Below, one piece after another: positions 1 through 64,000 of a stretch of DNA of 64,000 nt (position 1 is its first letter; each line of letters begins with the position of its first letter). Position numbers and translations under genes: made by a program. The notes beneath the pieces were generated by a model, which saw only the letters and a program-made list of their open reading frames with translations, was not told the origin of the DNA and made no database searches. The stretch covers positions 45,573 to 109,572 of the forward strand of contig JANQOE010000128.1 in NCBI GenBank assembly GCA_028279245.1, given 5' to 3'. Source of the DNA: Alphaproteobacteria bacterium (GTDB lineage Bacteria > Pseudomonadota > Alphaproteobacteria > UBA6615).

Positions 1-1
1 C

Positions 2-1180
2 GTACCGGGGCAGGTCGAGAACGTGCGCCTCCTGGCGATATCCATGATAGCTGGAGGCTTGGCGACGTATTTCCGAATAGGCGTCTTCGAACCGCTCTTG
101 CAGCAGGGCTATGCCCAGGCGGTCTGGTTCGCACGAAACGTGGCGTTTGCTGGTCTCCTCGTCTTCAGCCTCCACCTGTTGACGGAGAACCCGACCGTCG
201 CCGACGTATTGATCGCGGAGATCGGCGCTACCGTCGCGAGCTTATCGGTGGCATTGGTTTGTCTCCTGGCCTACTGGCGGAAGGAACGACGAAGCTATCG
301 CACGGCAGACGATTGGGAACCGCCCCGCCTCGGCGCGATGATCAGGACGGGCTTGCATGATCATGTCAGCTTCCTGATGCGGCTCACCGGCAACCAACAG
401 GCAATACTGCTGGTGAGCGGTAGGCTCCTGGGGCCGGAAGCAACCGCGGCATTTGGCTTCGTCCTAACCCTGGTGCAACAGATCAAGCAGTATCTGCCAG
501 CCGAAGTTCTGGCGCCGGTCATCCGGCCAAAACTTGTTGCCCAGTTTGCAATCGATCAGGACTTCAGACTGCTCAACCAGCGGTCAACCATGCTGTACAA
601 GGCCAGTTTGTTCGTCCTTGGCCCGGTCCTGGCGATTTTCGCGATTGCTGGGCCGGAGGTACTGAATTTCCTCTCCGCCGGCCGTTACGGGGACGGTGCG
701 ACCGTCATGCTGGTTTTGCTATTCATGCTCATCCCCGCCAGCCACAACGTGATCCTGTGGGGGATCATGATCACCGTGGGGCGCATGGACATCTTCGCCA
801 GGGGCGCGGTGAGCAGCTTGCTGACGGTGCCACTCGCGATTGTTCTAGTGGGAGTATTCGACAACAGTATCAGCATCGCGGCAGCCATGCTTCTCGCGAC
901 CATTCTCTACAACCTGATCGTCGTCCGGGGGCTCCGAGCGAAGGGTTTTGAATACAAAATGGACTTCCGCGGGCTAAGCATGATCTGCGTCTCCGCCGCG
1001 GTCGCGGCAGCGGTTTTGCTCCTCGTGCCCCAGGGAACCGCAGGTCTCTTTTACGCAACGGCGGCCACGGCAGTCGCTTGCGTCGGCTTTCTGACAGCCG
1101 CTTTTGTTGTCAAACCATTCTCCGCGGCTGAACGCCAGCTGATCAACAAGATGGCACGCCGAAACGTTTTCATCTGGTAA
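2..1180 (+). CDS. Polysaccharide flippase / Wzx-MurJ(MOP)-like exporter, 5'-partial
   Basis: Frame is open from the window start. About 12 hydrophobic segments with an MOP-like pattern; sits next to GT and SGNH genes. Confidence 0.75.
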   Translation, partial: VPGQVENVRLLAISMIAGGLATYFRIGVFEPLLQQGYAQAVWFARNVAFAGLLVFSLHLLTENPTVADVLIAEIGATVASLSVALVCLLAYWRKERRSYRTADDWEPPRLGAMIRTGLHDHVSFLMRLTGNQQAILLVSGRLLGPEATAAFGFVLTLVQQIKQYLPAEVLAPVIRPKLVAQFAIDQDFRLLNQRSTMLYKASLFVLGPVLAIFAIAGPEVLNFLSAGRYGDGATVMLVLLFMLIPASHNVILWGIMITVGRMDIFARGAVSSLLTVPLAIVLVGVFDNSISIAAAMLLATILYNLIVVRGLRAKGFEYKMDFRGLSMICVSAAVAAAVLLLVPQGTAGLFYATAATAVACVGFLTAAFVVKPFSAAERQLINKMARRNVFIW

Positions 1181-1198
1181 GAGAAAAAATAGGGTCCG

Positions 1199-2191
1199 AT
1201 GAGATTGCTCCAAAATGCAGCTATCTTTCTAATTGCAATCGTGTTGTCCCTCGCCGTTGTCGAGGTAGGCCTGCGCATTCACGATGGACCACGCTTCGCC
1301 GTCACGAAGACTCCCGTCACACTGAACGGGCAGACGTACAACCTGGTAAACACCCATTCGTCTCTCTCAGCACGCGACAGACGTGTTGTCTTTGTTGGCG
1401 ACTCGTTTGTCGAGGGGAACAAGTGCGGGAACGAACACAATCTGCCAGGCACATATGCCAGTCTCGTAGGTGAGGACGTTCAGGTCGACAATCTCGGTCT
1501 CGGTGGCTACGGCCCATTCGATTACCTCGACGTCTTGACCAACTATGTCGAGGAAGTCGGCCCGCCCCATCGCGCCTTCGCGTTTTACTATTTCAACGAC
1601 ATCGAGCTGTTTCCATCTGCATGTCGTTACCGTAGCGGCATGGCAGAGAGCGGCATATTCAATCCAGCCGACATCGACCGCATGGAGGCGTTTTGCGGGC
1701 AAGATCGTCAGCAACTTGATGAAACGCGCGATCGGTTTGGCGGCAGTTTCGACACCTTTTTTCGGTGGTCGAAGACCTACCTTTTGCTACGCGAAAGTGC
1801 CGCGCGGACGCTGTTGGCTCTAAGACCATCCACACCGGTCGGCAGGGCACATTTCATCGATCTATGGGAGCGCTCTGACACGCTTGAGCACAAGATGGTG
1901 CTCTACTCGATACAACAGCTGAGCACGTTAGCGACTGAATGGAACTCGGAGCTGATTATTGGGTTCTATCCGAATGTCGAATCGATCTCCAAGGATTCGC
2001 GGCTCTTCGGACCCTACGAAGAGGCTGCGACGATCGCTCGGGAGGCATATGGCGCCAGTGCCTTCAATGGATATTCGGTGTTCCTCGCCCACGAGGACGC
2101 GCGGCCGAATATGTCCATATCAATGCTCGACACGCACCCAAGTTGCGAAGCGCATGGCATCATGGCTGACTTCCTGGCCAAGTCCTTCTGA
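1199..2191 (+). CDS. Membrane-anchored SGNH/GDSL hydrolase (polysaccharide O-acyltransferase/esterase-like)
   Basis: N-terminal TM ending in EVGLR; blocks GDSF, NLGLGGYGP, FNDI and DTHP. Confidence 0.8.
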   Translation: MRLLQNAAIFLIAIVLSLAVVEVGLRIHDGPRFAVTKTPVTLNGQTYNLVNTHSSLSARDRRVVFVGDSFVEGNKCGNEHNLPGTYASLVGEDVQVDNLGLGGYGPFDYLDVLTNYVEEVGPPHRAFAFYYFNDIELFPSACRYRSGMAESGIFNPADIDRMEAFCGQDRQQLDETRDRFGGSFDTFFRWSKTYLLLRESAARTLLALRPSTPVGRAHFIDLWERSDTLEHKMVLYSIQQLSTLATEWNSELIIGFYPNVESISKDSRLFGPYEEAATIAREAYGASAFNGYSVFLAHEDARPNMSISMLDTHPSCEAHGIMADFLAKSF

Positions 2192-2203
2192 ACAGTTCGG
2201 CGA

Positions 2204-3397
2204 CTAGTCCGCGCCTGAACGGGCCACCGAGTGGCGGCCCGTGCTTGACCGATCCTGGCTGGTTGACATCACCTGGGCGTAGATGTTGCACGCAGTCTTG
2301 CCGATGGCGGACGGCCCCCGACTAGCGGCGGCTTGTTCCCGGGCGCCAGCGGCCAGCTGCCTACAAAGCGCGGTATCCGTGGCCAGGCGGGTGATCGCGT
2401 CAGCCAAGCTACCAGCATCTCTGGACCGAACAATGAGACCGTTCCTCATGTGGGTGATCGTATCCGGTAACTCGCCGACATCGGTTGCGATGACCGGAAG
2501 ACCGAACCCTGTCGCAATCGCCGCAACGCCGCTCTCCGAGGCCTCGATATACGGCAGGACCACAACGTCGGCATCAATGAATAGTTTTGCGGTCTCAGCA
2601 TCCGGCACGAACCGGTTAAGCACCGTCGTATTCGACCCGTTCTCTACAAGAGGCAGCAGCTCCGAGATGTCGCCTCGACCGGCTATCGTGAATTGCACAT
2701 TCGGCGCTCTCTTCAACACACTGGATCGCGCCTCAAGAAGATACTTCAGTCCTTTGTATGGAAAGATCCGGCCAAAGAACAGAACTCTAAAGCTGTCGTT
2801 TTCGTCACGGACGAAGCCGCTTCTCTCCGCCAGCCGCGCATAGCGTGTCACCGCGATGTGCTGCATGACGAAGATGGGCCGTGGCGGGAATCGTGAAATA
2901 GCTACCTGGCGCAGGCTTTCGCCGTGAACAATGAGCCCGCTGGACGCGCGTAGCGTAGGTACGCGGAGGTAGGTGATTAACGGAATGACTTCTTTGTCGC
3001 CGGGATGCGGCATGACGTCGTGAATGGTGCTCACGATCGGGGCCCGCACAAGCGGGCGCAAGAGGGAAAGCCAGGCTGTCGGCGAGAGCAGGTGGATGAC
3101 ATCAGGCTCAAAGCGCGACAGCAGGCGGCTGACGCGCAGGGCGAAGGTGATGTTGCGAAGCTGCCGTTGCCGGGGCCAGTCGAGGACGTGTAGTTCTACA
3201 TCGTCCCGCAAATGCCAGGCCCGGTCCCCGTAGGTCCGCTTGGACACCAGCAATGTGACCTTTGCGTGGTGAGCGACGGCGTTTGCAAACTCGGTCGCAT
3301 AGTCATCATGCTCTAGCGAGAGGATCGCAATACGCAAACTGAGGTTCCAATCATTCTGCGGGTTGGTTTGCGGTGTGGGTATCATCACCCCGGACAT
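2204..3397 (-). CDS. Glycosyltransferase family 4
   Basis: TIHD, FFGRIFPYKG, VVLPY..ASESGV and GLPVIATDVG motifs. Confidence 0.9.
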   Translation of the reverse strand: MSGVMIPTPQTNPQNDWNLSLRIAILSLEHDDYATEFANAVAHHAKVTLLVSKRTYGDRAWHLRDDVELHVLDWPRQRQLRNITFALRVSRLLSRFEPDVIHLLSPTAWLSLLRPLVRAPIVSTIHDVMPHPGDKEVIPLITYLRVPTLRASSGLIVHGESLRQVAISRFPPRPIFVMQHIAVTRYARLAERSGFVRDENDSFRVLFFGRIFPYKGLKYLLEARSSVLKRAPNVQFTIAGRGDISELLPLVENGSNTTVLNRFVPDAETAKLFIDADVVVLPYIEASESGVAAIATGFGLPVIATDVGELPDTITHMRNGLIVRSRDAGSLADAITRLATDTALCRQLAAGAREQAAASRGPSAIGKTACNIYAQVMSTSQDRSSTGRHSVARSGAD

Positions 3398-3591
3398 GCG
3401 TCAGCGACGCCCAAGTTGGAGCAAACGAGGAAGGCGGCCGGCGAAAGGGGTACCATTTATGGCGACCGGCTGGTCGGCCGGCGCGTGGCGTAACTCACAT
3501 GGTATACGCCCCGACTTTCTGGCGTGACTAGCGACAAGAACCAGCTTCGCCGGGATATGCTGCGCCACAGCAGCAAGCAAACAGGCTCGAC

Positions 3592-4809
3592 ATGAGCGAC
3601 GTGGTGGCACAGCCGAGAAACGGTCTTGGGAAGCGAGTCTTAGGCACGCTCGCACTCCTGGCTGGTTCGATCGTACTAGCCATCATCGCGCTCGAGGTCG
3701 GGCTTCGGGTCGCTGGGATCAGTTTTCCGGTCTTTGAGACATACGACCCTGTCCGCGGGTCGGCGCTCCGCCCGGGGAAGTCAGGCTGGTACAGGAAGGA
3801 GGGAACGGCGTTTGTCGAAGTCAACAGCGCCGGGTATCGCGATGTAGAACAAACGCTCGAGAAGCCGCCGAACACATTTCGTATCGCGGTTATCGGCGAC
3901 TCTTTTGTTGAGGCCCGCCAAGTGGACCTGGCTGATACCTTTTGGAAACGGCTGGAACAGTCCCTTGCGAGTTGTCCCTATCTGGAAAGTGAACTTCAGG
4001 TACTTGGCTTTGGCCTCGGTGGACACGGAACCGCGCAGCAGTTGCTCACCTTGCGCACGGACGTCCTAGACTATGCTCCGGACCTCGTTCTGCTCGCATT
4101 CTTCGCTGGCAACGATGTGTCCGATAACTCCAACCGACTGATGTCAGGTCGGGGCAGGAAAGGGCGGCCCTTCTTCGTTCTCGACGGGCAGGATCTCGCC
4201 CTCGACAACTCATTCACCGAACTGAACCTGACAACGGTGCGGCAGCGTGTTCTTCTCTGGGGCGTCCATTACTCACGCATACTGGAAGTCGTGAACCAGT
4301 TCCGCCGCGTTCGCGAGGTCGAGAATTTCCAGGCCCGACATGACGGGGCTGAGGGTCTGCCGCGCTTTGGATTGAACAACAACGTGTTCATCGATCCACC
4401 AGACGAGCGCTGGCAGGAGGCCTGGGTTTTGACGGAGCGTTTGCTTGCTGAGATGAACATGGAAGCAGCGGCTGGCGGATCAGAGTTTGCGGTCGTCAGT
4501 CTGTCGCAAGGGCCCCAGGTCCATCCGGATCCGGCAGTGCGAAGCGAATTTGCCGAGAGTCTGGGGGTCGATGATCTGTTCTTCAGTGAACATCGGCTAG
4601 AGGAAATGGGCGAGCGTCAAGGATTCCCTGTGATCACGCTGGCCCAATCAATGCAGGCGCGCGCGACCGATGAACAGCTATTCCTGCATGGGTTCGACAA
4701 CACGGTATTGGGCTGGGGACACTGGAACGCGGACGGCCATCGGGTCGCAGCCGACATACTGTCGGACGCGCTTTGTGAGTCTCAGTTGGTTTCGCCGCCG
4801 GAAAGCTAG
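3592..4809 (+). CDS. Membrane-anchored SGNH/GDSL protein (AlgX/AlgJ-like O-acyltransferase)
   Basis: TM ending in EVGLR; NSAGYRD, GDSF, GLGGHG, GND and GHWNADGH. Confidence 0.8.
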   Translation: MSDVVAQPRNGLGKRVLGTLALLAGSIVLAIIALEVGLRVAGISFPVFETYDPVRGSALRPGKSGWYRKEGTAFVEVNSAGYRDVEQTLEKPPNTFRIAVIGDSFVEARQVDLADTFWKRLEQSLASCPYLESELQVLGFGLGGHGTAQQLLTLRTDVLDYAPDLVLLAFFAGNDVSDNSNRLMSGRGRKGRPFFVLDGQDLALDNSFTELNLTTVRQRVLLWGVHYSRILEVVNQFRRVREVENFQARHDGAEGLPRFGLNNNVFIDPPDERWQEAWVLTERLLAEMNMEAAAGGSEFAVVSLSQGPQVHPDPAVRSEFAESLGVDDLFFSEHRLEEMGERQGFPVITLAQSMQARATDEQLFLHGFDNTVLGWGHWNADGHRVAADILSDALCESQLVSPPES

Positions 4810-4810
4810 G

Positions 4811-5830
4811 CTAGCCCCATCCGCGCTTGTACGGACGTTTATGCCAAGGAGCGCGCGGGCCTCCGCCGATGGCAAGTGGCATCACCGCCTCGTTGAACTG
4901 GCTTCCGGAGAATGATGATCCCGTCAAACGCACTGCGTGAAACCAGAAACCCGGTATCAGCAAAGCGTCTCCTGGACCGAGGTCGCAGTAAGGCTGTTGA
5001 ATAGACCCGGCAGCCGGGTAATCGGCTGGGGCGAACGGATTGTAGTTCGCGGTGCAGATATTGATCGTTCTGGCGATCGACCCAACCAGCACGGATTGAT
5101 GCGGCGGCACCAGGACGACACGCCGTTCCCCAGTAATCTGGACCAAAAGAACGTCGCAAAACTGGTGGCAGTGCAGAGGCGTGAATGAGTCGACACCAAA
5201 CCAGAACGTGGTGACCGGCGCCTTGGGAAAGAAACTCTTTGGCTGTGGCAGCTGATCCGCAATTTCCGGCAGTTTGATGTTGGCCAGGTAAGGCCCCATG
5301 CCGGGCACGAGGTGGTCCGGGACCGGGAAGGACGTCCGTCCCATTGCGAAATCAACAAAATCGCCGGTTCGCATACGTATGATGTCGGAATCCCCGGCAA
5401 TCGATGCATAGTTACCAACACGCACCGGACCGACCGTGTCACCAACCTGCGCCTTCACCCAGTCGAGGTCCAGGTCCCGCGCTTCAGGATAGTAGTCGCG
5501 CAAAACAACCGGATCGGATTGCGTGGCGCGCTCCTTGAGAAGGGCCGATCTTGCCTCAACATCGAGTTGCTCGCTGTCGACGGACTCGATCCGCTCCCCA
5601 TACCCGCGCGGAGCAGTGAGCGCGGAGACTTGTGGCCAAGCATTCTGCGCCAGGTTGTAGTTGGTGTGCGGCTCGTGTCCCAACCTCGGCATGATCCACC
5701 GGAATGCCGCGTACCGGAGGTGCGAGTTGTTGAGACCGAGTAGTGACTTCCTTAGGGACGAGACCCGGCCCCTGGTCTCGCCGGCAGTGTTGCGCCCGTT
5801 GGTTGCCGCACTCTCGGTATGCTCGAACAT
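4811..5830 (-). CDS. JmjC/cupin_8-like oxygenase with atypical HxH motif
   Basis: PVVLR, FWFG..TPLHCH..LVQITGERRVVLVPP and LGPGDALLIPGFWFHAV. Confidence 0.8.
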   Translation of the reverse strand: MFEHTESAATNGRNTAGETRGRVSSLRKSLLGLNNSHLRYAAFRWIMPRLGHEPHTNYNLAQNAWPQVSALTAPRGYGERIESVDSEQLDVEARSALLKERATQSDPVVLRDYYPEARDLDLDWVKAQVGDTVGPVRVGNYASIAGDSDIIRMRTGDFVDFAMGRTSFPVPDHLVPGMGPYLANIKLPEIADQLPQPKSFFPKAPVTTFWFGVDSFTPLHCHQFCDVLLVQITGERRVVLVPPHQSVLVGSIARTINICTANYNPFAPADYPAAGSIQQPYCDLGPGDALLIPGFWFHAVRLTGSSFSGSQFNEAVMPLAIGGGPRAPWHKRPYKRGWG

Positions 5831-6317
5831 CTATCCCGCTTGATTCAATGTGTTTTAGGCCCGGTCATTAGGCTGACGTACAGCATCCAAATCAAACAAA
5901 ACTCGGCTTCTAACACTGTCTCGCGAAAAAGCGAGATTTCTGACTAACAACAACGCGGTACCCGGGTGTCCGAAAGGTACCCACGGGAGATTAGAGTGGA
6001 TTCCAGGCTAATTCGCGCAGTGCGACACCGTGCAAAGGGATGGTCGGGACCCGGGACCTTCCTACAAGCTGTGTTCAGCTTCAACGGCCATAAAACAGCG
6101 TGGGACACCGCCCTCCCACCGCGCCATAGAGCCTCTTGGCCGGCCACTCCGGGATGGCCGGGATCGAATCAGCCTCGAATGGATACCCCACCTGTGCCGG
6201 ACGTACCGACGGAGTTGTCGCTCTTGAGGATGCAAGACTTGCCGGCCGATGACTATGTTGCGCCTGCGTGGTGTGAGGGCGTGAACGCGAGGTCACGTAC
6301 AGATCGGTGGCGAGCAT

Positions 6318-7535
6318 ATGCAGATTGAGACGCTGACGAGAGTTGGTCCTCGTAAGGGCGACGGCACCCGGGTTCCGGTGATCTTGTTGGATGGCGACCA
6401 CAATGCGCTTTCGGTTGCGCGGCGCCTGGCAGCCGAGAGTGTCACGGTTTACGCGATCTGCGCCGCGGCATCGCATGTGAGGTTTTCGCGCAGCGCCGAG
6501 TACCTTGGGCTAGCTGGCGGCGATGCGGCGTCTTGGGAAGCATTCCTACTCGGTACAGAATCGGAATCCTATCACGGGGCGATACTTATTGCTTGCGGCG
6601 ACCAAGGCATTGAACTGATCAATCGGAACCACGAACGGCTGGCCGCCAAGTTCATACTTGAGGAGTTTGATCCGAAGTTACGCCGTCAACTCCTCGACAA
6701 ACGCCAGACCTACGAGATCGCCAAGGGGGCCGGGATCCCGTACCCACATTACGTTGAGATCGAGCCCGATACGGACCCCGAGGTCGTGTTCGAGACCGTG
6801 CGGCTCCCAATTCTGCTGAAGCCGCCCTACGCCCCCGACTTCGCCCGCGCGTTCGGAACCAAGTGTTTCCTGCTGAACGACGAAGATGAGGCGCGCCGCG
6901 CTATCGACGAAGTCATCCGCCGGAGGATCCGGTGCCTGGCAATGGATTTCATCCCCGGCGGCGACGAACAGCTATGCAGCTTCACCACCTATCGTACGCC
7001 GGAGGGCGAGGTCCTCTTTCGCTACACTAAGCACGTTATCCGGCGGAACCCGCCAGGTTTCGGCACCGGCTGCTATCACGAAATGGACCACAACGAGCGC
7101 GCGGCGGAAGCCGGTGCAGCTTTCTTCGATCGCATCGGGCTCGTTGGGTTCGGAAACGTCGAATTCAAATGGGATGAGCGAGACTCCCAGCTCAAACTCA
7201 TTGAATGCAACACCCGGTTCACCCAGGCAAATCAGCTCGTCGAAGCCGCCGGCCTTGGACTGTCGCGCATAGTCTATTCGCGCCTGGCCGGACGGCCGGC
7301 CCAGCCCGGCGGCTCGTATCAGGCTGGACTGCGCCTTTGGTACCCGATGCACGATTTCCGGGCATTCCTGGCATTGCGCCGACGCGGAGAACTGACGGCC
7401 ACGGCCTGGTTGCGGAGCCTGGTACACAGGAAGGTGTGGCCAGCCTTCTCCTGGCGCGACCCAGTGCCCAGTTTCATGGTCCAGACAAGTCGCGTGCTTC
7501 ACCTCCTGCGCCATGGGCGCGCAGGAAAGCTGTAG
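6318..7535 (+). CDS. ATP-grasp carboxylate-amine ligase (COG3919 / D-aspartate ligase-like)
   Basis: DKRQTY..AGIPYP, PILLKP, DFIPGGD, NVEFK.D.RD..KLIECNTR and C-terminal WRDPVP. Confidence 0.85.
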   Translation: MQIETLTRVGPRKGDGTRVPVILLDGDHNALSVARRLAAESVTVYAICAAASHVRFSRSAEYLGLAGGDAASWEAFLLGTESESYHGAILIACGDQGIELINRNHERLAAKFILEEFDPKLRRQLLDKRQTYEIAKGAGIPYPHYVEIEPDTDPEVVFETVRLPILLKPPYAPDFARAFGTKCFLLNDEDEARRAIDEVIRRRIRCLAMDFIPGGDEQLCSFTTYRTPEGEVLFRYTKHVIRRNPPGFGTGCYHEMDHNERAAEAGAAFFDRIGLVGFGNVEFKWDERDSQLKLIECNTRFTQANQLVEAAGLGLSRIVYSRLAGRPAQPGGSYQAGLRLWYPMHDFRAFLALRRRGELTATAWLRSLVHRKVWPAFSWRDPVPSFMVQTSRVLHLLRHGRAGKL

Positions 7536-7549
7536 TAGCCGCCGAATAC

Positions 7550-8587
7550 CTATGTGGCGGAGGCGTCCTCAGAGGGCACTAGGTCTATTGCACCGATCGA
7601 ACAGAGTTTGAGCAAACGGGCGCGCCGTTCACCTTGCTCGGCTCCATTCCCTTCACCCTGACCAACTAGTTGCTCGACATCCGTTGGTTCTTCCAACCTC
7701 TGCAGCATCTCCAGATCTTCGGTGTCGATCGCCTGACCCTCGGCTTCGCCATGTATGTCGATACTTAGCCCCTCATGACGGAAGCCTGATTCGAACGATC
7801 GCCGAATAGCCAGGATCCGTGGCGAACGCTCTGCACGGGCCGCCGTCGTCGGGGCGGAACCCTGTGCGGCCACCATATCCTGCGTGAACCTGCGGTTGCG
7901 CACCGACGAAGGGTCTTCCCCCAGCGGATCGAGCCGCATGGCGTTCATTTTTATGTAGAGGATCACCGAACCCGCAGCATTTCTGCGCTCATGGAACACG
8001 TCGGCACCACGGAACAGCAAAACGTCACCGGGGTCCGCTTGAACCAGCACCGGCTCGGGCACAGGGGCGTCACTCGGGTCGTACACAATCGCCCGATTGG
8101 CGAAATTGGTCGCTAGGCCGAGATCCGGGTACAGGGTCAGGACCGAATCTTTCTTAATGTGCAACGGGATCCCGATATTGATCTGCGACGCGAACCGGTC
8201 CTTGTGCGGCAGGGGATTTGGGTCGGCCGTCTCGGTATAGGCCTTGATGTGACGTTCGGAGACCGTGAGCTTTTCTCGGGGCAAGCCAGTAACCTCGGCA
8301 ATAAGGTCCTTGGCCACGTTCAGGAATTCGTCGTCCCCATCAAAAGCCAGCAGATACTGCTGCTTCTTATTCTTAATCGCCCACGCGCTCAGTCGATTCT
8401 GTTCAGTATCACGAAACTCGGTATAGAGATCCTGCAGACGACGCAGTGCATCCGGGAGAATGCCACCTTTAAGAAGTACGTATCCATCTTCATTATACTG
8501 ACGCGCGACATCCGCATCACGTGCCGCAAACACTGTGTCAATTCTTCCCAACTGAACCACCATTGTTGCGCTCTCGAAAGTCTGCAT
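7550..8587 (-). CDS. 2OG-Fe(II) oxygenase with C-terminal winged-helix-like extension
   Basis: Y..DGYV.L start, HKD and PGDVLLFRG..FHER facial triad with Arg. Confidence 0.7.
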   Translation of the reverse strand: MQTFESATMVVQLGRIDTVFAARDADVARQYNEDGYVLLKGGILPDALRRLQDLYTEFRDTEQNRLSAWAIKNKKQQYLLAFDGDDEFLNVAKDLIAEVTGLPREKLTVSERHIKAYTETADPNPLPHKDRFASQINIGIPLHIKKDSVLTLYPDLGLATNFANRAIVYDPSDAPVPEPVLVQADPGDVLLFRGADVFHERRNAAGSVILYIKMNAMRLDPLGEDPSSVRNRRFTQDMVAAQGSAPTTAARAERSPRILAIRRSFESGFRHEGLSIDIHGEAEGQAIDTEDLEMLQRLEEPTDVEQLVGQGEGNGAEQGERRARLLKLCSIGAIDLVPSEDASAT

Positions 8588-8757
8588 TTGACAGCATTAT
8601 CTTGTGCCTGATAGCCACAAACTGAAGAAGGTCAACAAAAGCCCAGTCGCCGTAGTAATAGTTGTCGGGCTCCACCGATCGAACTACCACCAACGGCCAT
8701 TCGGAGATGGCCAGAACGACCCAAATAGTGGCCAATCGCTTTCACCAGAGGCCGCTC

Positions 8758-9627
8758 ATGGTCATCGGCATTCTTTATCCTGGAGAGTTGGGCAGCGCCC
8801 TCGGCGTGCTGCTCGTGTCGCGCACGGACCATACCGTCATCGCAACGCTGGAAGGTCGCTCACCGCGAACCGCATTGCACCATCAAGGCAGCGGCATCGA
8901 ACTGCGCCCGTCCTTCGAGGATGTAGTCGCCACCTCCGATGTAATCGTTTCAGTGGTTGCAACTGGGGCTGCGGCTGAGACCGCCCAGCGGTTTCGGGAT
9001 GCGGCGGCGCACGCGCCCCGTCAGCGGCTATTCATAGACATCAACTCCATCGGACCGGAACGGGCCGAACAAGTGGCTGGGTTCGCGATCGATGGTGGAG
9101 CGGCCTTTTGTGATGGGTCGATACACGGGCTGGCCAAGAACCTGGCAGACGGTGCCAAGCTATACTTGAGCGGACCCGGGGCCGAGCAAGCCGAACGGGT
9201 CTTCTCACCTGTCATGCGAACGGTAAACCTCGGTCCTCGGACCGGCACCGCGTCCCTGATGAAAATGGCCCTTGGCGGCCTAAGCAAGTCGGTGAGCTCC
9301 GCCTTCCTTGACATCGGGGTGTTCGCGCAAAGCGCCGGCATCGGTGAGGCGTTCGCCAGCGAAGCTAAGGACTTTTACCCCGGCCTGATGGAAGCCATCG
9401 ACCGACTTGTTCCCACCATGCCGAAGCATTGCAAGCGAAGATCTGAAGAGATGCGAGAATTGGCCGCGACGATGAAAGCAGCGGGGACGTCGGCATCCTT
9501 CGCCGATGCGGCGAGAGGTACGTTCGAGACCCTTATTGCCCGCCGGGAGGCCGCTGAACTCGGCAACGAAGAACCCAGTTTTGACAACGCCGTGAGCGTA
9601 ATCCAATGGGCAACCGACAAGTCCTGA
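8758..9627 (+). CDS. NAD(P)-dependent oxidoreductase (6PGD/beta-hydroxyacid dehydrogenase-like, DUF1932 type)
   Basis: IGILYPGELG Rossmann motif, FIDINS, ASLMKM..GLSK and RRSEEM. AGAGG RBS before ATG 8758; alternative start at 8707. Confidence 0.8.
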   Translation: MVIGILYPGELGSALGVLLVSRTDHTVIATLEGRSPRTALHHQGSGIELRPSFEDVVATSDVIVSVVATGAAAETAQRFRDAAAHAPRQRLFIDINSIGPERAEQVAGFAIDGGAAFCDGSIHGLAKNLADGAKLYLSGPGAEQAERVFSPVMRTVNLGPRTGTASLMKMALGGLSKSVSSAFLDIGVFAQSAGIGEAFASEAKDFYPGLMEAIDRLVPTMPKHCKRRSEEMRELAATMKAAGTSASFADAARGTFETLIARREAAELGNEEPSFDNAVSVIQWATDKS

Positions 9628-9650
9628 CGTCAGCAAGCCTTGCTATTGGG

Positions 9651-10805
9651 TCAGACCCCGAGCAGCGAACTCAGAATGGGCACCGCGACCTTGGTTGCAT
9701 TCTCTCGGTCCGCGACGTTGTAGTGATGATAGAGACCCGGACCGGTGTTCACCTCGAGTATTGCCCCGCCGCTGGCGCGGAGGGATCTGTCTAAAGACGG
9801 CGCGATGATGTCGATGCCGGCAAGGCGAACCCCAATCGCTGCGGCAGCCCCTCGCGCTTCCTCGATCAGATCTGGCGAGACAGCGGTCTTGATCGTGTGC
9901 GTACAGCTCGGGCCACCTTGGTTCGTGACGGTTTTGATAGGCACCACTTCGCCATCCTGCGGCACCGATGCCAAGTCATGCCCCTTTGCACGCAGCGTGA
10001 ACAGGCAGTCCAGGGTGGCGGTAAGTGGCGGGCTCCCCGTCGCTTTGCCAGGCGCCAGCCGCCGCCTGTTCTCGACCGCCATCAACTGCCGGATGTTGGA
10101 TCGGCCATCGCCCGTTACCGTCGGTGGCTCACGGAGCAGGGTGTCGAGCAGAACGCCATCCAAAAACAGAAGGCGGTACACTTGGCCGTCCGCCTGTCGT
10201 TCGGCAATGAGCCGACCATCATAACGCGCCGCAAGGATCGCCGCGCGCGCCAACTGCGACGGCGTCGCTACACTGCTCGTTATGCTTCGCCCGCCGGCCG
10301 TACCCGAGGCAGGTTTGACCACGCAAGGGCCGTCCAACGATGCGAGAAAGCGTTGTGCAACCGGCAAGCTCCCCAGATCGAACTCGACATGATCGGGGAT
10401 CGGCAGAGCCGCGGCCTGCAGCAGTGAGTGCGTAAGGCGTCGGTCCAGCGCGGTGTGAACCGAGACCATGCTGTCGAGGCTTGTCCACTGACGCCAGACG
10501 CGCGTTCCACGGTCGCCAAGCGTAACGCCCAACACACCCCCACCCAACGGGCTTACAGTCGCGCCGATCTCCCTCGCGGCGTCCCGCCACATCCCTTCGT
10601 AGACGGCGTCGTTGACGTCTTCGGCCAGGCGTTTTTCGCGCCGGACCTCGGCGAAACGGTTCAGAGAATAGCTAATCCCCGCGGACCGAAGCATGTCGAT
10701 CCGCGCGCCGAGCTCACATCCCAGCCTTCCGCTGCGTCCGACAAATCCCAGCAGACGAGTGAACGGATCGACCGATCCGATGGCGCTAGAAGGTACTGAG
10801 GCCAT
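9651..10805 (-). CDS. Stand-alone cyanophycin-synthetase/GshF-like ATP-grasp ligase (no Mur-ligase domain)
   Basis: VVKP, P.VTGDG..IRQL..EN, GIDII and ILEVNTGPGL. Start codon uncertain. Confidence 0.8.
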   Translation of the reverse strand: MASVPSSAIGSVDPFTRLLGFVGRSGRLGCELGARIDMLRSAGISYSLNRFAEVRREKRLAEDVNDAVYEGMWRDAAREIGATVSPLGGGVLGVTLGDRGTRVWRQWTSLDSMVSVHTALDRRLTHSLLQAAALPIPDHVEFDLGSLPVAQRFLASLDGPCVVKPASGTAGGRSITSSVATPSQLARAAILAARYDGRLIAERQADGQVYRLLFLDGVLLDTLLREPPTVTGDGRSNIRQLMAVENRRRLAPGKATGSPPLTATLDCLFTLRAKGHDLASVPQDGEVVPIKTVTNQGGPSCTHTIKTAVSPDLIEEARGAAAAIGVRLAGIDIIAPSLDRSLRASGGAILEVNTGPGLYHHYNVADRENATKVAVPILSSLLGV

Positions 10806-10831
10806 TCGGGCGAAGCCCCGGATCTGTGTCC

Positions 10832-11629
10832 TTAGGCGTCGTTGGGGCCCTCGGCGTTGATCTGGCAGCCAGTCGTGGAGAGGATTTGATCCACCCACTC
10901 GTTAGACCAAGTACCTTTCTGAACGGCCCGAAGATAAGAGCGAGACTTATTCCTCTGAGCGGTCAGCCGCGCCAGCAACTCATCTGCAAAACCGTGTGGG
11001 ACGATCACAATTCCGGCCTGGTCTGCGATCGCAATATCGCCTGGATTGACCACCACACCACCACAGGAGATCGGGTAATTGATCTCACCCGGCCCACGGT
11101 GCAGGGGGCCGACCGGCGTCGTCCCGCGGGCAAACACCGGCATATCAAGCGGTTCGATATCTGGAAGATCCCGGATGTAGCCATCCACTATGAAGCCGGC
11201 GATCGACCGATGCTTGGCTTTCCTAGCGACCAGGTCACCAAGGACAGCCGTACGGCTGTGTTGCCCGCCATGGACCACAACAACATCGCCCGGCCGCGCG
11301 ATATCCAGAACCTTGTGGATCATCAGGTTATCGGCCGGATAGACCCGGACCGTGGAGATCGCGCCGGCAAGCTTGTGGGTCGGCGAGGTCAGACAACGGA
11401 TCTCGGCATCCGGTGCGTAGAGCCGGTTGAGTTCGTCAGAGATATCGGGAGTCGCAAATGTGGAGAGGTTGCTAACAAGCTCCGGGTTCGGCCGTCTGAA
11501 ATCCGAAAGAATCCTGAAACCCGGACCAGGGCTAGTGTCCGCGGATTTGGGTTTCGCTGTACCCGGTCCGGCGTGGACTTGGCCTTGCTTCAGCGCTGTA
11601 GTCATCGGACGCTCCTCCACTACCCGCAT
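10832..11629 (-). CDS. RraA family / HMG-CHA aldolase
   Basis: TPDISD, ADNL..HK, PGDVVVV, A..GD, VDGYIRD and V.PGD...D..G. Confidence 0.9.
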   Translation of the reverse strand: MRVVEERPMTTALKQGQVHAGPGTAKPKSADTSPGPGFRILSDFRRPNPELVSNLSTFATPDISDELNRLYAPDAEIRCLTSPTHKLAGAISTVRVYPADNLMIHKVLDIARPGDVVVVHGGQHSRTAVLGDLVARKAKHRSIAGFIVDGYIRDLPDIEPLDMPVFARGTTPVGPLHRGPGEINYPISCGGVVVNPGDIAIADQAGIVIVPHGFADELLARLTAQRNKSRSYLRAVQKGTWSNEWVDQILSTTGCQINAEGPNDA

Positions 11630-11806
11630 GGGTTGTAATGCAGTTATCTATGAGCAGTCGAAATCGGAGAAGAGTATCGAGCGGTCTCAAGCTCTACTCG
11701 CCTCATCAGACTAGGTTCCGAGGCTGGCCCGATCCAAGGCATAATCCGAGCTACCACCGGCTCGCACCGGCTGCCGCGTCCCAAGCGCTCGCCCCGATCA
11801 AAAAAA

Positions 11807-12013
11807 CTACGGGATAGCCTCGGTGAGCCACCAGAACGCCATCAGCAGGGCGACGACGGCAACACACCATGCCGTGTCCGACATGCCGGAGGGCGGCGCC
11901 ACAAGCAGCAGTCCCCCAAATATCACCAAGCCGCCAAGGGCGAGCGGATGCCTTCGCCAGCGCCCTACGTTTGCGGTCCTTTCCGCTCCCACCGGATCTC
12001 CCGTTTGCTCCAT
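11807..12013 (-). pseudogene. N-terminal fragment of an SLC13/DASS sodium:dicarboxylate symporter
   Basis: PP.GMS..AW..A.VALLMAFWWLTEAIP is the classic DASS N-terminus; the ORF stops right after it, at 68 aa. Confidence 0.75.
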
Positions 12014-12145
12014 GGGTCCAGTCTAGATGAACCGCAGCCGGACCACTTGACCCGCATCAAACGGGGATCCTGGCCAAGCGCGTTAGGGGATTGAAAACCA
12101 TTCCTGAGGCGATAGTAGGCGACCGAACCTGCCGCCGAACCAGTA

Positions 12146-12483
12146 TGCCCACCGAAGAACGATGTATCACATTTGACGACCGCGAGACACGCGAGGCCAT
12201 CGTGCTGCAGATCTCCAGCAATGGGAGCGAGGCGCTCGATGACGTCACGGATGTCCAGCTTGGCAACGGCACGACCGCGACCGTCTCCTTTAGCCGCCGG
12301 CCGGACCTTGAGCTATCCGAGAACGCGCTGATGGAAGCGCTGATGCGCTACTGCCAGGCCCGGCGGGTCCCCCTGCCGCAGCGCGGCGTGAAGTCGCTGC
12401 GTCGCGACGAGCACGGTCTTTCGCTTGTCATCCGGCTCGCCGACGCGCCGTTCGCCACGCAGTTGGCTTCCAACGCCGGCTAG
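12146..12483 (+). CDS. Conserved hypothetical protein
   Basis: Coding-like codon usage; MP.E.R.I.F...E...A..L..YC...VPLP....KSL pattern recalled from alphaproteobacterial small proteins. Confidence 0.6.
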
Positions 12484-12488
12484 CCGGC

Positions 12489-13337
12489 TTAGGCGACACC
12501 CCGCAGCCGTTCCGACCGGCGCCGCAGCAGTTCTAGCGTCACCAGCATGCAGACTGAGACGATCACCAACAGCGTGGCGACAGCCAGGATCGTCGGATTG
12601 ATCTGTTCGCGCAGGCCGGAGAACATCTGCCGCGGGATCGTCCGCTGATCGGGGCCGGCCAGGAACAGCACCAGCACGACCTCGTCGAATGACGTAACGA
12701 ACGCGAACAAACCACCGGAGATCACCCCCGGCCGGATCAGCGGCAACACGACGTCCATGAAGGTTCGCAGCGGCCCGGCGCCCAGGCTCAGCCCGGCGTT
12801 GTAGAGCGACCGGTCGAAGCCGCTCAGCGTCGCGGTCACTGTCACGATGACAAACGGCACGCCGAGAGCAGCATGGGCAATGACCAGACCGGGAAAGGTA
12901 CCGACAAGGTTGAAACGGGTGTAGAAGAAGAACATCCCGGCGGCGATGATGATCAGCGGTACGATCATCGGCGAGAGCAGTAGGGCGGTGATGACGCGCT
13001 TCATTGGCATGTCGGGGCTCGCCAGGCCCACCGCCGCTATCGTCCCCAGAACTGTCGCGACGATCGTCGCGAAGAACCCGATGATGAAGCTGTTCTTGAT
13101 CGCCAGTATCCAGTTCGGGTTTTCGAGTATCGCGTGATACCAGCGGAGTGAGTAGGCGCTCGCTTCAAACGATAACATGCCCTCGGTAAAGGTGAAGTAG
13201 GGCTGGCTGTTGAAGCTAAGTGGAATGATCACCAGGATCGGCAGAATCAAAAAGAAGAGTACTGCCGCCGCTGTGAAGCGCAGCGCGTAGATCCCGATCT
13301 TGTGCCAGATCGTGAAGTAGGCGGGGAACTCCGACAC
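12489..13337 (-). CDS. potC: Polyamine/opine ABC transporter permease (PotC-like)
   Basis: YSLRWY, SPMIVP, EAA-like loop SLGAGP and TSFDEVV. Confidence 0.85.
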   Translation of the reverse strand: MSEFPAYFTIWHKIGIYALRFTAAAVLFFLILPILVIIPLSFNSQPYFTFTEGMLSFEASAYSLRWYHAILENPNWILAIKNSFIIGFFATIVATVLGTIAAVGLASPDMPMKRVITALLLSPMIVPLIIIAAGMFFFYTRFNLVGTFPGLVIAHAALGVPFVIVTVTATLSGFDRSLYNAGLSLGAGPLRTFMDVVLPLIRPGVISGGLFAFVTSFDEVVLVLFLAGPDQRTIPRQMFSGLREQINPTILAVATLLVIVSVCMLVTLELLRRRSERLRGVA

Positions 13338-13339
13338 TA

Positions 13340-14605
13340 TCAGCCCAGCTTGATATTGTCGGCGCCGACAAGGCGGTCGTACACCCAGTACAGTCCGATG
13401 ATCAGCAGCAGCAACAGGGAACCGAGCGCCGCCGCCAGCTCCCAGTTGTTCGACTGCTGCATGTGGAAGGCGATGATGTTGGAGATCATCTGCCCGTCCG
13501 TGCCGCCAACCAGCGCCGGGGTGATGTAATAGCCGACTGAAATGATGAAGACGAGCAGCGCGCCCGCCGACAGCCCGGGCAAAGTCATCGGGAAGTAGAC
13601 ACGGATAAAGGCAGGTATTGGACTGGAGCCCAGGGACAGCGCCGCCCGCATATAGCTCGGATCAATCCCCCGCATCACGCTATAGAGGGGCAGCACCATG
13701 AACGGCAGCAGAATGTGCGTCATGGCGACGATGGTCGCGAACTCCGTGAACATCATTTCCAGCGGTTCGCTGGTAATCCCGATGCTCATCAGGACAGAGT
13801 TCACGACCCCATTTGTCTGCAACAGCGCGATCCACGACGTCGTCCGCACCAGCAGTGACGTCCAAAACGGCAGCAGCACGAACACCATCAGGATGTTGGC
13901 GGTGCGCGCGGGCGCGTTCGCGAGACAATAGGAGAGGGGATATCCAAGCAGCAGCGTCAGCACGGTAATGACCAGCGCAATACGCAGCGTCTTGGTGTAG
14001 AGCTGCACGTAAATCCGCGCCGATTGACGTGCGCCGATACTGCCCGCAGCGTCGCGCTCAAGGTCGAGAGCGGTGAGGAAATAGGTATCGGTGTAGGTCC
14101 GTCCGACCTTGCGGACGGTCTGCCATAGCTCCGGCTCGGCCCACTTAGGATTGGCATCGAGCAACAGGGTGGCGCCGTCCGTCGCCAGCGCCGCATCTTC
14201 GGCCCGCCGCAGTTTTCGTGCGGTCGATTTGACCAGGCTCGACGTGCCCGGCAGTCCACGATTGAGTTCCTCGGCGAGTTTCCCGGAGGTCCGTTCGTTC
14301 GCCAGCCGTTTCAGGTCGACAGCCATGCTGGTCAGGATTTCCGGAGCCGGCGTTCCTTCGCCGGACCAGGCCTCCAGTACCGTCAAAGTGTCGGGTATCA
14401 GCTCCACCACGGTCGGGTTGTAGACGCTGCGATGCAGCATCGTCGTGATCGGCGCAAAGAAGGCAAAGCCGATGAAGATCAGCAGGGGCGCGACCAGCCC
14501 AAACGCCACCAGCCGCCGCCGTGTCAGCTCGCGCCTCGCAAACCCGGCTTCTTCGCGGGTCAAACGGGTTGCGGCGGGCGGGGCGGCAAGGGCGATGTCG
14601 GCCAT
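13340..14605 (-). CDS. potB: Polyamine ABC transporter permease (PotB-like)
   Basis: LLPFWTSLLVR, HILLPFMVLPLY and GYYITPALVGG. Confidence 0.85.
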   Translation of the reverse strand: MADIALAAPPAATRLTREEAGFARRELTRRRLVAFGLVAPLLIFIGFAFFAPITTMLHRSVYNPTVVELIPDTLTVLEAWSGEGTPAPEILTSMAVDLKRLANERTSGKLAEELNRGLPGTSSLVKSTARKLRRAEDAALATDGATLLLDANPKWAEPELWQTVRKVGRTYTDTYFLTALDLERDAAGSIGARQSARIYVQLYTKTLRIALVITVLTLLLGYPLSYCLANAPARTANILMVFVLLPFWTSLLVRTTSWIALLQTNGVVNSVLMSIGITSEPLEMMFTEFATIVAMTHILLPFMVLPLYSVMRGIDPSYMRAALSLGSSPIPAFIRVYFPMTLPGLSAGALLVFIISVGYYITPALVGGTDGQMISNIIAFHMQQSNNWELAAALGSLLLLLIIGLYWVYDRLVGADNIKLG

Positions 14606-14616
14606 CAGACGAAGTT

Positions 14617-14644
14617 GGTGGCGCAGGGTTCAACCGGCGCCACC
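14617..14644 (-). other. Intergenic stem-loop after the SBP gene (probable mRNA stabiliser)
   Basis: ggtggcgc ... gcgccacc, an 8-bp inverted repeat. Confidence 0.55.
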
Positions 14645-14658
14645 GGTCTCAATTGCGA

Positions 14659-15732
14659 CTACTGCAGCAGCCACTCATTGAACTTCTCGCCCAGGGACTC
14701 GCCGAAGTCGGCCCAGAAGATGCCGTCAGCCTTGATGCCCTTGTCGATATGCGCTGTCGGCAGGTCGTTGGTGACCGCCGGATCGACTAGGGCCGCGCCG
14801 GACCGGCGGGTCGGGCCGTAGGCCACATCCTGCATGCCCGATAACGGCTTGGTGTTAGTCGCGAACTTGATGAAGTCGAGCGCCAGGTCCTTGTTCGGCG
14901 TGCCTTTGACAATGGCCCAAACGTCCAGGTCGAACACATTGCTGTCCCAGACCATCTCGAACGGTCGCCCGTCGTCTTTGATGGCGCCGAAGATCCGGCC
15001 GTTGGCGGACTGCACCATCACCGCGCCGCCATCATTCAATAGCTGAGGCGCTTGCGACCAGGAATCGAACCACACGAGATCGTCCTTGACGGTATCCAGC
15101 TTGGCGAAGGCCCGGGCCTGACCCTCATCGGTCGACAGCACGTCGTAGACCTCATCCGGCGCCACGCCGTCGGCGATCAGCGCCCATTCGAGATTGACCT
15201 GCGGACGCTTCCGCAGCGCGCGCTTGCCTGGGAAGGTCTCGGTATCGAAGAAGTCGGCGATCGTCGATGGCGGTCCACCACCGATGGTCTCCGTATTGTA
15301 GGCATAAATGATCGCCCAGAAGATCACGCCGACGCCGCACTCATTGGCCAATGCCTCCGGAAAGAAGTCTTCCTCGGCTGGGGTGCCGTCGTCGCCAGGA
15401 GGCAGAATGTCCCGCGGAATGACTTCCAGCAGGCCTTCGGAACACGCCCGTTCTAGGTCGATCACTTCGATGTCGACCACATCCCATTGGATGTTGTTGG
15501 CTTCGACTTGCGCTTTGATCTCGGCGATACCGCCGGAATAGTCCTCGAACAGGACCTTGTTCCCCGTGGCTTCGATATACGGGTCGATCATATGCTTCTT
15601 CTGCGCCGCGCCATAGGCCCCGCCGAACGAAACGGCAGTCAACTCCTGGGCAACCACGGGCCCGGCGGCCATGGCCAACAACGCGGCCGAGCCGATCAGT
15701 GCGCTTCTGAGTGTCATATTTTGCTTCCCCAC
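14659..15732 (-). CDS. Polyamine/GABA-type ABC substrate-binding protein
   Basis: Signal peptide, SFGGAY, WDVVD and FPGKRALRK. Confidence 0.85.
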   Translation of the reverse strand: MGKQNMTLRSALIGSAALLAMAAGPVVAQELTAVSFGGAYGAAQKKHMIDPYIEATGNKVLFEDYSGGIAEIKAQVEANNIQWDVVDIEVIDLERACSEGLLEVIPRDILPPGDDGTPAEEDFFPEALANECGVGVIFWAIIYAYNTETIGGGPPSTIADFFDTETFPGKRALRKRPQVNLEWALIADGVAPDEVYDVLSTDEGQARAFAKLDTVKDDLVWFDSWSQAPQLLNDGGAVMVQSANGRIFGAIKDDGRPFEMVWDSNVFDLDVWAIVKGTPNKDLALDFIKFATNTKPLSGMQDVAYGPTRRSGAALVDPAVTNDLPTAHIDKGIKADGIFWADFGESLGEKFNEWLLQ

Positions 15733-15783
15733 TGTTTGTTAAGTCCTCGGGTTATCGGGCGGACACTGCGTGTGAACGCCGGA

Positions 15784-16962
15784 TCACGTGGCACGAAACG
15801 CGAAACAGTCGCTGGCTTGCCAGATCAACTGCGCGTTCTGCCCTTCGTCGAATTTCGGTGCTGCCAGATCGTTCAGCACCTTGATGGTTACTTCAGAACC
15901 ATCCGGAAGCTCAAAATAGTAGCGGATGAAATCGCCCACATAGTGGCGCACGATAAAGCAGGCCGTGATCTCGCTGTCGTAGGCGTGATCGCTCGGTTTG
16001 ATGAACATTTTCTCCGGCCGAACCGAAACGATGCAGTCCGTGCCCGTCCCGCTGACATCGCCGCGCTGCGTCAACACCTCTTGCCCACCGGCCAGCGTCA
16101 CCCGCACCCGGTCGCCCGCGATTTCCGCGACCGTCCCGGGGATCAGATTGTTCTCGCCGATGAAGTCGGCGACGAACGCATTCTCGGGCTGCTCATAGAG
16201 CACGTCCGGGGTCGCGCATTGCTGCACCACACCGTCATTGAACACCGCCACCCGGTCAGACATTGTCAGCGCCTCGGTCTGATCGTGGGTCACGTAGATG
16301 ACGGTGAAGCCCAGCTTGCTGTGCAGCCGGGTGATCTCGAACTGCATCTGTTCCCGCAGCTTCTTGTCCAGGGCGCCGAGCGGTTCGTCCATGAGCACGA
16401 GGGACGGTTCAAAAATTAACGCGCGCGCCAGCGCCACCCGCTGCCGCTGGCCACCCGAAAGCTGGGCCGGATGGCGATTGCCGAAGCCGCTGAGCTCGAC
16501 CAGGGACAGGTATTCCTCTACCCGGCTATCAATGTCCCTGCGGTCCAGATTTCGCACCTTCAGCGGGTAGGCCAGGTTCTCCACCACCGACATGTGCGGG
16601 AACAGGGCGTAATTCTGGAACACCATCCCGATGTTGCGCTTGTAGGGCGCCAGGCGGGTGATCGGTGTGCCGTTGATCTGGATTTCGCCACCGGTCACGC
16701 TCTCAAACCCGGCCAGCAGCATCAGGATAGTGGTCTTCCCGGATCCTGACGGGCCAAGCAGCGTAATGAACTCACCTTCGGCCACATCCAGGCTGAAGCC
16801 TTTGACGACCAACGTCTTGTGGTCGTAGCTCTTCTTAACGTCAATAAACTGGAGAAACCGGTCGGCCTGAAAGGCCCTGGCCGCAGGGGCGGAAGAACCA
16901 GCAACCCGGCGCGGCCCCGGGCGGGTCTCAGATTCGCTGACTTGACTGACGGCCAAAACCAA
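15784..16962 (-). CDS. potA: ABC ATPase (PotA-like)
   Basis: GPSGSGKT, LSGGQRQR, DEPLGALD and a TOBE tail. Start uncertain. Confidence 0.9.
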   Translation of the reverse strand: MVLAVSQVSESETRPGPRRVAGSSAPAARAFQADRFLQFIDVKKSYDHKTLVVKGFSLDVAEGEFITLLGPSGSGKTTILMLLAGFESVTGGEIQINGTPITRLAPYKRNIGMVFQNYALFPHMSVVENLAYPLKVRNLDRRDIDSRVEEYLSLVELSGFGNRHPAQLSGGQRQRVALARALIFEPSLVLMDEPLGALDKKLREQMQFEITRLHSKLGFTVIYVTHDQTEALTMSDRVAVFNDGVVQQCATPDVLYEQPENAFVADFIGENNLIPGTVAEIAGDRVRVTLAGGQEVLTQRGDVSGTGTDCIVSVRPEKMFIKPSDHAYDSEITACFIVRHYVGDFIRYYFELPDGSEVTIKVLNDLAAPKFDEGQNAQLIWQASDCFAFRAT

Positions 16963-16981
16963 CCGACTACGCTGCTGTCAT

Positions 16982-16998
16982 TAATCCATCATGGATTA
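16982..16998. promoter_or_regulatory. Palindromic candidate operator upstream of the ABC operon
   Basis: TAATCCAT-C-ATGGATTA, a perfect 8-1-8 inverted repeat. Confidence 0.5.
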
Positions 16999-17052
16999 GC
17001 ACACGTTAACCCCCGCGCAGGCAAGGGCCAATCGTGGCAGTCTGCGGTCCTT

Positions 17053-17478
17053 CTAGTTCCTGGCCTCTGGTGGCTGTGGGTTGTTGGCCGGGTTGGTATC
17101 GTGTTTGGTCATCCGGCTGACGATGTCACCCCCGATCAAGGGCTGCAGGGCGGCCTCCAGCGCATCCGCCTTGGTCCGGTCGTAGACCTCGTCCCCACCG
17201 ACATAGAGCGTGAAGGATTTGGTGTATTTGGCTTCCTTGGCGGGGTTCTCGATCGTCGCCTTTGTCCACTCATACAGCGGATAACGATCGACTCCGTTGC
17301 GCTCCGCCTCGGCCACGTAGCCGGCAAACGCATCATACTGACACTTTAGAGCGGCGTCGTGCTCCGCCAGGATAGCTGGCAGCGGCGCCAGCGAAGGGTC
17401 GCTCGGATCGCACCGCGCCGTCGCGGCAAAATCATCCGTCAGGTAGATCCGAACCTGATACTGCCAGTCTTCGCTCAT
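17053..17478 (-). CDS. Conserved hypothetical protein
   Basis: GAGG RBS before MSEDWQYQVRI; strongly coding-like; ends HDTNPANNPQPP. Confidence 0.7.
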   Translation of the reverse strand: MSEDWQYQVRIYLTDDFAATARCDPSDPSLAPLPAILAEHDAALKCQYDAFAGYVAEAERNGVDRYPLYEWTKATIENPAKEAKYTKSFTLYVGGDEVYDRTKADALEAALQPLIGGDIVSRMTKHDTNPANNPQPPEARN

Positions 17479-17621
17479 GGCTTCCTCTTGGCGATCGCCA
17501 ACCGGCCGGTTCCGGCTTTTCGTACCGAGACGGTTGTCTCGCACAGGTGCTTCAGTATAAGCGGACCTGCTTCGGAGGTCTCGGACCGGCCGTCGCGCCT
17601 CCAGGAAAAGAGTATAGCGCA

Positions 17622-18137
17622 TTGGACGGAATTGGCAGCGAGCGTCTCAAAGAGTTGGTTGGCTATTGGCGAGAGCTAGCAGCAAACGCCAATGGCATGC
17701 CGCCGCGCAGCGTGCTGGACCCGAACGACATCCCCCAACTGCTGCGCCAGATGTTGCTGGTTGACGTCGAGTATGAGCCCCTACGCTTCAGCAATCGGCT
17801 GGTCGGGACCAAGGTGGCAAGTTCCGTTGGCCGCGATACCACGGGCCAGGCCGTCGAGGGCAACATGTACCGGCAGACGACCGGCAAGATCGTCGAGTCC
17901 TACACGGCGGTGGTCGACGAACGCCGCCCGATGCACGCGGTCGGCACCGTCAAGTTCTCGGCAGCCCACACTCTCGATGCGGAGGTCGTGCTGCTGCCGT
18001 TATTCGACCACGATGTCGTGGTCGTCATCGTGGTCGGTCTCGAACTAGACGGCGTCGCGATGGCGGGCGCTGGGCAGCCCCAGAGCAATCGGTCGTTTGA
18101 GATCCATACCAAAGGGCCGCGACTGTTACGGTTGTAG
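17622..18137 (+). CDS. PAS_5-type domain protein
   Basis: YW....MP.R..LDP, RLVGT and VVLLPL. Start uncertain. Confidence 0.75.
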   Translation: MDGIGSERLKELVGYWRELAANANGMPPRSVLDPNDIPQLLRQMLLVDVEYEPLRFSNRLVGTKVASSVGRDTTGQAVEGNMYRQTTGKIVESYTAVVDERRPMHAVGTVKFSAAHTLDAEVVLLPLFDHDVVVVIVVGLELDGVAMAGAGQPQSNRSFEIHTKGPRLLRL

Positions 18138-18240
18138 TCACCCCCTACGAAAGGGCAGCGCTCCCACTAGCGCGCGGTGGCGCCGACTCCGCTCGTGGCA
18201 GCACCCTTGGGCACAGTTGATTTGCCTGAGGGAGCCCAAC

Positions 18241-18564
18241 TTGCACGCAACTGACGTTGAAAAGTACGCCTCCGCCGTCCAGGACGCTTACGGCGAAGAC
18301 GCGCGGGAATTCGCCCGCAAAATGGCAGCGCGTTTTGCCGGAACCGAGACCGAGGTCGAGCTGTTTTGGCAAACTGTCGAGCAGAGTCTCGCAGCCGAGG
18401 CACCTTCCAGTGAGCCCGCGCCATCTTCGCCGCCGGCCCGGAACGGACCGCAACTCCGCCAAATCGCGGCCAACGCCACGAGCCTGCTTCGCGAGGCCTT
18501 GACCCCCGAAACCGGCTCTACGAGACGCTTCGTCCCAAGGATCGCGGCCGGCGCTTCGACTTAG
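18241..18564 (+). CDS. Hypothetical protein
   Basis: GAGGGAG RBS before TTG 18241; helical N-terminal half (YG.DA..FA...W..V). Confidence 0.5.
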   Translation: MHATDVEKYASAVQDAYGEDAREFARKMAARFAGTETEVELFWQTVEQSLAAEAPSSEPAPSSPPARNGPQLRQIAANATSLLREALTPETGSTRRFVPRIAAGAST

Positions 18565-19358
18565 GAGTCCACGTTGGCCGGTGCGGGAAAAAGGGTGTTG
18601 GTCCGGCCGAGCAGTCGATAGGCGAGTAACCCGACCCATTCCCGCGTCGCCCAATCCAACTCGTTTAGATGGCCGCCCAACCAAAACCCCGGGCGAAGCC
18701 GCGCCGAGGTATTGAAGTCGACAGGCAGAGGCAGAACCGGCCACCCGAGGGCCCTGAAGACCCCGACCGACCGTGGCAAATGCGAGGCAGAGGTGACTAA
18801 CACCCAGGTCTCACCGGGCTTCGGCTGCACCAATCGCTGGCTGAGTACCCCGTTCTCGTAGGTGTTGCGAGACTCGTCTTCATAGGTCAAGCGGGCTGGG
18901 TCAAGCCCCAACTCGCCGAACACCTGGGCGGCAATAGCCGCTTCCGTTATCGGTGCTCCCAGCAACGCGCCCGAGCCACCGGTGAACACCAAGCGCGCGT
19001 CCGGATAAGCCCGCGCCAACCGAACCAGGGTCGTCAGTCGCTCGGCGCGATGGTTGAGCGCTGGCTGCCCATGTTCGACCGTCAGCTCCGCCTGAACCGA
19101 TCCACCCAGAACGACGATGCCATCGATTGACGCGGGCAGATCAGGGACCGGAAACCGCGTCTCCAATGGTCGCAGGACCAATCCACCGATCGGCACCAAC
19201 GCGACAAACGTCAACACGCCGGCGGCAGTGGTGGTCAGCAGATTGCTAAACCGGCGGCGGCCCAGCCGACGAAGTATAAGACCCACCAACAGCATTAGGA
19301 TCAGCAGGTTGCTGGGTTGAATGACCGTCCAGATCACTTTCGAGAGTATGAAGGTCAC
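18561..19358 (-). CDS. YdcF/ElyC/SanA (DUF218) membrane protein
   Basis: PLETRFP, GIVVLGG, FTGGSG, SRNTYEN and LVTSASHLPRS. Confidence 0.9.
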   Translation of the reverse strand: MTFILSKVIWTVIQPSNLLILMLLVGLILRRLGRRRFSNLLTTTAAGVLTFVALVPIGGLVLRPLETRFPVPDLPASIDGIVVLGGSVQAELTVEHGQPALNHRAERLTTLVRLARAYPDARLVFTGGSGALLGAPITEAAIAAQVFGELGLDPARLTYEDESRNTYENGVLSQRLVQPKPGETWVLVTSASHLPRSVGVFRALGWPVLPLPVDFNTSARLRPGFWLGGHLNELDWATREWVGLLAYRLLGRTNTLFPAPANVDS

Positions 19359-19504
19359 ACGTCGCCCAACGCCGAGACTGTAGAAGGCGCCTCTGATATC
19401 GCACCCCTGTATTCCGCGAAAGATATTCGATGACTCGCTGCTCCCTTTCCGTTTGAGTGCAGGGACCAAAGAAACAGAACAATCGCTAGGGGCAGTGGCG
19501 CGCA

Positions 19505-20293
19505 ATGAACGGTGATCAGACTGTGCAGCAGGGCTATGCTGCCGGCACCTTGCTTTGCATTGAAGGGGAGGTCAGCGATCGGGTCGGGCGTTTATTGTCC
19601 GGCGAAATCGGCGTCCTAAAGCGCCACGCCGAGCAGGAGATCACAATCGGTACGATCCGGCGGGGCGAGTATTTCGGGGAGATGGGCGTACTCGAGGGGC
19701 GTCCGCGCAGTGCGACCCTGCGCGCCATCGGCCCCGTGACGGTCGAGTACATGTCGCCGGAAACCTTCCTCCGTCGGATCAGCGCCGACCCCACCATGGC
19801 GCTCGATTTGCTCGTCCGGATGAGCAACCGCCTGCGTCATACCGATATCGCTTTGACCGCGGCCATCACCGGGGTCGTGCCGCCGTCCGCAGAGACCGCA
19901 TCGCCGCAACAGTCATCCCCACCGGGCGTACGCCTCCGCGCCGATAGTGATCGCGTGCAGGATTTGCTGCCCGCGGAGGGGCACGAGATCACGGCTCTGC
20001 CGTTCTTCTTCGGCCGCGTCCCGTCGGCCGATGAGACCCCGCCGCCACTGTCGATCGACTTCACCGTGGCTGATACCGCGCCGTTCCGCCTGGCCACAGT
20101 CCACTTTGCCGTCGTGCGCGATGACGGCGCCGTCACGGTCAAGGATTTCGGCACCGAGTTCGGGACTGTGGTCGACGGCACCTTGCTCGGCGGCGACATC
20201 GGCCGCCAAACCCTCCGGCTCGACCCCGGTGTCCATCGGATCGTCGCGGGCGGCGAGGGGTCGCCCTTCGCCTTCCAGCTTCACGTCGACTAA
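19505..20293 (+). CDS. Cyclic-nucleotide-binding + FHA-like domain protein
   Basis: GEYFGEMG...RPRSAT (CNB phosphate cassette); C-terminal FGR...HF...D.G...GT.V.G. Confidence 0.8.
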   Translation: MNGDQTVQQGYAAGTLLCIEGEVSDRVGRLLSGEIGVLKRHAEQEITIGTIRRGEYFGEMGVLEGRPRSATLRAIGPVTVEYMSPETFLRRISADPTMALDLLVRMSNRLRHTDIALTAAITGVVPPSAETASPQQSSPPGVRLRADSDRVQDLLPAEGHEITALPFFFGRVPSADETPPPLSIDFTVADTAPFRLATVHFAVVRDDGAVTVKDFGTEFGTVVDGTLLGGDIGRQTLRLDPGVHRIVAGGEGSPFAFQLHVD

Positions 20294-20301
20294 GGACCCC
20301 A

Positions 20302-21438
20302 ATGGCGGAGCCACTGAAGAATCTCTTCAATGCGGAGGTCATCGGCCATGTCGGCGATCACCTGGCGAAGGCTTGGGACGGTTTCGACCGGGTTGGCTTT
20401 GTCAAAGCCGCGGCAACCAACTTGGACGCACTTGAACTAAAGCAGCGCTCGAACCAGATCGAGGCAGCTCTCGAACGCTACCTGCCCGATGACTTCCCGA
20501 CGGCGACCGACATCATCCTCCAAAGCCTGCATCCGGACGAAGACGCCGGAACGACACCGGTCGCGGGCGAGGCCGGCATCGCCGGATGGGCCATCATGCC
20601 CATCAGCGGCTACGTCGGCCGTCACGGCGTCGGCCATTTGGATCTAGCGCTCGACGTCATGCGCGAGCTGACCAAGCGCCTGACCGCGGAGTTCGGCATT
20701 CGCTTCCTGATTCTGGCGGACCCGGATCGCTGCCTGGCGAAATTGCGGGGTTGGACCGACGACCCCAATCGCCACGTGCGCCGCCTGGTGTCGGAGGGCA
20801 CCCGGCCCCGACTACCCTGGACGCCGCAGTTGCCCATGTTCATAGCCGATCCCGCGCCCTTGTTGCCGCTGTTGACCGCCCTCCGCGACGACTCGGAGGA
20901 ATATGTACGCCGTTCCGTTGCCAACAACCTGAACGACATTGCCAAGGACCACCCCGATTTAGTCGCTGACCTCGCCGCGGATTGGCTCGCCGATGCACCA
21001 GAACCGCGCCAGCGTCTGGTCCGCCACGCCTGCCGCACCCTAATAAAGGCGGCCCATCCCGGCGCCCTCGCAGCCCTCGGCTACCGCGCGGCCAAGCTGA
21101 CGGACGTCGAATTACGCATCGACACACCGGTCGTCGATTTCGGCACGGCCTTAGAGTTTAGTCTTGAGTTCCGGGCCGGTGGCAAGGCGCAGCAGGACAT
21201 GCTGATCGACTACGTGGTTCATCATCAGAAAGCCAATGGGCAGCTGACGCCGAAGGTCTTCAAGTGGAAGACAATGCGCACCAAGCCCGGCGAAACCGTG
21301 GCGATGCGCCGCCGTCATGCAATGCGCCCGATCACGACGCGGGTGTATTATCCTGGAACACATCGGCTGGAAGTGCAGGTCAACGGTGTTACCGTTGCTG
21401 GTGCGGATTTCCGTTTGGAAATGCCGGAGGGGACCTAA
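20302..21438 (+). CDS. alkC: AlkC-type HEAT-like-repeat DNA glycosylase with C-terminal Ig-like domain
   Basis: AEFGIR, RRLVSEGTRPRLPW, YVRRSVANNLNDIAKDHP and TTRVYYPG.H. Confidence 0.8.
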   Translation: MAEPLKNLFNAEVIGHVGDHLAKAWDGFDRVGFVKAAATNLDALELKQRSNQIEAALERYLPDDFPTATDIILQSLHPDEDAGTTPVAGEAGIAGWAIMPISGYVGRHGVGHLDLALDVMRELTKRLTAEFGIRFLILADPDRCLAKLRGWTDDPNRHVRRLVSEGTRPRLPWTPQLPMFIADPAPLLPLLTALRDDSEEYVRRSVANNLNDIAKDHPDLVADLAADWLADAPEPRQRLVRHACRTLIKAAHPGALAALGYRAAKLTDVELRIDTPVVDFGTALEFSLEFRAGGKAQQDMLIDYVVHHQKANGQLTPKVFKWKTMRTKPGETVAMRRRHAMRPITTRVYYPGTHRLEVQVNGVTVAGADFRLEMPEGT

Positions 21439-21482
21439 ATCTGGCTCATGGGCGGTACTTCAACACAGCGCTGTGGTGAGCG

Positions 21483-21758
21483 ATGACCCCGCGGCGCCTC
21501 GGCACACTGGCCATCCTTGCGGTGCTGGGACTCATCGCAGCGTCCGGTGCGACCCTGGTCCAGTATGGCAGCCTGCATCCGTGCGCCTGGTTGCGCGTCG
21601 ACGCCGCACAGGAATCCAGCCTACCGGCGCCGATCGTCGAAACCCGGCTGCGGGCCGCATTCCTGCTGCGCGGCATAACCGACCCCGGCCCGTCCGATTG
21701 CATCACCGAGTGGTGGCGCGTCCGTCAGCGCGGCTTGCCGCAGGTCGATCCCTCCTGA
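21483..21758 (+). CDS. Small membrane-anchored hypothetical protein
   Basis: N-terminal TM, two Cys (PC...C..WW), operon position. Confidence 0.55.
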   Translation: MTPRRLGTLAILAVLGLIAASGATLVQYGSLHPCAWLRVDAAQESSLPAPIVETRLRAAFLLRGITDPGPSDCITEWWRVRQRGLPQVDPS

Positions 21759-21773
21759 GAACATGAGCATCCA

Positions 21774-22220
21774 GTGGCATTCGAGACAAGAGCACTTCGC
21801 CAAGACGACCGCACCGACTGGCAGGAGCTATGGCGCGCCTACCTGACGTTCTACGAAACCGAACTGCCGGACAAGATCTACGACCTGACCTGGCGGCGTC
21901 TGCTGACAACGGGCGAGGACCCGTCCGGTTGCTGCGCTGTCGATGAGACTGGCAAGCTGATTGGCATCGTCCACTACATCTTCCATCGGTCCTGCTGGAC
22001 GGAAGGTCCGTATTGCTATCTGCAGGACCTTTTCGTCTCGGCGGACGCGCGCGGCGGCGGTATTGGACGCGCATTGATCGATGCCGTGACCGAAGCTGCG
22101 GCGGCGCAAAATGCCCCCCAAGTGTACTGGTTAACCCAGCACTTCAATGCCCCGGCACGCGCCTTGTACGACCAGGTGGCAACCGAAACGCCGTTCATCA
22201 AATATCTTAAGTCGCTCTGA
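21774..22220 (+). CDS. GNAT N-acetyltransferase
   Basis: CYLQDLFV...RGGGIGRALI and N..ARALYD. Confidence 0.9.
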   Translation: MAFETRALRQDDRTDWQELWRAYLTFYETELPDKIYDLTWRRLLTTGEDPSGCCAVDETGKLIGIVHYIFHRSCWTEGPYCYLQDLFVSADARGGGIGRALIDAVTEAAAAQNAPQVYWLTQHFNAPARALYDQVATETPFIKYLKSL

Positions 22221-22287
22221 CAAACCGAGTAGGCCGTATCGCACGGTCTGGCCTTCCGTGACACATCATGACAGTCCTGCATTGTAG

Positions 22288-22305
22288 CTGTCATAAAAGT
22301 GTCAT
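22288..22305 (+). promoter_or_regulatory. Pho box (PhoB site)
   Basis: CTGTCAT-AAAA-GTGTCAT versus the consensus CTGTCAT-A(A/T)A(A/T)-CTGTCA(C/T). Confidence 0.8.
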
Positions 22306-22461
22306 ATTCTCTTAACCCAACGTCGCAACTTTCTGCGCGGGGCAGGCATCCGGACACGCGTTCGTTTTGGATGCCGAGCTTTGTCTCGGCGGGCAACGCG
22401 TTCGATTCGCCAGTATCTGCTCGCACCTAGCAACAACCTGCGACTTAGGTAGGAGGAAATA

Positions 22462-23829
22462 ATGTACAAGACTACGGCTGCAGCTATCTCTGCTCTTCTT
22501 GCGGCATCCGCAGTATTCGCCCCGGCGGGCAATGAAGCATCCGCTCAGGAAAACATCGAACTGACTCTGTGGTCCCGGCCGGACAACTCCGGTCCGCTGC
22601 GCCCAGGCAACATAGTCAAGGGCGCGGAGCGGCTGAACGAAGTTCTCGCCAGCGAAGGTGCTGACTATCGGGTCAGCATCAACGTACAGGAAGTGCCGGG
22701 TGAGGGCGGTTTCGACAGCGATGCCGAACGCCTGTTGCGCGCCTTTGCCGTCGGCGAGGGGCCGGACATGTTCATCGCCGCGCACGAGTACGTTTGCACG
22801 TTCGCCGAACCGGGCTTCGCCTGGGACATGACTGACTACATCGACGCCAATCCAGATCTGTTCGGCGACATTTTCGAATCACTGTGGGCCTCCACCGAGT
22901 GTGGCGGGCGGAAGTTCGCGGTACCGCAGGACGCCGAGGCCCGGATGTTCTTCTTCAACAAGAACCTGATGCGCGAGGCCGGCTTCGACGAAGAGTTCAT
23001 CGAGAGCCTCGACGATCGGGTGATGGCTGGCGAAGTGACGATGGACGGGATCGCCGACGTTGCCAAGCAGGTGGTTGACAACACGAGCGCCGAGTTCGGC
23101 ATCTTCCACCGCCCGAGCCGTGGTCCGGACTACATCATGGTCTTCAACCAATACGGCAACAGCTTCCTCGACAATGAAACCGGTGCCTTGCTGCTGGAAC
23201 GCGACAAGCTCGCCGAGGCCTATGGCTGGTTCGAGCGCGGTGTCGAGAAGGGCGTTATTGCGGCAAACAACACGTCGCTCGAATGGGATTTCATCCGCGA
23301 TCAGTTCTATGCCGAAGGCAATGCGGCGATGTGGATGTACGGCATCTGGGATCTCGGTTCCAACGCCTTCCCGCGCGGTGTGCCGAGTGAGAAGGATGCC
23401 TTCTTTGAGCAGTTCGGCTGGACCGCGGCCCCGGCCGCTGTCGAAGGCGGACAGCCCGGCAGCCTGACTCACCCGATCGTCTACGCGGTGGCTGAGGGCG
23501 AGCATGCCGAGTTGGCGGCACGTGTGATCGGCTTCGCCTCAGCGGCGGATCTGAACACGGACCACGCGGTGACGACGACGCATCTCGGGATCGCCAAGTC
23601 ACAACAGGATGACCCGAGGTATCAGGAGGCTTGGACGCTAGCCCTGTCGACGCCATTGCTAGACATCACCAAGTTCATCCCCAACCACGCCGACTTCGGT
23701 GTTCTGAACCAGATCCTCTATGAGGGCCTGCAAGGTGTCGAGCTGGGCCGTTTGTCTTCGAAGGAAGCAGCCGAGTTCGTGATCGAAGAAGCGGAAGCGC
23801 GCATCCCGGACAGCATCGTCGTCCAGTAG
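22462..23829 (+). CDS. Carbohydrate-family (CUT1) ABC substrate-binding protein
   Basis: AGGAGG RBS, signal peptide, GPDM and PQDAEAR..FFNK. Confidence 0.85.
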   Translation: MYKTTAAAISALLAASAVFAPAGNEASAQENIELTLWSRPDNSGPLRPGNIVKGAERLNEVLASEGADYRVSINVQEVPGEGGFDSDAERLLRAFAVGEGPDMFIAAHEYVCTFAEPGFAWDMTDYIDANPDLFGDIFESLWASTECGGRKFAVPQDAEARMFFFNKNLMREAGFDEEFIESLDDRVMAGEVTMDGIADVAKQVVDNTSAEFGIFHRPSRGPDYIMVFNQYGNSFLDNETGALLLERDKLAEAYGWFERGVEKGVIAANNTSLEWDFIRDQFYAEGNAAMWMYGIWDLGSNAFPRGVPSEKDAFFEQFGWTAAPAAVEGGQPGSLTHPIVYAVAEGEHAELAARVIGFASAADLNTDHAVTTTHLGIAKSQQDDPRYQEAWTLALSTPLLDITKFIPNHADFGVLNQILYEGLQGVELGRLSSKEAAEFVIEEAEARIPDSIVVQ

Positions 23830-23848
23830 GCGCGTAGCGTTTCGGCAG

Positions 23849-23882
23849 CGGCGGGAAAGGCGCACCAGCGCCGCTCCCGCCG
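23849..23882 (+). other. Stem-loop after the SBP gene
   Basis: Nested stems cggcggga/tcccgccg and ggcgc/gcgcc. Confidence 0.6.
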
Positions 23883-23926
23883 TCCGCCGCGACCTCCGCT
23901 CACGACAACACTGCAAGGCACCTGAA

Positions 23927-24877
23927 TTGTCAGCACTAACCGAAGACATCGGCACGCGCACTGCGGCAGCGCGATCGATGCGCAACCGCCAGATCACCAA
24001 CTACATCGTCTTTCTCGGGCCGGCCGGCGTCATTGTCCTGCTGTTTTTTGTCATGCCGGTCCTTGTCGATATCGGCATCGCGTTCACCGATATGGGACGC
24101 GACCTGCAAGTCACGAAATTCACGCTCCGCAACTTCGAACGTGCCTTCACCGGCGACTCGCGCCTGCCGAAAGTCATCAGTCTGACGTTCATCTACGTCT
24201 TCTTCACGCTGGCGATTTTCAACGTAACCTTCGGCCTGGTCCTTGCACTGACCACGACGGCTATCCCGAAAGGTGGCGGTTTCTTCCGCTCCGTCTGGCT
24301 GATGCCGAGGATGAGCCCATCCGTCGTCTATATCGTACTCTGGATTTGGGCGGTCCACGGCGGCGAAGCCAGCCTCGTCAACCAAATCGCCATGAACGTG
24401 TTCGGGGTCGAGAAGCCGCTCGACCTTCTGTCGAACACGCCGGTGATGCTGATCATCCTGTCGAACGGCTTCATCGGCGCCTCCTTCGGCATGATCATCC
24501 TGACCTCCGCAATCCGCGGCATCCCGGATCATCTGTTCTACGCCGCGAAAGCCGATGGTGCCGGCAGCCTGTCGATCGTCCGGCACATCGTCATGCCGGC
24601 CCTAAGGTGGCCGCTGACCTACATCACGATCTGGCAGACACTGTCATTGTTGGTCAGCTTTGAGTACATCATCCTGCTGACCGGCGGCGGGCCGTTCCAG
24701 GACACCACGGTCTACGCGCTGTACGTTTACCGGCGCACCTTCCAAAGCGGCCAATACGCCTATGGCGCCGCCCTCGCGTTGTTCCTGATCATTCCCGGCA
24801 TCCTGATCGCCATCTCCGCCTGGCGCTTCACCAACATGCAGCAACTGCTGCAGCGGCCTCGGATCGAGGTGCAGTAG
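23927..24877 (+). CDS. CUT1 ABC permease
   Basis: AAKADGA EAA loop and LTGGGP. Confidence 0.9.
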   Translation: MSALTEDIGTRTAAARSMRNRQITNYIVFLGPAGVIVLLFFVMPVLVDIGIAFTDMGRDLQVTKFTLRNFERAFTGDSRLPKVISLTFIYVFFTLAIFNVTFGLVLALTTTAIPKGGGFFRSVWLMPRMSPSVVYIVLWIWAVHGGEASLVNQIAMNVFGVEKPLDLLSNTPVMLIILSNGFIGASFGMIILTSAIRGIPDHLFYAAKADGAGSLSIVRHIVMPALRWPLTYITIWQTLSLLVSFEYIILLTGGGPFQDTTVYALYVYRRTFQSGQYAYGAALALFLIIPGILIAISAWRFTNMQQLLQRPRIEVQ

Positions 24878-25981
24878 ATGGCCGCCACCACCATGAACAG
24901 CATGCCGTCGACCGGCCAGAGCCACTGGGACCGGCTCGCCGCCAGGGCCCGCATGCAGCGGCGTTTCAGCGATGTTGCGCTCTACGCATTTCTGATCGTC
25001 GTTTCGCTGCCCATCATCGTCACCTACTTCTGGCTGTTGACCCTGTCCTTTTCGGCTGGCCGGGGGGAAATCAACACTGACGTCCTCTGGCCGTCATTGT
25101 TCATTCTGACCCCGGCTCTGGTCGCCCTTTGGATCTGGGGCGCCGTCGCCAAGGATCGCCGGCAAGCCTTCATCGGGTGGGGGCTCATACTTGCCGGCAC
25201 CATCATCCTGTATTTCTCTCTGCTAGGCGATCAGCTCCATTTGGAGGGCTATCGGTTCCTGGTCGACCCTGACTTCAATCGGCTGAATGAGTCCGTCGTC
25301 GCCGGTGACAAACTGAGCTACAGCGCGACGGCGTTCCCGTCCGTTTGGGTCGCCTTCCGGAACTCACTGTTCGTTGCGGGCGCCCAGACAGTTATCGTTT
25401 GCACGGTCGCCAGCCTCGCCGGCTATTACATTTCCCGGTTCCAGTTCCCGCTGCGCAATTCGATGCTGCGGGCGATGCTCGTCCTACACGCGTTTCCGAC
25501 CTACACCCTGGTCGTCCCGCTGTTCATCATCCTCTGGTATGTCGGCCTGCTGGACTCGCTCGTTGGCGTGATGCTGGTTCTGGTCGGCATCGAACTACCG
25601 TTCGCCGTGTTCATCATGAAGGGCTTCTACGACGCCGTGCCCTGGGAAGTCGAAATGAGCGCCCTGGCTGACGGCGCCACCCGCATGCAGACCTATGTTC
25701 GGGTGGTTCTGCCACAGGTCACCAACGGATTGATTGCGGTGACGGTGTTCTCCTTCATCCGCGGTTGGGAAGAGTACATCTTCATGGTGACCTTCCTGAT
25801 CAAGAATACGAATTGGACGATGAGCCTCTACATGTTCTTCGTCACGGAAGAAAACTCGCTCGGTATTGACTTCGCATTGGTATCCGCGGTCGCGGTCTTC
25901 TACGTGATACCGAGCCTCATCATGTACACGGTCGCCCAGAAGTATCTGATGCAAATGTCCGTAAGTGGGGTGAAGGGATAA
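24878..25981 (+). CDS. CUT1 ABC permease
   Basis: VPWEVEMSALADGA loop; multiple TMs. Confidence 0.9.
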   Translation: MAATTMNSMPSTGQSHWDRLAARARMQRRFSDVALYAFLIVVSLPIIVTYFWLLTLSFSAGRGEINTDVLWPSLFILTPALVALWIWGAVAKDRRQAFIGWGLILAGTIILYFSLLGDQLHLEGYRFLVDPDFNRLNESVVAGDKLSYSATAFPSVWVAFRNSLFVAGAQTVIVCTVASLAGYYISRFQFPLRNSMLRAMLVLHAFPTYTLVVPLFIILWYVGLLDSLVGVMLVLVGIELPFAVFIMKGFYDAVPWEVEMSALADGATRMQTYVRVVLPQVTNGLIAVTVFSFIRGWEEYIFMVTFLIKNTNWTMSLYMFFVTEENSLGIDFALVSAVAVFYVIPSLIMYTVAQKYLMQMSVSGVKG

Positions 25982-27063
25982 TGGCCAGGATTGAATTCAA
26001 GAACATCGAAAAGCGATTTGACGATGTCGTCGTTATTCCTGGCATGGACCTGGTCATCAACGACGGAGAGTTCGTCGCGCTCTTAGGCCCGTCTGGCTGC
26101 GGCAAATCAACCAGCCTCTTCATGCTCGCAGGCATCTATCTTCCGTCCGGCGGAGATTTGCTATTCGACGAGCACCGCGTGAATGAGGTCGAGGCCCGCG
26201 ACCGGAACGTCGGCATTGTCTTCCAGTCCTACGCGCTCTACCCCCACATGACGGTGCGCGATAATATCCGGTTCCCGCTCCGCTTCAAGAAGGTGCCCGA
26301 TGCGGAGGCTAAGCGCCGCGTGCGCGAGGCCGCCGAGTTGGTGCAAGTCGCCGAGTTGATGAACCGCCGGCCAAGCCAGCTTTCCGGTGGTCAACAACAA
26401 CGCGTCGCGCTCGCCCGCGCCCTAGTCAAGGACCCCCAACTGCTGCTTCTCGATGAGCCCCTGTCGAACCTCGATGCCACCCTCCGCCTGACGATGCGGA
26501 CCGAAATCAAGGCGCTGCAAGAGCGGCTGGGTGTAACGACCATTCTCGTCACCCACGACCAACTTGAAGCGACGACCATGGCCGATCGCATCATCTGTAT
26601 GCGTGAAGGGGAGATCGAGCAGATCGGCTCACCCGATGATTTGTATTTGCGGCCGGAGACACTGTTCGTGGCTGGCTTCATCGGCTCACCACCGATCAAC
26701 ATCCTCCATGGCCAAGTCGACAGTGAGAAGCTGCGCGTTGGTGAGGCAGTCGCGCCTCTCGTTGGGGTCGGGAATGGGCCGTTTTCCATTGGGCTGCGGC
26801 CGGAGCACCTCGAGTTCGGTGACAGCGGCGTGCCTGCGCGGGTGATCCAGACCGAGCCGATGGGGCGGGAGATCCTGTACGTCGCGGAAAGCCCCCTGGG
26901 CCTGATCCGCGTGCTCGAATCGGGGTCTCAGGTGAACCATCGGATCGGCGAGGAAACCCGCATCGCCTTTGACCCGTCGAACACCCTGCTGTTTGAGGAA
27001 GCCACAGGTCGCCGGCTCGACGGCGCACACTTCCACCTCAACACCACGGCGCGAGCCGCCTAG
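25981..27063 (+). CDS. MalK/UgpC-type ABC ATPase
   Basis: GPSGCGKS, FQSYALYPHM, LSGGQQQR and DEPLSNLD. Confidence 0.92.
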   Translation: MARIEFKNIEKRFDDVVVIPGMDLVINDGEFVALLGPSGCGKSTSLFMLAGIYLPSGGDLLFDEHRVNEVEARDRNVGIVFQSYALYPHMTVRDNIRFPLRFKKVPDAEAKRRVREAAELVQVAELMNRRPSQLSGGQQQRVALARALVKDPQLLLLDEPLSNLDATLRLTMRTEIKALQERLGVTTILVTHDQLEATTMADRIICMREGEIEQIGSPDDLYLRPETLFVAGFIGSPPINILHGQVDSEKLRVGEAVAPLVGVGNGPFSIGLRPEHLEFGDSGVPARVIQTEPMGREILYVAESPLGLIRVLESGSQVNHRIGEETRIAFDPSNTLLFEEATGRRLDGAHFHLNTTARAA

Positions 27064-27071
27064 GAACCCGC

Positions 27072-27878
27072 ATGTTCGAACTCCTCGCCTCGAAGTCCGG
27101 CCACGTTCATGTCTGCGGCCATCGCGGCCATTCCATCGGCGCGCCGGAAAACACCATGGCGGCCTTCCGTCAGACCAAGGAACTGGGTGGGACGTCGTGC
27201 GAGATCGACATCGTGATGAGCAAGGACGGCGAAATCGTCGTCCTACACGACATCACCCTCGACCGGACCACCAATGGACGCGGCCTCGCCGCCGACCATA
27301 CCGCCACCGAGATCGTCGCGCTCGATGCCGGCAGTTCCTTCTCCGCCGACTACGCCGGTGAGCCCGTGCCGCTGCTCCGCGACACGCTCTTCTATGCCAA
27401 GGAAGAGGACATGGGGTTGCATATCGAGATCAAGGACAGCCGCAACGAGGACGCGCTGATCGCTCGGCTCGGCGAATTGCTCGCGGAAACGGCGGCTGCC
27501 GATCAAGTCGTGGTGATCTCCTTCGATCACAAGCAGCTCTTGAAGGCCAAGGCGCGCATACCCGGCGTCCGTACCGAGGGCATCACCCACGCCCGCCATG
27601 CTGATCCGCGAGGTCTAGTCCGCACCGCTAAGCTGGATTCCGTATCGGTCGAATTGGGCCGTTTCTATGCGGAAGACGCCGAGGCTATCCATGCCGCTGG
27701 TGCCGCCATCCGCTTTCACCTGCCCGCGCCCAGCAAGCTGAGCGCCGTCGAACGCTACGGTTGGGACATCCGTGCCGAAGTGGGCGAGCTACTGCGCAAA
27801 GGGTACATCGATAGCGTTTCCGGCGACGACGTCGCCTACCTGCGCCGCCTGGTCGACGACTTTCCCATCGAGAGCTGA
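27072..27878 (+). CDS. Glycerophosphodiester phosphodiesterase (UgpQ-like)
   Basis: HRG, ENT..AF, EID...DG..VV.HD..L.RTT and IEIK. Confidence 0.9.
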   Translation: MFELLASKSGHVHVCGHRGHSIGAPENTMAAFRQTKELGGTSCEIDIVMSKDGEIVVLHDITLDRTTNGRGLAADHTATEIVALDAGSSFSADYAGEPVPLLRDTLFYAKEEDMGLHIEIKDSRNEDALIARLGELLAETAAADQVVVISFDHKQLLKAKARIPGVRTEGITHARHADPRGLVRTAKLDSVSVELGRFYAEDAEAIHAAGAAIRFHLPAPSKLSAVERYGWDIRAEVGELLRKGYIDSVSGDDVAYLRRLVDDFPIES

Positions 27879-28147
27879 ACCCGGCCCCGGGCGACGTCCA
27901 TCAGGGCCGTCGCCTGTCGGATCATCTCCAATATACCCTGGACCCGTAGCACCGGCTCCCCAGCAGAGGCCGGGCTAAACCAAGAGCTTGCGTCGAGCTG
28001 ACTGATCAAGGCGGCCATCAGGCTGCGAGCGGCCGGTGCTATTACCTCATGCCCCCTTGGTCGACCGCCGAGCTACTTATCACACCGCGGTACTGCGGTA
28101 TGATGACCCTCACACACATCCTGGGGTGCCCATGCTAGTCAGCTCGA

Positions 28148-30142
28148 ATGCTGGCATCCGAGCCGACCACCGTTGCTGTGCCGCAGCCCAACACTGGGCG
28201 GCCGGTCGGTCTCCGGTTGCCCCGATGGTGCGGAGCCGTGATGCACTGGCCACGTAGACGCCAACGCGAGGCCGAACTCCTCGAGGGGGTCCTCGAGAGC
28301 ATGGAAGACGGCATCAGCATCATGGACACGAACTACAATATCAGTGCGTTCAACCGCCGGTTTCTCGAGGTATACGGCATCCCGGAAGGCGATCTGCGGC
28401 CGGGCACCAGCTTTCGCGACTTCTTTCGTTACCGCGCCCGCCGCGGCGATTACGGTCCCGGCGATGTGGAAGCATGGGTCGATCAGCGGACGGAAGCCTT
28501 CCTCTCGAATATCAGCCTGAATACGGTCGAACGTTTCCTTAGCAACGGCCGCATTCTATCAATCACCCGGCGGCGGCTAGGGGACGGTTGCTATGTGTCC
28601 TTCTATCGAGACATCACCGAACACCGCCAGACGGAAAGCGACTATCGAACAATCTTCGAGCTGGCGCCGGAAGGCATGTTCCGCAGCACCCTTGAAGGCC
28701 GTTTCCTACGGGTGAACCCCGCCGCCGCCCGGATCCTCGGCTACGACAGCCCCGAGGATATGATCTCCTCAGTGAAAAGCATCGCCGCGCAGGTCCACGC
28801 AACAACGGAACAGCGTGAAAGCCAGATCAACGGGTTGTTGGAAGAGGGAATTCGGGAGAACCAAGAACTGCGGGCCAAGCGTAAGGACGGATCTATCATT
28901 TGGGTCACTGAGAACACCCGCGCCGTCCGCGATGCCAGCGGCAAGGTGAAGTATCTGGAAGGCTTCTTCCACGATATCACCGCCCGCAAGGTTGCCGAGC
29001 AAGCGATCCGCGACAGTGAAGAACGTTACGTCCTCGCACTCCGCGGCGCCAACGAAGGCATGTGGGACTGGAACCTTGAAACCGACACCATGCATGTGTC
29101 GGAGCGGTTCAAGGAACTGCTGAGTATCGATTTCGAAGGCAACACGATGACACCCGCCTCGAGTTGGCAGCGGCATCTGCATCCCGAGGATCGGCAGCGC
29201 TTCCGCAAGGACATGAATGCACATCTTCGCGGCGAGACAGAGTTCTACGAAACCGACGTCCGCATCCTAGTGCCCGGCGGTGACCCCATCTGGGTCCGCG
29301 CGCGCGGGATCGGTATTCGAGACGAAACCGGGCAGGTCAACCGCTTGGCCGGATCTCTGGGCGACATCACCGCGCGCAAATCAGCGGAACTGGCATTACA
29401 GCAAGCCAAGGAAGAGGCGGAGGAGGCGGCTCGCGCCAAGAGCCGGTTCCTGGCCAACATGAGCCATGAGTTACGTACGCCGCTGAACGCGATCATTGGC
29501 ATGACCGAGATGCTGCAGGAAGAGGTGCATTCGCCGAACCCCGGCGACTTCGCTGAGCCGCTGGATCGTGTGTCCCGGGCAAGCAAGCACCTGTTGGCGC
29601 TGATCGACCAGATCCTCGATCTCTCAAAGGTCGAGGCCGGTAAGGTCGAACTCGAGTACGTCCCATTCTCCCTGGCCACGATGATGAACGAGATCGAAAC
29701 GTCCATCGGGCCGATGGCCGAAAAGAACGGCAACAGCTTCCGTATCGACCGGGAAGAGCGGTTGGACATCGTCAATTCCGACCCGGTGCGCTTGCGCCAA
29801 ATCATCCTCAATCTGCTGAGTAACGCCTGCAAATTCACTGAGAATGGCGAAATCTTGTTGTGTCTGGCGATGAAGCAGATCGATCAAAAACCGCTGCTTC
29901 ACATCACCGCGCGCGATAGTGGCATCGGCATGTCGGAACAGCAGATGCAGACCATCTTCGAGGAGTTCTCCCAGGGCGACAGCTCGACGACCCGTAAGTA
30001 TGGCGGCACCGGTCTCGGCCTCGCGATCACCCAGCGCATCTGTCACATCATGGGCGGGACCATCGACGCAGAGAGCAATTTGGGCCGCGGCACCACCTTC
30101 CACGTCTGGCTCCCCATCGCCTTCGAGACAGGCCAGCCGTGA
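28148..30142 (+). CDS. Cytoplasmic triple-PAS sensor histidine kinase
   Basis: Three PAS/PAC units; FLANMSHELRTPL, NLLSNACKFT and GGTGLGL. No receiver domain. Confidence 0.9.
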   Translation: MLASEPTTVAVPQPNTGRPVGLRLPRWCGAVMHWPRRRQREAELLEGVLESMEDGISIMDTNYNISAFNRRFLEVYGIPEGDLRPGTSFRDFFRYRARRGDYGPGDVEAWVDQRTEAFLSNISLNTVERFLSNGRILSITRRRLGDGCYVSFYRDITEHRQTESDYRTIFELAPEGMFRSTLEGRFLRVNPAAARILGYDSPEDMISSVKSIAAQVHATTEQRESQINGLLEEGIRENQELRAKRKDGSIIWVTENTRAVRDASGKVKYLEGFFHDITARKVAEQAIRDSEERYVLALRGANEGMWDWNLETDTMHVSERFKELLSIDFEGNTMTPASSWQRHLHPEDRQRFRKDMNAHLRGETEFYETDVRILVPGGDPIWVRARGIGIRDETGQVNRLAGSLGDITARKSAELALQQAKEEAEEAARAKSRFLANMSHELRTPLNAIIGMTEMLQEEVHSPNPGDFAEPLDRVSRASKHLLALIDQILDLSKVEAGKVELEYVPFSLATMMNEIETSIGPMAEKNGNSFRIDREERLDIVNSDPVRLRQIILNLLSNACKFTENGEILLCLAMKQIDQKPLLHITARDSGIGMSEQQMQTIFEEFSQGDSSTTRKYGGTGLGLAITQRICHIMGGTIDAESNLGRGTTFHVWLPIAFETGQP

Positions 30143-30516
30143 CCAGCGACCGGGTCACGCTGCCGGCCGATCCGGATGTGCTGGCGCCCGACGGATCTGA
30201 AGTGCGGCTGTTGTGCCAACTGTCTGGCGGCAGCATGGCCCACTTCACCCTGCAGCCGGGTCAAGTCGCGAAAGCAGTCCGGCATCGCACAGTCGACGAG
30301 CTGTGGTTCTTTGTCAGCGGCCTGGGGCGCATGTGGCGTGGCGGTGAAACCGTCGACGTTGGGCCGGGTGTATCGGTATCGATCACCGTCGGCACGCCGT
30401 TCCAGTTTCGCGCCGACGGTGATGAGCCATTAACGGCGGTCGCCGTGACCATGCCGCCATGGCCTGGCGAGGACGAGGCCGAGTTCGTTGAGGGACCCTG
30501 GCTGGCGACCGTGTAG
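30139..30516 (+). CDS. Cupin domain protein
   Basis: APDGSEVR, H..V.E.W and TMPPWPG. Confidence 0.85.
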   Translation: MTSDRVTLPADPDVLAPDGSEVRLLCQLSGGSMAHFTLQPGQVAKAVRHRTVDELWFFVSGLGRMWRGGETVDVGPGVSVSITVGTPFQFRADGDEPLTAVAVTMPPWPGEDEAEFVEGPWLATV

Positions 30517-30518
30517 CG

Positions 30519-31829
30519 TCAAATGAAGGCGTAAGGCTCCGGCCTCACGCCGTTGCGAAAGCGCGATAGGTGGAACGGCGTTATATCGACCCGCGCGTCG
30601 CCCCGCTGCACCAGTTCCGACATCAGCAGTCCGGCACCGGGCCCCATGCCGAACCCGTGGCCGGAGAACCCGGTTGCCACGAACAGACCGCGCGGTTCGT
30701 CGGCCTCGCACATCACCGGGACCGCGTCCGGCGTCGCCTCGATGAAACCGCCCCACATCTCCGCAATGCCGACATCCTGCATCGCCGGATAGAGCGTGCG
30801 GAAGCGCGCCATTGTCCGCTCAAGAACAGCCGTGTCTGGTTTTGGGTCGAGCGTCCGCGTCTGCTCGAACGGCGTCACCTCGTCCGCCGTCCAGCGCGAC
30901 GGCGTCTTGATCGCTCGCAAGAAGGTACCCGACAACCGGAGCTTCATATGCTTCCGAGCCATCAGGTAGCCGGGCATAAAGGCCCGGAGCTGACGCAGGG
31001 CATCCGGCACCAGGTCGAACCGAATGGCGCCACGGCCAGCGACCGTGTACCCACCATCCTCCCGCCGCCGAAACGTTACGCCGCCGCAGCTCACGGCAGA
31101 CTCCGTGATCAACGGCGCCGCGGTCGTCCGCAACACGGACGCGGTCACACCGAGCTGCGGCACGTCGATACCCAGATTACGGCAGAACATGCGCGTCCAG
31201 GCGCCGCCCGCGCAGATCACTGTCTGGCACTTCACCGAGCCCCGCTCGGTCACAACACCGGACACCCGCCCCGCCGCCGTCTCCACTGTCCGCACCGCGC
31301 AGTTGGTGAAGACCCGGACGCCGCGCTTCACCGCGGCGCGTGCCATCGCCGGCACCACCTTCTTTGGCTCGGCCCGTCCGTCGCTCGGCGTGTACATCGA
31401 GCCTTTCCAGCGTCGTCCCGACTGCTTCAGATGCGTATCGGTTTCGGCCGATGACAGCAGCCGTGTATCGAGCTGGTAGTCCCGGGCCTTGTCGACCCAG
31501 CTTTCGAACCGGGCCATCTCCGCATCGGTGTGCGCCACATAGGTGACACCGGCCTGCCGCCACCCGAGATCGGCCTCCAGCTCCTTTTCCAGCGTCTGCC
31601 ACAACCGCAGGCTTTCGATGATCGCTGGGATCTCGCGGGCATCGCGACCCTGTTTGCGGACCCAGCCCCAATTCCGCGACGACTGCTCCCCGGCGATGCG
31701 GCCCTTCTCAAACAGCATCACCGGCACCCCGGCCTTGGCCAAGAAGTAGGCCGTGGCAGTACCGGCAATCCCGCCGCCGATGACCACGACCTCGGTTCTC
31801 AGCCCCTGTACCGGGGCAGTGTCGTTCAC
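30519..31829 (-). CDS. FAD-dependent D-amino-acid/opine oxidase family oxidoreductase
   Basis: IGGGIAG, GEQSSRNWGW and GFSGHGFG. GTG start overlaps the upstream TGA (GTGA). Confidence 0.9.
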   Translation of the reverse strand: MNDTAPVQGLRTEVVVIGGGIAGTATAYFLAKAGVPVMLFEKGRIAGEQSSRNWGWVRKQGRDAREIPAIIESLRLWQTLEKELEADLGWRQAGVTYVAHTDAEMARFESWVDKARDYQLDTRLLSSAETDTHLKQSGRRWKGSMYTPSDGRAEPKKVVPAMARAAVKRGVRVFTNCAVRTVETAAGRVSGVVTERGSVKCQTVICAGGAWTRMFCRNLGIDVPQLGVTASVLRTTAAPLITESAVSCGGVTFRRREDGGYTVAGRGAIRFDLVPDALRQLRAFMPGYLMARKHMKLRLSGTFLRAIKTPSRWTADEVTPFEQTRTLDPKPDTAVLERTMARFRTLYPAMQDVGIAEMWGGFIEATPDAVPVMCEADEPRGLFVATGFSGHGFGMGPGAGLLMSELVQRGDARVDITPFHLSRFRNGVRPEPYAFI

Positions 31830-32368
31830 GTCTGCTTCATCAGGTGCAGCAACGGCAGGTAGCCACGTTTCGACAGCCGGTCGGAGGAGGGTCCGACATA
31901 GTCGGGATCGAGTTCGATCCCCAGCCCCTCGACCAGCCGATTCATATAGTTGAAGCAAGCCGTCGTCGCGACGAGGTAGTACAGCGCCTCCTCTTCCCAG
32001 CCGGCGGCGAATACCGCATCCACGTCGGCCTGGGTCATGCTCGACGGGTCGTCAGTCAGCTTGGCGGCATAGCGCAGCACCGGCTGCATCTTGGCATCGG
32101 CGGTCTCGACGCCATCCATCAGTTGGTCGACCAGCCCCTCGGGCACACCCATCTTCTCGGCTGTCAGAGTGTGAACGCCGGAGCAGTAGCCGCAGCCATT
32201 CTTCCGCGAGACGTAGGCGGCGATCAGTTCCCGCTCGGCCTCGGTGAAAGGGGAGGGGGCCCGCAGCAGCGCTTCGTGAAGTTCGATCAGTGGCCGGTTA
32301 GTCTCCGGGTACTTCTTGAAGACATCGAGCAGCGAAGCCTTCTCAGGTAGGGATGGTAGGAACGGCAC
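31826..32368 (-). CDS. AhpD/carboxymuconolactone decarboxylase-like peroxidase-related enzyme
   Basis: ERELIAAYVS..NGCGYC..H and FNYMNR; GGGAGG RBS. Confidence 0.85.
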   Translation of the reverse strand: MPFLPSLPEKASLLDVFKKYPETNRPLIELHEALLRAPSPFTEAERELIAAYVSRKNGCGYCSGVHTLTAEKMGVPEGLVDQLMDGVETADAKMQPVLRYAAKLTDDPSSMTQADVDAVFAAGWEEEALYYLVATTACFNYMNRLVEGLGIELDPDYVGPSSDRLSKRGYLPLLHLMKQT

Positions 32369-32479
32369 GCGGTTGATCCTCCCTTATCGTTGTGGCCCGG
32401 GCGAGCCGTAGGTTTCGCTTGCGGGCGCCGGTCAATTGCCGGAGAAAGGCGGGGTCGCTGTGGGATCGATGAGGATACT

Positions 32480-33106
32480 ATGAACAGCACCGCCGTCCAG
32501 ACACATACCCTTGCCGATCTGCTTTGGCCGGCCGCGCCCAGCCACGCGTCGGCGCGCACCCTTCGTGTGGTTCTCCTGGCCGTCGGTGGAAGCCTCGCGC
32601 TCTGGGCCTCGGCCAAGATCAACATCCCATTCTTCCCGGTGCCGCAGACGCTGCAGACAATGGTAGTGCTGACCATCGGCATGGCCTACGGCTGGCGCCT
32701 CGGCGGCGCCACGGTCGTGCTGTACCTGGCGGAGGGCGCCGCGGGCCTGCCGGTCTTCGCCAACACCCCGGAACGCGGTATCGGCATCACCTATATGCTG
32801 GGCGGCACCGGCGGCTACCTCATCGGCTTCGTGCTGGCCGCCATGTTGACTGGCTGGCTGGCGGAGCGCGGCTGGGATCGCGGCGTGCGTACGACCGCCG
32901 CGGCAATGCTGTTGGGCAACGTCGTCATCTATGTGCCGGGCTTGCTCTGGCTCGGTGCGATCTTCGGCTGGGACAAGCCGATCCTCGCCTGGGGCCTGAC
33001 GCCGTTCATCTGGGGCGACCTGGCGAAACTCGTGATCGCCGCCGGCTTGCTCCCCACACTTTGGCTTTGGCTCGGCCAGCGCTCGGCCGGCAAGATAGGG
33101 AACTGA
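32480..33106 (+). CDS. bioY: Biotin transporter BioY
   Basis: PVPQTLQ, YLAEGAAGLPVFA, TGGYLIGF and PFI.GD..K. Confidence 0.92.
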   Translation: MNSTAVQTHTLADLLWPAAPSHASARTLRVVLLAVGGSLALWASAKINIPFFPVPQTLQTMVVLTIGMAYGWRLGGATVVLYLAEGAAGLPVFANTPERGIGITYMLGGTGGYLIGFVLAAMLTGWLAERGWDRGVRTTAAAMLLGNVVIYVPGLLWLGAIFGWDKPILAWGLTPFIWGDLAKLVIAAGLLPTLWLWLGQRSAGKIGN

Positions 33107-33109
33107 CCC

Positions 33110-33808
33110 ATGCCCCATCCCGCATCACTCCTCGCCGACCTCCGCCGCTACGACACCCCGACCATCTGCAACGCGCTCGAGGTCGTACAGGGCAAGCGCG
33201 GTAGCTCCGGCTTCACCACGGAGCCCTTCTTCTGCCTCGACCCGTCGCTGCCGCCGATGGTCGGCTATGCCCGCACCGCGACCATCCGGGCAAGGCAACC
33301 TTCGGCCGCCGCGCCCGCAGAGATGAAGCAACGCAGGCTGGCCTACTATGAGTACGTCGCCGGGGATCCGTCGCCATCCGTCGTCGTTATTCAGGACCTC
33401 GACAAGCAACCCGGCTTCGGCGCGTTCTGGGGTGAGGTCAACTCAACGGTCCACGCCGGCCTCGGCGCGTTGGGCGTCATCACCAACGGGTCCGTCCGTG
33501 ACCTCGACGCCATTGCCCCCGGCTTTCAGTTTCTGGCCGGCAAGGTCGGACCGAGCCACGCCCATGTCCATCCCGTGGAGTTCGGCGGCCCTGTTGACAT
33601 CTTCGGCATGGAGGTGCGGGACGGCGACCTCATTCATGCCGACCGTCACGGCGCGGTGGTGATTCCCGAAGCCGACGCGGCGCAACTCCCGCGCGGCATC
33701 GACATCATGATCAAGCGTGAGAAGTTCATGCTGGACGCTGCCAAGCAGCCCGGCTTCTCGGTGGCGGATATCAAGAGAGCGCTGGATGCCGCAGAGGACA
33801 TCCACTGA
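33110..33808 (+). CDS. RraA family protein (second, divergent)
   Basis: DTPTICNALE, A.WGEV, TNGSVRD and GDLIHADRHG. Confidence 0.88.
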   Translation: MPHPASLLADLRRYDTPTICNALEVVQGKRGSSGFTTEPFFCLDPSLPPMVGYARTATIRARQPSAAAPAEMKQRRLAYYEYVAGDPSPSVVVIQDLDKQPGFGAFWGEVNSTVHAGLGALGVITNGSVRDLDAIAPGFQFLAGKVGPSHAHVHPVEFGGPVDIFGMEVRDGDLIHADRHGAVVIPEADAAQLPRGIDIMIKREKFMLDAAKQPGFSVADIKRALDAAEDIH

Positions 33809-33809
33809 G

Positions 33810-34013
33810 CTAGACGCGGCTGGGCGTACCCACGCTACGGAACAGCCAACGCGGCCGCACCACCGAACCGATCCGCAGCGCCGACACAACGGTCGCGCAA
33901 ACGATCCAGACACCGGCCCGCACGGCAGCCATCACGACGGCCGCCGACAGCAAGTTGGCAAAAGCCGCAATCCACAGCAGCACTAGCTTCATATCCCAAT
34001 TATGGTGTCGCAT
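33810..34013 (-). CDS. Small hydrophobic protein (67 aa)
   Basis: AAGGAG RBS 5 nt before the ATG; hydrophobic core; CtrA box upstream. Confidence 0.5.
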   Translation of the reverse strand: MRHHNWDMKLVLLWIAAFANLLSAAVVMAAVRAGVWIVCATVVSALRIGSVVRPRWLFRSVGTPSRV

Positions 34014-34096
34014 CGGTGCTCCTTCGAAGTGCGCTTATAGGCCGATTCTATAGGGAGTCGGCTAAGAAAAGTTTGCGATTGGAATGAACGTCTTTG

Positions 34097-34112
34097 GTTA
34101 ATGAAATATTAA
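34097..34112 (-). promoter_or_regulatory. CtrA binding site (perfect)
   Basis: Minus strand reads TTAA-TATTTCA-TTAAC. Confidence 0.7.
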
Positions 34113-34120
34113 AAGCAGAG

Positions 34121-34651
34121 ATGGAACGCTGGCGCCGCATGCAGCGTAACAGGCCGAATCCCGCGGAAATCATCAAACCGGGCCCTGGTCAGGAGTCGGT
34201 CTGGGATTACCCTCGGCCACCCCGCTTGGAACCGGTCACCAAACCGATCCGCGTGGTCTTCGCCGGGACGGAGATCGCCGCCGCCCCGGCCTCGTTCCGT
34301 GTGGTCGAGACCGCCGGCGCCCCGGTCTACTACCTCCCGCCCACGACCGTGCGCACCGGCCTGCTGCGCCGGTCCGACCAGACCAGCCTCTGCGAATGGA
34401 AAGGCCAGGCCTGCTATTGGTCCATCCAAGTCGGCGACCGGCAGGCCCGCAACGCCGCCTGGTCCTACCCCGAGCCGGTGCCCGACTTTGGCGCTATCCG
34501 CGACCACTTCGCCTTCTTCGCCGGCCGGGTCGACGCCTGCTATCTGGGTGACGAGCGTGTCGAACCCCAACCCGGCGGCTTCTACGGCGGCTGGGTCACC
34601 GCCAACATCGTCGGCCCCATCAAGGGCGAGCCCGGTACCGAAAGTTGGTAA
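34121..34651 (+). CDS. DUF427 family protein
   Basis: QESVWDYPRPP, CEWKG.A.YW, AAWSYP and FYGGW.T. Start uncertain. Confidence 0.88.
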   Translation: MERWRRMQRNRPNPAEIIKPGPGQESVWDYPRPPRLEPVTKPIRVVFAGTEIAAAPASFRVVETAGAPVYYLPPTTVRTGLLRRSDQTSLCEWKGQACYWSIQVGDRQARNAAWSYPEPVPDFGAIRDHFAFFAGRVDACYLGDERVEPQPGGFYGGWVTANIVGPIKGEPGTESW

Positions 34652-34655
34652 CCGT

Positions 34656-34871
34656 CTAGTAGCTCGACATCCCGTCCGAATCCGACTCTCGTACGTCCGG
34701 TTCCGGACTGCCGATTGTCATGTTACACGCCGCCAAACCAAGCAGCAGCCCAACAGCGGCCGCCGCTAGTAGTCCGACTCGTTGGTATCCGGCGGAACCG
34801 GGCTGCCGGCCGTCAAATTGCAGCCGGCCAGCAGCAACGCCGCTGCCATCGCCATCCAGCGCCATCGCCAT
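34656..34871 (-). CDS. Small putative membrane/lipoprotein
   Basis: Hydrophobic stretch ending LAAC; follows the upstream small ORF by 7 nt. Confidence 0.35.
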   Translation of the reverse strand: MAMALDGDGSGVAAGRLQFDGRQPGSAGYQRVGLLAAAAVGLLLGLAACNMTIGSPEPDVRESDSDGMSSY

Positions 34872-34878
34872 CCCCCCA

Positions 34879-35079
34879 TCAGGGCACCGAGGCGAGGTTG
34901 ATCGGCGGCGTCGCCAAACGCCCGGCAATGGCCAGTTCGGCGCTGTTCTCGGCGTTCACTTCCACCGGCGGCCGGGTGAGAATGGACAACGCCGTCAGCA
35001 GAATAAGCGTCGCCGCCACGGACAGTGTCATCCGGGCCGCCGCCGCAATTGGCGTCGGTTCAACTGTCAAATTATCCAT
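34879..35079 (-). CDS. Small single-TM protein (66 aa)
   Basis: GGAGGG RBS; one TM segment. Confidence 0.5.
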   Translation of the reverse strand: MDNLTVEPTPIAAAARMTLSVAATLILLTALSILTRPPVEVNAENSAELAIAGRLATPPINLASVP

Positions 35080-35221
35080 CGATTCCCTCCGTCGTTACCG
35101 CCCGCGAATCCGTCCTGCGAGTCATGTATCGCAATAGGACCAGCCGTGGGTGTGACGACGGACAGGCAATCCTGTGGTGTTAATAAGGCGCCTTCAACAG
35201 GGCCATGTGGAAACCCGGGGA

Positions 35222-35803
35222 TTAACGGGATTGGCAGCCGAGCGCCGTGTGCAGCTGCTTGGCGCCGATCCGGCAGCCCTGCAGGTTGGCCCGCCACAGC
35301 TCGACCCCTTCCAGGTCGGTGCCGATCAGGTTGGCGCCCCGCAGGTCCGCATCGCTGAGGTCGGCGTTGCGCAATGCGGCACCCCGCAGGTCGGCATCGC
35401 GCAGGCAGGCATTGCGCAGGTTGGCGTTGGTCAGGTTGGCCTCGCGCAGGTCCGCCGTGCTGAGGTCGGCTTCGTTGAGTTCGGCGAAGCTGAGGTTGCG
35501 GCCGTGCAGACTGGTGCCGGAGAGGTCGAGCCCGCTGAGATTGGCCCGGTCGCCGACGCCTTCTTCGACCCACTGGTGATGGGCGGTGAGGGTGCGCAGC
35601 AGGTGGCGGTGTTGCACCGCCCGCATTTCGCTTTTGTTGTACAGGCGCAGGCCGTTGGGCAGTTGCGGGCTCCGCAGCATGACGCGCAGTTGCCGTTGGG
35701 CATCGGCCTCGCTGACGGCCATCAGCTCCCCGGTCTGCGGTCCCATGACGGGGCTGGTGTATTCGTAAAGGTAGGCCTCCGCCTGATGCGCCGGCTGCGC
35801 CAT
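35222..35803 (-). CDS. Pentapeptide-repeat protein
   Basis: About 15 A(D/N)Lxx repeats; GGAGGG RBS. Confidence 0.9.
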   Translation of the reverse strand: MAQPAHQAEAYLYEYTSPVMGPQTGELMAVSEADAQRQLRVMLRSPQLPNGLRLYNKSEMRAVQHRHLLRTLTAHHQWVEEGVGDRANLSGLDLSGTSLHGRNLSFAELNEADLSTADLREANLTNANLRNACLRDADLRGAALRNADLSDADLRGANLIGTDLEGVELWRANLQGCRIGAKQLHTALGCQSR

Positions 35804-35864
35804 CGTTCACCCTCCATCCAAGATGGTTTGTAGCTACGTGCAATGCGTTAGGTTTCCGTAAACC

Positions 35865-37349
35865 ATGCCGGAGACCCGGTGGCAGAAGGGGGATTTCGCG
35901 GTGGCAAAACTGGGACTTTCCGACGATCTCGACCGAGACAGGCTCTTGCGCGTCAGCGATCTAGATCTTGTCTTCATCAGCTTCGATGAGCCGCAGGCTG
36001 AAATGCACTGGTCCGACATGAAGCAGAAGTGCCGCCGCGCGAAGCGGGTTCATGGAATCCAGGGTTTGGACAGCGCTCACAAGGCGGCAGCCAGCCGTGC
36101 TGAGACGGAATACTTCCTGACCGTCGATGGCGATACCCTTGTATCCGCTGAATTCTTTAATCTCGTCCTGGACCCGACCAAGCTCAGCGGTCGAAGCCTT
36201 GTAACCTGGCCATCACGCAACGCCGTCAATGGACTGGTCTATGGCAATGGCAGCATCAAACTGTGGCCCCGCAGCGCCGTGTTGTCGATGCTGAGCCATG
36301 AGATGGCAGGTCAGGGCGCCCCAGGGACGGTCGATTTCGGTGGCTTGTTCGACCGGATCATATCGCCCGACTGTTATAGTGAATCCTGGACGAACGGCTC
36401 ACCCGAACAGGCCTTCCGAACCGGATTCCGTGAGGGCGTGAAACTCTCTCTGGTGGATGGCCAGCCTGCCGGCCTGGGGTTGGCCAATTGTCTATCACCT
36501 AAGCCAAGAATGCGGCTGCAGATCTGGTGCAGCGTGGGGGCAGATGCCGACCACGGGCTCTGGAGTATCTTCGGGGCAAGACTCGGCTGCGTCCTAGCCT
36601 CGCTAGATGACCTGGATCCCGCCACGATCAACGACTATGAGGCCCTAGGCCGCATTTGGGCGAAGGAGGAACCACGGTCGCACTGGCAACTGCTCCAGGC
36701 AATACGCGCCCTCGGCGACAAGATCCGCCATCGCCTGGGTTTGGCAGTCACCGAGTTGACGCCGGACCAGAGCAGGTTCTTCAAGGAAACGACGGAGGTC
36801 CCGGAAGACGACCCAGACCGGGCCATCACGATCCCCCAAGCAGCCAAATGCGGATCGGCGCTTGACCGGCTCGGAACTCTCTACCGGCGGGGGCAGGGCG
36901 TACCGAATGACGACAAGGAAGCCGCCCGTCTCTATCGACTCTCTCACTCTCTTGGTTGCCGGAACGGCACCAAAAACCTTGCACTTATGTACCGCGATGC
37001 CCGAGGTCTCGGACAGAACCGTGCGCGTGCCATATCGTTGCTTCGGGAAGCATCCAAAGCCGGCAGTGCTGACGCTCCGTATCACCTGGCACAGATGCTC
37101 CAGGAAGACGGTGGGCCCGCAGCAACGACGCGAACGTGGTTGGAGTTATCCGCCGCGCGGAACTGCCAGCCCGCGCTGACGTGGCTGGCCAGAGTAGTGG
37201 AAGAAGAGGGGGACTTCGCGAGGGCCGAAGAACTCTACGTGCGCGCCGCGGAACTCGGCGACGAGGAGGCCGAGCGGCTAGTCCACCGCATAAGGCTACG
37301 CCCAGACGTCCGGGGCGGTAAAAACCCGAGCTTCTCCGCGAGCGGATAA
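35865..37349 (+). CDS. GT-A-like (DGD) domain fused to Sel1-like repeats
   Basis: VFISFDEP, HKAAA and TVDGD; C-terminal LG.LY..G.GVP.D..EA..Y repeats. Confidence 0.7.
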   Translation: MPETRWQKGDFAVAKLGLSDDLDRDRLLRVSDLDLVFISFDEPQAEMHWSDMKQKCRRAKRVHGIQGLDSAHKAAASRAETEYFLTVDGDTLVSAEFFNLVLDPTKLSGRSLVTWPSRNAVNGLVYGNGSIKLWPRSAVLSMLSHEMAGQGAPGTVDFGGLFDRIISPDCYSESWTNGSPEQAFRTGFREGVKLSLVDGQPAGLGLANCLSPKPRMRLQIWCSVGADADHGLWSIFGARLGCVLASLDDLDPATINDYEALGRIWAKEEPRSHWQLLQAIRALGDKIRHRLGLAVTELTPDQSRFFKETTEVPEDDPDRAITIPQAAKCGSALDRLGTLYRRGQGVPNDDKEAARLYRLSHSLGCRNGTKNLALMYRDARGLGQNRARAISLLREASKAGSADAPYHLAQMLQEDGGPAATTRTWLELSAARNCQPALTWLARVVEEEGDFARAEELYVRAAELGDEEAERLVHRIRLRPDVRGGKNPSFSASG

Positions 37350-38227
37350 ACCGCTGCCTCTAGTCGGGCCAATTCCAGGACGTTCAGTTTGCCCTGAGGG
37401 CCGGTGTGGCCGCTACGCCAAGGGATGTCTTCGGGCGAGCAGATCTCTTCATCGAGGTAGCCGCCGAGCTCTTCCCGATGCCGTGCGGACAAGAGGTCGT
37501 CATAACGGACGAGATACCCGCCAACTGAGCTGTAGCCGGTAACAAACTCATTGGTGAGTTGACGCCACATCTTGCCGAACTGCTTCGGCGATGTGATGCG
37601 TTTGTGCGGCCACTCCCAGTACCAGTCACCCCAATTACGGTACGATGCGTAAGCATCAAATGGGCAGCGATACATGAAGACAATTCGGCTGCGCGGAAAC
37701 AGCCATCTAAGGTAACGCGCCTCCAGCATACCCCACCGCGTTTCCTTCAAGCCCCAGTTCACATAGCCGCGGTGACGTGCGGGATCACCGAGCAGATTGC
37801 GCCAAAAAGCTGCGTGCGCGTTTACGAGACTTTCGACCGGTGGGTAGAGATTTGCCGTCCACGCGCCGGCGAGTTGCTTCGTATGATCCGTGGCGAACCA
37901 GACATCTTCGGGCCAAGAGCCGCTAAAGGCCTCCATCTGCAAAGCTAGCCGTTTGCCGATAGACCCATGTGCATACGGCTCTCCCCATACCATCGTCCGG
38001 CCGTTCGCCAGGACCATGCGTTGCAGAAGCGTGGAGCCCGAGCGCCAACCTGCAGCGAGGATAAAGATCGGTGACGATTCATGATCACCAACCAATGACG
38101 GCCATCTGCGCTGGAGCGCGTCGAGGCCGATGATTGTCCCATGCAGATCTGGGTCTTGCTGATCCCGTCGACCAAACGCACGGCTTAGTACAGTCGCGTT
38201 GGCGAAGAGCTGCCAAAGTGCCCTCAT
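37235..38227 (-). CDS. Sulfotransferase (Sulfotransfer_3-like)
   Basis: PIFI....RSGSTLLQR (5'-PSB), WGLKE, R.P.DAYAS (3'-PB) and RYDDL. Confidence 0.85.
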   Translation of the reverse strand: MRALWQLFANATVLSRAFGRRDQQDPDLHGTIIGLDALQRRWPSLVGDHESSPIFILAAGWRSGSTLLQRMVLANGRTMVWGEPYAHGSIGKRLALQMEAFSGSWPEDVWFATDHTKQLAGAWTANLYPPVESLVNAHAAFWRNLLGDPARHRGYVNWGLKETRWGMLEARYLRWLFPRSRIVFMYRCPFDAYASYRNWGDWYWEWPHKRITSPKQFGKMWRQLTNEFVTGYSSVGGYLVRYDDLLSARHREELGGYLDEEICSPEDIPWRSGHTGPQGKLNVLELARLEAAVYPLAEKLGFLPPRTSGRSLMRWTSRSASSSPSSAART

Positions 38228-40452
38228 GCGGCGCCGGCGGCGAGGGCGGGCAGTAGTTCATCGCGGTGGTCTTGGTCACATCTCTCTGTCAGCACAAGCT
38301 GCTCCAATAAGCGAGCAGCGTCCTCGGCACCATTCTGAACGCGGAACTTCAAGGCGGCGGACCGCAACCCACGCCGGCTTACCGGATCAAGTAGTTGGTC
38401 AAGCGTATCCCGGACCTTGTACGGATCCGATTCCCTTATCACCAAGCCATAGCCATGAACCGCAGCATGGTGCGCACGCGCTAACTGATCATCCATGATG
38501 GGGTTCTCGTTCGGTACAAATACGGACGGTAGCCGCGCGGCGAGAATGTCGTGAAATGAGTTGTATCCCGGCGCACTAACCGTGGCATCGAATGCATGGA
38601 GCAAGCGCGAGATCGGATAGGTGCGAAGTCTTTCCAAGCCAGGTCCACCTTCGCCCGCAGAAATCGGCCATTCGAGAAGACGGGTCTGCACGTCGGACTG
38701 CGCCTCGAAGTAGGCGCAGATCTCCTCACAGAAATCGTGTGACGCGCGGGTATTGCCGGATCCAAGTTGCACGAGAATGGCCAAGCCCTTTTCGTCCAGG
38801 CCAAGTTCTTTGCGAGCTTTTTCACGAGACAGCTGCTCGGTTTGATCAAGCAGGCGTATCGGTCCGACCCGCTGGGTTCGATGTCTGTCCCGCTGTGTAC
38901 GGCCCCGGTCGAACTGTTTCGCCAGGTCTTCCGGCTCCAGGACCAAATCAAAGACCTGGCCACGCTCGATCGAGGCGGCGCCAGTCTCGGCCCGCCACAT
39001 CGCGCGCCGGCACCAAACCCGCCAGCAGGTCGGTAGGCCCAAGAGGGCCTGTTCCAAGCCGGGATAGATTGCGTTGCCATCGAATATGAGGACGCGAGCG
39101 TCGTAGAATGCAGCGAGTTCGCGAACCTCGTTGGCGAGAGACCGGTTCCACTGGGTGATATCGCAGGGGAGGTGGCGATGGTGGGGAATGTACTCGCAGA
39201 GAAATCCGAAGCTCTCGAGAATGGAAACCGCCTGCGACATCGTCACAAAGACGGGCTCGATCCAATCCGCGCATCGTCGCGCGATTGCGATCTGGCGAGT
39301 CAGGTGTCCCAACCCCACCCCGTTGGATGAGAAGAAAATGACTCGCCGCTTTCGGCGGATTGCCCTCGATCTTGACGTTCCGGGCGAACCAATGAGGGTG
39401 CGAACATCCTCACGGTGCTTCTCCGGGCTGAACCGTTCGCGTAAGACTGCCTGCGCCGCTTCGCGAAAGCGCCCGACACGCTTCTTGTCCTGCCGCATTT
39501 CGCCAACCAGTCTCAGCACGTCTTTTGGTCGGCAGTAGGCGGCAGCCCCATCCAACTGGGCCCGAAAAGAAGACGGCAGTATCGGCACCGCTCCGGCCGC
39601 CAACGCCTTCAATACAGGGTATCCGTAGCCCTCGACGTGACGACTCTGATGGAAATAGACATAGCAATCCAGCGATTGCAGGAAGGATTGCTCGGACTGG
39701 CGGCTTGCCGGCACTACGGTCCAATTGGCGGGCATCTCGTCGATCATCGGCGGCAGAGCTCCAAGGATCCGAACAGCCACATCGGTTCCGTTAGGGTAGG
39801 CGTGCAAGAGCTGATATGGGTCGTCGGGCCACAACGATGGATCAGAGGCTCCGATCCGGCCAATTGAGCTGGGGGTTTCGAGCAAAAGACTCCGTTCCCC
39901 CACTAGATCGGCATCGACAACGCCAGCCCAATCGACTTCGTGGATAACGTCACCCGTCCACACATCCGCCATCCCGTTCCGAACCTGCGGGCTGACCGGC
40001 ACCAACTTGACGTCATCGCCCAGCAGATCGTTCGCATTGGCAAGAACAACCGAAGGGTCGAACCGAGGCCGGCCCAGGCCGTCCTCAGGCCCCTCGGGAA
40101 CCAGCAAAAGGCTTCGATAGCAGGTGATTCGAATCCGCCGCTGTGGCTGATGGGCGAACAGAACCGGATGGCAAGCGACGGCCAATCGCGCTTCAATCGG
40201 CCGTTGTGGGTCTACGAGGGCCAGTTGGCCCGTTTCCCAGAGCGAGCGAACTTCGGGGTGAACCGCCCGTCGCGCCTGCGCGGCCGGAGACCAAAGGCTC
40301 AGCAACCCCACGGAGTACCCAGCCCCCGCCAGCGCCCGGCACTGCGCGCTGAGCGCAGTGTGGACGTCGTCCGCTGTAAGCCGAAGATCCGACAAGTATA
40401 GGATGTCGAATCGCTGCATGACCCCCCTGTGATGCACCACATAGACGGGCAT
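38224..40452 (-). CDS. Two-module GT-B glycosyltransferase (GT4-like + GT28/MurG-like)
   Basis: EGYG...ALAAG; NGVGLGHLTR; SAPGYNSFHD; DDQ..RA. Confidence 0.85.
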   Translation of the reverse strand: MPVYVVHHRGVMQRFDILYLSDLRLTADDVHTALSAQCRALAGAGYSVGLLSLWSPAAQARRAVHPEVRSLWETGQLALVDPQRPIEARLAVACHPVLFAHQPQRRIRITCYRSLLLVPEGPEDGLGRPRFDPSVVLANANDLLGDDVKLVPVSPQVRNGMADVWTGDVIHEVDWAGVVDADLVGERSLLLETPSSIGRIGASDPSLWPDDPYQLLHAYPNGTDVAVRILGALPPMIDEMPANWTVVPASRQSEQSFLQSLDCYVYFHQSRHVEGYGYPVLKALAAGAVPILPSSFRAQLDGAAAYCRPKDVLRLVGEMRQDKKRVGRFREAAQAVLRERFSPEKHREDVRTLIGSPGTSRSRAIRRKRRVIFFSSNGVGLGHLTRQIAIARRCADWIEPVFVTMSQAVSILESFGFLCEYIPHHRHLPCDITQWNRSLANEVRELAAFYDARVLIFDGNAIYPGLEQALLGLPTCWRVWCRRAMWRAETGAASIERGQVFDLVLEPEDLAKQFDRGRTQRDRHRTQRVGPIRLLDQTEQLSREKARKELGLDEKGLAILVQLGSGNTRASHDFCEEICAYFEAQSDVQTRLLEWPISAGEGGPGLERLRTYPISRLLHAFDATVSAPGYNSFHDILAARLPSVFVPNENPIMDDQLARAHHAAVHGYGLVIRESDPYKVRDTLDQLLDPVSRRGLRSAALKFRVQNGAEDAARLLEQLVLTERCDQDHRDELLPALAAGAA

Positions 40453-40617
40453 GCAAAGCCGATTTATCAGCCAAGGTAGTCACCGAGGCTGTCCGGCGGG
40501 GGCCGGCCGGTGCGGCGGCGGTCGCTGGAAGTCCTGCGCGACCGCTGTTAAGCCTTAGAACCCGATTTCGTGGGACTTGCGCCTCTTGGGGAGGGCGTCC
40601 GTCAAGTGGAGCCGGCC

Positions 40618-42477
40618 ATGCGGGGACGAACCCGTTCGTTCACCACCATTCAGGCGAAATTCCTCGCCTTCATCGTACCGATGGTGCTGCTGTCGATTTT
40701 CGTCGTCTTCGCCATCATCGAATCCGGTGCCCGGCGCGAGGCCGACCGGGCGCTGCGCGAAAAGCTGGACCAGATCATGGCGGTGCAGAGCGCCGCACTG
40801 GCGGACTCCCTATGGAACGTCGCCGACGCGCAGGTGCAGCAGATTCTGGCCGCCGTCGAGGTCGACCCGGACGTGGTCGGCGCCGCCGTACTGAACGAGC
40901 TCAACCAGCCGGTCGCCCAGATCGGCGACACCGGCAATCTGGAGGATGCGGCCTATTTCGGGCAGCGGGAGATCCAATACACCGGCAATGCCGTGCCGGA
41001 GGTCGTCGGCCTGTTCCGGCTCGCCCTGACCGATGCCCAGGTGAAGTCGGACTCGCGCAACCGCCTGCTGGTGGCGACGGGCCTGGCTGGGCTGCTGTTG
41101 GCCGCCGTCGTCAGCAGTGCCTTGGTCGCCAACCGGCGCACCATCGGCGAACCCTTGTCCCGCCTGCTGCACGCCATCAACCAGGCCAGCGATGGCAAAC
41201 CGCTGGAACCGGTCGAATGGACGACCCGCGACGAAATGGGGGAGGTGGTCAGCGCATTCAATGAACTCCAGGCGCGGCAAGCAGCGTTCGAGGCGGAACG
41301 GGAGCGGCACCGCGAGAAGCTGGAGGAGAATGTCGCCGCGCGTACCCGCGAACTGGCGGTCGCCATGGAACGCGCCCGCAACTCGGAGAACCTGCTGCTG
41401 GAAGCGCTGGAAAGCATCTCCGAAGGCTTCGCGCTGTACGACATCGACGACCGCTTGATCCTGGCAAACAGCCGATTTTACGAACTCACATATCCGGGCG
41501 TCGACCGGCCGGATGTCGGCGGCCAGACCTTCGAGCAAATCGTCCGCGGCATGACACCGGGCCTGGTCCCCGCCGCCGAACATGACTTCGAAGCATGGCT
41601 GGCCAAGCGCCTGGCCGCACACCGCAATCCGGGCCCGCCGGTGGTCATTCGTCAGCGCCAGGGCGTTTGGCTGCAAGTCAGCGAACACCGGACCGAACAT
41701 GGCGGCTATGTCGGCGTCTATTCCGACATCACCGAGTTAAAGCGGCGCGAGGGCGAGGCCGAGGCGGCGAATCAGGCGAAGTCCGATTTCCTCGCGGTGA
41801 TGAGCCACGAATTGCGGACGCCGCTGAACGCCATCATCGGTCTCACCGAATTCCTCGCCGAAGAGTTGGGTGAGACCGGCAACACCGAGCATGTCGGCAC
41901 CCTCGACCGGATCAACCAGGCCGGTAGACACCTGTTGTCATTGGTCGACGACGTGCTCGACTTGTCGGTGATCGAAGCCGACCGCATCCGGCTGCAGTTC
42001 CAGGATTTCGATGTCGCCGGGCTGGTGCAAGACGTGGCCGGCGCAGCGCGGCCACTGGCCGAGCAAAACCGTAACCGCCTATCCATCGAGCATCCGCCCC
42101 AACTCGGACAGATGAGCTCAGACGGGAAACGCACCCGGCAGATCCTGCTGAACCTGCTGGGCAACGCCTGCAAGTTCTGCGAGGACGGCGAGGTGCGGCT
42201 GACGGTCGAACCGGCGGTGACCAGTCACGGTGACGGCCTGGCGTTCACCGTGAGCGACACCGGGGTCGGCATCTCGCAAGAGGACCTGACCCGGATCTTC
42301 CAGCCTTTCGTCCAGGCCGACCTGTCGCCGCGGCGCCGCCACGGCGGGTCCGGTCTCGGGCTGGCGATTGCCGACCGGCTCGCCGGACTGCTCGGCGGCC
42401 ACTTGTCGGTCGAGAGCGAGCCGGGCCGGGGGTCGCGTTTTCGCGTTTGGCTACCCCGCACGGCCCCGAACGCTTAG
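40618..42477 (+). CDS. Membrane HAMP-PAS sensor histidine kinase
   Basis: 2 TMs, DEMG HAMP, PAS, SHELRTPL and GGSGLGL. Confidence 0.9.
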   Translation: MRGRTRSFTTIQAKFLAFIVPMVLLSIFVVFAIIESGARREADRALREKLDQIMAVQSAALADSLWNVADAQVQQILAAVEVDPDVVGAAVLNELNQPVAQIGDTGNLEDAAYFGQREIQYTGNAVPEVVGLFRLALTDAQVKSDSRNRLLVATGLAGLLLAAVVSSALVANRRTIGEPLSRLLHAINQASDGKPLEPVEWTTRDEMGEVVSAFNELQARQAAFEAERERHREKLEENVAARTRELAVAMERARNSENLLLEALESISEGFALYDIDDRLILANSRFYELTYPGVDRPDVGGQTFEQIVRGMTPGLVPAAEHDFEAWLAKRLAAHRNPGPPVVIRQRQGVWLQVSEHRTEHGGYVGVYSDITELKRREGEAEAANQAKSDFLAVMSHELRTPLNAIIGLTEFLAEELGETGNTEHVGTLDRINQAGRHLLSLVDDVLDLSVIEADRIRLQFQDFDVAGLVQDVAGAARPLAEQNRNRLSIEHPPQLGQMSSDGKRTRQILLNLLGNACKFCEDGEVRLTVEPAVTSHGDGLAFTVSDTGVGISQEDLTRIFQPFVQADLSPRRRHGGSGLGLAIADRLAGLLGGHLSVESEPGRGSRFRVWLPRTAPNA

Positions 42478-42486
42478 ACTCACTTA

Positions 42487-43344
42487 ATGCTGGAGCGGAC
42501 AGATGCCATGCCATTGATCAGCAGCAAACTCTTGAGCCGCCGCGCCCTGGTGCTCGGCACCTTGTTGGTCGGCGTTTTCGCAATGTCAGCTGGCGGCGCG
42601 GCGGAGACCGAAATACGCCTCGTCACCGGCAACGACTATGCACCCTATACCGACCAGAGCCTGCCCGAGGGCGGACTGGTCAACGAATTGGTCAAGCGCA
42701 TCTACGACAACCTCGGCGCGGAATACACGATTGACTGGAAGCCGTGGCGCCGCGGCTTCCAGGAAGGCGTGACGGGCGAATACCTCGCCACCTACCCATA
42801 CATCTACAATGAAGAGCGGAATCGCTACTTCCTGTACTCGGACGTGGTCTACAAGAGCAATCTCCGGCTCTTCTCGATGATTGCAGCGGCCCTCCGGCCC
42901 CAGGGCCTGGAGGATGCGCGCGGCCGTCGGATGTGCCTGCCGCTCGGCTGGGCGCCGGGGCCGAAATTGGGTGAACTGTTTGCCGCCTCGGCAATCCACC
43001 GCGACCAACCGCCCGACATGGAAACATGCTTCCGGCTGCTAAGCCGCGGCCGCACGGACTTCGTACTGGCCAACGAGATACAAGGTTGGGATTCGGCCTA
43101 CGCGGCGGGGCTATCCAGCGAAGACGTCGGCGTCTCCGACTTCAATATCGAAGTGAATCCGGTGCACGTGATATTTTCGCGTCGCGCGCCGAACCATGCC
43201 ATGGAGGTGGAGCGCTTCAACGCCGGCCTGGCGACGCTCAAAGCCACCGGCGAATACGACACCATCGTCGAGAAGCACCTGAAGCGACTGTCGGAGAAGC
43301 GGAACCCCGACGGTTCTCCGCCCGACTCAGCCGAAACCAACTAG
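42487..43344 (+). CDS. Family-3 periplasmic solute-binding protein
   Basis: YAPY...GG, PW.R, GR.DF and FN.GL..LK..GEY..I. Confidence 0.85.
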   Translation: MLERTDAMPLISSKLLSRRALVLGTLLVGVFAMSAGGAAETEIRLVTGNDYAPYTDQSLPEGGLVNELVKRIYDNLGAEYTIDWKPWRRGFQEGVTGEYLATYPYIYNEERNRYFLYSDVVYKSNLRLFSMIAAALRPQGLEDARGRRMCLPLGWAPGPKLGELFAASAIHRDQPPDMETCFRLLSRGRTDFVLANEIQGWDSAYAAGLSSEDVGVSDFNIEVNPVHVIFSRRAPNHAMEVERFNAGLATLKATGEYDTIVEKHLKRLSEKRNPDGSPPDSAETN

Positions 43345-43382
43345 AACAATCCAAAAGCGTTGCGAGGTTAGGCACCCCGGCC

Positions 43383-43931
43383 ATGCGAGGCCGCAAAAAC
43401 CGACTACGCCCTGCGGCCCAACTGGCCGCCAAGGACGTTCGGGTTGGCGCAGCGAAGCCCCAACGCAAGCAAGCACGCCAATCGCCGCCGCAACGCGGGG
43501 CCTCGGCTGCGCCGAAAGATCCCGATACAAAGCTTCGACCACTGTTGTTAGCCATTCTTTTCGGACAGCGTGGGGAGGGGATAACGAATCAGTGCGCGGC
43601 GATAGCCCGGCAGGCGGCGCAGCGCGGGCTGGACAGTCTCTTCCTGATCGACGACGCCCATCGGTTCGCCGATCTGCGCGCACACTCGCTGACGTTCGAA
43701 TACTTCCCACCACCGCGCCTGCGCCGCCTGGCCAGCGGCACGCTGCAGTGGGACCTCTATCGGCGGCGGCGGGCGCGACTGTTGTACGAGAAGTGGCGGC
43801 CGACGGCCGTGCTGCCGATCGGACCCGACTCCCACGAATTCGCCGCACAGTTTCCGCAAACGCAGGCGCTGCCCAAGGCGGGCGCACCGCGGCGGTTCTC
43901 TTGGCCGGGACTACGGCAGCTGTTTCAGTAG
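43383..43931 (+). CDS. Hypothetical protein (probable glycosyltransferase-cluster partner)
   Basis: F..D..F..LR....FEY.P and W..Y..RR......KW.P pattern. Confidence 0.6.
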   Translation: MRGRKNRLRPAAQLAAKDVRVGAAKPQRKQARQSPPQRGASAAPKDPDTKLRPLLLAILFGQRGEGITNQCAAIARQAAQRGLDSLFLIDDAHRFADLRAHSLTFEYFPPPRLRRLASGTLQWDLYRRRRARLLYEKWRPTAVLPIGPDSHEFAAQFPQTQALPKAGAPRRFSWPGLRQLFQ

Positions 43932-44245
43932 ACGTCGGGCCGCGGTGCCACCGTCGTGCCGAACCCGCGAATGCCTGGATCGCCCTCCGCATCTTCGTTC
44001 AGTTCGTTGAGTGTCAGCGCGACGAGACGGTCCATTGCTAGCTCAACGAAACGGCTGTTGGAGAAGTGTAGGAGAAACTGCTCGTAAGCGACCCGGGTGT
44101 CCATGCGGCGCGCGGCCAGCCAGGCCGCTGTCTCACCGTCCGATTGCGCACGGCCCTCGATCGGAGCACCGCCAGCGAACAGCATCACCATCACCGCTGA
44201 GACGTAACGGAAGCCAATGCGAACCAGCGACATATCGACACTCAT
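43925..44245 (-). CDS. Small secreted helical-hairpin protein
   Basis: Signal-like N-terminus; W..A...DT..AY..FL..F.NS.F..LA..RL motif; GGAG RBS. Confidence 0.55.
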   Translation of the reverse strand: MSVDMSLVRIGFRYVSAVMVMLFAGGAPIEGRAQSDGETAAWLAARRMDTRVAYEQFLLHFSNSRFVELAMDRLVALTLNELNEDAEGDPGIRGFGTTVAPRPDVY

Positions 44246-44472
44246 GCTCCGCGATCGTTTCGATCCTGCGGCGGTAGAATCCGATTCGCAAATCCAAAAC
44301 CGTCGCAGCCCCGGAAAACAGCCGGTTTATGCCTCCTTATTGCGACGGAATTTCCCCGCATGTAGTATCCACCCGACTTCACGCCGCAAAATCTGGGCAG
44401 TGACGACCGCAAACGAGTGGCAAGTCAACAACGGCGCTTCGGCGGCGACCGGGAGAGTTGTGCGTGCGGACT

Positions 44473-45768
44473 ATGACGAGAAGACGGCGAACTCAGATCT
44501 TCGCGGTGGCAGGTGTGACCGCGCTGACGGCGTGCACGTCGATCGAGGTTCGCACGGAACAAGCCTGCTTGAATCCAAACCACAGCCGATCGGAGCCGTC
44601 ATCCGCCCTCGGCCGGTTCTGGGCCTGGGCATTTGGCCCGGCCTGCGGTGATAGCGACTTCTACGCCGGGCTCGCCGCCTACGAACGCCAAGACTTCGAC
44701 ACTGCCCGCGACATCTGGCAACGGCAGGCCGACAACGGCTTCGCGCGGTCTCAGTTTCATCTTGCCGCGCTGTACGGCGCCGGCTGGCCGGGTGTTGAAC
44801 CGGACCCGGCGCGTGCCAAGGGACTGTACGCAGCCGCGGTAGTCCAAGGCTATAACGTAGGCTATTTCAACCTGGTCCGGTCGGAGGAGACGCAGACCGC
44901 CGCCCGCAAGTCCTGGCACAGCATCGTCGCCGAAGCCTCGCAACGGACAGCGCCAACGAGCGAACTCGCCGCACAAGACGTGGTCGGCCCCACGGTTGAG
45001 ACGACGCCAAGCGCCGTCGCCGGCATCCCCCAGTCAAAACCGGAAGTAAACGAGTTCGCCGCCGCGACGCGAACCGAAAAGTCGGGCGGCCCGTCACTCA
45101 TCGTCCCGATTCCAGCGGCCTCACCGAAGCAAGCCCGTGCAACTGAACCCGCCGCGCCGGCAGCCCCCACGCTGGCGTCCGCTCCCAACGTCCCCGTCCC
45201 GCAGGCGCCACCGCCAGCCCTCGGCGGATTTGAGAGCGGCATGACATCGTACATGCGGGCCAACTATCGCGACGCCTTGCAGCGATGGACCGCCCTCGCC
45301 GAGACGGGCGATGCTCGCGCTCAAACCTGGATCGGTATCATGCACGACAACGGACAGGGCGTGCCGCGCGATCACCAAAAGGCGGTGGGTTGGTACCGGC
45401 GCGCCGCCGACCAGTCTTATGCGGAGGCACAGTTCAGTCTGGGCACCAGTTACGACAAGGGCCTTGGGGTAAGGGAGGACCATCGCCAGGCCGCCCAGTG
45501 GTATCAGCGCGCCGCGCAGCAAGGGCATACCGACGCCCAGTTCCGGTTGGGGCTGATGTATCTGAATGGCCGCGGCCTGGCACCCGACCTCCGCCTCGCC
45601 TACGTCTGGTTCGGCTTTGCGGCGGCAGCCGGCGACACGATTGCGCAGGAAAGCCAGGACCTGCTGGCCCTGGGCATGACCCCGGCGGAGATCGCCGAAG
45701 CGAAGGTTTTGGCCGCCTCATGGGGCCGCCGCATCACTGCCGCCGGGCCGAGCCTCACCGGCAGCTAG
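44473..45768 (+). CDS. Sel1-repeat lipoprotein with Pro/Ala linker
   Basis: Lipobox LTAC; several AQ..LG.MY..G.GV..D...A..WY repeats. Confidence 0.85.
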   Translation: MTRRRRTQIFAVAGVTALTACTSIEVRTEQACLNPNHSRSEPSSALGRFWAWAFGPACGDSDFYAGLAAYERQDFDTARDIWQRQADNGFARSQFHLAALYGAGWPGVEPDPARAKGLYAAAVVQGYNVGYFNLVRSEETQTAARKSWHSIVAEASQRTAPTSELAAQDVVGPTVETTPSAVAGIPQSKPEVNEFAAATRTEKSGGPSLIVPIPAASPKQARATEPAAPAAPTLASAPNVPVPQAPPPALGGFESGMTSYMRANYRDALQRWTALAETGDARAQTWIGIMHDNGQGVPRDHQKAVGWYRRAADQSYAEAQFSLGTSYDKGLGVREDHRQAAQWYQRAAQQGHTDAQFRLGLMYLNGRGLAPDLRLAYVWFGFAAAAGDTIAQESQDLLALGMTPAEIAEAKVLAASWGRRITAAGPSLTGS

Positions 45769-45801
45769 AGCGCCAACGCGCACCTCCATTAGGATGGGCG
45801 G

Positions 45802-46353
45802 ATGGCCCCGCCTCCACTGGTCGTACGCAACAACCCCGCCGCCTATAGGGCACAAGTCGCAACCATTCTGCTGTTTGCCGCCCTGTTCGCGATCGTGCCA
45901 CTGGTCCTCGGCGACCCAGAAGCCAGTGCACCACGCGGCCCGGCGCTGGTCACGATCTTGCTCGTGGGCTGGGCGTTCGTCGCCATACGTCAAAGCCGCA
46001 GCCAGGAGCCGCAGATCATTGTCGACGCGACCGGTCTATATGTCCGCGGCTGGCATCTTGGGGTCGTGCCGTGGGACGACATTGTGTTGGTGGCGCAAGG
46101 CAATGCATTGCGTCAGCCCCTGGCGACCCGGGTGTTCCGCAGCCGGTTGGGGGGATATCTGACCGTGCGGTTTCGCCGATATCCGCCTTTTCAGTCGTCG
46201 TCGCTGGCGCCGCTGTCATGGTTCCAATGGCTGGCCCATCAGCTCGACAACAGCGACCCGGTGATTTCGGCCGCGCGGCTCGACACATCCCTTGCCGACA
46301 TCATGACCGCCATCGACGCGCAGATCGGTTACCGCAAGCAGGCGGCGGGCTAG
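45802..46353 (+). CDS. Two-TM hypothetical protein (PH-like soluble part)
   Basis: 2 TMs followed by I.D..G....VPW.DI; AGGA RBS. Confidence 0.6.
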   Translation: MAPPPLVVRNNPAAYRAQVATILLFAALFAIVPLVLGDPEASAPRGPALVTILLVGWAFVAIRQSRSQEPQIIVDATGLYVRGWHLGVVPWDDIVLVAQGNALRQPLATRVFRSRLGGYLTVRFRRYPPFQSSSLAPLSWFQWLAHQLDNSDPVISAARLDTSLADIMTAIDAQIGYRKQAAG

Positions 46354-47141
46354 TTGCCGAAATGCTCCCGATGCCGCCGTTCGCCCACAGCGCAGTCCAT
46401 CGGCTCGGTGCTCGCCGCATACCAAAGCCGAGGTTCGGGCGGACGCCCGGCAATCTCCAACAGCATCTTGCGCAGGATCGCGTCGGCGAAGTCGTCGAAA
46501 CTGTTCGCCACAACATAAAAGGCGCCGGGGCCGCCCACCACGCACTCCGCGTAGTAACGGTCCAGATCCGCCATGCTCTGCAGGCCAAACTCGTTACGCC
46601 GGTCGTTGATCACCGGTAGGCCGTTGATGGTGATGCCGCGGGAGACCACGGCATCTCGCGCCTGATCGACCGGCTGACCGCTGTTGTTCGGACCGTCGCC
46701 GGAGACATCGATCACCCGCCGCACCCCGTCGAACCCATTGCCATCGAACTTCGCCGCAGCAAACAACACGGCCTCGCCAATGGCGGTGCGTCGCGCGTTG
46801 ATCGACGGCGGTTTGGCAAGCGCCGCCGCGAACGCCTGGGCGCTGCCGAGTGAGTCCACCCGTTGCCACTCGACGATCGTCTCTTGGTGTGTGCCATCAG
46901 CCCATTCGATGTAAGTGAGCGCGATCCGGCCAGTTGGACCGCCTTCAATGGCGTTGACGACGAGGGGATTGGTGATGGCCGCAGCGTAACCCTGCCGCTG
47001 CAGGTTCGCTTCCTCGCTGTCGATACTGCCGGACACATCCACGGCAAGTACGAGTTCCAGATCAACCACCTCGGCCCACCCCATCAGCGGTGAGGCGAAT
47101 AGTGGAAGGCTGACAACGAGAGAAAGAAGCCCGGGTTTCAC
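46350..47141 (-). CDS. DUF1194 vWA-like secreted protein
   Basis: LVLAVDVSGS (MIDAS), IDVSGDGPNN and VVGGPGAF. Confidence 0.9.
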   Translation of the reverse strand: MKPGLLSLVVSLPLFASPLMGWAEVVDLELVLAVDVSGSIDSEEANLQRQGYAAAITNPLVVNAIEGGPTGRIALTYIEWADGTHQETIVEWQRVDSLGSAQAFAAALAKPPSINARRTAIGEAVLFAAAKFDGNGFDGVRRVIDVSGDGPNNSGQPVDQARDAVVSRGITINGLPVINDRRNEFGLQSMADLDRYYAECVVGGPGAFYVVANSFDDFADAILRKMLLEIAGRPPEPRLWYAASTEPMDCAVGERRHREHFGN

Positions 47142-47178
47142 CCCGCCAGTCTATCCCGCACTTCCCGGGAGCGAAATG

Positions 47179-48231
47179 CTAGCCGGCAACCTGCGCGGTT
47201 GCGGCCTCTCGAACCTCGGACATAACCCTGTTCCGGCCCGCCTCTTTCGCCGCGTATAGGGCCCCATCCGCGCGGCGAATTAGACTGTCGAGCGGCTCGC
47301 CGCGTCGGTACTCCCCGACGCCGATCGATACCGACACCTTGCAGAGAATCTCGCCCGTGGACTTCTTCACGATATTGCGCCGGCTAATCAGCATCCGGAT
47401 CTGATTGGCGACGATGCAGGCCGCCTCGATCTGCGTTTCCGGCAAGATGATCGCGAACTCTTCACCGCCGAACCGCGCCGGCAGGTCACGACCTTTGACG
47501 GATTGCATCAGCGATTGGGCAATCAGTTTCAACACTTGGTCACCCATCAAATGACCGAAGTCGTCGTTGAACCGCTTGAAATGATCTATATCCAGTAGCA
47601 GCAATGAGAGGGGCGTCTCGTCTTCGATCGCATCCGCCGTGCGATCCTGTAGTTCCTGATCGAAGCGGCGGCGGTTCGCGATGCCCGTCAGCATGTCGGT
47701 CATCGCTTCGTTTTGGACTTCTTCGAGGTTGGCCTTCAGCTCGGCGACTTCTTCCGAAGACTCTTGCAGCTTCTCCTCAAGCTCCTTGGTCCGCTCGCCC
47801 ATCCGGCGGGTTTCTTCGACGATGCTAGAGACGATGCGGTGCACGTCCTCGGCCGAGCGCTCTTCCTGCAATTGATCGGAAAACCCGGAAATCGCTTCGC
47901 TGTAGCCGTGCGTGCTGTGATTGACCTGTTTGACGTGATCGAGAATGCGATCGACCGCAGCTTCGATATGGGCGCTGGTGGTGAAAAGCTTGTCACCGTC
48001 ATCCTGCCCGAAGAACTGCTGGTAGATGTTGTAGCAGCGCAAATCGTCGATCGTCTGGCCCGCGGCGATCGCGTTGTCGATTACGGCGTTGAGTTCCGGG
48101 TCGCGCCCGGCAACGTAGTTGAACCAGACTGTGAAATTGTTCGGGTTCGGCGAGAGACCCAGCTCCGTCATCCGGACCAGGGCTTGATCCGCGTGCGCCT
48201 TTGCTTGTCCCGGGCTGTCGTAATAGACCAC
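47179..48231 (-). CDS. Diguanylate cyclase (DgcB/VdcA-like architecture)
   Basis: P.P.NF.VW..Y N-terminus, coiled coil, DIDHFK and R.GGEEF; GGAGAGG RBS. Confidence 0.92.
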   Translation of the reverse strand: MVYYDSPGQAKAHADQALVRMTELGLSPNPNNFTVWFNYVAGRDPELNAVIDNAIAAGQTIDDLRCYNIYQQFFGQDDGDKLFTTSAHIEAAVDRILDHVKQVNHSTHGYSEAISGFSDQLQEERSAEDVHRIVSSIVEETRRMGERTKELEEKLQESSEEVAELKANLEEVQNEAMTDMLTGIANRRRFDQELQDRTADAIEDETPLSLLLLDIDHFKRFNDDFGHLMGDQVLKLIAQSLMQSVKGRDLPARFGGEEFAIILPETQIEAACIVANQIRMLISRRNIVKKSTGEILCKVSVSIGVGEYRRGEPLDSLIRRADGALYAAKEAGRNRVMSEVREAATAQVAG

Positions 48232-48266
48232 CGTCCTCTCCTATGCGGCCAGACGGCGGGACAATA

Positions 48267-48282
48267 CTAACGCGTGGTTAAC
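48267..48282 (+). promoter_or_regulatory. CtrA-like site upstream of the DGC
   Basis: CTAA-CGCGTGG-TTAAC (1 mismatch), plus a TTAACC half-site at 48306. Confidence 0.55.
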
Positions 48283-48621
48283 AACGCGTTTCGTGATGGC
48301 CCCAGTTAACCCTGAAAACCAGGGTCAAATCCCAACGAAGAAGTCGCGATCAGGAGGGGAGGCGGGTGCCCGAATCTCGCTGCAGCAGTTCGATCCCGGT
48401 CCAGTTGACCAGTGGGGCTCTGGAGTACCCGGTGCCGCAAAGGCCAGCCTCGGCGGCCTCGCGTGATTGCGGCTCACGTATCTCGTCCTGCCACCTGCGC
48501 CGCATTGACAGGCCGTGGCCGGAAACCGGCCGAATGGAAGCAACTCTCATGATCGGCGCCCTCCCGCGATCAAGAGTGGCGGCGAACCTGGGCAAACCAA
48601 AGGCGGCTGCCGTGACAAGAA

Positions 48622-49596
48622 TCAGTCGCCACCCGGTTGGAAGGTATGGCGGGTCACCCGCCGCCACCGGGCGAGCACCAAGGCCAGGATCACCCCGGTG
48701 GCCCCGCCGGCCACGTTCATCTCCAAGTCCAGCAGGCTGGGGGACCGGCTTGGCAGCCGCAGCTGTGCTGTCTCGATACCCAGGCTGACGAGGGCAATTC
48801 CACCGACTATTGCGACCGCCATGGGCCACCGCAGCGACGGAAACCACAAGGCCGCCAGCAAACCAAGCGGGATGAAGCCCAGATAGTTGATGGCCAGGTC
48901 CAGGGTCGATCCAAACGCTCCGGATGGATCGCGTACGACCCAGAACGGGCTTTCCTGAACGGCCGGGTCCAGCAGGTCGAGCGACACCGCACCGGTACGC
49001 AATCCCGCCCGCTCAATACTCCCAAGCCACGGCCGATCCATCGTGACCTCGTTGCCCAGGGCAACCCGATGCAGGGGCGACCAATCGCCAAGCCCACCGG
49101 TGACCGCAATTTCTTTGGCCGGCTGCCCGTCAACAGCAACGCTGAACGTGCTGTCCTCCAGCGTTAGCGCTACATCCACCCACTTCTCCGGGCTAAAGAC
49201 GTCGTGAATCAGGAGATCGGGTCGTCCATTCCTGTCCGAACCCGGCCGTCGCAACCTGACAATCAGGTCGTCCTTGTTCTGGGCAATTGTCAGATTACGC
49301 GTGCTCGGGTCCTGAGAGATCGTGAGAATGCGAGCCGGGCCGTCGATATCGCGCGAGGCCGGCCGCACCCGAAGGTCGACCGCAAACTCGCCGCTCTCGA
49401 TAGCGGTCTCAATCCATTTCGATCCAACCGGAACCATGACGATCCCTGGACCGGGAAACTCCAGCGTCTCATCGGTCTTGGCCTGGTTGGGGTAGACCTC
49501 CGGGACGTCAAGCAGCCCCTGCGGCGCCAGCCCGAACACCGCGTAGGGCAACAGGACCAGGGCTGTGATGAGGAGCTTCTTCGACCGGCGGCGCAT
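48622..49596 (-). CDS. Concanavalin/LamG-like domain + VanZ membrane protein
   Basis: GPARILTIS..RNLT..Q and LGNE...RPW.G; C-terminal N..GFIP.G, IE..Q...R..S..D...N..G. Confidence 0.8.
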   Translation of the reverse strand: MRRRSKKLLITALVLLPYAVFGLAPQGLLDVPEVYPNQAKTDETLEFPGPGIVMVPVGSKWIETAIESGEFAVDLRVRPASRDIDGPARILTISQDPSTRNLTIAQNKDDLIVRLRRPGSDRNGRPDLLIHDVFSPEKWVDVALTLEDSTFSVAVDGQPAKEIAVTGGLGDWSPLHRVALGNEVTMDRPWLGSIERAGLRTGAVSLDLLDPAVQESPFWVVRDPSGAFGSTLDLAINYLGFIPLGLLAALWFPSLRWPMAVAIVGGIALVSLGIETAQLRLPSRSPSLLDLEMNVAGGATGVILALVLARWRRVTRHTFQPGGD

Positions 49597-49714
49597 CAAG
49601 CCTTGGTAGCCTTGGCCCCGAACCGGCGAAACGGCGCAGGAGGAGCAATCACGACCAAGACTTAGCCCGATCGGGCATGTGCCGGCGACCGGGCCGGGTG
49701 AGGCCCGCGCCAAC

Positions 49715-49723
49715 TGCTATACT
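49715..49723 (+). promoter_or_regulatory. Extended -10 element of ligD
   Basis: TGcTATACT ending 6 nt before ATG 49730; no SD. Confidence 0.5.
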
Positions 49724-49729
49724 CCGGAA

Positions 49730-52219
49730 ATGCCGCCCGCAAAGCTCGAGTCCTACCGCAAAAAGCGCGACTTCCGCCGCACCTCCGAGCCCGCTGGCCG
49801 TTCTGGCCTTACGTCGGAAGGAACGGGGCCGATCTTCTGTATCCAGAAGCACGCGGCCACTCAGCTTCACTACGATCTCCGCCTGGAAATCGGCGGAACG
49901 CTAAAGAGTTGGGCCGTGGCGCGCGGGCCCAGCCTGGACCCGAAGGTCAAGCGCCTGGCGGTCCACGTCGAAGACCACCCGCTGGACTACGCGGATTTCG
50001 AGGGGATTATCCCGAAGGGCCAGTATGGCGGCGGGGAGGTCATCGTTTGGGACCGCGGCCATTGGGTCCCGATGGGCGACCCGGCGACTGACCTCGCTGC
50101 CGGGCAGATCAAGTTCCGTCTGGCGGGCACCAAGCTCAACGGCGGCTGGACCCTCGTCCAGCTCAAGAGCGGCCGGGACGCCAACGGTAAGAACTGGCTG
50201 CTTATCAAGGAGCGAGACATCTACGCCAAGCCCGGCGCCGAGGTCGACGTGGTCGAGGAACTCCCCCTAAGCGCCAAGACCGGCCGCGCCATCGAGGAAC
50301 TGCGGATCCAAGCGAAGGCACCGCCGAAGAAGCCGGTTCGCCTCGCACCGGGCAGGATCAAGGGCGCAAAAAAAAGCCCGCTGCCCGAACAGGCCCGACC
50401 ACAGCTCGCCACACTAGTGGAACTGCCCCCGGGTGGGGACGATTGGCTGCACGAGATCAAGTTGGACGGCTACCGGACCTTGGCGCGCATCGAAGGGCAG
50501 GACGTCCGCCTCTTCACCCGCAATGGCCACGATTGGACCGAGCGCTACCAGTCGGTCGCCGACGCGTTGCAGGACATTGGCCTGAAGTCGGCGCTGATTG
50601 ACGGCGAGGTCGTCGTGCAGGACGGCCAGGGAAAGACGAGCTTCCCGGCACTGCAAGACGCGTTGGCAACCGGGGCGACCGAGAAGCTGGTCTTCTTCGC
50701 CTTCGATCTTCTGTATCTGAACGGATACGACCTGCGGCAAGTGCCGCTGGCGAACCGCAAAACCACGCTGTCGCGGTTGATGGATGCGCATGTCACCGAC
50801 ACCGGCGCCCTCCAGGTGAGCGAGCACGTCACCGGAAATGGTTCCGCCTTCTTTGCCCACGCGGCGCGGCTGGCCCTCGAAGGTGTGATCTCGAAACAGG
50901 CCGACGCCGCCTATGTCGAGGGCCGCACCAAGTCGTGGCAGAAGTCCAAATGCCTGTTGCGGGACGACTTTCTCATCGTCGGCTACACCGTCTCCACTGC
51001 GGCCGGCGGCCTTGCCGCGCTGTGCCTGGCGGAAGAAACCGCCGACGGCCTGTCCTATGTCGGCAAGGTCGGCACGGGATGGAGTGCCGAAGTTGCGGCC
51101 GATCTCCGTAAACAGTTGGAGCCGCTAGGCCGCAAGACCGCGCCCTTCCGCCGGCCCAAGGGCGTGAAGGCGAATGACGCCTCGTGGGTCAAACCGGAGC
51201 TGATGGCCGAGATTCAATACACCGCGCGCACGGAAGAGAATGCCGTGCGCCACGCGGTTTTCCAGGGTCTTCGTGCCGACAAGCCTGCCGCCGGTCCCGA
51301 CGCCGTCGTGCAGCGCGAGCGTTTCGTCACCGACCAGCATCTCGCCCAGATCTGGATCACCAACCCCGACCGCGAAATGCTGGAGCCGGGCGGCCCATCA
51401 AAGTTGGATATCGTGCTGCACTACGCCAAGGTCGGCGACTGGATGCTGCCGGAGATCATCAACCGGCCGCTGACTCTCATCCGCTGCCCCACCGGCAAGA
51501 TCAAAGACTGCTTCTATCAGCGGCATCGGTCCGAAGGCATGCCGGCGGACATCAAGGGCATCGAGGTTCGGGAAGAGGGCGAGCCGGAGCGGGCGGAATT
51601 CATCTACGTGGACGGGGCCAGCGGCCTGTTGCAATTGGCCCAGTTCGGCGTCATCGAGGTGCACCCCTGGGGCGCCCGCATCGACAAGCTCGACCGTCCG
51701 GACCGCATTGTCTTCGACCTGGACCCGGACGAAGGACTGGATTGGCGGGACGTTGTGGCGGCCAGCTTCGATGTGCGGGACGCGTTAGCAGAGCTTGGAC
51801 TCGCCGGCTTCGTGCGCACCACCGGGGGGAAGGGCCTGCATGTCGTCGTCCCGATCAAGCGGCGGCATACCTGGCCGGCCGTGAAGGAGTGGACCCGTCG
51901 CTTCGTCGTCGCGATGGCCGAGAAATCCCGGCGGCGCTACACCGCGAACCCGCAAAAGAACCAGCGCCGCGGCCGCATCTACATCGACTATCTGCGCAAC
52001 ACCCACGGTGCGACGGCTGTCGGTTCATTCTCTTTGCGCGCCCGGGCCGGCGTTCCGGTCGCCACGCCGCTCACCTGGGACGAACTGACCCGGCTTGAGG
52101 ATCCGGCTCAGTTCAACTGGCAGACTGCGCCGGACCGCTTGGCGACGCTGACGTCGGAGCCTTGGGCGGGTTTCGAAGACGCGGCCCGTACGTTGCCGAA
52201 ACTTCCCGGCAGGAAGTGA
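49730..52219 (+). CDS. ligD: NHEJ DNA ligase D (phosphoesterase-ligase-polymerase)
   Basis: Y..KRDF..T.EP and QKH.A..LHYD.RLE (PE); EIKLDGYR and EGVISK (LIG); FDLDP, TGGKGLHV and YIDYLRN (POL). Confidence 0.97.
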   Translation: MPPAKLESYRKKRDFRRTSEPAGRSGLTSEGTGPIFCIQKHAATQLHYDLRLEIGGTLKSWAVARGPSLDPKVKRLAVHVEDHPLDYADFEGIIPKGQYGGGEVIVWDRGHWVPMGDPATDLAAGQIKFRLAGTKLNGGWTLVQLKSGRDANGKNWLLIKERDIYAKPGAEVDVVEELPLSAKTGRAIEELRIQAKAPPKKPVRLAPGRIKGAKKSPLPEQARPQLATLVELPPGGDDWLHEIKLDGYRTLARIEGQDVRLFTRNGHDWTERYQSVADALQDIGLKSALIDGEVVVQDGQGKTSFPALQDALATGATEKLVFFAFDLLYLNGYDLRQVPLANRKTTLSRLMDAHVTDTGALQVSEHVTGNGSAFFAHAARLALEGVISKQADAAYVEGRTKSWQKSKCLLRDDFLIVGYTVSTAAGGLAALCLAEETADGLSYVGKVGTGWSAEVAADLRKQLEPLGRKTAPFRRPKGVKANDASWVKPELMAEIQYTARTEENAVRHAVFQGLRADKPAAGPDAVVQRERFVTDQHLAQIWITNPDREMLEPGGPSKLDIVLHYAKVGDWMLPEIINRPLTLIRCPTGKIKDCFYQRHRSEGMPADIKGIEVREEGEPERAEFIYVDGASGLLQLAQFGVIEVHPWGARIDKLDRPDRIVFDLDPDEGLDWRDVVAASFDVRDALAELGLAGFVRTTGGKGLHVVVPIKRRHTWPAVKEWTRRFVVAMAEKSRRRYTANPQKNQRRGRIYIDYLRNTHGATAVGSFSLRARAGVPVATPLTWDELTRLEDPAQFNWQTAPDRLATLTSEPWAGFEDAARTLPKLPGRK

Positions 52220-52230
52220 ATTCCGAACAA

Positions 52231-52245
52231 GAACACAACAAGAAC
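52231..52245 (+). promoter_or_regulatory. Alphaproteobacterial LexA (SOS) box
   Basis: aGAACacaacaaGAACa = GAAC-N7-GAAC; extra GAAC at 52225. Confidence 0.7.
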
Positions 52246-52384
52246 ATGAATCTTGGATCGCAGCGGTCTTAGAGGCGCCCTTCGGAATAGCGCAGGGTTC
52301 CTCGACCATCAGCACAAAAAATATAGGATTCACAGGTACATAATCGGCCGCTACACTCCGCCGCCGATTCGCCTGGAGGTTTTC

Positions 52385-53284
52385 ATGGCCCCGCGCGCCA
52401 CCTGGAAAGGCTACATGAAGCTGTCGCTGGTCTCTTGTCCGGTGCGGCTTTACAACGCGACTTCGTCCACCGGACGCATTGCTTTCAATATGCTTCACAA
52501 GGACACCCACAACCGGGTGCAGATGAAGCCGCATGACCCCGAACTGGGTCAGGTCGAGCGGCGCGATCTGGTGAAGGGCTACGAATTCGAGAAAGACCAG
52601 TACGTCATCGTGACCGATGAGGATCTCGACGCCGTCCAGATTGAGTCGACCAAAACAATCACCATCGACAGCTTCATCGATGCGGCCGAAGTCGACCAGA
52701 TGTACCTGGATGCGCCGTACTACGTCGCACCGGATGGTCCCGTCGCCGAAGAAACCTACCGCGTCATTCACGAAGCCATGGCGAAGCGCCGCAAGGCGGC
52801 GCTGGCCCGGGTGGTGATGTCGAATCGCGAGCGCATGGTGCTATTAACCTTGCGTGACAAGGGATTCGTGATGACCACCCTGCGCAATGCCAGCGAAGTC
52901 AGGGGCATCGCCGACTACTTCGACGATATTGGTGACGACGCACTCGACGACGAGATGCTGAAATTGGCCGAGCTGATTATCGATCAGCATGAGGCCGAGT
53001 TCGACCCGAGTGCGTTTGTCGACCAGTATCAGCTTGCACTCAAGGACCTGGTGAAGGCCAAAGTGAAAGGCACACAACCGATTATCGCGAAGGCGCCGGA
53101 GCGCGGTAAGGTCATCAATCTGATGGACGCGCTGAAGCGCAGCCTGGAAGACAGCGAGGGCAAGAAGCCGCCGGCGCCCAGTAAGCGGCGCACCAAGGCG
53201 CGGGCCAGCAAGACAAAAGCATCGTCCAAAACGTCCGGGCGCACGCGCAAGACCGCAACGTCTCGGGCCCGCAAGTCGGCCTAG
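52385..53284 (+). CDS. ku: NHEJ protein Ku
   Basis: PRATWKG...LSLVSCPV.LY.AT, VKGYE, INLMDALKRS and a basic tail; GGAGGT RBS. Confidence 0.97.
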   Translation: MAPRATWKGYMKLSLVSCPVRLYNATSSTGRIAFNMLHKDTHNRVQMKPHDPELGQVERRDLVKGYEFEKDQYVIVTDEDLDAVQIESTKTITIDSFIDAAEVDQMYLDAPYYVAPDGPVAEETYRVIHEAMAKRRKAALARVVMSNRERMVLLTLRDKGFVMTTLRNASEVRGIADYFDDIGDDALDDEMLKLAELIIDQHEAEFDPSAFVDQYQLALKDLVKAKVKGTQPIIAKAPERGKVINLMDALKRSLEDSEGKKPPAPSKRRTKARASKTKASSKTSGRTRKTATSRARKSA

Positions 53285-53302
53285 GAACTCGGGAGACCGG
53301 CC

Positions 53303-54400
53303 ATCGATAAACAGGTATTCGCCGGCAAAACTGTCGTTCTGTTTGGGCGGCTCTCGCGGTTGTCCCAACGGCGAGCCGCCGGATTGGTCTCCGAACACGG
53401 CGGCACTGCCCGCCGCGGCCTCACCCGCACCACCGACATCGTGGTTGTTGGGCATGGGGCGCTTGATCGCCTCGTCGACGGCAGCCTCGATGCAAAGCTC
53501 GACCGGGCGCGCAGACTTGGCGTGAACATCTGGAGCGAAGACAAATTCCTCCGCCATATCGGCATTGGTGAGACCCTGTCACCGGCCCACCGGACGATGC
53601 CCCTGAGCGAAATCGCCTCGCGCGCGGGTCTGGACGAACAATTCGCCTGGCATCTCGCGCTGTTCAATGTGATCGAGCAAGACGAGGATGGCCTGTTCGG
53701 CTTCCGCGATTTGGTCGCCGCACGGGAAGCCGCCGGCTTGGCCAAGGACGGCGCGGAGGAGCGCGAGATTGTTGCATCGATGGCGGAAGTCCGGCGCCGT
53801 CGCGGCGCCGTTCCGTCCCAGGTGCATTTCACCCGCGGCGAAAGCGGCGAAATCGTCCTGTCCCTTGGCGACAAACAAGTCGGTCTCGACGGCCAGATGC
53901 AGCTCGACTTGCCAAGAGCCGACAATCCAACCGTCGATGAGCTGTTTGAGGCCGCGGAAGACGCGGAGCTGGCGGGCGAATGGTATGCAGCCGAGCGTCT
54001 CTACCGGAAATGCGCGGATCTTGATCGCAGCGACCCGATCATTCCGTTCAATCTGGCCAATGTACTGCGGGAAGAGGGGCGCAACGCGGAGGCCAGATTG
54101 GAACTCCAGCGTGCCGTGAAGCTCGACGCGAAGTTCGCCGAAGCCTGGTACAATCTGGCCGATCTATCCCAGGGCGAGGAAGACTACCCGCAGGCAAAGA
54201 GCCACCTGGAACGCGCCCTGAAAATCGACGGCGACTATGCTGACGCCTTATTCAACCTCGGCCACGTTCACTACAAGCTCGGCGAACTCGCCGACGCCGG
54301 GGTGTACTGGTCCCGTTACCTGGAGTTCGACCACGTCAGCGAATGGGGCAAGATCGCCCGCGACGGCCTGAGACTGTGCCGGGTCGCGAACCAGGCGTAG
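53303..54400 (+). CDS. BRCT + MerR-like HTH + TPR protein; probable ATC start
   Basis: In-frame FAGKTVVLFGRL...HGG......TDIVVVG...AKL..A..LGV.I.SE..FL (BRCT); F.F.DL HTH-like segment; about 4 TPRs (FNLA/YNLA/FNLG). Confidence 0.8.
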   Translation: MDKQVFAGKTVVLFGRLSRLSQRRAAGLVSEHGGTARRGLTRTTDIVVVGHGALDRLVDGSLDAKLDRARRLGVNIWSEDKFLRHIGIGETLSPAHRTMPLSEIASRAGLDEQFAWHLALFNVIEQDEDGLFGFRDLVAAREAAGLAKDGAEEREIVASMAEVRRRRGAVPSQVHFTRGESGEIVLSLGDKQVGLDGQMQLDLPRADNPTVDELFEAAEDAELAGEWYAAERLYRKCADLDRSDPIIPFNLANVLREEGRNAEARLELQRAVKLDAKFAEAWYNLADLSQGEEDYPQAKSHLERALKIDGDYADALFNLGHVHYKLGELADAGVYWSRYLEFDHVSEWGKIARDGLRLCRVANQA

Positions 54401-54439
54401 GCCGGAGACGCTCCGCTAGGCTGACAGCGGTAAACGGAC

Positions 54440-55195
54440 ATGTGGTCTCAAGGACTTGCCGGCACCTACGGGCTTCTGCGGTCCCTCATTGTCTACCGAG
54501 CACGGCCGCTCAAACGCCGCAAGGCACGCCGCCTATACGGCCAGTTCGTGAAGCCTGGCGACCTGTGTTTCGAGGTCGGCGCCCATGTCGGCGACCGCAT
54601 CGTCACCTATTTATCTCTTGGTGCAACTGTCGTTGCGGTCGAACCGCAGCCCCTGTTCGTTGATCTTCTTCAGCGGCTGTATGGCGGCAATGCAAAGGTG
54701 CATTTGGTTCGCGCTGCAGTAGGGGACTCACGCGGCGAGGCCGAGATGCTCATCAGCCGGCGCACGCCCACCATGTCGACATTGGCGGCGGATTGGGCCG
54801 AACGTGTCGGACAGACGGAAAATGCCCGCGGCGTCAAATGGGATGCAACGACGACCGTCCGGGTGACAACTCTCGAGGATCTGATCGCGGAGTATGGCGT
54901 ACCGGCCTTCTGTAAGATCGACATCGAGGGATCGGAGTTGCCCGCTCTTCACGGACTCTCGCACCCCATACCGGCACTTTCGTTCGAATACTTGCCAGGT
55001 ACGATAGACCAAGCACTTTTGTGCGTCGCGCGGCTCGGCGAACTCGGCAAGTACGAGTTCAACGCATCCATCCGCGAGACCATGCGTTTGGTGCACTCGC
55101 GCTGGGTCGAACAACCAAGAATTGAGCAGTGGTTGCGCGACCGTCAGCCAGATGAATACTCGGGCGACATCTACGCGAGAACCGTCCGGGAATAG
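54440..55195 (+). CDS. FkbM family methyltransferase
   Basis: F.VGAHVGD, AVEPQP and KIDIEG.E. Confidence 0.9.
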   Translation: MWSQGLAGTYGLLRSLIVYRARPLKRRKARRLYGQFVKPGDLCFEVGAHVGDRIVTYLSLGATVVAVEPQPLFVDLLQRLYGGNAKVHLVRAAVGDSRGEAEMLISRRTPTMSTLAADWAERVGQTENARGVKWDATTTVRVTTLEDLIAEYGVPAFCKIDIEGSELPALHGLSHPIPALSFEYLPGTIDQALLCVARLGELGKYEFNASIRETMRLVHSRWVEQPRIEQWLRDRQPDEYSGDIYARTVRE

Positions 55196-55214
55196 CGCCT
55201 GGAGCGATCCTGAG

Positions 55215-55230
55215 GTAAGTCCGGATTAAC
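55215..55230 (+). promoter_or_regulatory. CtrA-like site
   Basis: GTAA-GTCCGGA-TTAAC(C), 1 mismatch. Confidence 0.55.
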
Positions 55231-55273
55231 CTACGCTGTTTAGCCTATTACTAGACAATAGCGCAGGTTCGCG

Positions 55274-56197
55274 ATGCTTTTCCTCGTCAAGAAACTGAGG
55301 CTCGCCGCCCTACTGCTTCTCGCGACATGGTTGGCCATTGTGCCCGCCGTTGGCACAAGTCTCGCGGATGATTCATCCATTCTGACAATTGGCCGGGTTT
55401 CCGATAATCCCGAGAAGAACTTGCCGCGGATACGGGCGATGGCGGAGTTCCTGGCCGGGTCCCTTGGTATGGCTGGCGGTGCGGCCATTGTTGCCAAGGA
55501 CAACGAGGAGATGGCGCGCCTGCTACGCGATGGCAGAGTACAGTTGGTTTCTGAATCCGCGTTGTCCGCAATCTGGTTTGAAGAAAACGTCGGCGCACAG
55601 CCACTGCTCCACGAGTGGAAAAAGGGTGTCGCCACATACGAAAGTATCTTTTTCGTTCGACGGGACAGCGGGGTCGAAGTTCTTCAAGATCTGCGGGGGC
55701 GGGTCATCGCATTCGAGGATCCCGGCTCGACCACAGGTTTTCTAGCGCCGTTCGCTATGCTGCGCGCCGCCGGTCTGGACCCTGTCGAAATCCAGCCGGG
55801 CGAAACGCCGCCGGCCGGCAGAGTCGGCTATGTCTTTACCCGCAGTGAGGAGAATGTCGCAGCATGGGTCGCCCGGGGAATCGCCGATGCCGGCGCCTTC
55901 AGTAACCTGGATTGGGCCGAGATCCACGAGACCTCCGAAGTCTTGATGAAAGACCTCCGCATGCTGGACCAGAGCGGACCCATACTGCGCTCAATCCTAC
56001 TGGTCGGACCGAACATGTCCGCCGAGCTCAAACAGCAATTGCAGGCCATCCTGCAATCGGCCCATGAGAATCCCGCCGCCGAAGAGGCCCTCAGTACCTA
56101 CTACCGGGTCAAACGCTACGACCCGATAGAGGGCAAGTCGCTCCAGTCGCTGAACGCGACGCGGCGGCTGTTCGGAGTTGTCCGCGACATAATGTGA
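55274..56197 (+). CDS. PhnD-like phosphate/phosphonate-binding protein
   Basis: Signal peptide, Y.S.FFVR.DS, DL.G..IAF.DP.STTG and G.ADAGA. Confidence 0.85.
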   Translation: MLFLVKKLRLAALLLLATWLAIVPAVGTSLADDSSILTIGRVSDNPEKNLPRIRAMAEFLAGSLGMAGGAAIVAKDNEEMARLLRDGRVQLVSESALSAIWFEENVGAQPLLHEWKKGVATYESIFFVRRDSGVEVLQDLRGRVIAFEDPGSTTGFLAPFAMLRAAGLDPVEIQPGETPPAGRVGYVFTRSEENVAAWVARGIADAGAFSNLDWAEIHETSEVLMKDLRMLDQSGPILRSILLVGPNMSAELKQQLQAILQSAHENPAAEEALSTYYRVKRYDPIEGKSLQSLNATRRLFGVVRDIM

Positions 56198-57750
56198 TGC
56201 GTATCCGCGCTCGCTATAGGCTGACGATTCTCGGCACGCTCGCGCTTGTCGGCCTTAGTTTCTTGGCCGTTACGCTTTTCGAGGGGCGGCTGTTCGTCGA
56301 GAACATTCGCCGCGGATCGGTGGCGGAGATGGAAGCGGCACTTCGCCGTCAGCTCAGTTCCAACGCCACCGCAACCACCGAGATCCTCGCGTCGATGCTG
56401 GGTAAGCCGCTGTACCGATTCGAGTTGGATGTGGTTAGCGACATCATCACGCCGATCCGTCGGGTACCGAATGTGGAGACCATTCTGGTCACGGATCCCC
56501 AGGGCGTAGTCGTTCATGATGCGACGGGCGACCTGGAGAGGTTCGGCGAAAGACCGGTCAATCAGCATCTGCGCGCCGTCCTTAACGACAGCACCGTTGG
56601 CGGTTCGAGTGGATTTGCCGAACACGAACTGTTCTACACAGCCCAACCGATCATCCTAGGCGGTGAATTGGTTGGGGCTGTCCTGATCAGTTTCCGCACG
56701 GATCAACTCGAGTCAGATTTCGCACAAATGGATGCAGCCCTCAGCCAGATCGTCGGCCATCATACGCGATCAGAGCTGACAAAAGTCGCGGCGCTTCTAG
56801 TAGGACTAGTCGTTCTGGCGGTCCTTATCGCCGAACATGTCTCACGTGGCATGACCCGGCCGATCCGGAAGCTTGCCGAGGTGACGCGGCGGATAGGCCG
56901 GGGCGAATTCGTCTCGGAGGTGCAACTCGCACGGCAGGACGAGATCGGCGAACTTGGGGCGGCCCTGGCACGGATGTCGGACGACCTGCGGCACGCCCAT
57001 GCGGACCTCGTCCAGGCGCGAGATAAGGCCGATCTTGCCAACCGTTCCAAATCGGAGTTCCTGGCAAATGTCAGCCATGAGTTGCGTACACCGCTGAACG
57101 CGATCATTGGTTTCGCCGAACTCCAGGCGACCGAGGCGCACGGGGGATTGGGCGATCCCAGATACCAGGAATACGCCGCGACCATCCTCGATAACGGACG
57201 CGAACTCCTTGCCATCATCGACCAGATCATGGAGTACACACGGCCCGACACCAGCCGGGCCGACTTCAAACCCGAACGGCTCGCAATTGACACGGTGGTG
57301 ACCCAGGCAATCGCGGCGGTAAACCCGCAGGCAGCCGCCGCCGACTTGGCGGTCCAGGCCAACGTCCAAGCCGGCATTCCCGACGCCTGGGCGGATGACA
57401 AATCGATTTTGAGAATGCTCAATTGTATTCTTCTGAACGCGATCAAGTTCACGCCCTCAGGTGGAAAAATACGGGTCGACGTATCCGCGACCGGCGGGAA
57501 CATTCAGTTGCGGGTCACCGACACCGGGATTGGCATGCTCCCCGGTGATATCGATCGCGCCCTGGAACCATTGACCCAATTGGATGGAACGCATACGCGA
57601 CAGCAGGGCGGGATCGGCCTAGGTCTGCCCCTCGCCAAGAAGCTCGCCGAAATCCAAGACGGTACACTGCAGATAGAGAGTGCAGTCGGCACCGGCACCA
57701 CTGTTACAATCACTTTGCCGGCCGCTGTTGCGGGACGAGCCGCCGCTTAG
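56194..57750 (+). CDS. HAMP sensor histidine kinase, PleC/DivJ-like H-box
   Basis: KSEFLANVSHELRTPLNAIIGFAE, NAIKFT and G.GLGLPL.K; GTGA overlap with the SBP gene. Confidence 0.9.
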   Translation: MMRIRARYRLTILGTLALVGLSFLAVTLFEGRLFVENIRRGSVAEMEAALRRQLSSNATATTEILASMLGKPLYRFELDVVSDIITPIRRVPNVETILVTDPQGVVVHDATGDLERFGERPVNQHLRAVLNDSTVGGSSGFAEHELFYTAQPIILGGELVGAVLISFRTDQLESDFAQMDAALSQIVGHHTRSELTKVAALLVGLVVLAVLIAEHVSRGMTRPIRKLAEVTRRIGRGEFVSEVQLARQDEIGELGAALARMSDDLRHAHADLVQARDKADLANRSKSEFLANVSHELRTPLNAIIGFAELQATEAHGGLGDPRYQEYAATILDNGRELLAIIDQIMEYTRPDTSRADFKPERLAIDTVVTQAIAAVNPQAAAADLAVQANVQAGIPDAWADDKSILRMLNCILLNAIKFTPSGGKIRVDVSATGGNIQLRVTDTGIGMLPGDIDRALEPLTQLDGTHTRQQGGIGLGLPLAKKLAEIQDGTLQIESAVGTGTTVTITLPAAVAGRAAA

Positions 57751-57764
57751 GCGCCGGCTTTAGC

Positions 57765-58121
57765 TCACTCGATCCCGTCGACCGAATAGCCATTCGCCGC
57801 CAGCCAGGCCCAACTTGGACCGGGCCACCGAACCTGCCCCAAGTCGACCCGGCCGCGCCGGTCGAATGTCACACCCTCATCGAGCAGCCGGCCGCGTTGT
57901 GCTGACTCACCACCTTCCTTTCGCGGGCTGATCTCACCGCGGCTGTTGATGACCCGATGCCAGGGAACGTCGTCGGGTGCAGCGGCCATGGCGTAGCCCG
58001 CCTGGCGCGCTGAGCACCCACACAAGCGGGCAAGCTGGCCATAGGTCGCGACACTACCGGCCGGGATGAGGCGAACCAATTCGTGGATCCGCGCGTACAG
58101 GGATGCGCTATCGGTCGCCAA
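57765..58121 (-). CDS. atl: Alkyltransferase-like protein (ATL/YbaZ)
   Basis: IP.G.VATYGQ.A, AR..GYAM and PWHRV (Trp in place of the MGMT Cys). Confidence 0.88.
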   Translation of the reverse strand: MATDSASLYARIHELVRLIPAGSVATYGQLARLCGCSARQAGYAMAAAPDDVPWHRVINSRGEISPRKEGGESAQRGRLLDEGVTFDRRGRVDLGQVRWPGPSWAWLAANGYSVDGIE

Positions 58122-59700
58122 CGTGGGTCAGGTCGGTCGCGAGAAGCAGGAAGGGGATCTCCGCCATGTCTCCGACGGGGGTGGAACCAGGTGCCAATGA
58201 TCTGACGAAACCAGCCTGGTGAAACGATTCAAGCCTTGCGGCGTCTCGTGAGAACACGTGGACCGGAACGGTCCAGTCGCCGTTTGGCCCTCCAACAATC
58301 GCCGGTGGCGGGTGATCGCCCATTGCTATGACGAGTGAGTCCTCTCGCGCCACCGATTCCAAGAAGCCGCCAACGATGTCCAAGTTGTAGGACACAGCCT
58401 CGGCATAGGGTGTCCGATAGTCGAACCAACCGTTCCTTGCCGCATTCGTCCGCACGGTCTGAGCAGCAAACGTGTCGCCCGTGCCGATGATGGACCAATC
58501 CTGGATGACGGGCGGCACCGGCGAAAACGGTATGTGGCTGACCACCGTGGGAAATATGACGAACAACGGCGCACGGCCGGGACGTTCCATCTCCGTCTGC
58601 GCGAACCAGGCGAGACTTGCCTGATCCGGGACGTGCCAAAAACCAAAGCCCGGTCCTCGATAGTCGATTGTCCTACGCGGATAGATCGCGTCAAAACCGA
58701 GGCTCTCGCCCTCCGGCCACGGGTCGATCAGACCGGGCATCAGCGCGGCCGTCCGATACCCCGCATCGGCAAACCGATCGATCAGAGTGATCGGCGGCTG
58801 TTCCAGAAAACCGTTGTACGCTCTCTGGTTCTCAATGGTTTGGCCACTGAGCACACTGGCATGGGCCAACCAAGAGGCACCGCCAAAAGTCGGTGATGCC
58901 AACAGGGCCGAAGCCACCGCCCACCCGGACTGTTCGAGTTGGTCGGACAGTCGCTGCAACGCGGGCGCCACGCGACCCGAGATGACGGGATCAGCAAATG
59001 CCGATCCCGCATAGGACTCAAAGAAGAAGATGAACACGTCCGACCCGGTGCCGCCCTGGAATTGCGGCAACGTACTCGACGTAGTCTTGCGGCTCTCGGT
59101 TGCGTTTATCCAAACCAGGCGCGCTTGCTCGGCGACCATCGACGACCCGGGACGAGCAAAGACGGGTACGCCGGCCGCGAACGCAAGAAGAACGGCTATC
59201 GCGACCCCTCCGATGCAGGTCCGCACCGCCCCATTCGCCATTGGTGCCGCCAAAGCCCCAATCACCCACCGGCTTCCAAGGAACAGTACAATCAGGAACG
59301 CAGCCGAACCCGCGGCAACGGCCACGAGCAATACCGGTGCACTGTCGGCCAGCATTACAGTGGCATTGGGCAGGTGGGCCAGGTCCCAGTACACGTCAAT
59401 TGGCTTCCCGAAGAGGCCTTCTGTAGTGACGTCGGAATAGTGGCCGATGAACAACACCACGAGCACTAAGGCGAGCAGGCTACGCCACAGCCCCCGAACG
59501 TCACCCCGGTGTGCCAATACGGCAATCGCCAACAGCAGAAACGCCAGATCCGACGAAAGCCTCGGCCGGAGGCTGATCCATGGCGTCGGCCAGGCATTTG
59601 CGTAGGTGAGCAGGCCGTTTACCAAGAAAAGGGCGACCGCAAACCCCAGCAGGGCGGGCGCGGTCAGCCCCCCTTTCCGCCGGTCCCGTCGCTTGCTCAT
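58108..59700 (-). CDS. Membrane sulfatase/alkaline-phosphatase-superfamily transferase
   Basis: 5 N-terminal TMs, FFESY, SPTFGGASWLAH, SH.PF and GDH.P. Confidence 0.8.
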   Translation of the reverse strand: MSKRRDRRKGGLTAPALLGFAVALFLVNGLLTYANAWPTPWISLRPRLSSDLAFLLLAIAVLAHRGDVRGLWRSLLALVLVVLFIGHYSDVTTEGLFGKPIDVYWDLAHLPNATVMLADSAPVLLVAVAAGSAAFLIVLFLGSRWVIGALAAPMANGAVRTCIGGVAIAVLLAFAAGVPVFARPGSSMVAEQARLVWINATESRKTTSSTLPQFQGGTGSDVFIFFFESYAGSAFADPVISGRVAPALQRLSDQLEQSGWAVASALLASPTFGGASWLAHASVLSGQTIENQRAYNGFLEQPPITLIDRFADAGYRTAALMPGLIDPWPEGESLGFDAIYPRRTIDYRGPGFGFWHVPDQASLAWFAQTEMERPGRAPLFVIFPTVVSHIPFSPVPPVIQDWSIIGTGDTFAAQTVRTNAARNGWFDYRTPYAEAVSYNLDIVGGFLESVAREDSLVIAMGDHPPPAIVGGPNGDWTVPVHVFSRDAARLESFHQAGFVRSLAPGSTPVGDMAEIPFLLLATDLTHVGDR

Positions 59701-59803
59701 CGGGCCGGCGTCGGCTCCTTGACACCCCAATTGCGCATACAGTACACCCGGTTGATAAGACCTTCCTCGCGGCAATCTGTATACCAGTAATCCGCAGCGC
59801 TGC

Positions 59804-59880
<77 letters not shown>

Positions 59881-60174
59881 CTTTCCAGTCATCATTGTGC
59901 CGGTACAGCATCTCGACGGTGTGTGCTGGCAACTGAACAAATCCCGGCAGTGGTCTAGTTCTTTGGTGGTCACTGTCCCGACAGTTGCTCGGCGTGAAAC
60001 GCGGGCAAAAGTACATTGACCCTGACTTCAGTTTTGCAATGCACAACTCACGGGCGCTTACGTCGAATCAACAACACATCAACTAACGCGCATAGTGCAA
60101 AAGGAATCGGTACGGCACTAAGGGAGATGTGGTGGACTATCTTTCGCAAAAACCCTCAGTTTCAGGCTTTCGCG

Positions 60175-60203
60175 TTGACAGGCTCGTTAGCACAATCTAT
60201 GTG
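60175..60203 (+). promoter_or_regulatory. Putative sigma70 promoter
   Basis: TTGACA-N17-TATGTG upstream of ORF 60248. Confidence 0.45.
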
Positions 60204-60247
60204 CAGAAACCGTTAGTCTTCAAAAAGAATCATGGGAACAATAACGA

Positions 60248-60619
60248 ATGGCAAAACTCTCGGGCTATACGGTTGCCGATCTTCGTGCGGGCAAAGCGGC
60301 ACCGACTGCGACGCCACAGTCGAAATTCGAGAAGGCTGTAGAGCGGCAGATCTCTATCGCGGAAGGTAAGGAAGAAAAGGGACTTCAGTGGTGGTTTGCC
60401 AAGAATGGCGAATACTGGACCACCCTTCGCTACGGACAGAACATTCTTGAGTTTGAGGATGAAAACGGCAACTCGGGTTCGGCGCTATTCATTGGCCGGC
60501 GGAAGAGTCAGATCATCCCGTTCTATCGGAAAGTTATCAAAGACGTGCATGGCGGCGTCTTCGACGACGTGATCGAAGCCGCGTACGAAGCAGCGAGTGC
60601 ACGCCGCAAGAAGAAGTAG
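60248..60619 (+). CDS. Small basic protein, DUF6641-like
   Basis: KF...V..Q, W.....G......RYG...LE and V..G.FD..I, with a basic tail; codon usage is less GC-biased. Confidence 0.65.
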   Translation: MAKLSGYTVADLRAGKAAPTATPQSKFEKAVERQISIAEGKEEKGLQWWFAKNGEYWTTLRYGQNILEFEDENGNSGSALFIGRRKSQIIPFYRKVIKDVHGGVFDDVIEAAYEAASARRKKK

Positions 60620-60644
60620 CCGCCGCTACCGGGGGTACCCAACG

Positions 60645-63002
60645 TTATTCGACGCTGGTTCCACGCTGCAGAGCCTGCCAAACACTCTGCGGTGTGGCTG
60701 GCATGTTGATGTGTACAACGCCGCGATCCGCTAGCGCATCGACGACGGCATTCATGATAGCGGGGAGTGCACCGGTAACACCCGCCTCGCCGCATCCCTT
60801 CACGCCAAGCGGATTCGTCCGAGCGGGCACCGGATGCGATACGAAGTCAAACGCGCCGACTTGATCGGCGCGGGGTAGCGCGTAATCCATCAGCGAACCG
60901 GACAAGAGCTGACCATCCGCGTCATAGACCGTGCGTTCGGTTAGCGCCTGGCCGAGCCCCTGCACCACACCGCCATGAACCTGGCCCTCGACCAGCGCCG
61001 GGTTGATCAGCACACCAAAATCATCGACCACAGAATAGCGGTCCAGCGTCACCTCACCAGTATCGGGATCGACCTCTACCTCGGCGACGTGGCAACCATT
61101 GGGAAAGCTCGACGGCGGCGTATCGTAAATGTCAGCCACGTCGAGGCTGGCGGGCAATCCCTTCGGCAGCTCACGCTGTTCCCTGAGCCACCCGCAGACG
61201 TCATCGAGACTCATCTGGCGATCAGTCCCCGCCACCGTGAAAACACCTGCTTCGAAGACAATGTCTTCCATCGCAGTTTCGAAGATATGTCCGGCGATCG
61301 CCCGGCCGCGCTCGACCACCTTCTCCACCGCGCCGACGATAGCCGTCCCGGTCGCCATGACCGATCGGGATCCGCCAGTCCCGCCGCCAATCAGCAGGCG
61401 GTCACTGTCGCCCTGCACCAGCCGTATCCGATTGAACGGCACGCCAAGCCGCTCAGCGACAATCTGCGCAAAGGTTGAGGCATGGCCCTGGCCATAGTCG
61501 AGCGTGCCGGTGACGAGCGTGATGGATCCATCTTCGCCGAACTCCAGACCGCCCATCTCCTTTCCTGGTGGAGCAGTCACTTCGAGATAGCAAGCGAGCC
61601 CGAAGCCGCGTAGCTTGCCGCGCGCCTCGCTGTCGGTGCGCCGCACCGCGAAGCCGTCGCGATCAGCTAGGTCGAGCGTTTTGTCGAGCAGGGCAGGGAA
61701 ATCGCCGGAGTCATAGGTGAGGCCGGACGCCGCTTCGAACGGAATTGCGGCGGGCGGTATCAGGTTCCGCCGGCGCAATTCGACCGGGTCGAAACCGTGT
61801 TCGGCGGCCGCGGCGTCAATCAGCCGCTCCATATAATAGTTGCCTTCGGGGCGCCCCGCGCCGCGATAAGCATGGGTCGGCACCGTGTTGGTCACCACGC
61901 ATTTCACGGCGACTTCGATCAATGGCGTGCGGTACATGCTGGGCATGTTCTTGACGATATTGACCGTCTGAATGGCCGGTCCGAAAGCCGACGGATAGGC
62001 GCCCAAATTCGCAAATCCTTCGACCCGGATGGCGAGAAAGGTACCGTCCGTATCGAGCGCTAGTTCCGCATAAACACTGCCATCTCGCCCTTGATAGTCG
62101 CTGACGAAACTCTCAGTTCTTTCGGCTGCCCATTTGATGGGGCGTCCGAGTTCCCGGACGGCGTGCAGTAGCGGCACATACTCAGGATAAGCCGGCGCCT
62201 TCATACCGAAGGAACCACCGACATCGTCGGCCAAGACACGGATCTTCTCGGGCGGAAGCTTCATCAGGCCAGCGATGCCGTTGTGCAATCCAAAGGTGCC
62301 CTGACACCCGGCACGAACTGTGAACTTCTCTTCTGGCGCGTCGTAGGACGCCACCGCCACCCGCGGTTCCAGCGACACGACGACCACCCGGTTGTTGATC
62401 AGGTGGAGCTTGGTGACGTGAGCCGCCGCGCCAAAGGCGCGTTCGACGGCAGCGGTGTCGCCGTGGTGCCAGTCGAGCGAAACGTTGTTCGGCATTTCGT
62501 CGAACAACTGGGGGCCTTCCGGTGCCGAAGCCTTGTCGATATCGGTGACGGCCGGCAACGGATCGATATCGACAACGATGAGGTCGGCAGCTTCTTTTGC
62601 CGCCGCGAGCGTCTCCGCAACCACGAAGGCCAAGCCTTCACCGACATGACGAACGCGGTCGGTCGCCAGCGCATAGCGTTCCGGCACAATAATAGGCGAC
62701 CCGTCACGGTTGGTGAGCTTGGCCGCGCAGGGTATCGAGCCATAGCCCGCCGCCCGGATATCCTGACCGGTATAGATCGCCAGCACCCCCGGGACTTCTA
62801 GTGCGGCCGAACAGTCCAACGCGCGAACGTCGCCGTGGGCGTAGCCGGACCGCACCATAAGCCCGTACGCACAGTCCGCCGGCTGGTCGTCATCGGCATA
62901 CCGGCCGCGGCCGGTCAGCAATCGCGGATCTTCCGTCCGCATGACGGACTGGCCAACGCCAAACTTTTCGGTCGGGTGTTTTGTCGGATCGAGCAAACCC
63001 AT
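60645..63002 (-). CDS. Xanthine dehydrogenase family molybdopterin subunit (form II CoxL-like)
   Basis: R.ED.RLLTG.G.Y, VGGSFG.K, AYRGAGRPE, GQGH, GQVHGG and KG.GE.G. Confidence 0.93.
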   Translation of the reverse strand: MGLLDPTKHPTEKFGVGQSVMRTEDPRLLTGRGRYADDDQPADCAYGLMVRSGYAHGDVRALDCSAALEVPGVLAIYTGQDIRAAGYGSIPCAAKLTNRDGSPIIVPERYALATDRVRHVGEGLAFVVAETLAAAKEAADLIVVDIDPLPAVTDIDKASAPEGPQLFDEMPNNVSLDWHHGDTAAVERAFGAAAHVTKLHLINNRVVVVSLEPRVAVASYDAPEEKFTVRAGCQGTFGLHNGIAGLMKLPPEKIRVLADDVGGSFGMKAPAYPEYVPLLHAVRELGRPIKWAAERTESFVSDYQGRDGSVYAELALDTDGTFLAIRVEGFANLGAYPSAFGPAIQTVNIVKNMPSMYRTPLIEVAVKCVVTNTVPTHAYRGAGRPEGNYYMERLIDAAAAEHGFDPVELRRRNLIPPAAIPFEAASGLTYDSGDFPALLDKTLDLADRDGFAVRRTDSEARGKLRGFGLACYLEVTAPPGKEMGGLEFGEDGSITLVTGTLDYGQGHASTFAQIVAERLGVPFNRIRLVQGDSDRLLIGGGTGGSRSVMATGTAIVGAVEKVVERGRAIAGHIFETAMEDIVFEAGVFTVAGTDRQMSLDDVCGWLREQRELPKGLPASLDVADIYDTPPSSFPNGCHVAEVEVDPDTGEVTLDRYSVVDDFGVLINPALVEGQVHGGVVQGLGQALTERTVYDADGQLLSGSLMDYALPRADQVGAFDFVSHPVPARTNPLGVKGCGEAGVTGALPAIMNAVVDALADRGVVHINMPATPQSVWQALQRGTSVE

Positions 63003-63037
63003 GAGTGTCCCTTGGTTTGGGTGAGGTCGTTCGGAGA

Positions 63038-63838
63038 CTACTGGCCGGCCCAGCCGCCATCGACGACAAAGGTCTGGCTGGTGCAGGCGCTACCGTCGTC
63101 GGCAATAAGAAACAGAATCATCCGGGTCACTTCGGGCGAATACAGTTTTCGTGGCAGACACTGGCCGGCCATTAACTCCTGTTCACCTTCCGGCGTGAGC
63201 CATAAGCGTTCTTGTTTCTCTGTCATGATCCACCCCGGCGTCACACAGTTCACCCGGATATTGTGCGGCCCAAGCTGTTTGGCCATGGTCCGGGTCAGGC
63301 CAAGCACGGCGGCTTTTGACGTTGCATAAGCCGGATAGTCCGGAACCTTCATCATCCAGCCAATCGAGCCCAGGTTCACGATGGAGCCACCACCAGCATC
63401 CTTCATCCCTGGGATGACCGCCTGAATAGCGAAAAACTGGTGGCGCAGATTTACCTGCATGCGCTCGTCCCAATACTCAGGCGTGACGTCTTCCGTCTTG
63501 TGCCGTTCGTCGCTGGCCGCGTTATTCACCAAGCCGGTGATCGTCCCGAACGCTGACTCGGTCTGTTTGATCGCGCTCCGCAGCGCTTCGATGTCACGCA
63601 GATCGCAAGGGATGAACAATGGCGCCGGAAAGCCTTGGGACTGGCAGCTCTCGACAATCCCGTCAGCAGCCTGCTGGTTCCGCCCGACAAAACCCACCTT
63701 TGCGCCCTGCGATGCGAACTGCACCACATAGTCTGCACCGATGCCCGAACTGCCCCCGGTAACGAAGACGACCTTGTCCTTCAGGCTGGGGTAGTTCGCG
63801 TAGTGGTCGAGCGCCGTGGTCGGCTGTGTCAAGCTCAC
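63038..63838 (-). CDS. SDR oxidoreductase, D-xylose/aldose 1-dehydrogenase-like
   Basis: YPSL....VFVTGG.SGIG, NNAA.D.RH, YATSK and PGWIMTEKQ..LW. Confidence 0.88.
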   Translation of the reverse strand: MSLTQPTTALDHYANYPSLKDKVVFVTGGSSGIGADYVVQFASQGAKVGFVGRNQQAADGIVESCQSQGFPAPLFIPCDLRDIEALRSAIKQTESAFGTITGLVNNAASDERHKTEDVTPEYWDERMQVNLRHQFFAIQAVIPGMKDAGGGSIVNLGSIGWMMKVPDYPAYATSKAAVLGLTRTMAKQLGPHNIRVNCVTPGWIMTEKQERLWLTPEGEQELMAGQCLPRKLYSPEVTRMILFLIADDGSACTSQTFVVDGGWAGQ

Positions 63839-63922
63839 TATGTTCCTCCGCTGCTAGGGGCGCGGGCACCATACAGCGCGCGCCGTGCCAGCGCGAACCA
63901 GGACGCAACGAGTAGGGACCGG

Positions 63923-64000
63923 CTATTGGGCCGCCAGAGCCTCCGCGGCTTCCTTCGCCGAAACCTGTGTGAAGCCAAAGGCTTCCATGCAGGCAACGTA
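63923..64000 (-). CDS. 3' end of an unidentified gene
   Basis: Open frame YVACMEAFGFTQVSAKEAAEALAAQ-stop running off the window edge. Confidence 0.45.
   Translation of the reverse strand, partial: YVACMEAFGFTQVSAKEAAEALAAQ

Follow-up and report, generated by a model that had tools for sequence, protein, structure and literature searches.

In the textbook view, bacterial end joining (NHEJ) is a pathway of two proteins, Ku and LigD, that is separate from replication. The clamp motif of polymerases and repair proteins is the pentapeptide QL[SD]LF. Another class of clamp motif is the hexapeptide of Hda, which reads QLSLPL in E. coli and has the consensus QL[SP]LPL (PMC3836487, where Dalrymple 2001 is cited for the clamp motif). 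The Caulobacter hexapeptide, QFKLPL in HdaA, is required in vivo for the interaction with DnaN, for which co-localization or FRET served as the assay (PMC3836487). Because the Caulobacter motif by itself failed to localize YFP to the clamp (PMC3836487), a motif alone is not sufficient evidence of clamp binding.

A search of full-text literature found no paper linking LigD or Ku to a clamp-binding motif and no description of a BRCT/TPR gene in Ku/LigD operons, and the phrase “clamp-binding motif” had zero occurrences in the NHEJ papers listed by the full-text search. The 64,000-nt stretch of DNA analyzed here (the window) encodes, next to LigD and Ku, a 365-amino-acid (365-aa) protein in which a conserved hexapeptide, Q-[LMF]-x-L-[P/A/D]-[LV], sits where a MerR-like module meets a set of TPRs. 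Because the peptide is conserved and clamp-like, the protein is a candidate for a third partner in end joining, one that would be linked to the clamp.

Gene order and start sites

The genes for LigD and Ku lie directly 5′ of the BRCT/MerR-like/TPR gene, and all are on the same strand (Table 1). LigD has phosphoesterase, ligase, and primase-polymerase domains. The two proteins match their equivalog models and are encoded side by side as an NHEJ gene cluster, which bears out the original prediction that the protein carrying the motif is linked to NHEJ. The ORF finder placed ligD at 49679 to 52219; the probable start is the ATG at 49730. The probable start of ku is the ATG at 52385 (MAPRATWKGY), and its TAG stop occupies 53282 to 53284. 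From this stop to the start of the BRCT-TPR gene there are 18 nt in the window and mostly 3 to 30 nt in relatives.

The ORF finder's version of the TPR-protein gene runs from 53360 to 54400, in the same frame as the motif. This frame is open from the ku TAG to 53360, with no ATG, GTG, or TTG in between, and the stretch from 53303 to 53360 encodes the first strand of the BRCT domain. We placed the start upstream of 53360 because the starts of homologues align there and because the BRCT match depends on the longer reading. The N termini of homologues (P-M-I-D) align with P-A-I-D in the window, where GCC (53300 to 53302) stands in place of the relatives' ATG, and a reading from 53303 is needed for the match to PF00533 to exceed the gathering cutoff; the PF00533 search with the protein read from 53360 returned no match. 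The most likely start is the ATC at 53303, which a GGGAGA box precedes by 6 nt. In the public gene call, this protein (338 aa) begins even later than 53360 and loses part of the BRCT domain. The ku TAG is in frame with the BRCT-TPR gene, and read-through would therefore join both proteins.

Upstream of ligD and divergent from it, genes for a LamG/VanZ-domain protein (48622 to 49713) and a GGDEF diguanylate cyclase (47179 to 48231) occupy the − strand of the region from 47179 to 49713. On the other side, an FkbM-type methyltransferase gene (PF05050; 54440 to 55195, same strand) begins 40 nt past the stop of the TPR-protein gene and is followed by genes for a phosphonate-binding protein and a sensor histidine kinase.

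Table 1. Genes and protein features at the ligD-ku locus, in window coordinates
Feature	Coordinates	Strand	Residues	Basis
ligD (DNA ligase D)	49730..52219	+		PF13298, PF01068, PF04679, PF21686; TIGR02776, 652.6 bits (cutoff, 373.2)
ku (bacterial Ku)	52385..53284	+		PF02735, 150.2 bits; TIGR02772, 281.1 bits (cutoff, 150)
Probable ribosome-binding site GGGAGA (53291-53296) and noncanonical ATC start (53303-53305)	53291..53305	+		Start codon inferred
Gene for the 365-aa BRCT/MerR-like/motif/TPR protein	53303..54400	+		Homologues; AlphaFold2 model
BRCT domain	53309..53557	+	3-85	PF00533, 22.1 bits (cutoff, 21.3); alternating strand/helix
MerR-like winged-helix/helical domain	53585..53812	+	~95-170	VIA-align; Foldseek; FtsR
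Three-stranded beta meander	53825..53881	+	175-193	DSSP strands 175-178, 184-188, 191-193
GQMQLDLP, candidate Hda-type clamp-binding hexapeptide Q198-L203 (G-Q-h-x-L-x-h-P element)	53891..53914	+	197-204	Translation; conservation
TPR domain, helices	53933..54394	+	211-364	TPR_11, 61.9 bits; Foldseek

Architecture of the third protein

The 365-aa protein opens with a BRCT domain, followed by a helical domain that is MerR-like. A small beta meander comes next, and the motif and a short linker then lead into the TPRs. A full-length AlphaFold2 model, built on a 98-sequence alignment, had a mean pLDDT of 95.1 and a pTM of 0.62, and the low pTM against so high a pLDDT suggests that the modeled domains are mobile. 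Residues 1 to 85 are BRCT-like in this model, residues 101 to 167 form the helical domain, and the meander is followed by coil with one beta bridge, at M199. Linker residues 201 to 210 were modeled at lower confidence (pLDDT, 71) ahead of the TPR helices. A second model, of residues 92 to 215 alone, was built from 47 sequences of related loci (pLDDT, 88.7).

The middle domain resembles the MerR family mainly in its predicted fold; a Pfam scan at an E value of ≤0.01 gave no MerR match in the 365-aa protein and a PDB sequence search with a middle-domain profile gave nothing useful. VIA-align returned CbpM, TnrA, CvkR, SoxR, PbrR, GlnR, MerR, and CueR over about 65 to 78 residues at Z scores of 5.0 to 7.8, which are middling for the tool but come from a consistent family of matches. 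The CbpM chain is PDB 3ucs, where it is complexed with the CbpA J-domain. Foldseek with the model of residues 92 to 215 gave E values of 0.02 to 0.1 to MerR-type chains, and NCBIfam FtsR matched the 365-aa protein at an E value of 7.4e-5, under the model cutoff. ESM Atlas clusters with BRCT and MerR_1 (scores of 0.81 to 0.88) are leads only.

For the C-terminal part, TPR_11 (cutoff, 26.8 bits), TPR_2 (52.5 bits; cutoff, 27), and other TPR models exceeded their cutoffs. Foldseek with the whole model found TPR proteins only, with consensus TPR proteins and the OGT TPR domain at E values of about 1e-8. A search for longer fused forms (640 to 2000 aa) with query residues 1 to 215 found none at an E value of ≤1e-5, which is weak evidence for this tool. 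Its combination of BRCT, MerR-like, and TPR parts makes the protein adaptor-like. The N-terminal BRCT domain, the MerR-like domain, and the start upstream of the first ATG, GTG, or TTG were absent from the original prediction.

Conservation of the hexapeptide

The forward strand encodes GQMQLDLP, as first reported, in frame with the ORF at 53360 to 54400; the span originally given, 53894 to 53914, encodes QMQLDLP. The peptide does lie in the linker before the TPRs, past the meander and 7 residues ahead of the TPR helices, the first of which begins at residue 211. Conservation in a multiple sequence alignment had been named as a check on the motif, and the glutamine proved to be conserved both in a 98-sequence alignment and among representatives of 50%-identity clusters.

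A word-based search found 456 homologues at an E value of ≤1e-3. Among the matches listed, the best 120 of the 456, G-Q stands at the aligned site in 120/120 rows (the query and 119 hits). Ninety-eight sequences were aligned, namely, the query and 97 of the best 120 of 456, with relatives 35 to 71% identical to the query; the self-hit was left out, as were 22 rows, picked by eye, that were N-terminally short or near-duplicate. In this alignment G197 and Q198 are invariant (98/98) and make up two of only 15 invariant columns, and the family consensus is G-Q-[LMF]-R-L-P-[LV]-P. Position 199 is L in 45 sequences, M in 35, F in 16, and T and Y in 1 each, which gives L/M/F in 96/98. Position 200 is the variable one, with R in 72, V in 7, L in 6, Q and M in 4 each, and I in 2. 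Position 201 is L in 97 and I in 1; position 202 is P in 81, A in 8, S in 4, D in 3, and E in 2. Position 203 is hydrophobic in 98/98 (L80, V11, M3, F2, and I2), and position 204 is P in 55, A in 17, G in 9, D and E in 7 each, and R in 1.

Mean entropy was 0.89 bits for residues 197 to 204, compared to 1.92 for 171 to 196, 2.02 for 205 to 210, and 1.65 for the whole protein. By conservation, the 8-residue window of the motif ranks 31 of 358, and the better-kept windows are mainly in the TPR and helical cores. The motif is kept among orthologues while its flanks vary, in that downstream residues 205 to 210 are variable and the upstream E-L-D-G is partly conserved. A profile of residues 92 to 215 searched against 1.84 billion cluster representatives matched 889 proteins at an E value of ≤1e-3. 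Of the 144 additional profile matches listed, 133 span the motif site, each representing a 50%-identity cluster. Among these listed representatives, Q is present in 132/133, G in 129/133, and L/M/F/I at position 201 in 130/133, and the four that have D, S, or A instead of G all retain Q.

As a control, alignments were scanned for 6-column windows where the pattern Q[LMFIVY].[LMIF].[LVMFI] is matched by 90% or more of the sequences. At the motif site the pattern fits 97/98 family members, and in other windows of the family it fits ≤13%, so that 1/360 windows of the BRCT/MerR-like/TPR family reached 90%. The controls had 0/366 for DnaN, 0/294 for Ku, and 0/841 for LigD (0/1,501), with a maximum of 13%. 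Single matches are common. In the crude ORF set of the window's own genome (4,692 ORFs, 1.23 million residues, each ORF having a GC3 of >0.75), the pattern Q[LMF].L.[LVMFI] occurs 116 times, against 159, 179, and 179 times in three shuffles, and this genome therefore shows no enrichment over shuffles. A single occurrence of the motif is within chance, and the conserved feature is beyond it. Conservation carries the case because one occurrence per genome would not be beyond chance.

Class of the motif

Two readings of the peptide had been proposed, a hexamer of the Hda type and the pentamer QLDL. The hexamer reading finds support in the sequence, since QMQLDL agrees with the consensus of the hexapeptide class (Q at position 1, a hydrophobic residue at 2, L at 4, and a hydrophobic residue at 6) and 97/98 of the family fit. 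The pentamer reading, QLDL(P), was rejected as a family feature because Q200 is found in only 4/98 relatives (72 have R) and P stands at the fifth position, where the pentapeptide has F.

The DnaN encoded by the window's own genome (L001:745-1857, − strand) is canonical and ends in the conserved ...MPMRV. It also has an Hda-like gene (L114:1489-2148, contig C52; 219 aa, with a TTG start per the ORF finder) whose product begins MTNRQLALDL; this gene was found with TIGR03420 at a score below the model's cutoff, and the PF00308 search for Hda in the same genome returned DnaA only. From this single case, x-L-D-L in the window, with a D at position 5 that is uncommon in the family, is the type of motif that the same cell presumably uses. 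Five other family-bearing genomes have QLAFDL, QLALEL, QLALGL, QLPFPF, and QLTFDL in Hda and QMPLLL, QLRLPM, QLRLPM, QLRLPL, and QLQMPL in the family protein, and the two sets are of the same class. No co-variation between the Hda motif and the family motif was visible in the 6 genomes, and little is expected because the clamp pocket is conserved.

Clamp binding and the alternatives

We predict that QMQLDL, or QLRLPL in the family at large, is a functional Hda-type DnaN-binding motif, and we give this prediction an even chance of being right. It is favored by the near-exact match to the Hda consensus, by a glutamine that is the best-kept residue, by prolines inside and after the motif, and by the zero rate in controls, as well as by the drop in model confidence from residue 201 on and by the DNA-repair context. 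Our reservations arise from the modeling of G197 to Q200 as a hairpin edge, from the invariant glycine, and from the internal site near the TPRs; at 7 residues from the first TPR helix, this position could hinder docking on the clamp. Bacterial NHEJ is usually tied to nonreplicating states, which also counts against clamp binding.

Instead, the segment may be structural, an explanation that is unlikely but a serious contender. D-G-Q would then be a tight turn, Q-h-x-L the last edge strand, and P-L-P a stiff connector fixing how the MerR-like module is angled against the TPRs, and the likeness to a clamp motif would be convergent. In the full model, residues 191 to 200 have a mean pLDDT of 90 and M199 forms a beta bridge; in the domain-only model, with no TPRs present, the equivalents of M199 and Q200 persist as a two-residue strand in a block with a pLDDT of 85. 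As modeled, G197 to Q200 appear to lie in a fairly ordered hairpin edge, and because the bridge and the strand-like M199-Q200 recur in the two models, Q198 and M199 may belong to the meander as an edge strand and thus perhaps not be free. The pLDDT is 85 to 90 for residues 197 to 200 and, from residue 201 on, 71 in the full model and 68 in the domain model, which, like the P at motif position 5 in 81/98 sequences, is unlike a regular strand. Prolines at that position and just after the motif (55/98) suit an extended linear motif better.

The sequence around the motif can be weighed in the same way. The E/D-L-D-G flank preceding Q198 is also conserved in the 98-sequence alignment (L195-D196-G197), and together with the invariant G197 it fits a tight hairpin turn; to our knowledge, an invariant glycine is not a feature of clamp motifs. 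Against a purely structural role, Q is retained where G is lost, and the meander strands are far less conserved than the motif (mean entropy of 1.92 versus 0.89 bits). Alternating hydrophobic residues, as found in the motif, are also the pattern of a half-buried strand, but none of the 1,501 control windows from well-folded proteins holds a conserved hexamer of this pattern.

It is unlikely, in our estimate, and slightly more so than a structural role, that the peptide is a short linear motif for a partner other than DnaN; that partner might be Ku, LigD, or another copy of the protein, whose TPR groove would take up the peptide in self-association or autoinhibition. TPR domains bind extended peptides, as the OGT-peptide complexes among the Foldseek matches illustrate, although the 7-residue linker would be too short, judging from the model, for the peptide to enter the TPR groove of its own chain. 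The closeness of the gene to ku, in the window and in relatives, and the domain mobility suggested by the pTM and pLDDT would suit such a partner, whereas the agreement of the motif with a specific clamp hexapeptide at 5/6 consensus positions would not be explained by it. A chance match without function is scarcely credible. The pattern does occur 116 times in a single proteome, where shuffled sequences have no fewer matches, yet it is near-invariant across the 133 cluster representatives and in a family whose members share as little as about 35% identity, and this conservation contradicts chance.

Association with Ku and LigD in relatives

Linkage was examined in 80 related loci from a one-genome-per-species collection, using tblastn with the window's Ku and LigD. 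At 63/80 loci Ku is found upstream, on the same strand, at a distance of no more than 500 nt, and at 8/80 it lies 1 to 2 kb upstream; 6/80 have no Ku although their upstream DNA spans 1 kb or more, and at 3/80 Ku was not assessable. LigD is within 8 kb at 56/80 loci (32 upstream and 24 downstream). Among 301 sampled genomes of the same class, 12 had full-length family matches, the window's own genome included, and the remaining matches covered TPRs only. The family is large and alphaproteobacterial and travels with Ku and LigD. The BRCT-TPR gene is almost certainly a conserved third member of Ku-LigD clusters, and its role there is read only from its domains.

In several metagenome-assembled relatives (L005, L014, L017, L026, and L075), Ku was found as two adjacent tblastn pieces, which suggests frameshifts, possibly from assembly errors. 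In one sampled genome (G101:C15:42029-43057), the family match itself falls into two adjacent pieces, at profile positions 3 to 165 and 191 to 365, and this split may reflect a frameshift or else a break immediately ahead of the motif.

Sinorhizobium meliloti carries a family member on pSymB (CP073680.1, L122:2563-8509), where the order is ligD, an unannotated gap, the BRCT-TPR homologue (5998 to 7083), a second unannotated gap, and exonuclease III. The gap after ligD is where ku would be expected; it is unannotated in a gene table that is incomplete. The homologue is annotated as “tetratricopeptide repeat protein,” and its motif reads GQLLLDV. Quantitative NHEJ assays, based on plasmid religation and I-SceI, are established in this organism (PMC6379672), and the main text of that study mentions neither BRCT nor tetratricopeptide. 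Published ku2 deletions in S. meliloti might be polar on the downstream BRCT-TPR gene.

Proposed role

If the peptide does bind the clamp, the hexapeptide would dock on DNA-loaded DnaN, in its hydrophobic pocket, while Ku, LigD, or DNA would be held by the BRCT domain, the MerR-like domain, and the TPRs. End joining would thereby be coupled to clamps left on DNA. Our broader proposal is tentative, and we think it more doubtful than probable: alphaproteobacterial NHEJ would be a three-part system with the BRCT/MerR-like/TPR protein as its core scaffold, docked on DNA-loaded clamp through the hexapeptide and holding Ku and/or LigD with its other domains. Joining would then either be steered to DNA that carries clamps, such as broken forks, gaps, or freshly replicated DNA, or exploit the clamp as a platform on which LigD slides. 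If true, a third gene with a clamp-docking peptide would give NHEJ a scaffold, functionally reminiscent of eukaryotic BRCT-bearing end-joining adaptors, and would for the first time connect NHEJ physically with the replisome clamp. S. meliloti allows a direct test of the idea because a family member is present on pSymB and NHEJ assays already exist (PMC6379672).

Comparison with known systems

Like two-component NHEJ, in which a Ku homodimer acts with LigD, the locus has the same Ku and a multidomain LigD in one gene string. The difference is the conserved third gene directly after ku in 63/80 loci. Individual domains of the third protein also resemble known ones. Residues 3 to 85 align to the BRCT end of models for LigA, the NAD-dependent ligase (E value, 8.5e-9), but the 365-aa protein is without the ligase part and scores far below the whole-LigA cutoff. 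The middle domain resembles in fold the N-terminal domains of MerR family proteins (TnrA, GlnR, SoxR, and CueR) and CbpM, at Z scores that are middling for the tool (5.0 to 7.8), whereas the C-terminal effector domain of the MerR family is missing and the beta meander lies outside the matched region.

Among clamp motifs, the window's QLDL fits the first four positions of the pentapeptide QL[SD]LF, but the fifth residue is P and Q200 is not kept in relatives. The comparison with Hda is closer, although there are differences. The candidate motif of the 365-aa protein is internal, at a domain junction, and is preceded by an invariant glycine and a conserved turn, whereas that of Hda is at a free N terminus; its carrier is a BRCT/MerR-like/TPR protein, and Hda is an AAA+ relative of DnaA. 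In the peptide itself, QMQLDL in the window parallels QLALDL in the Hda of the same genome. The family consensus QLRLPL differs from the Hda/HdaA hexapeptide only at the variable third position, and the same is true of the family variant QFRLPL (P0049) when it is set against QFKLPL of Caulobacter HdaA (PMC3836487).
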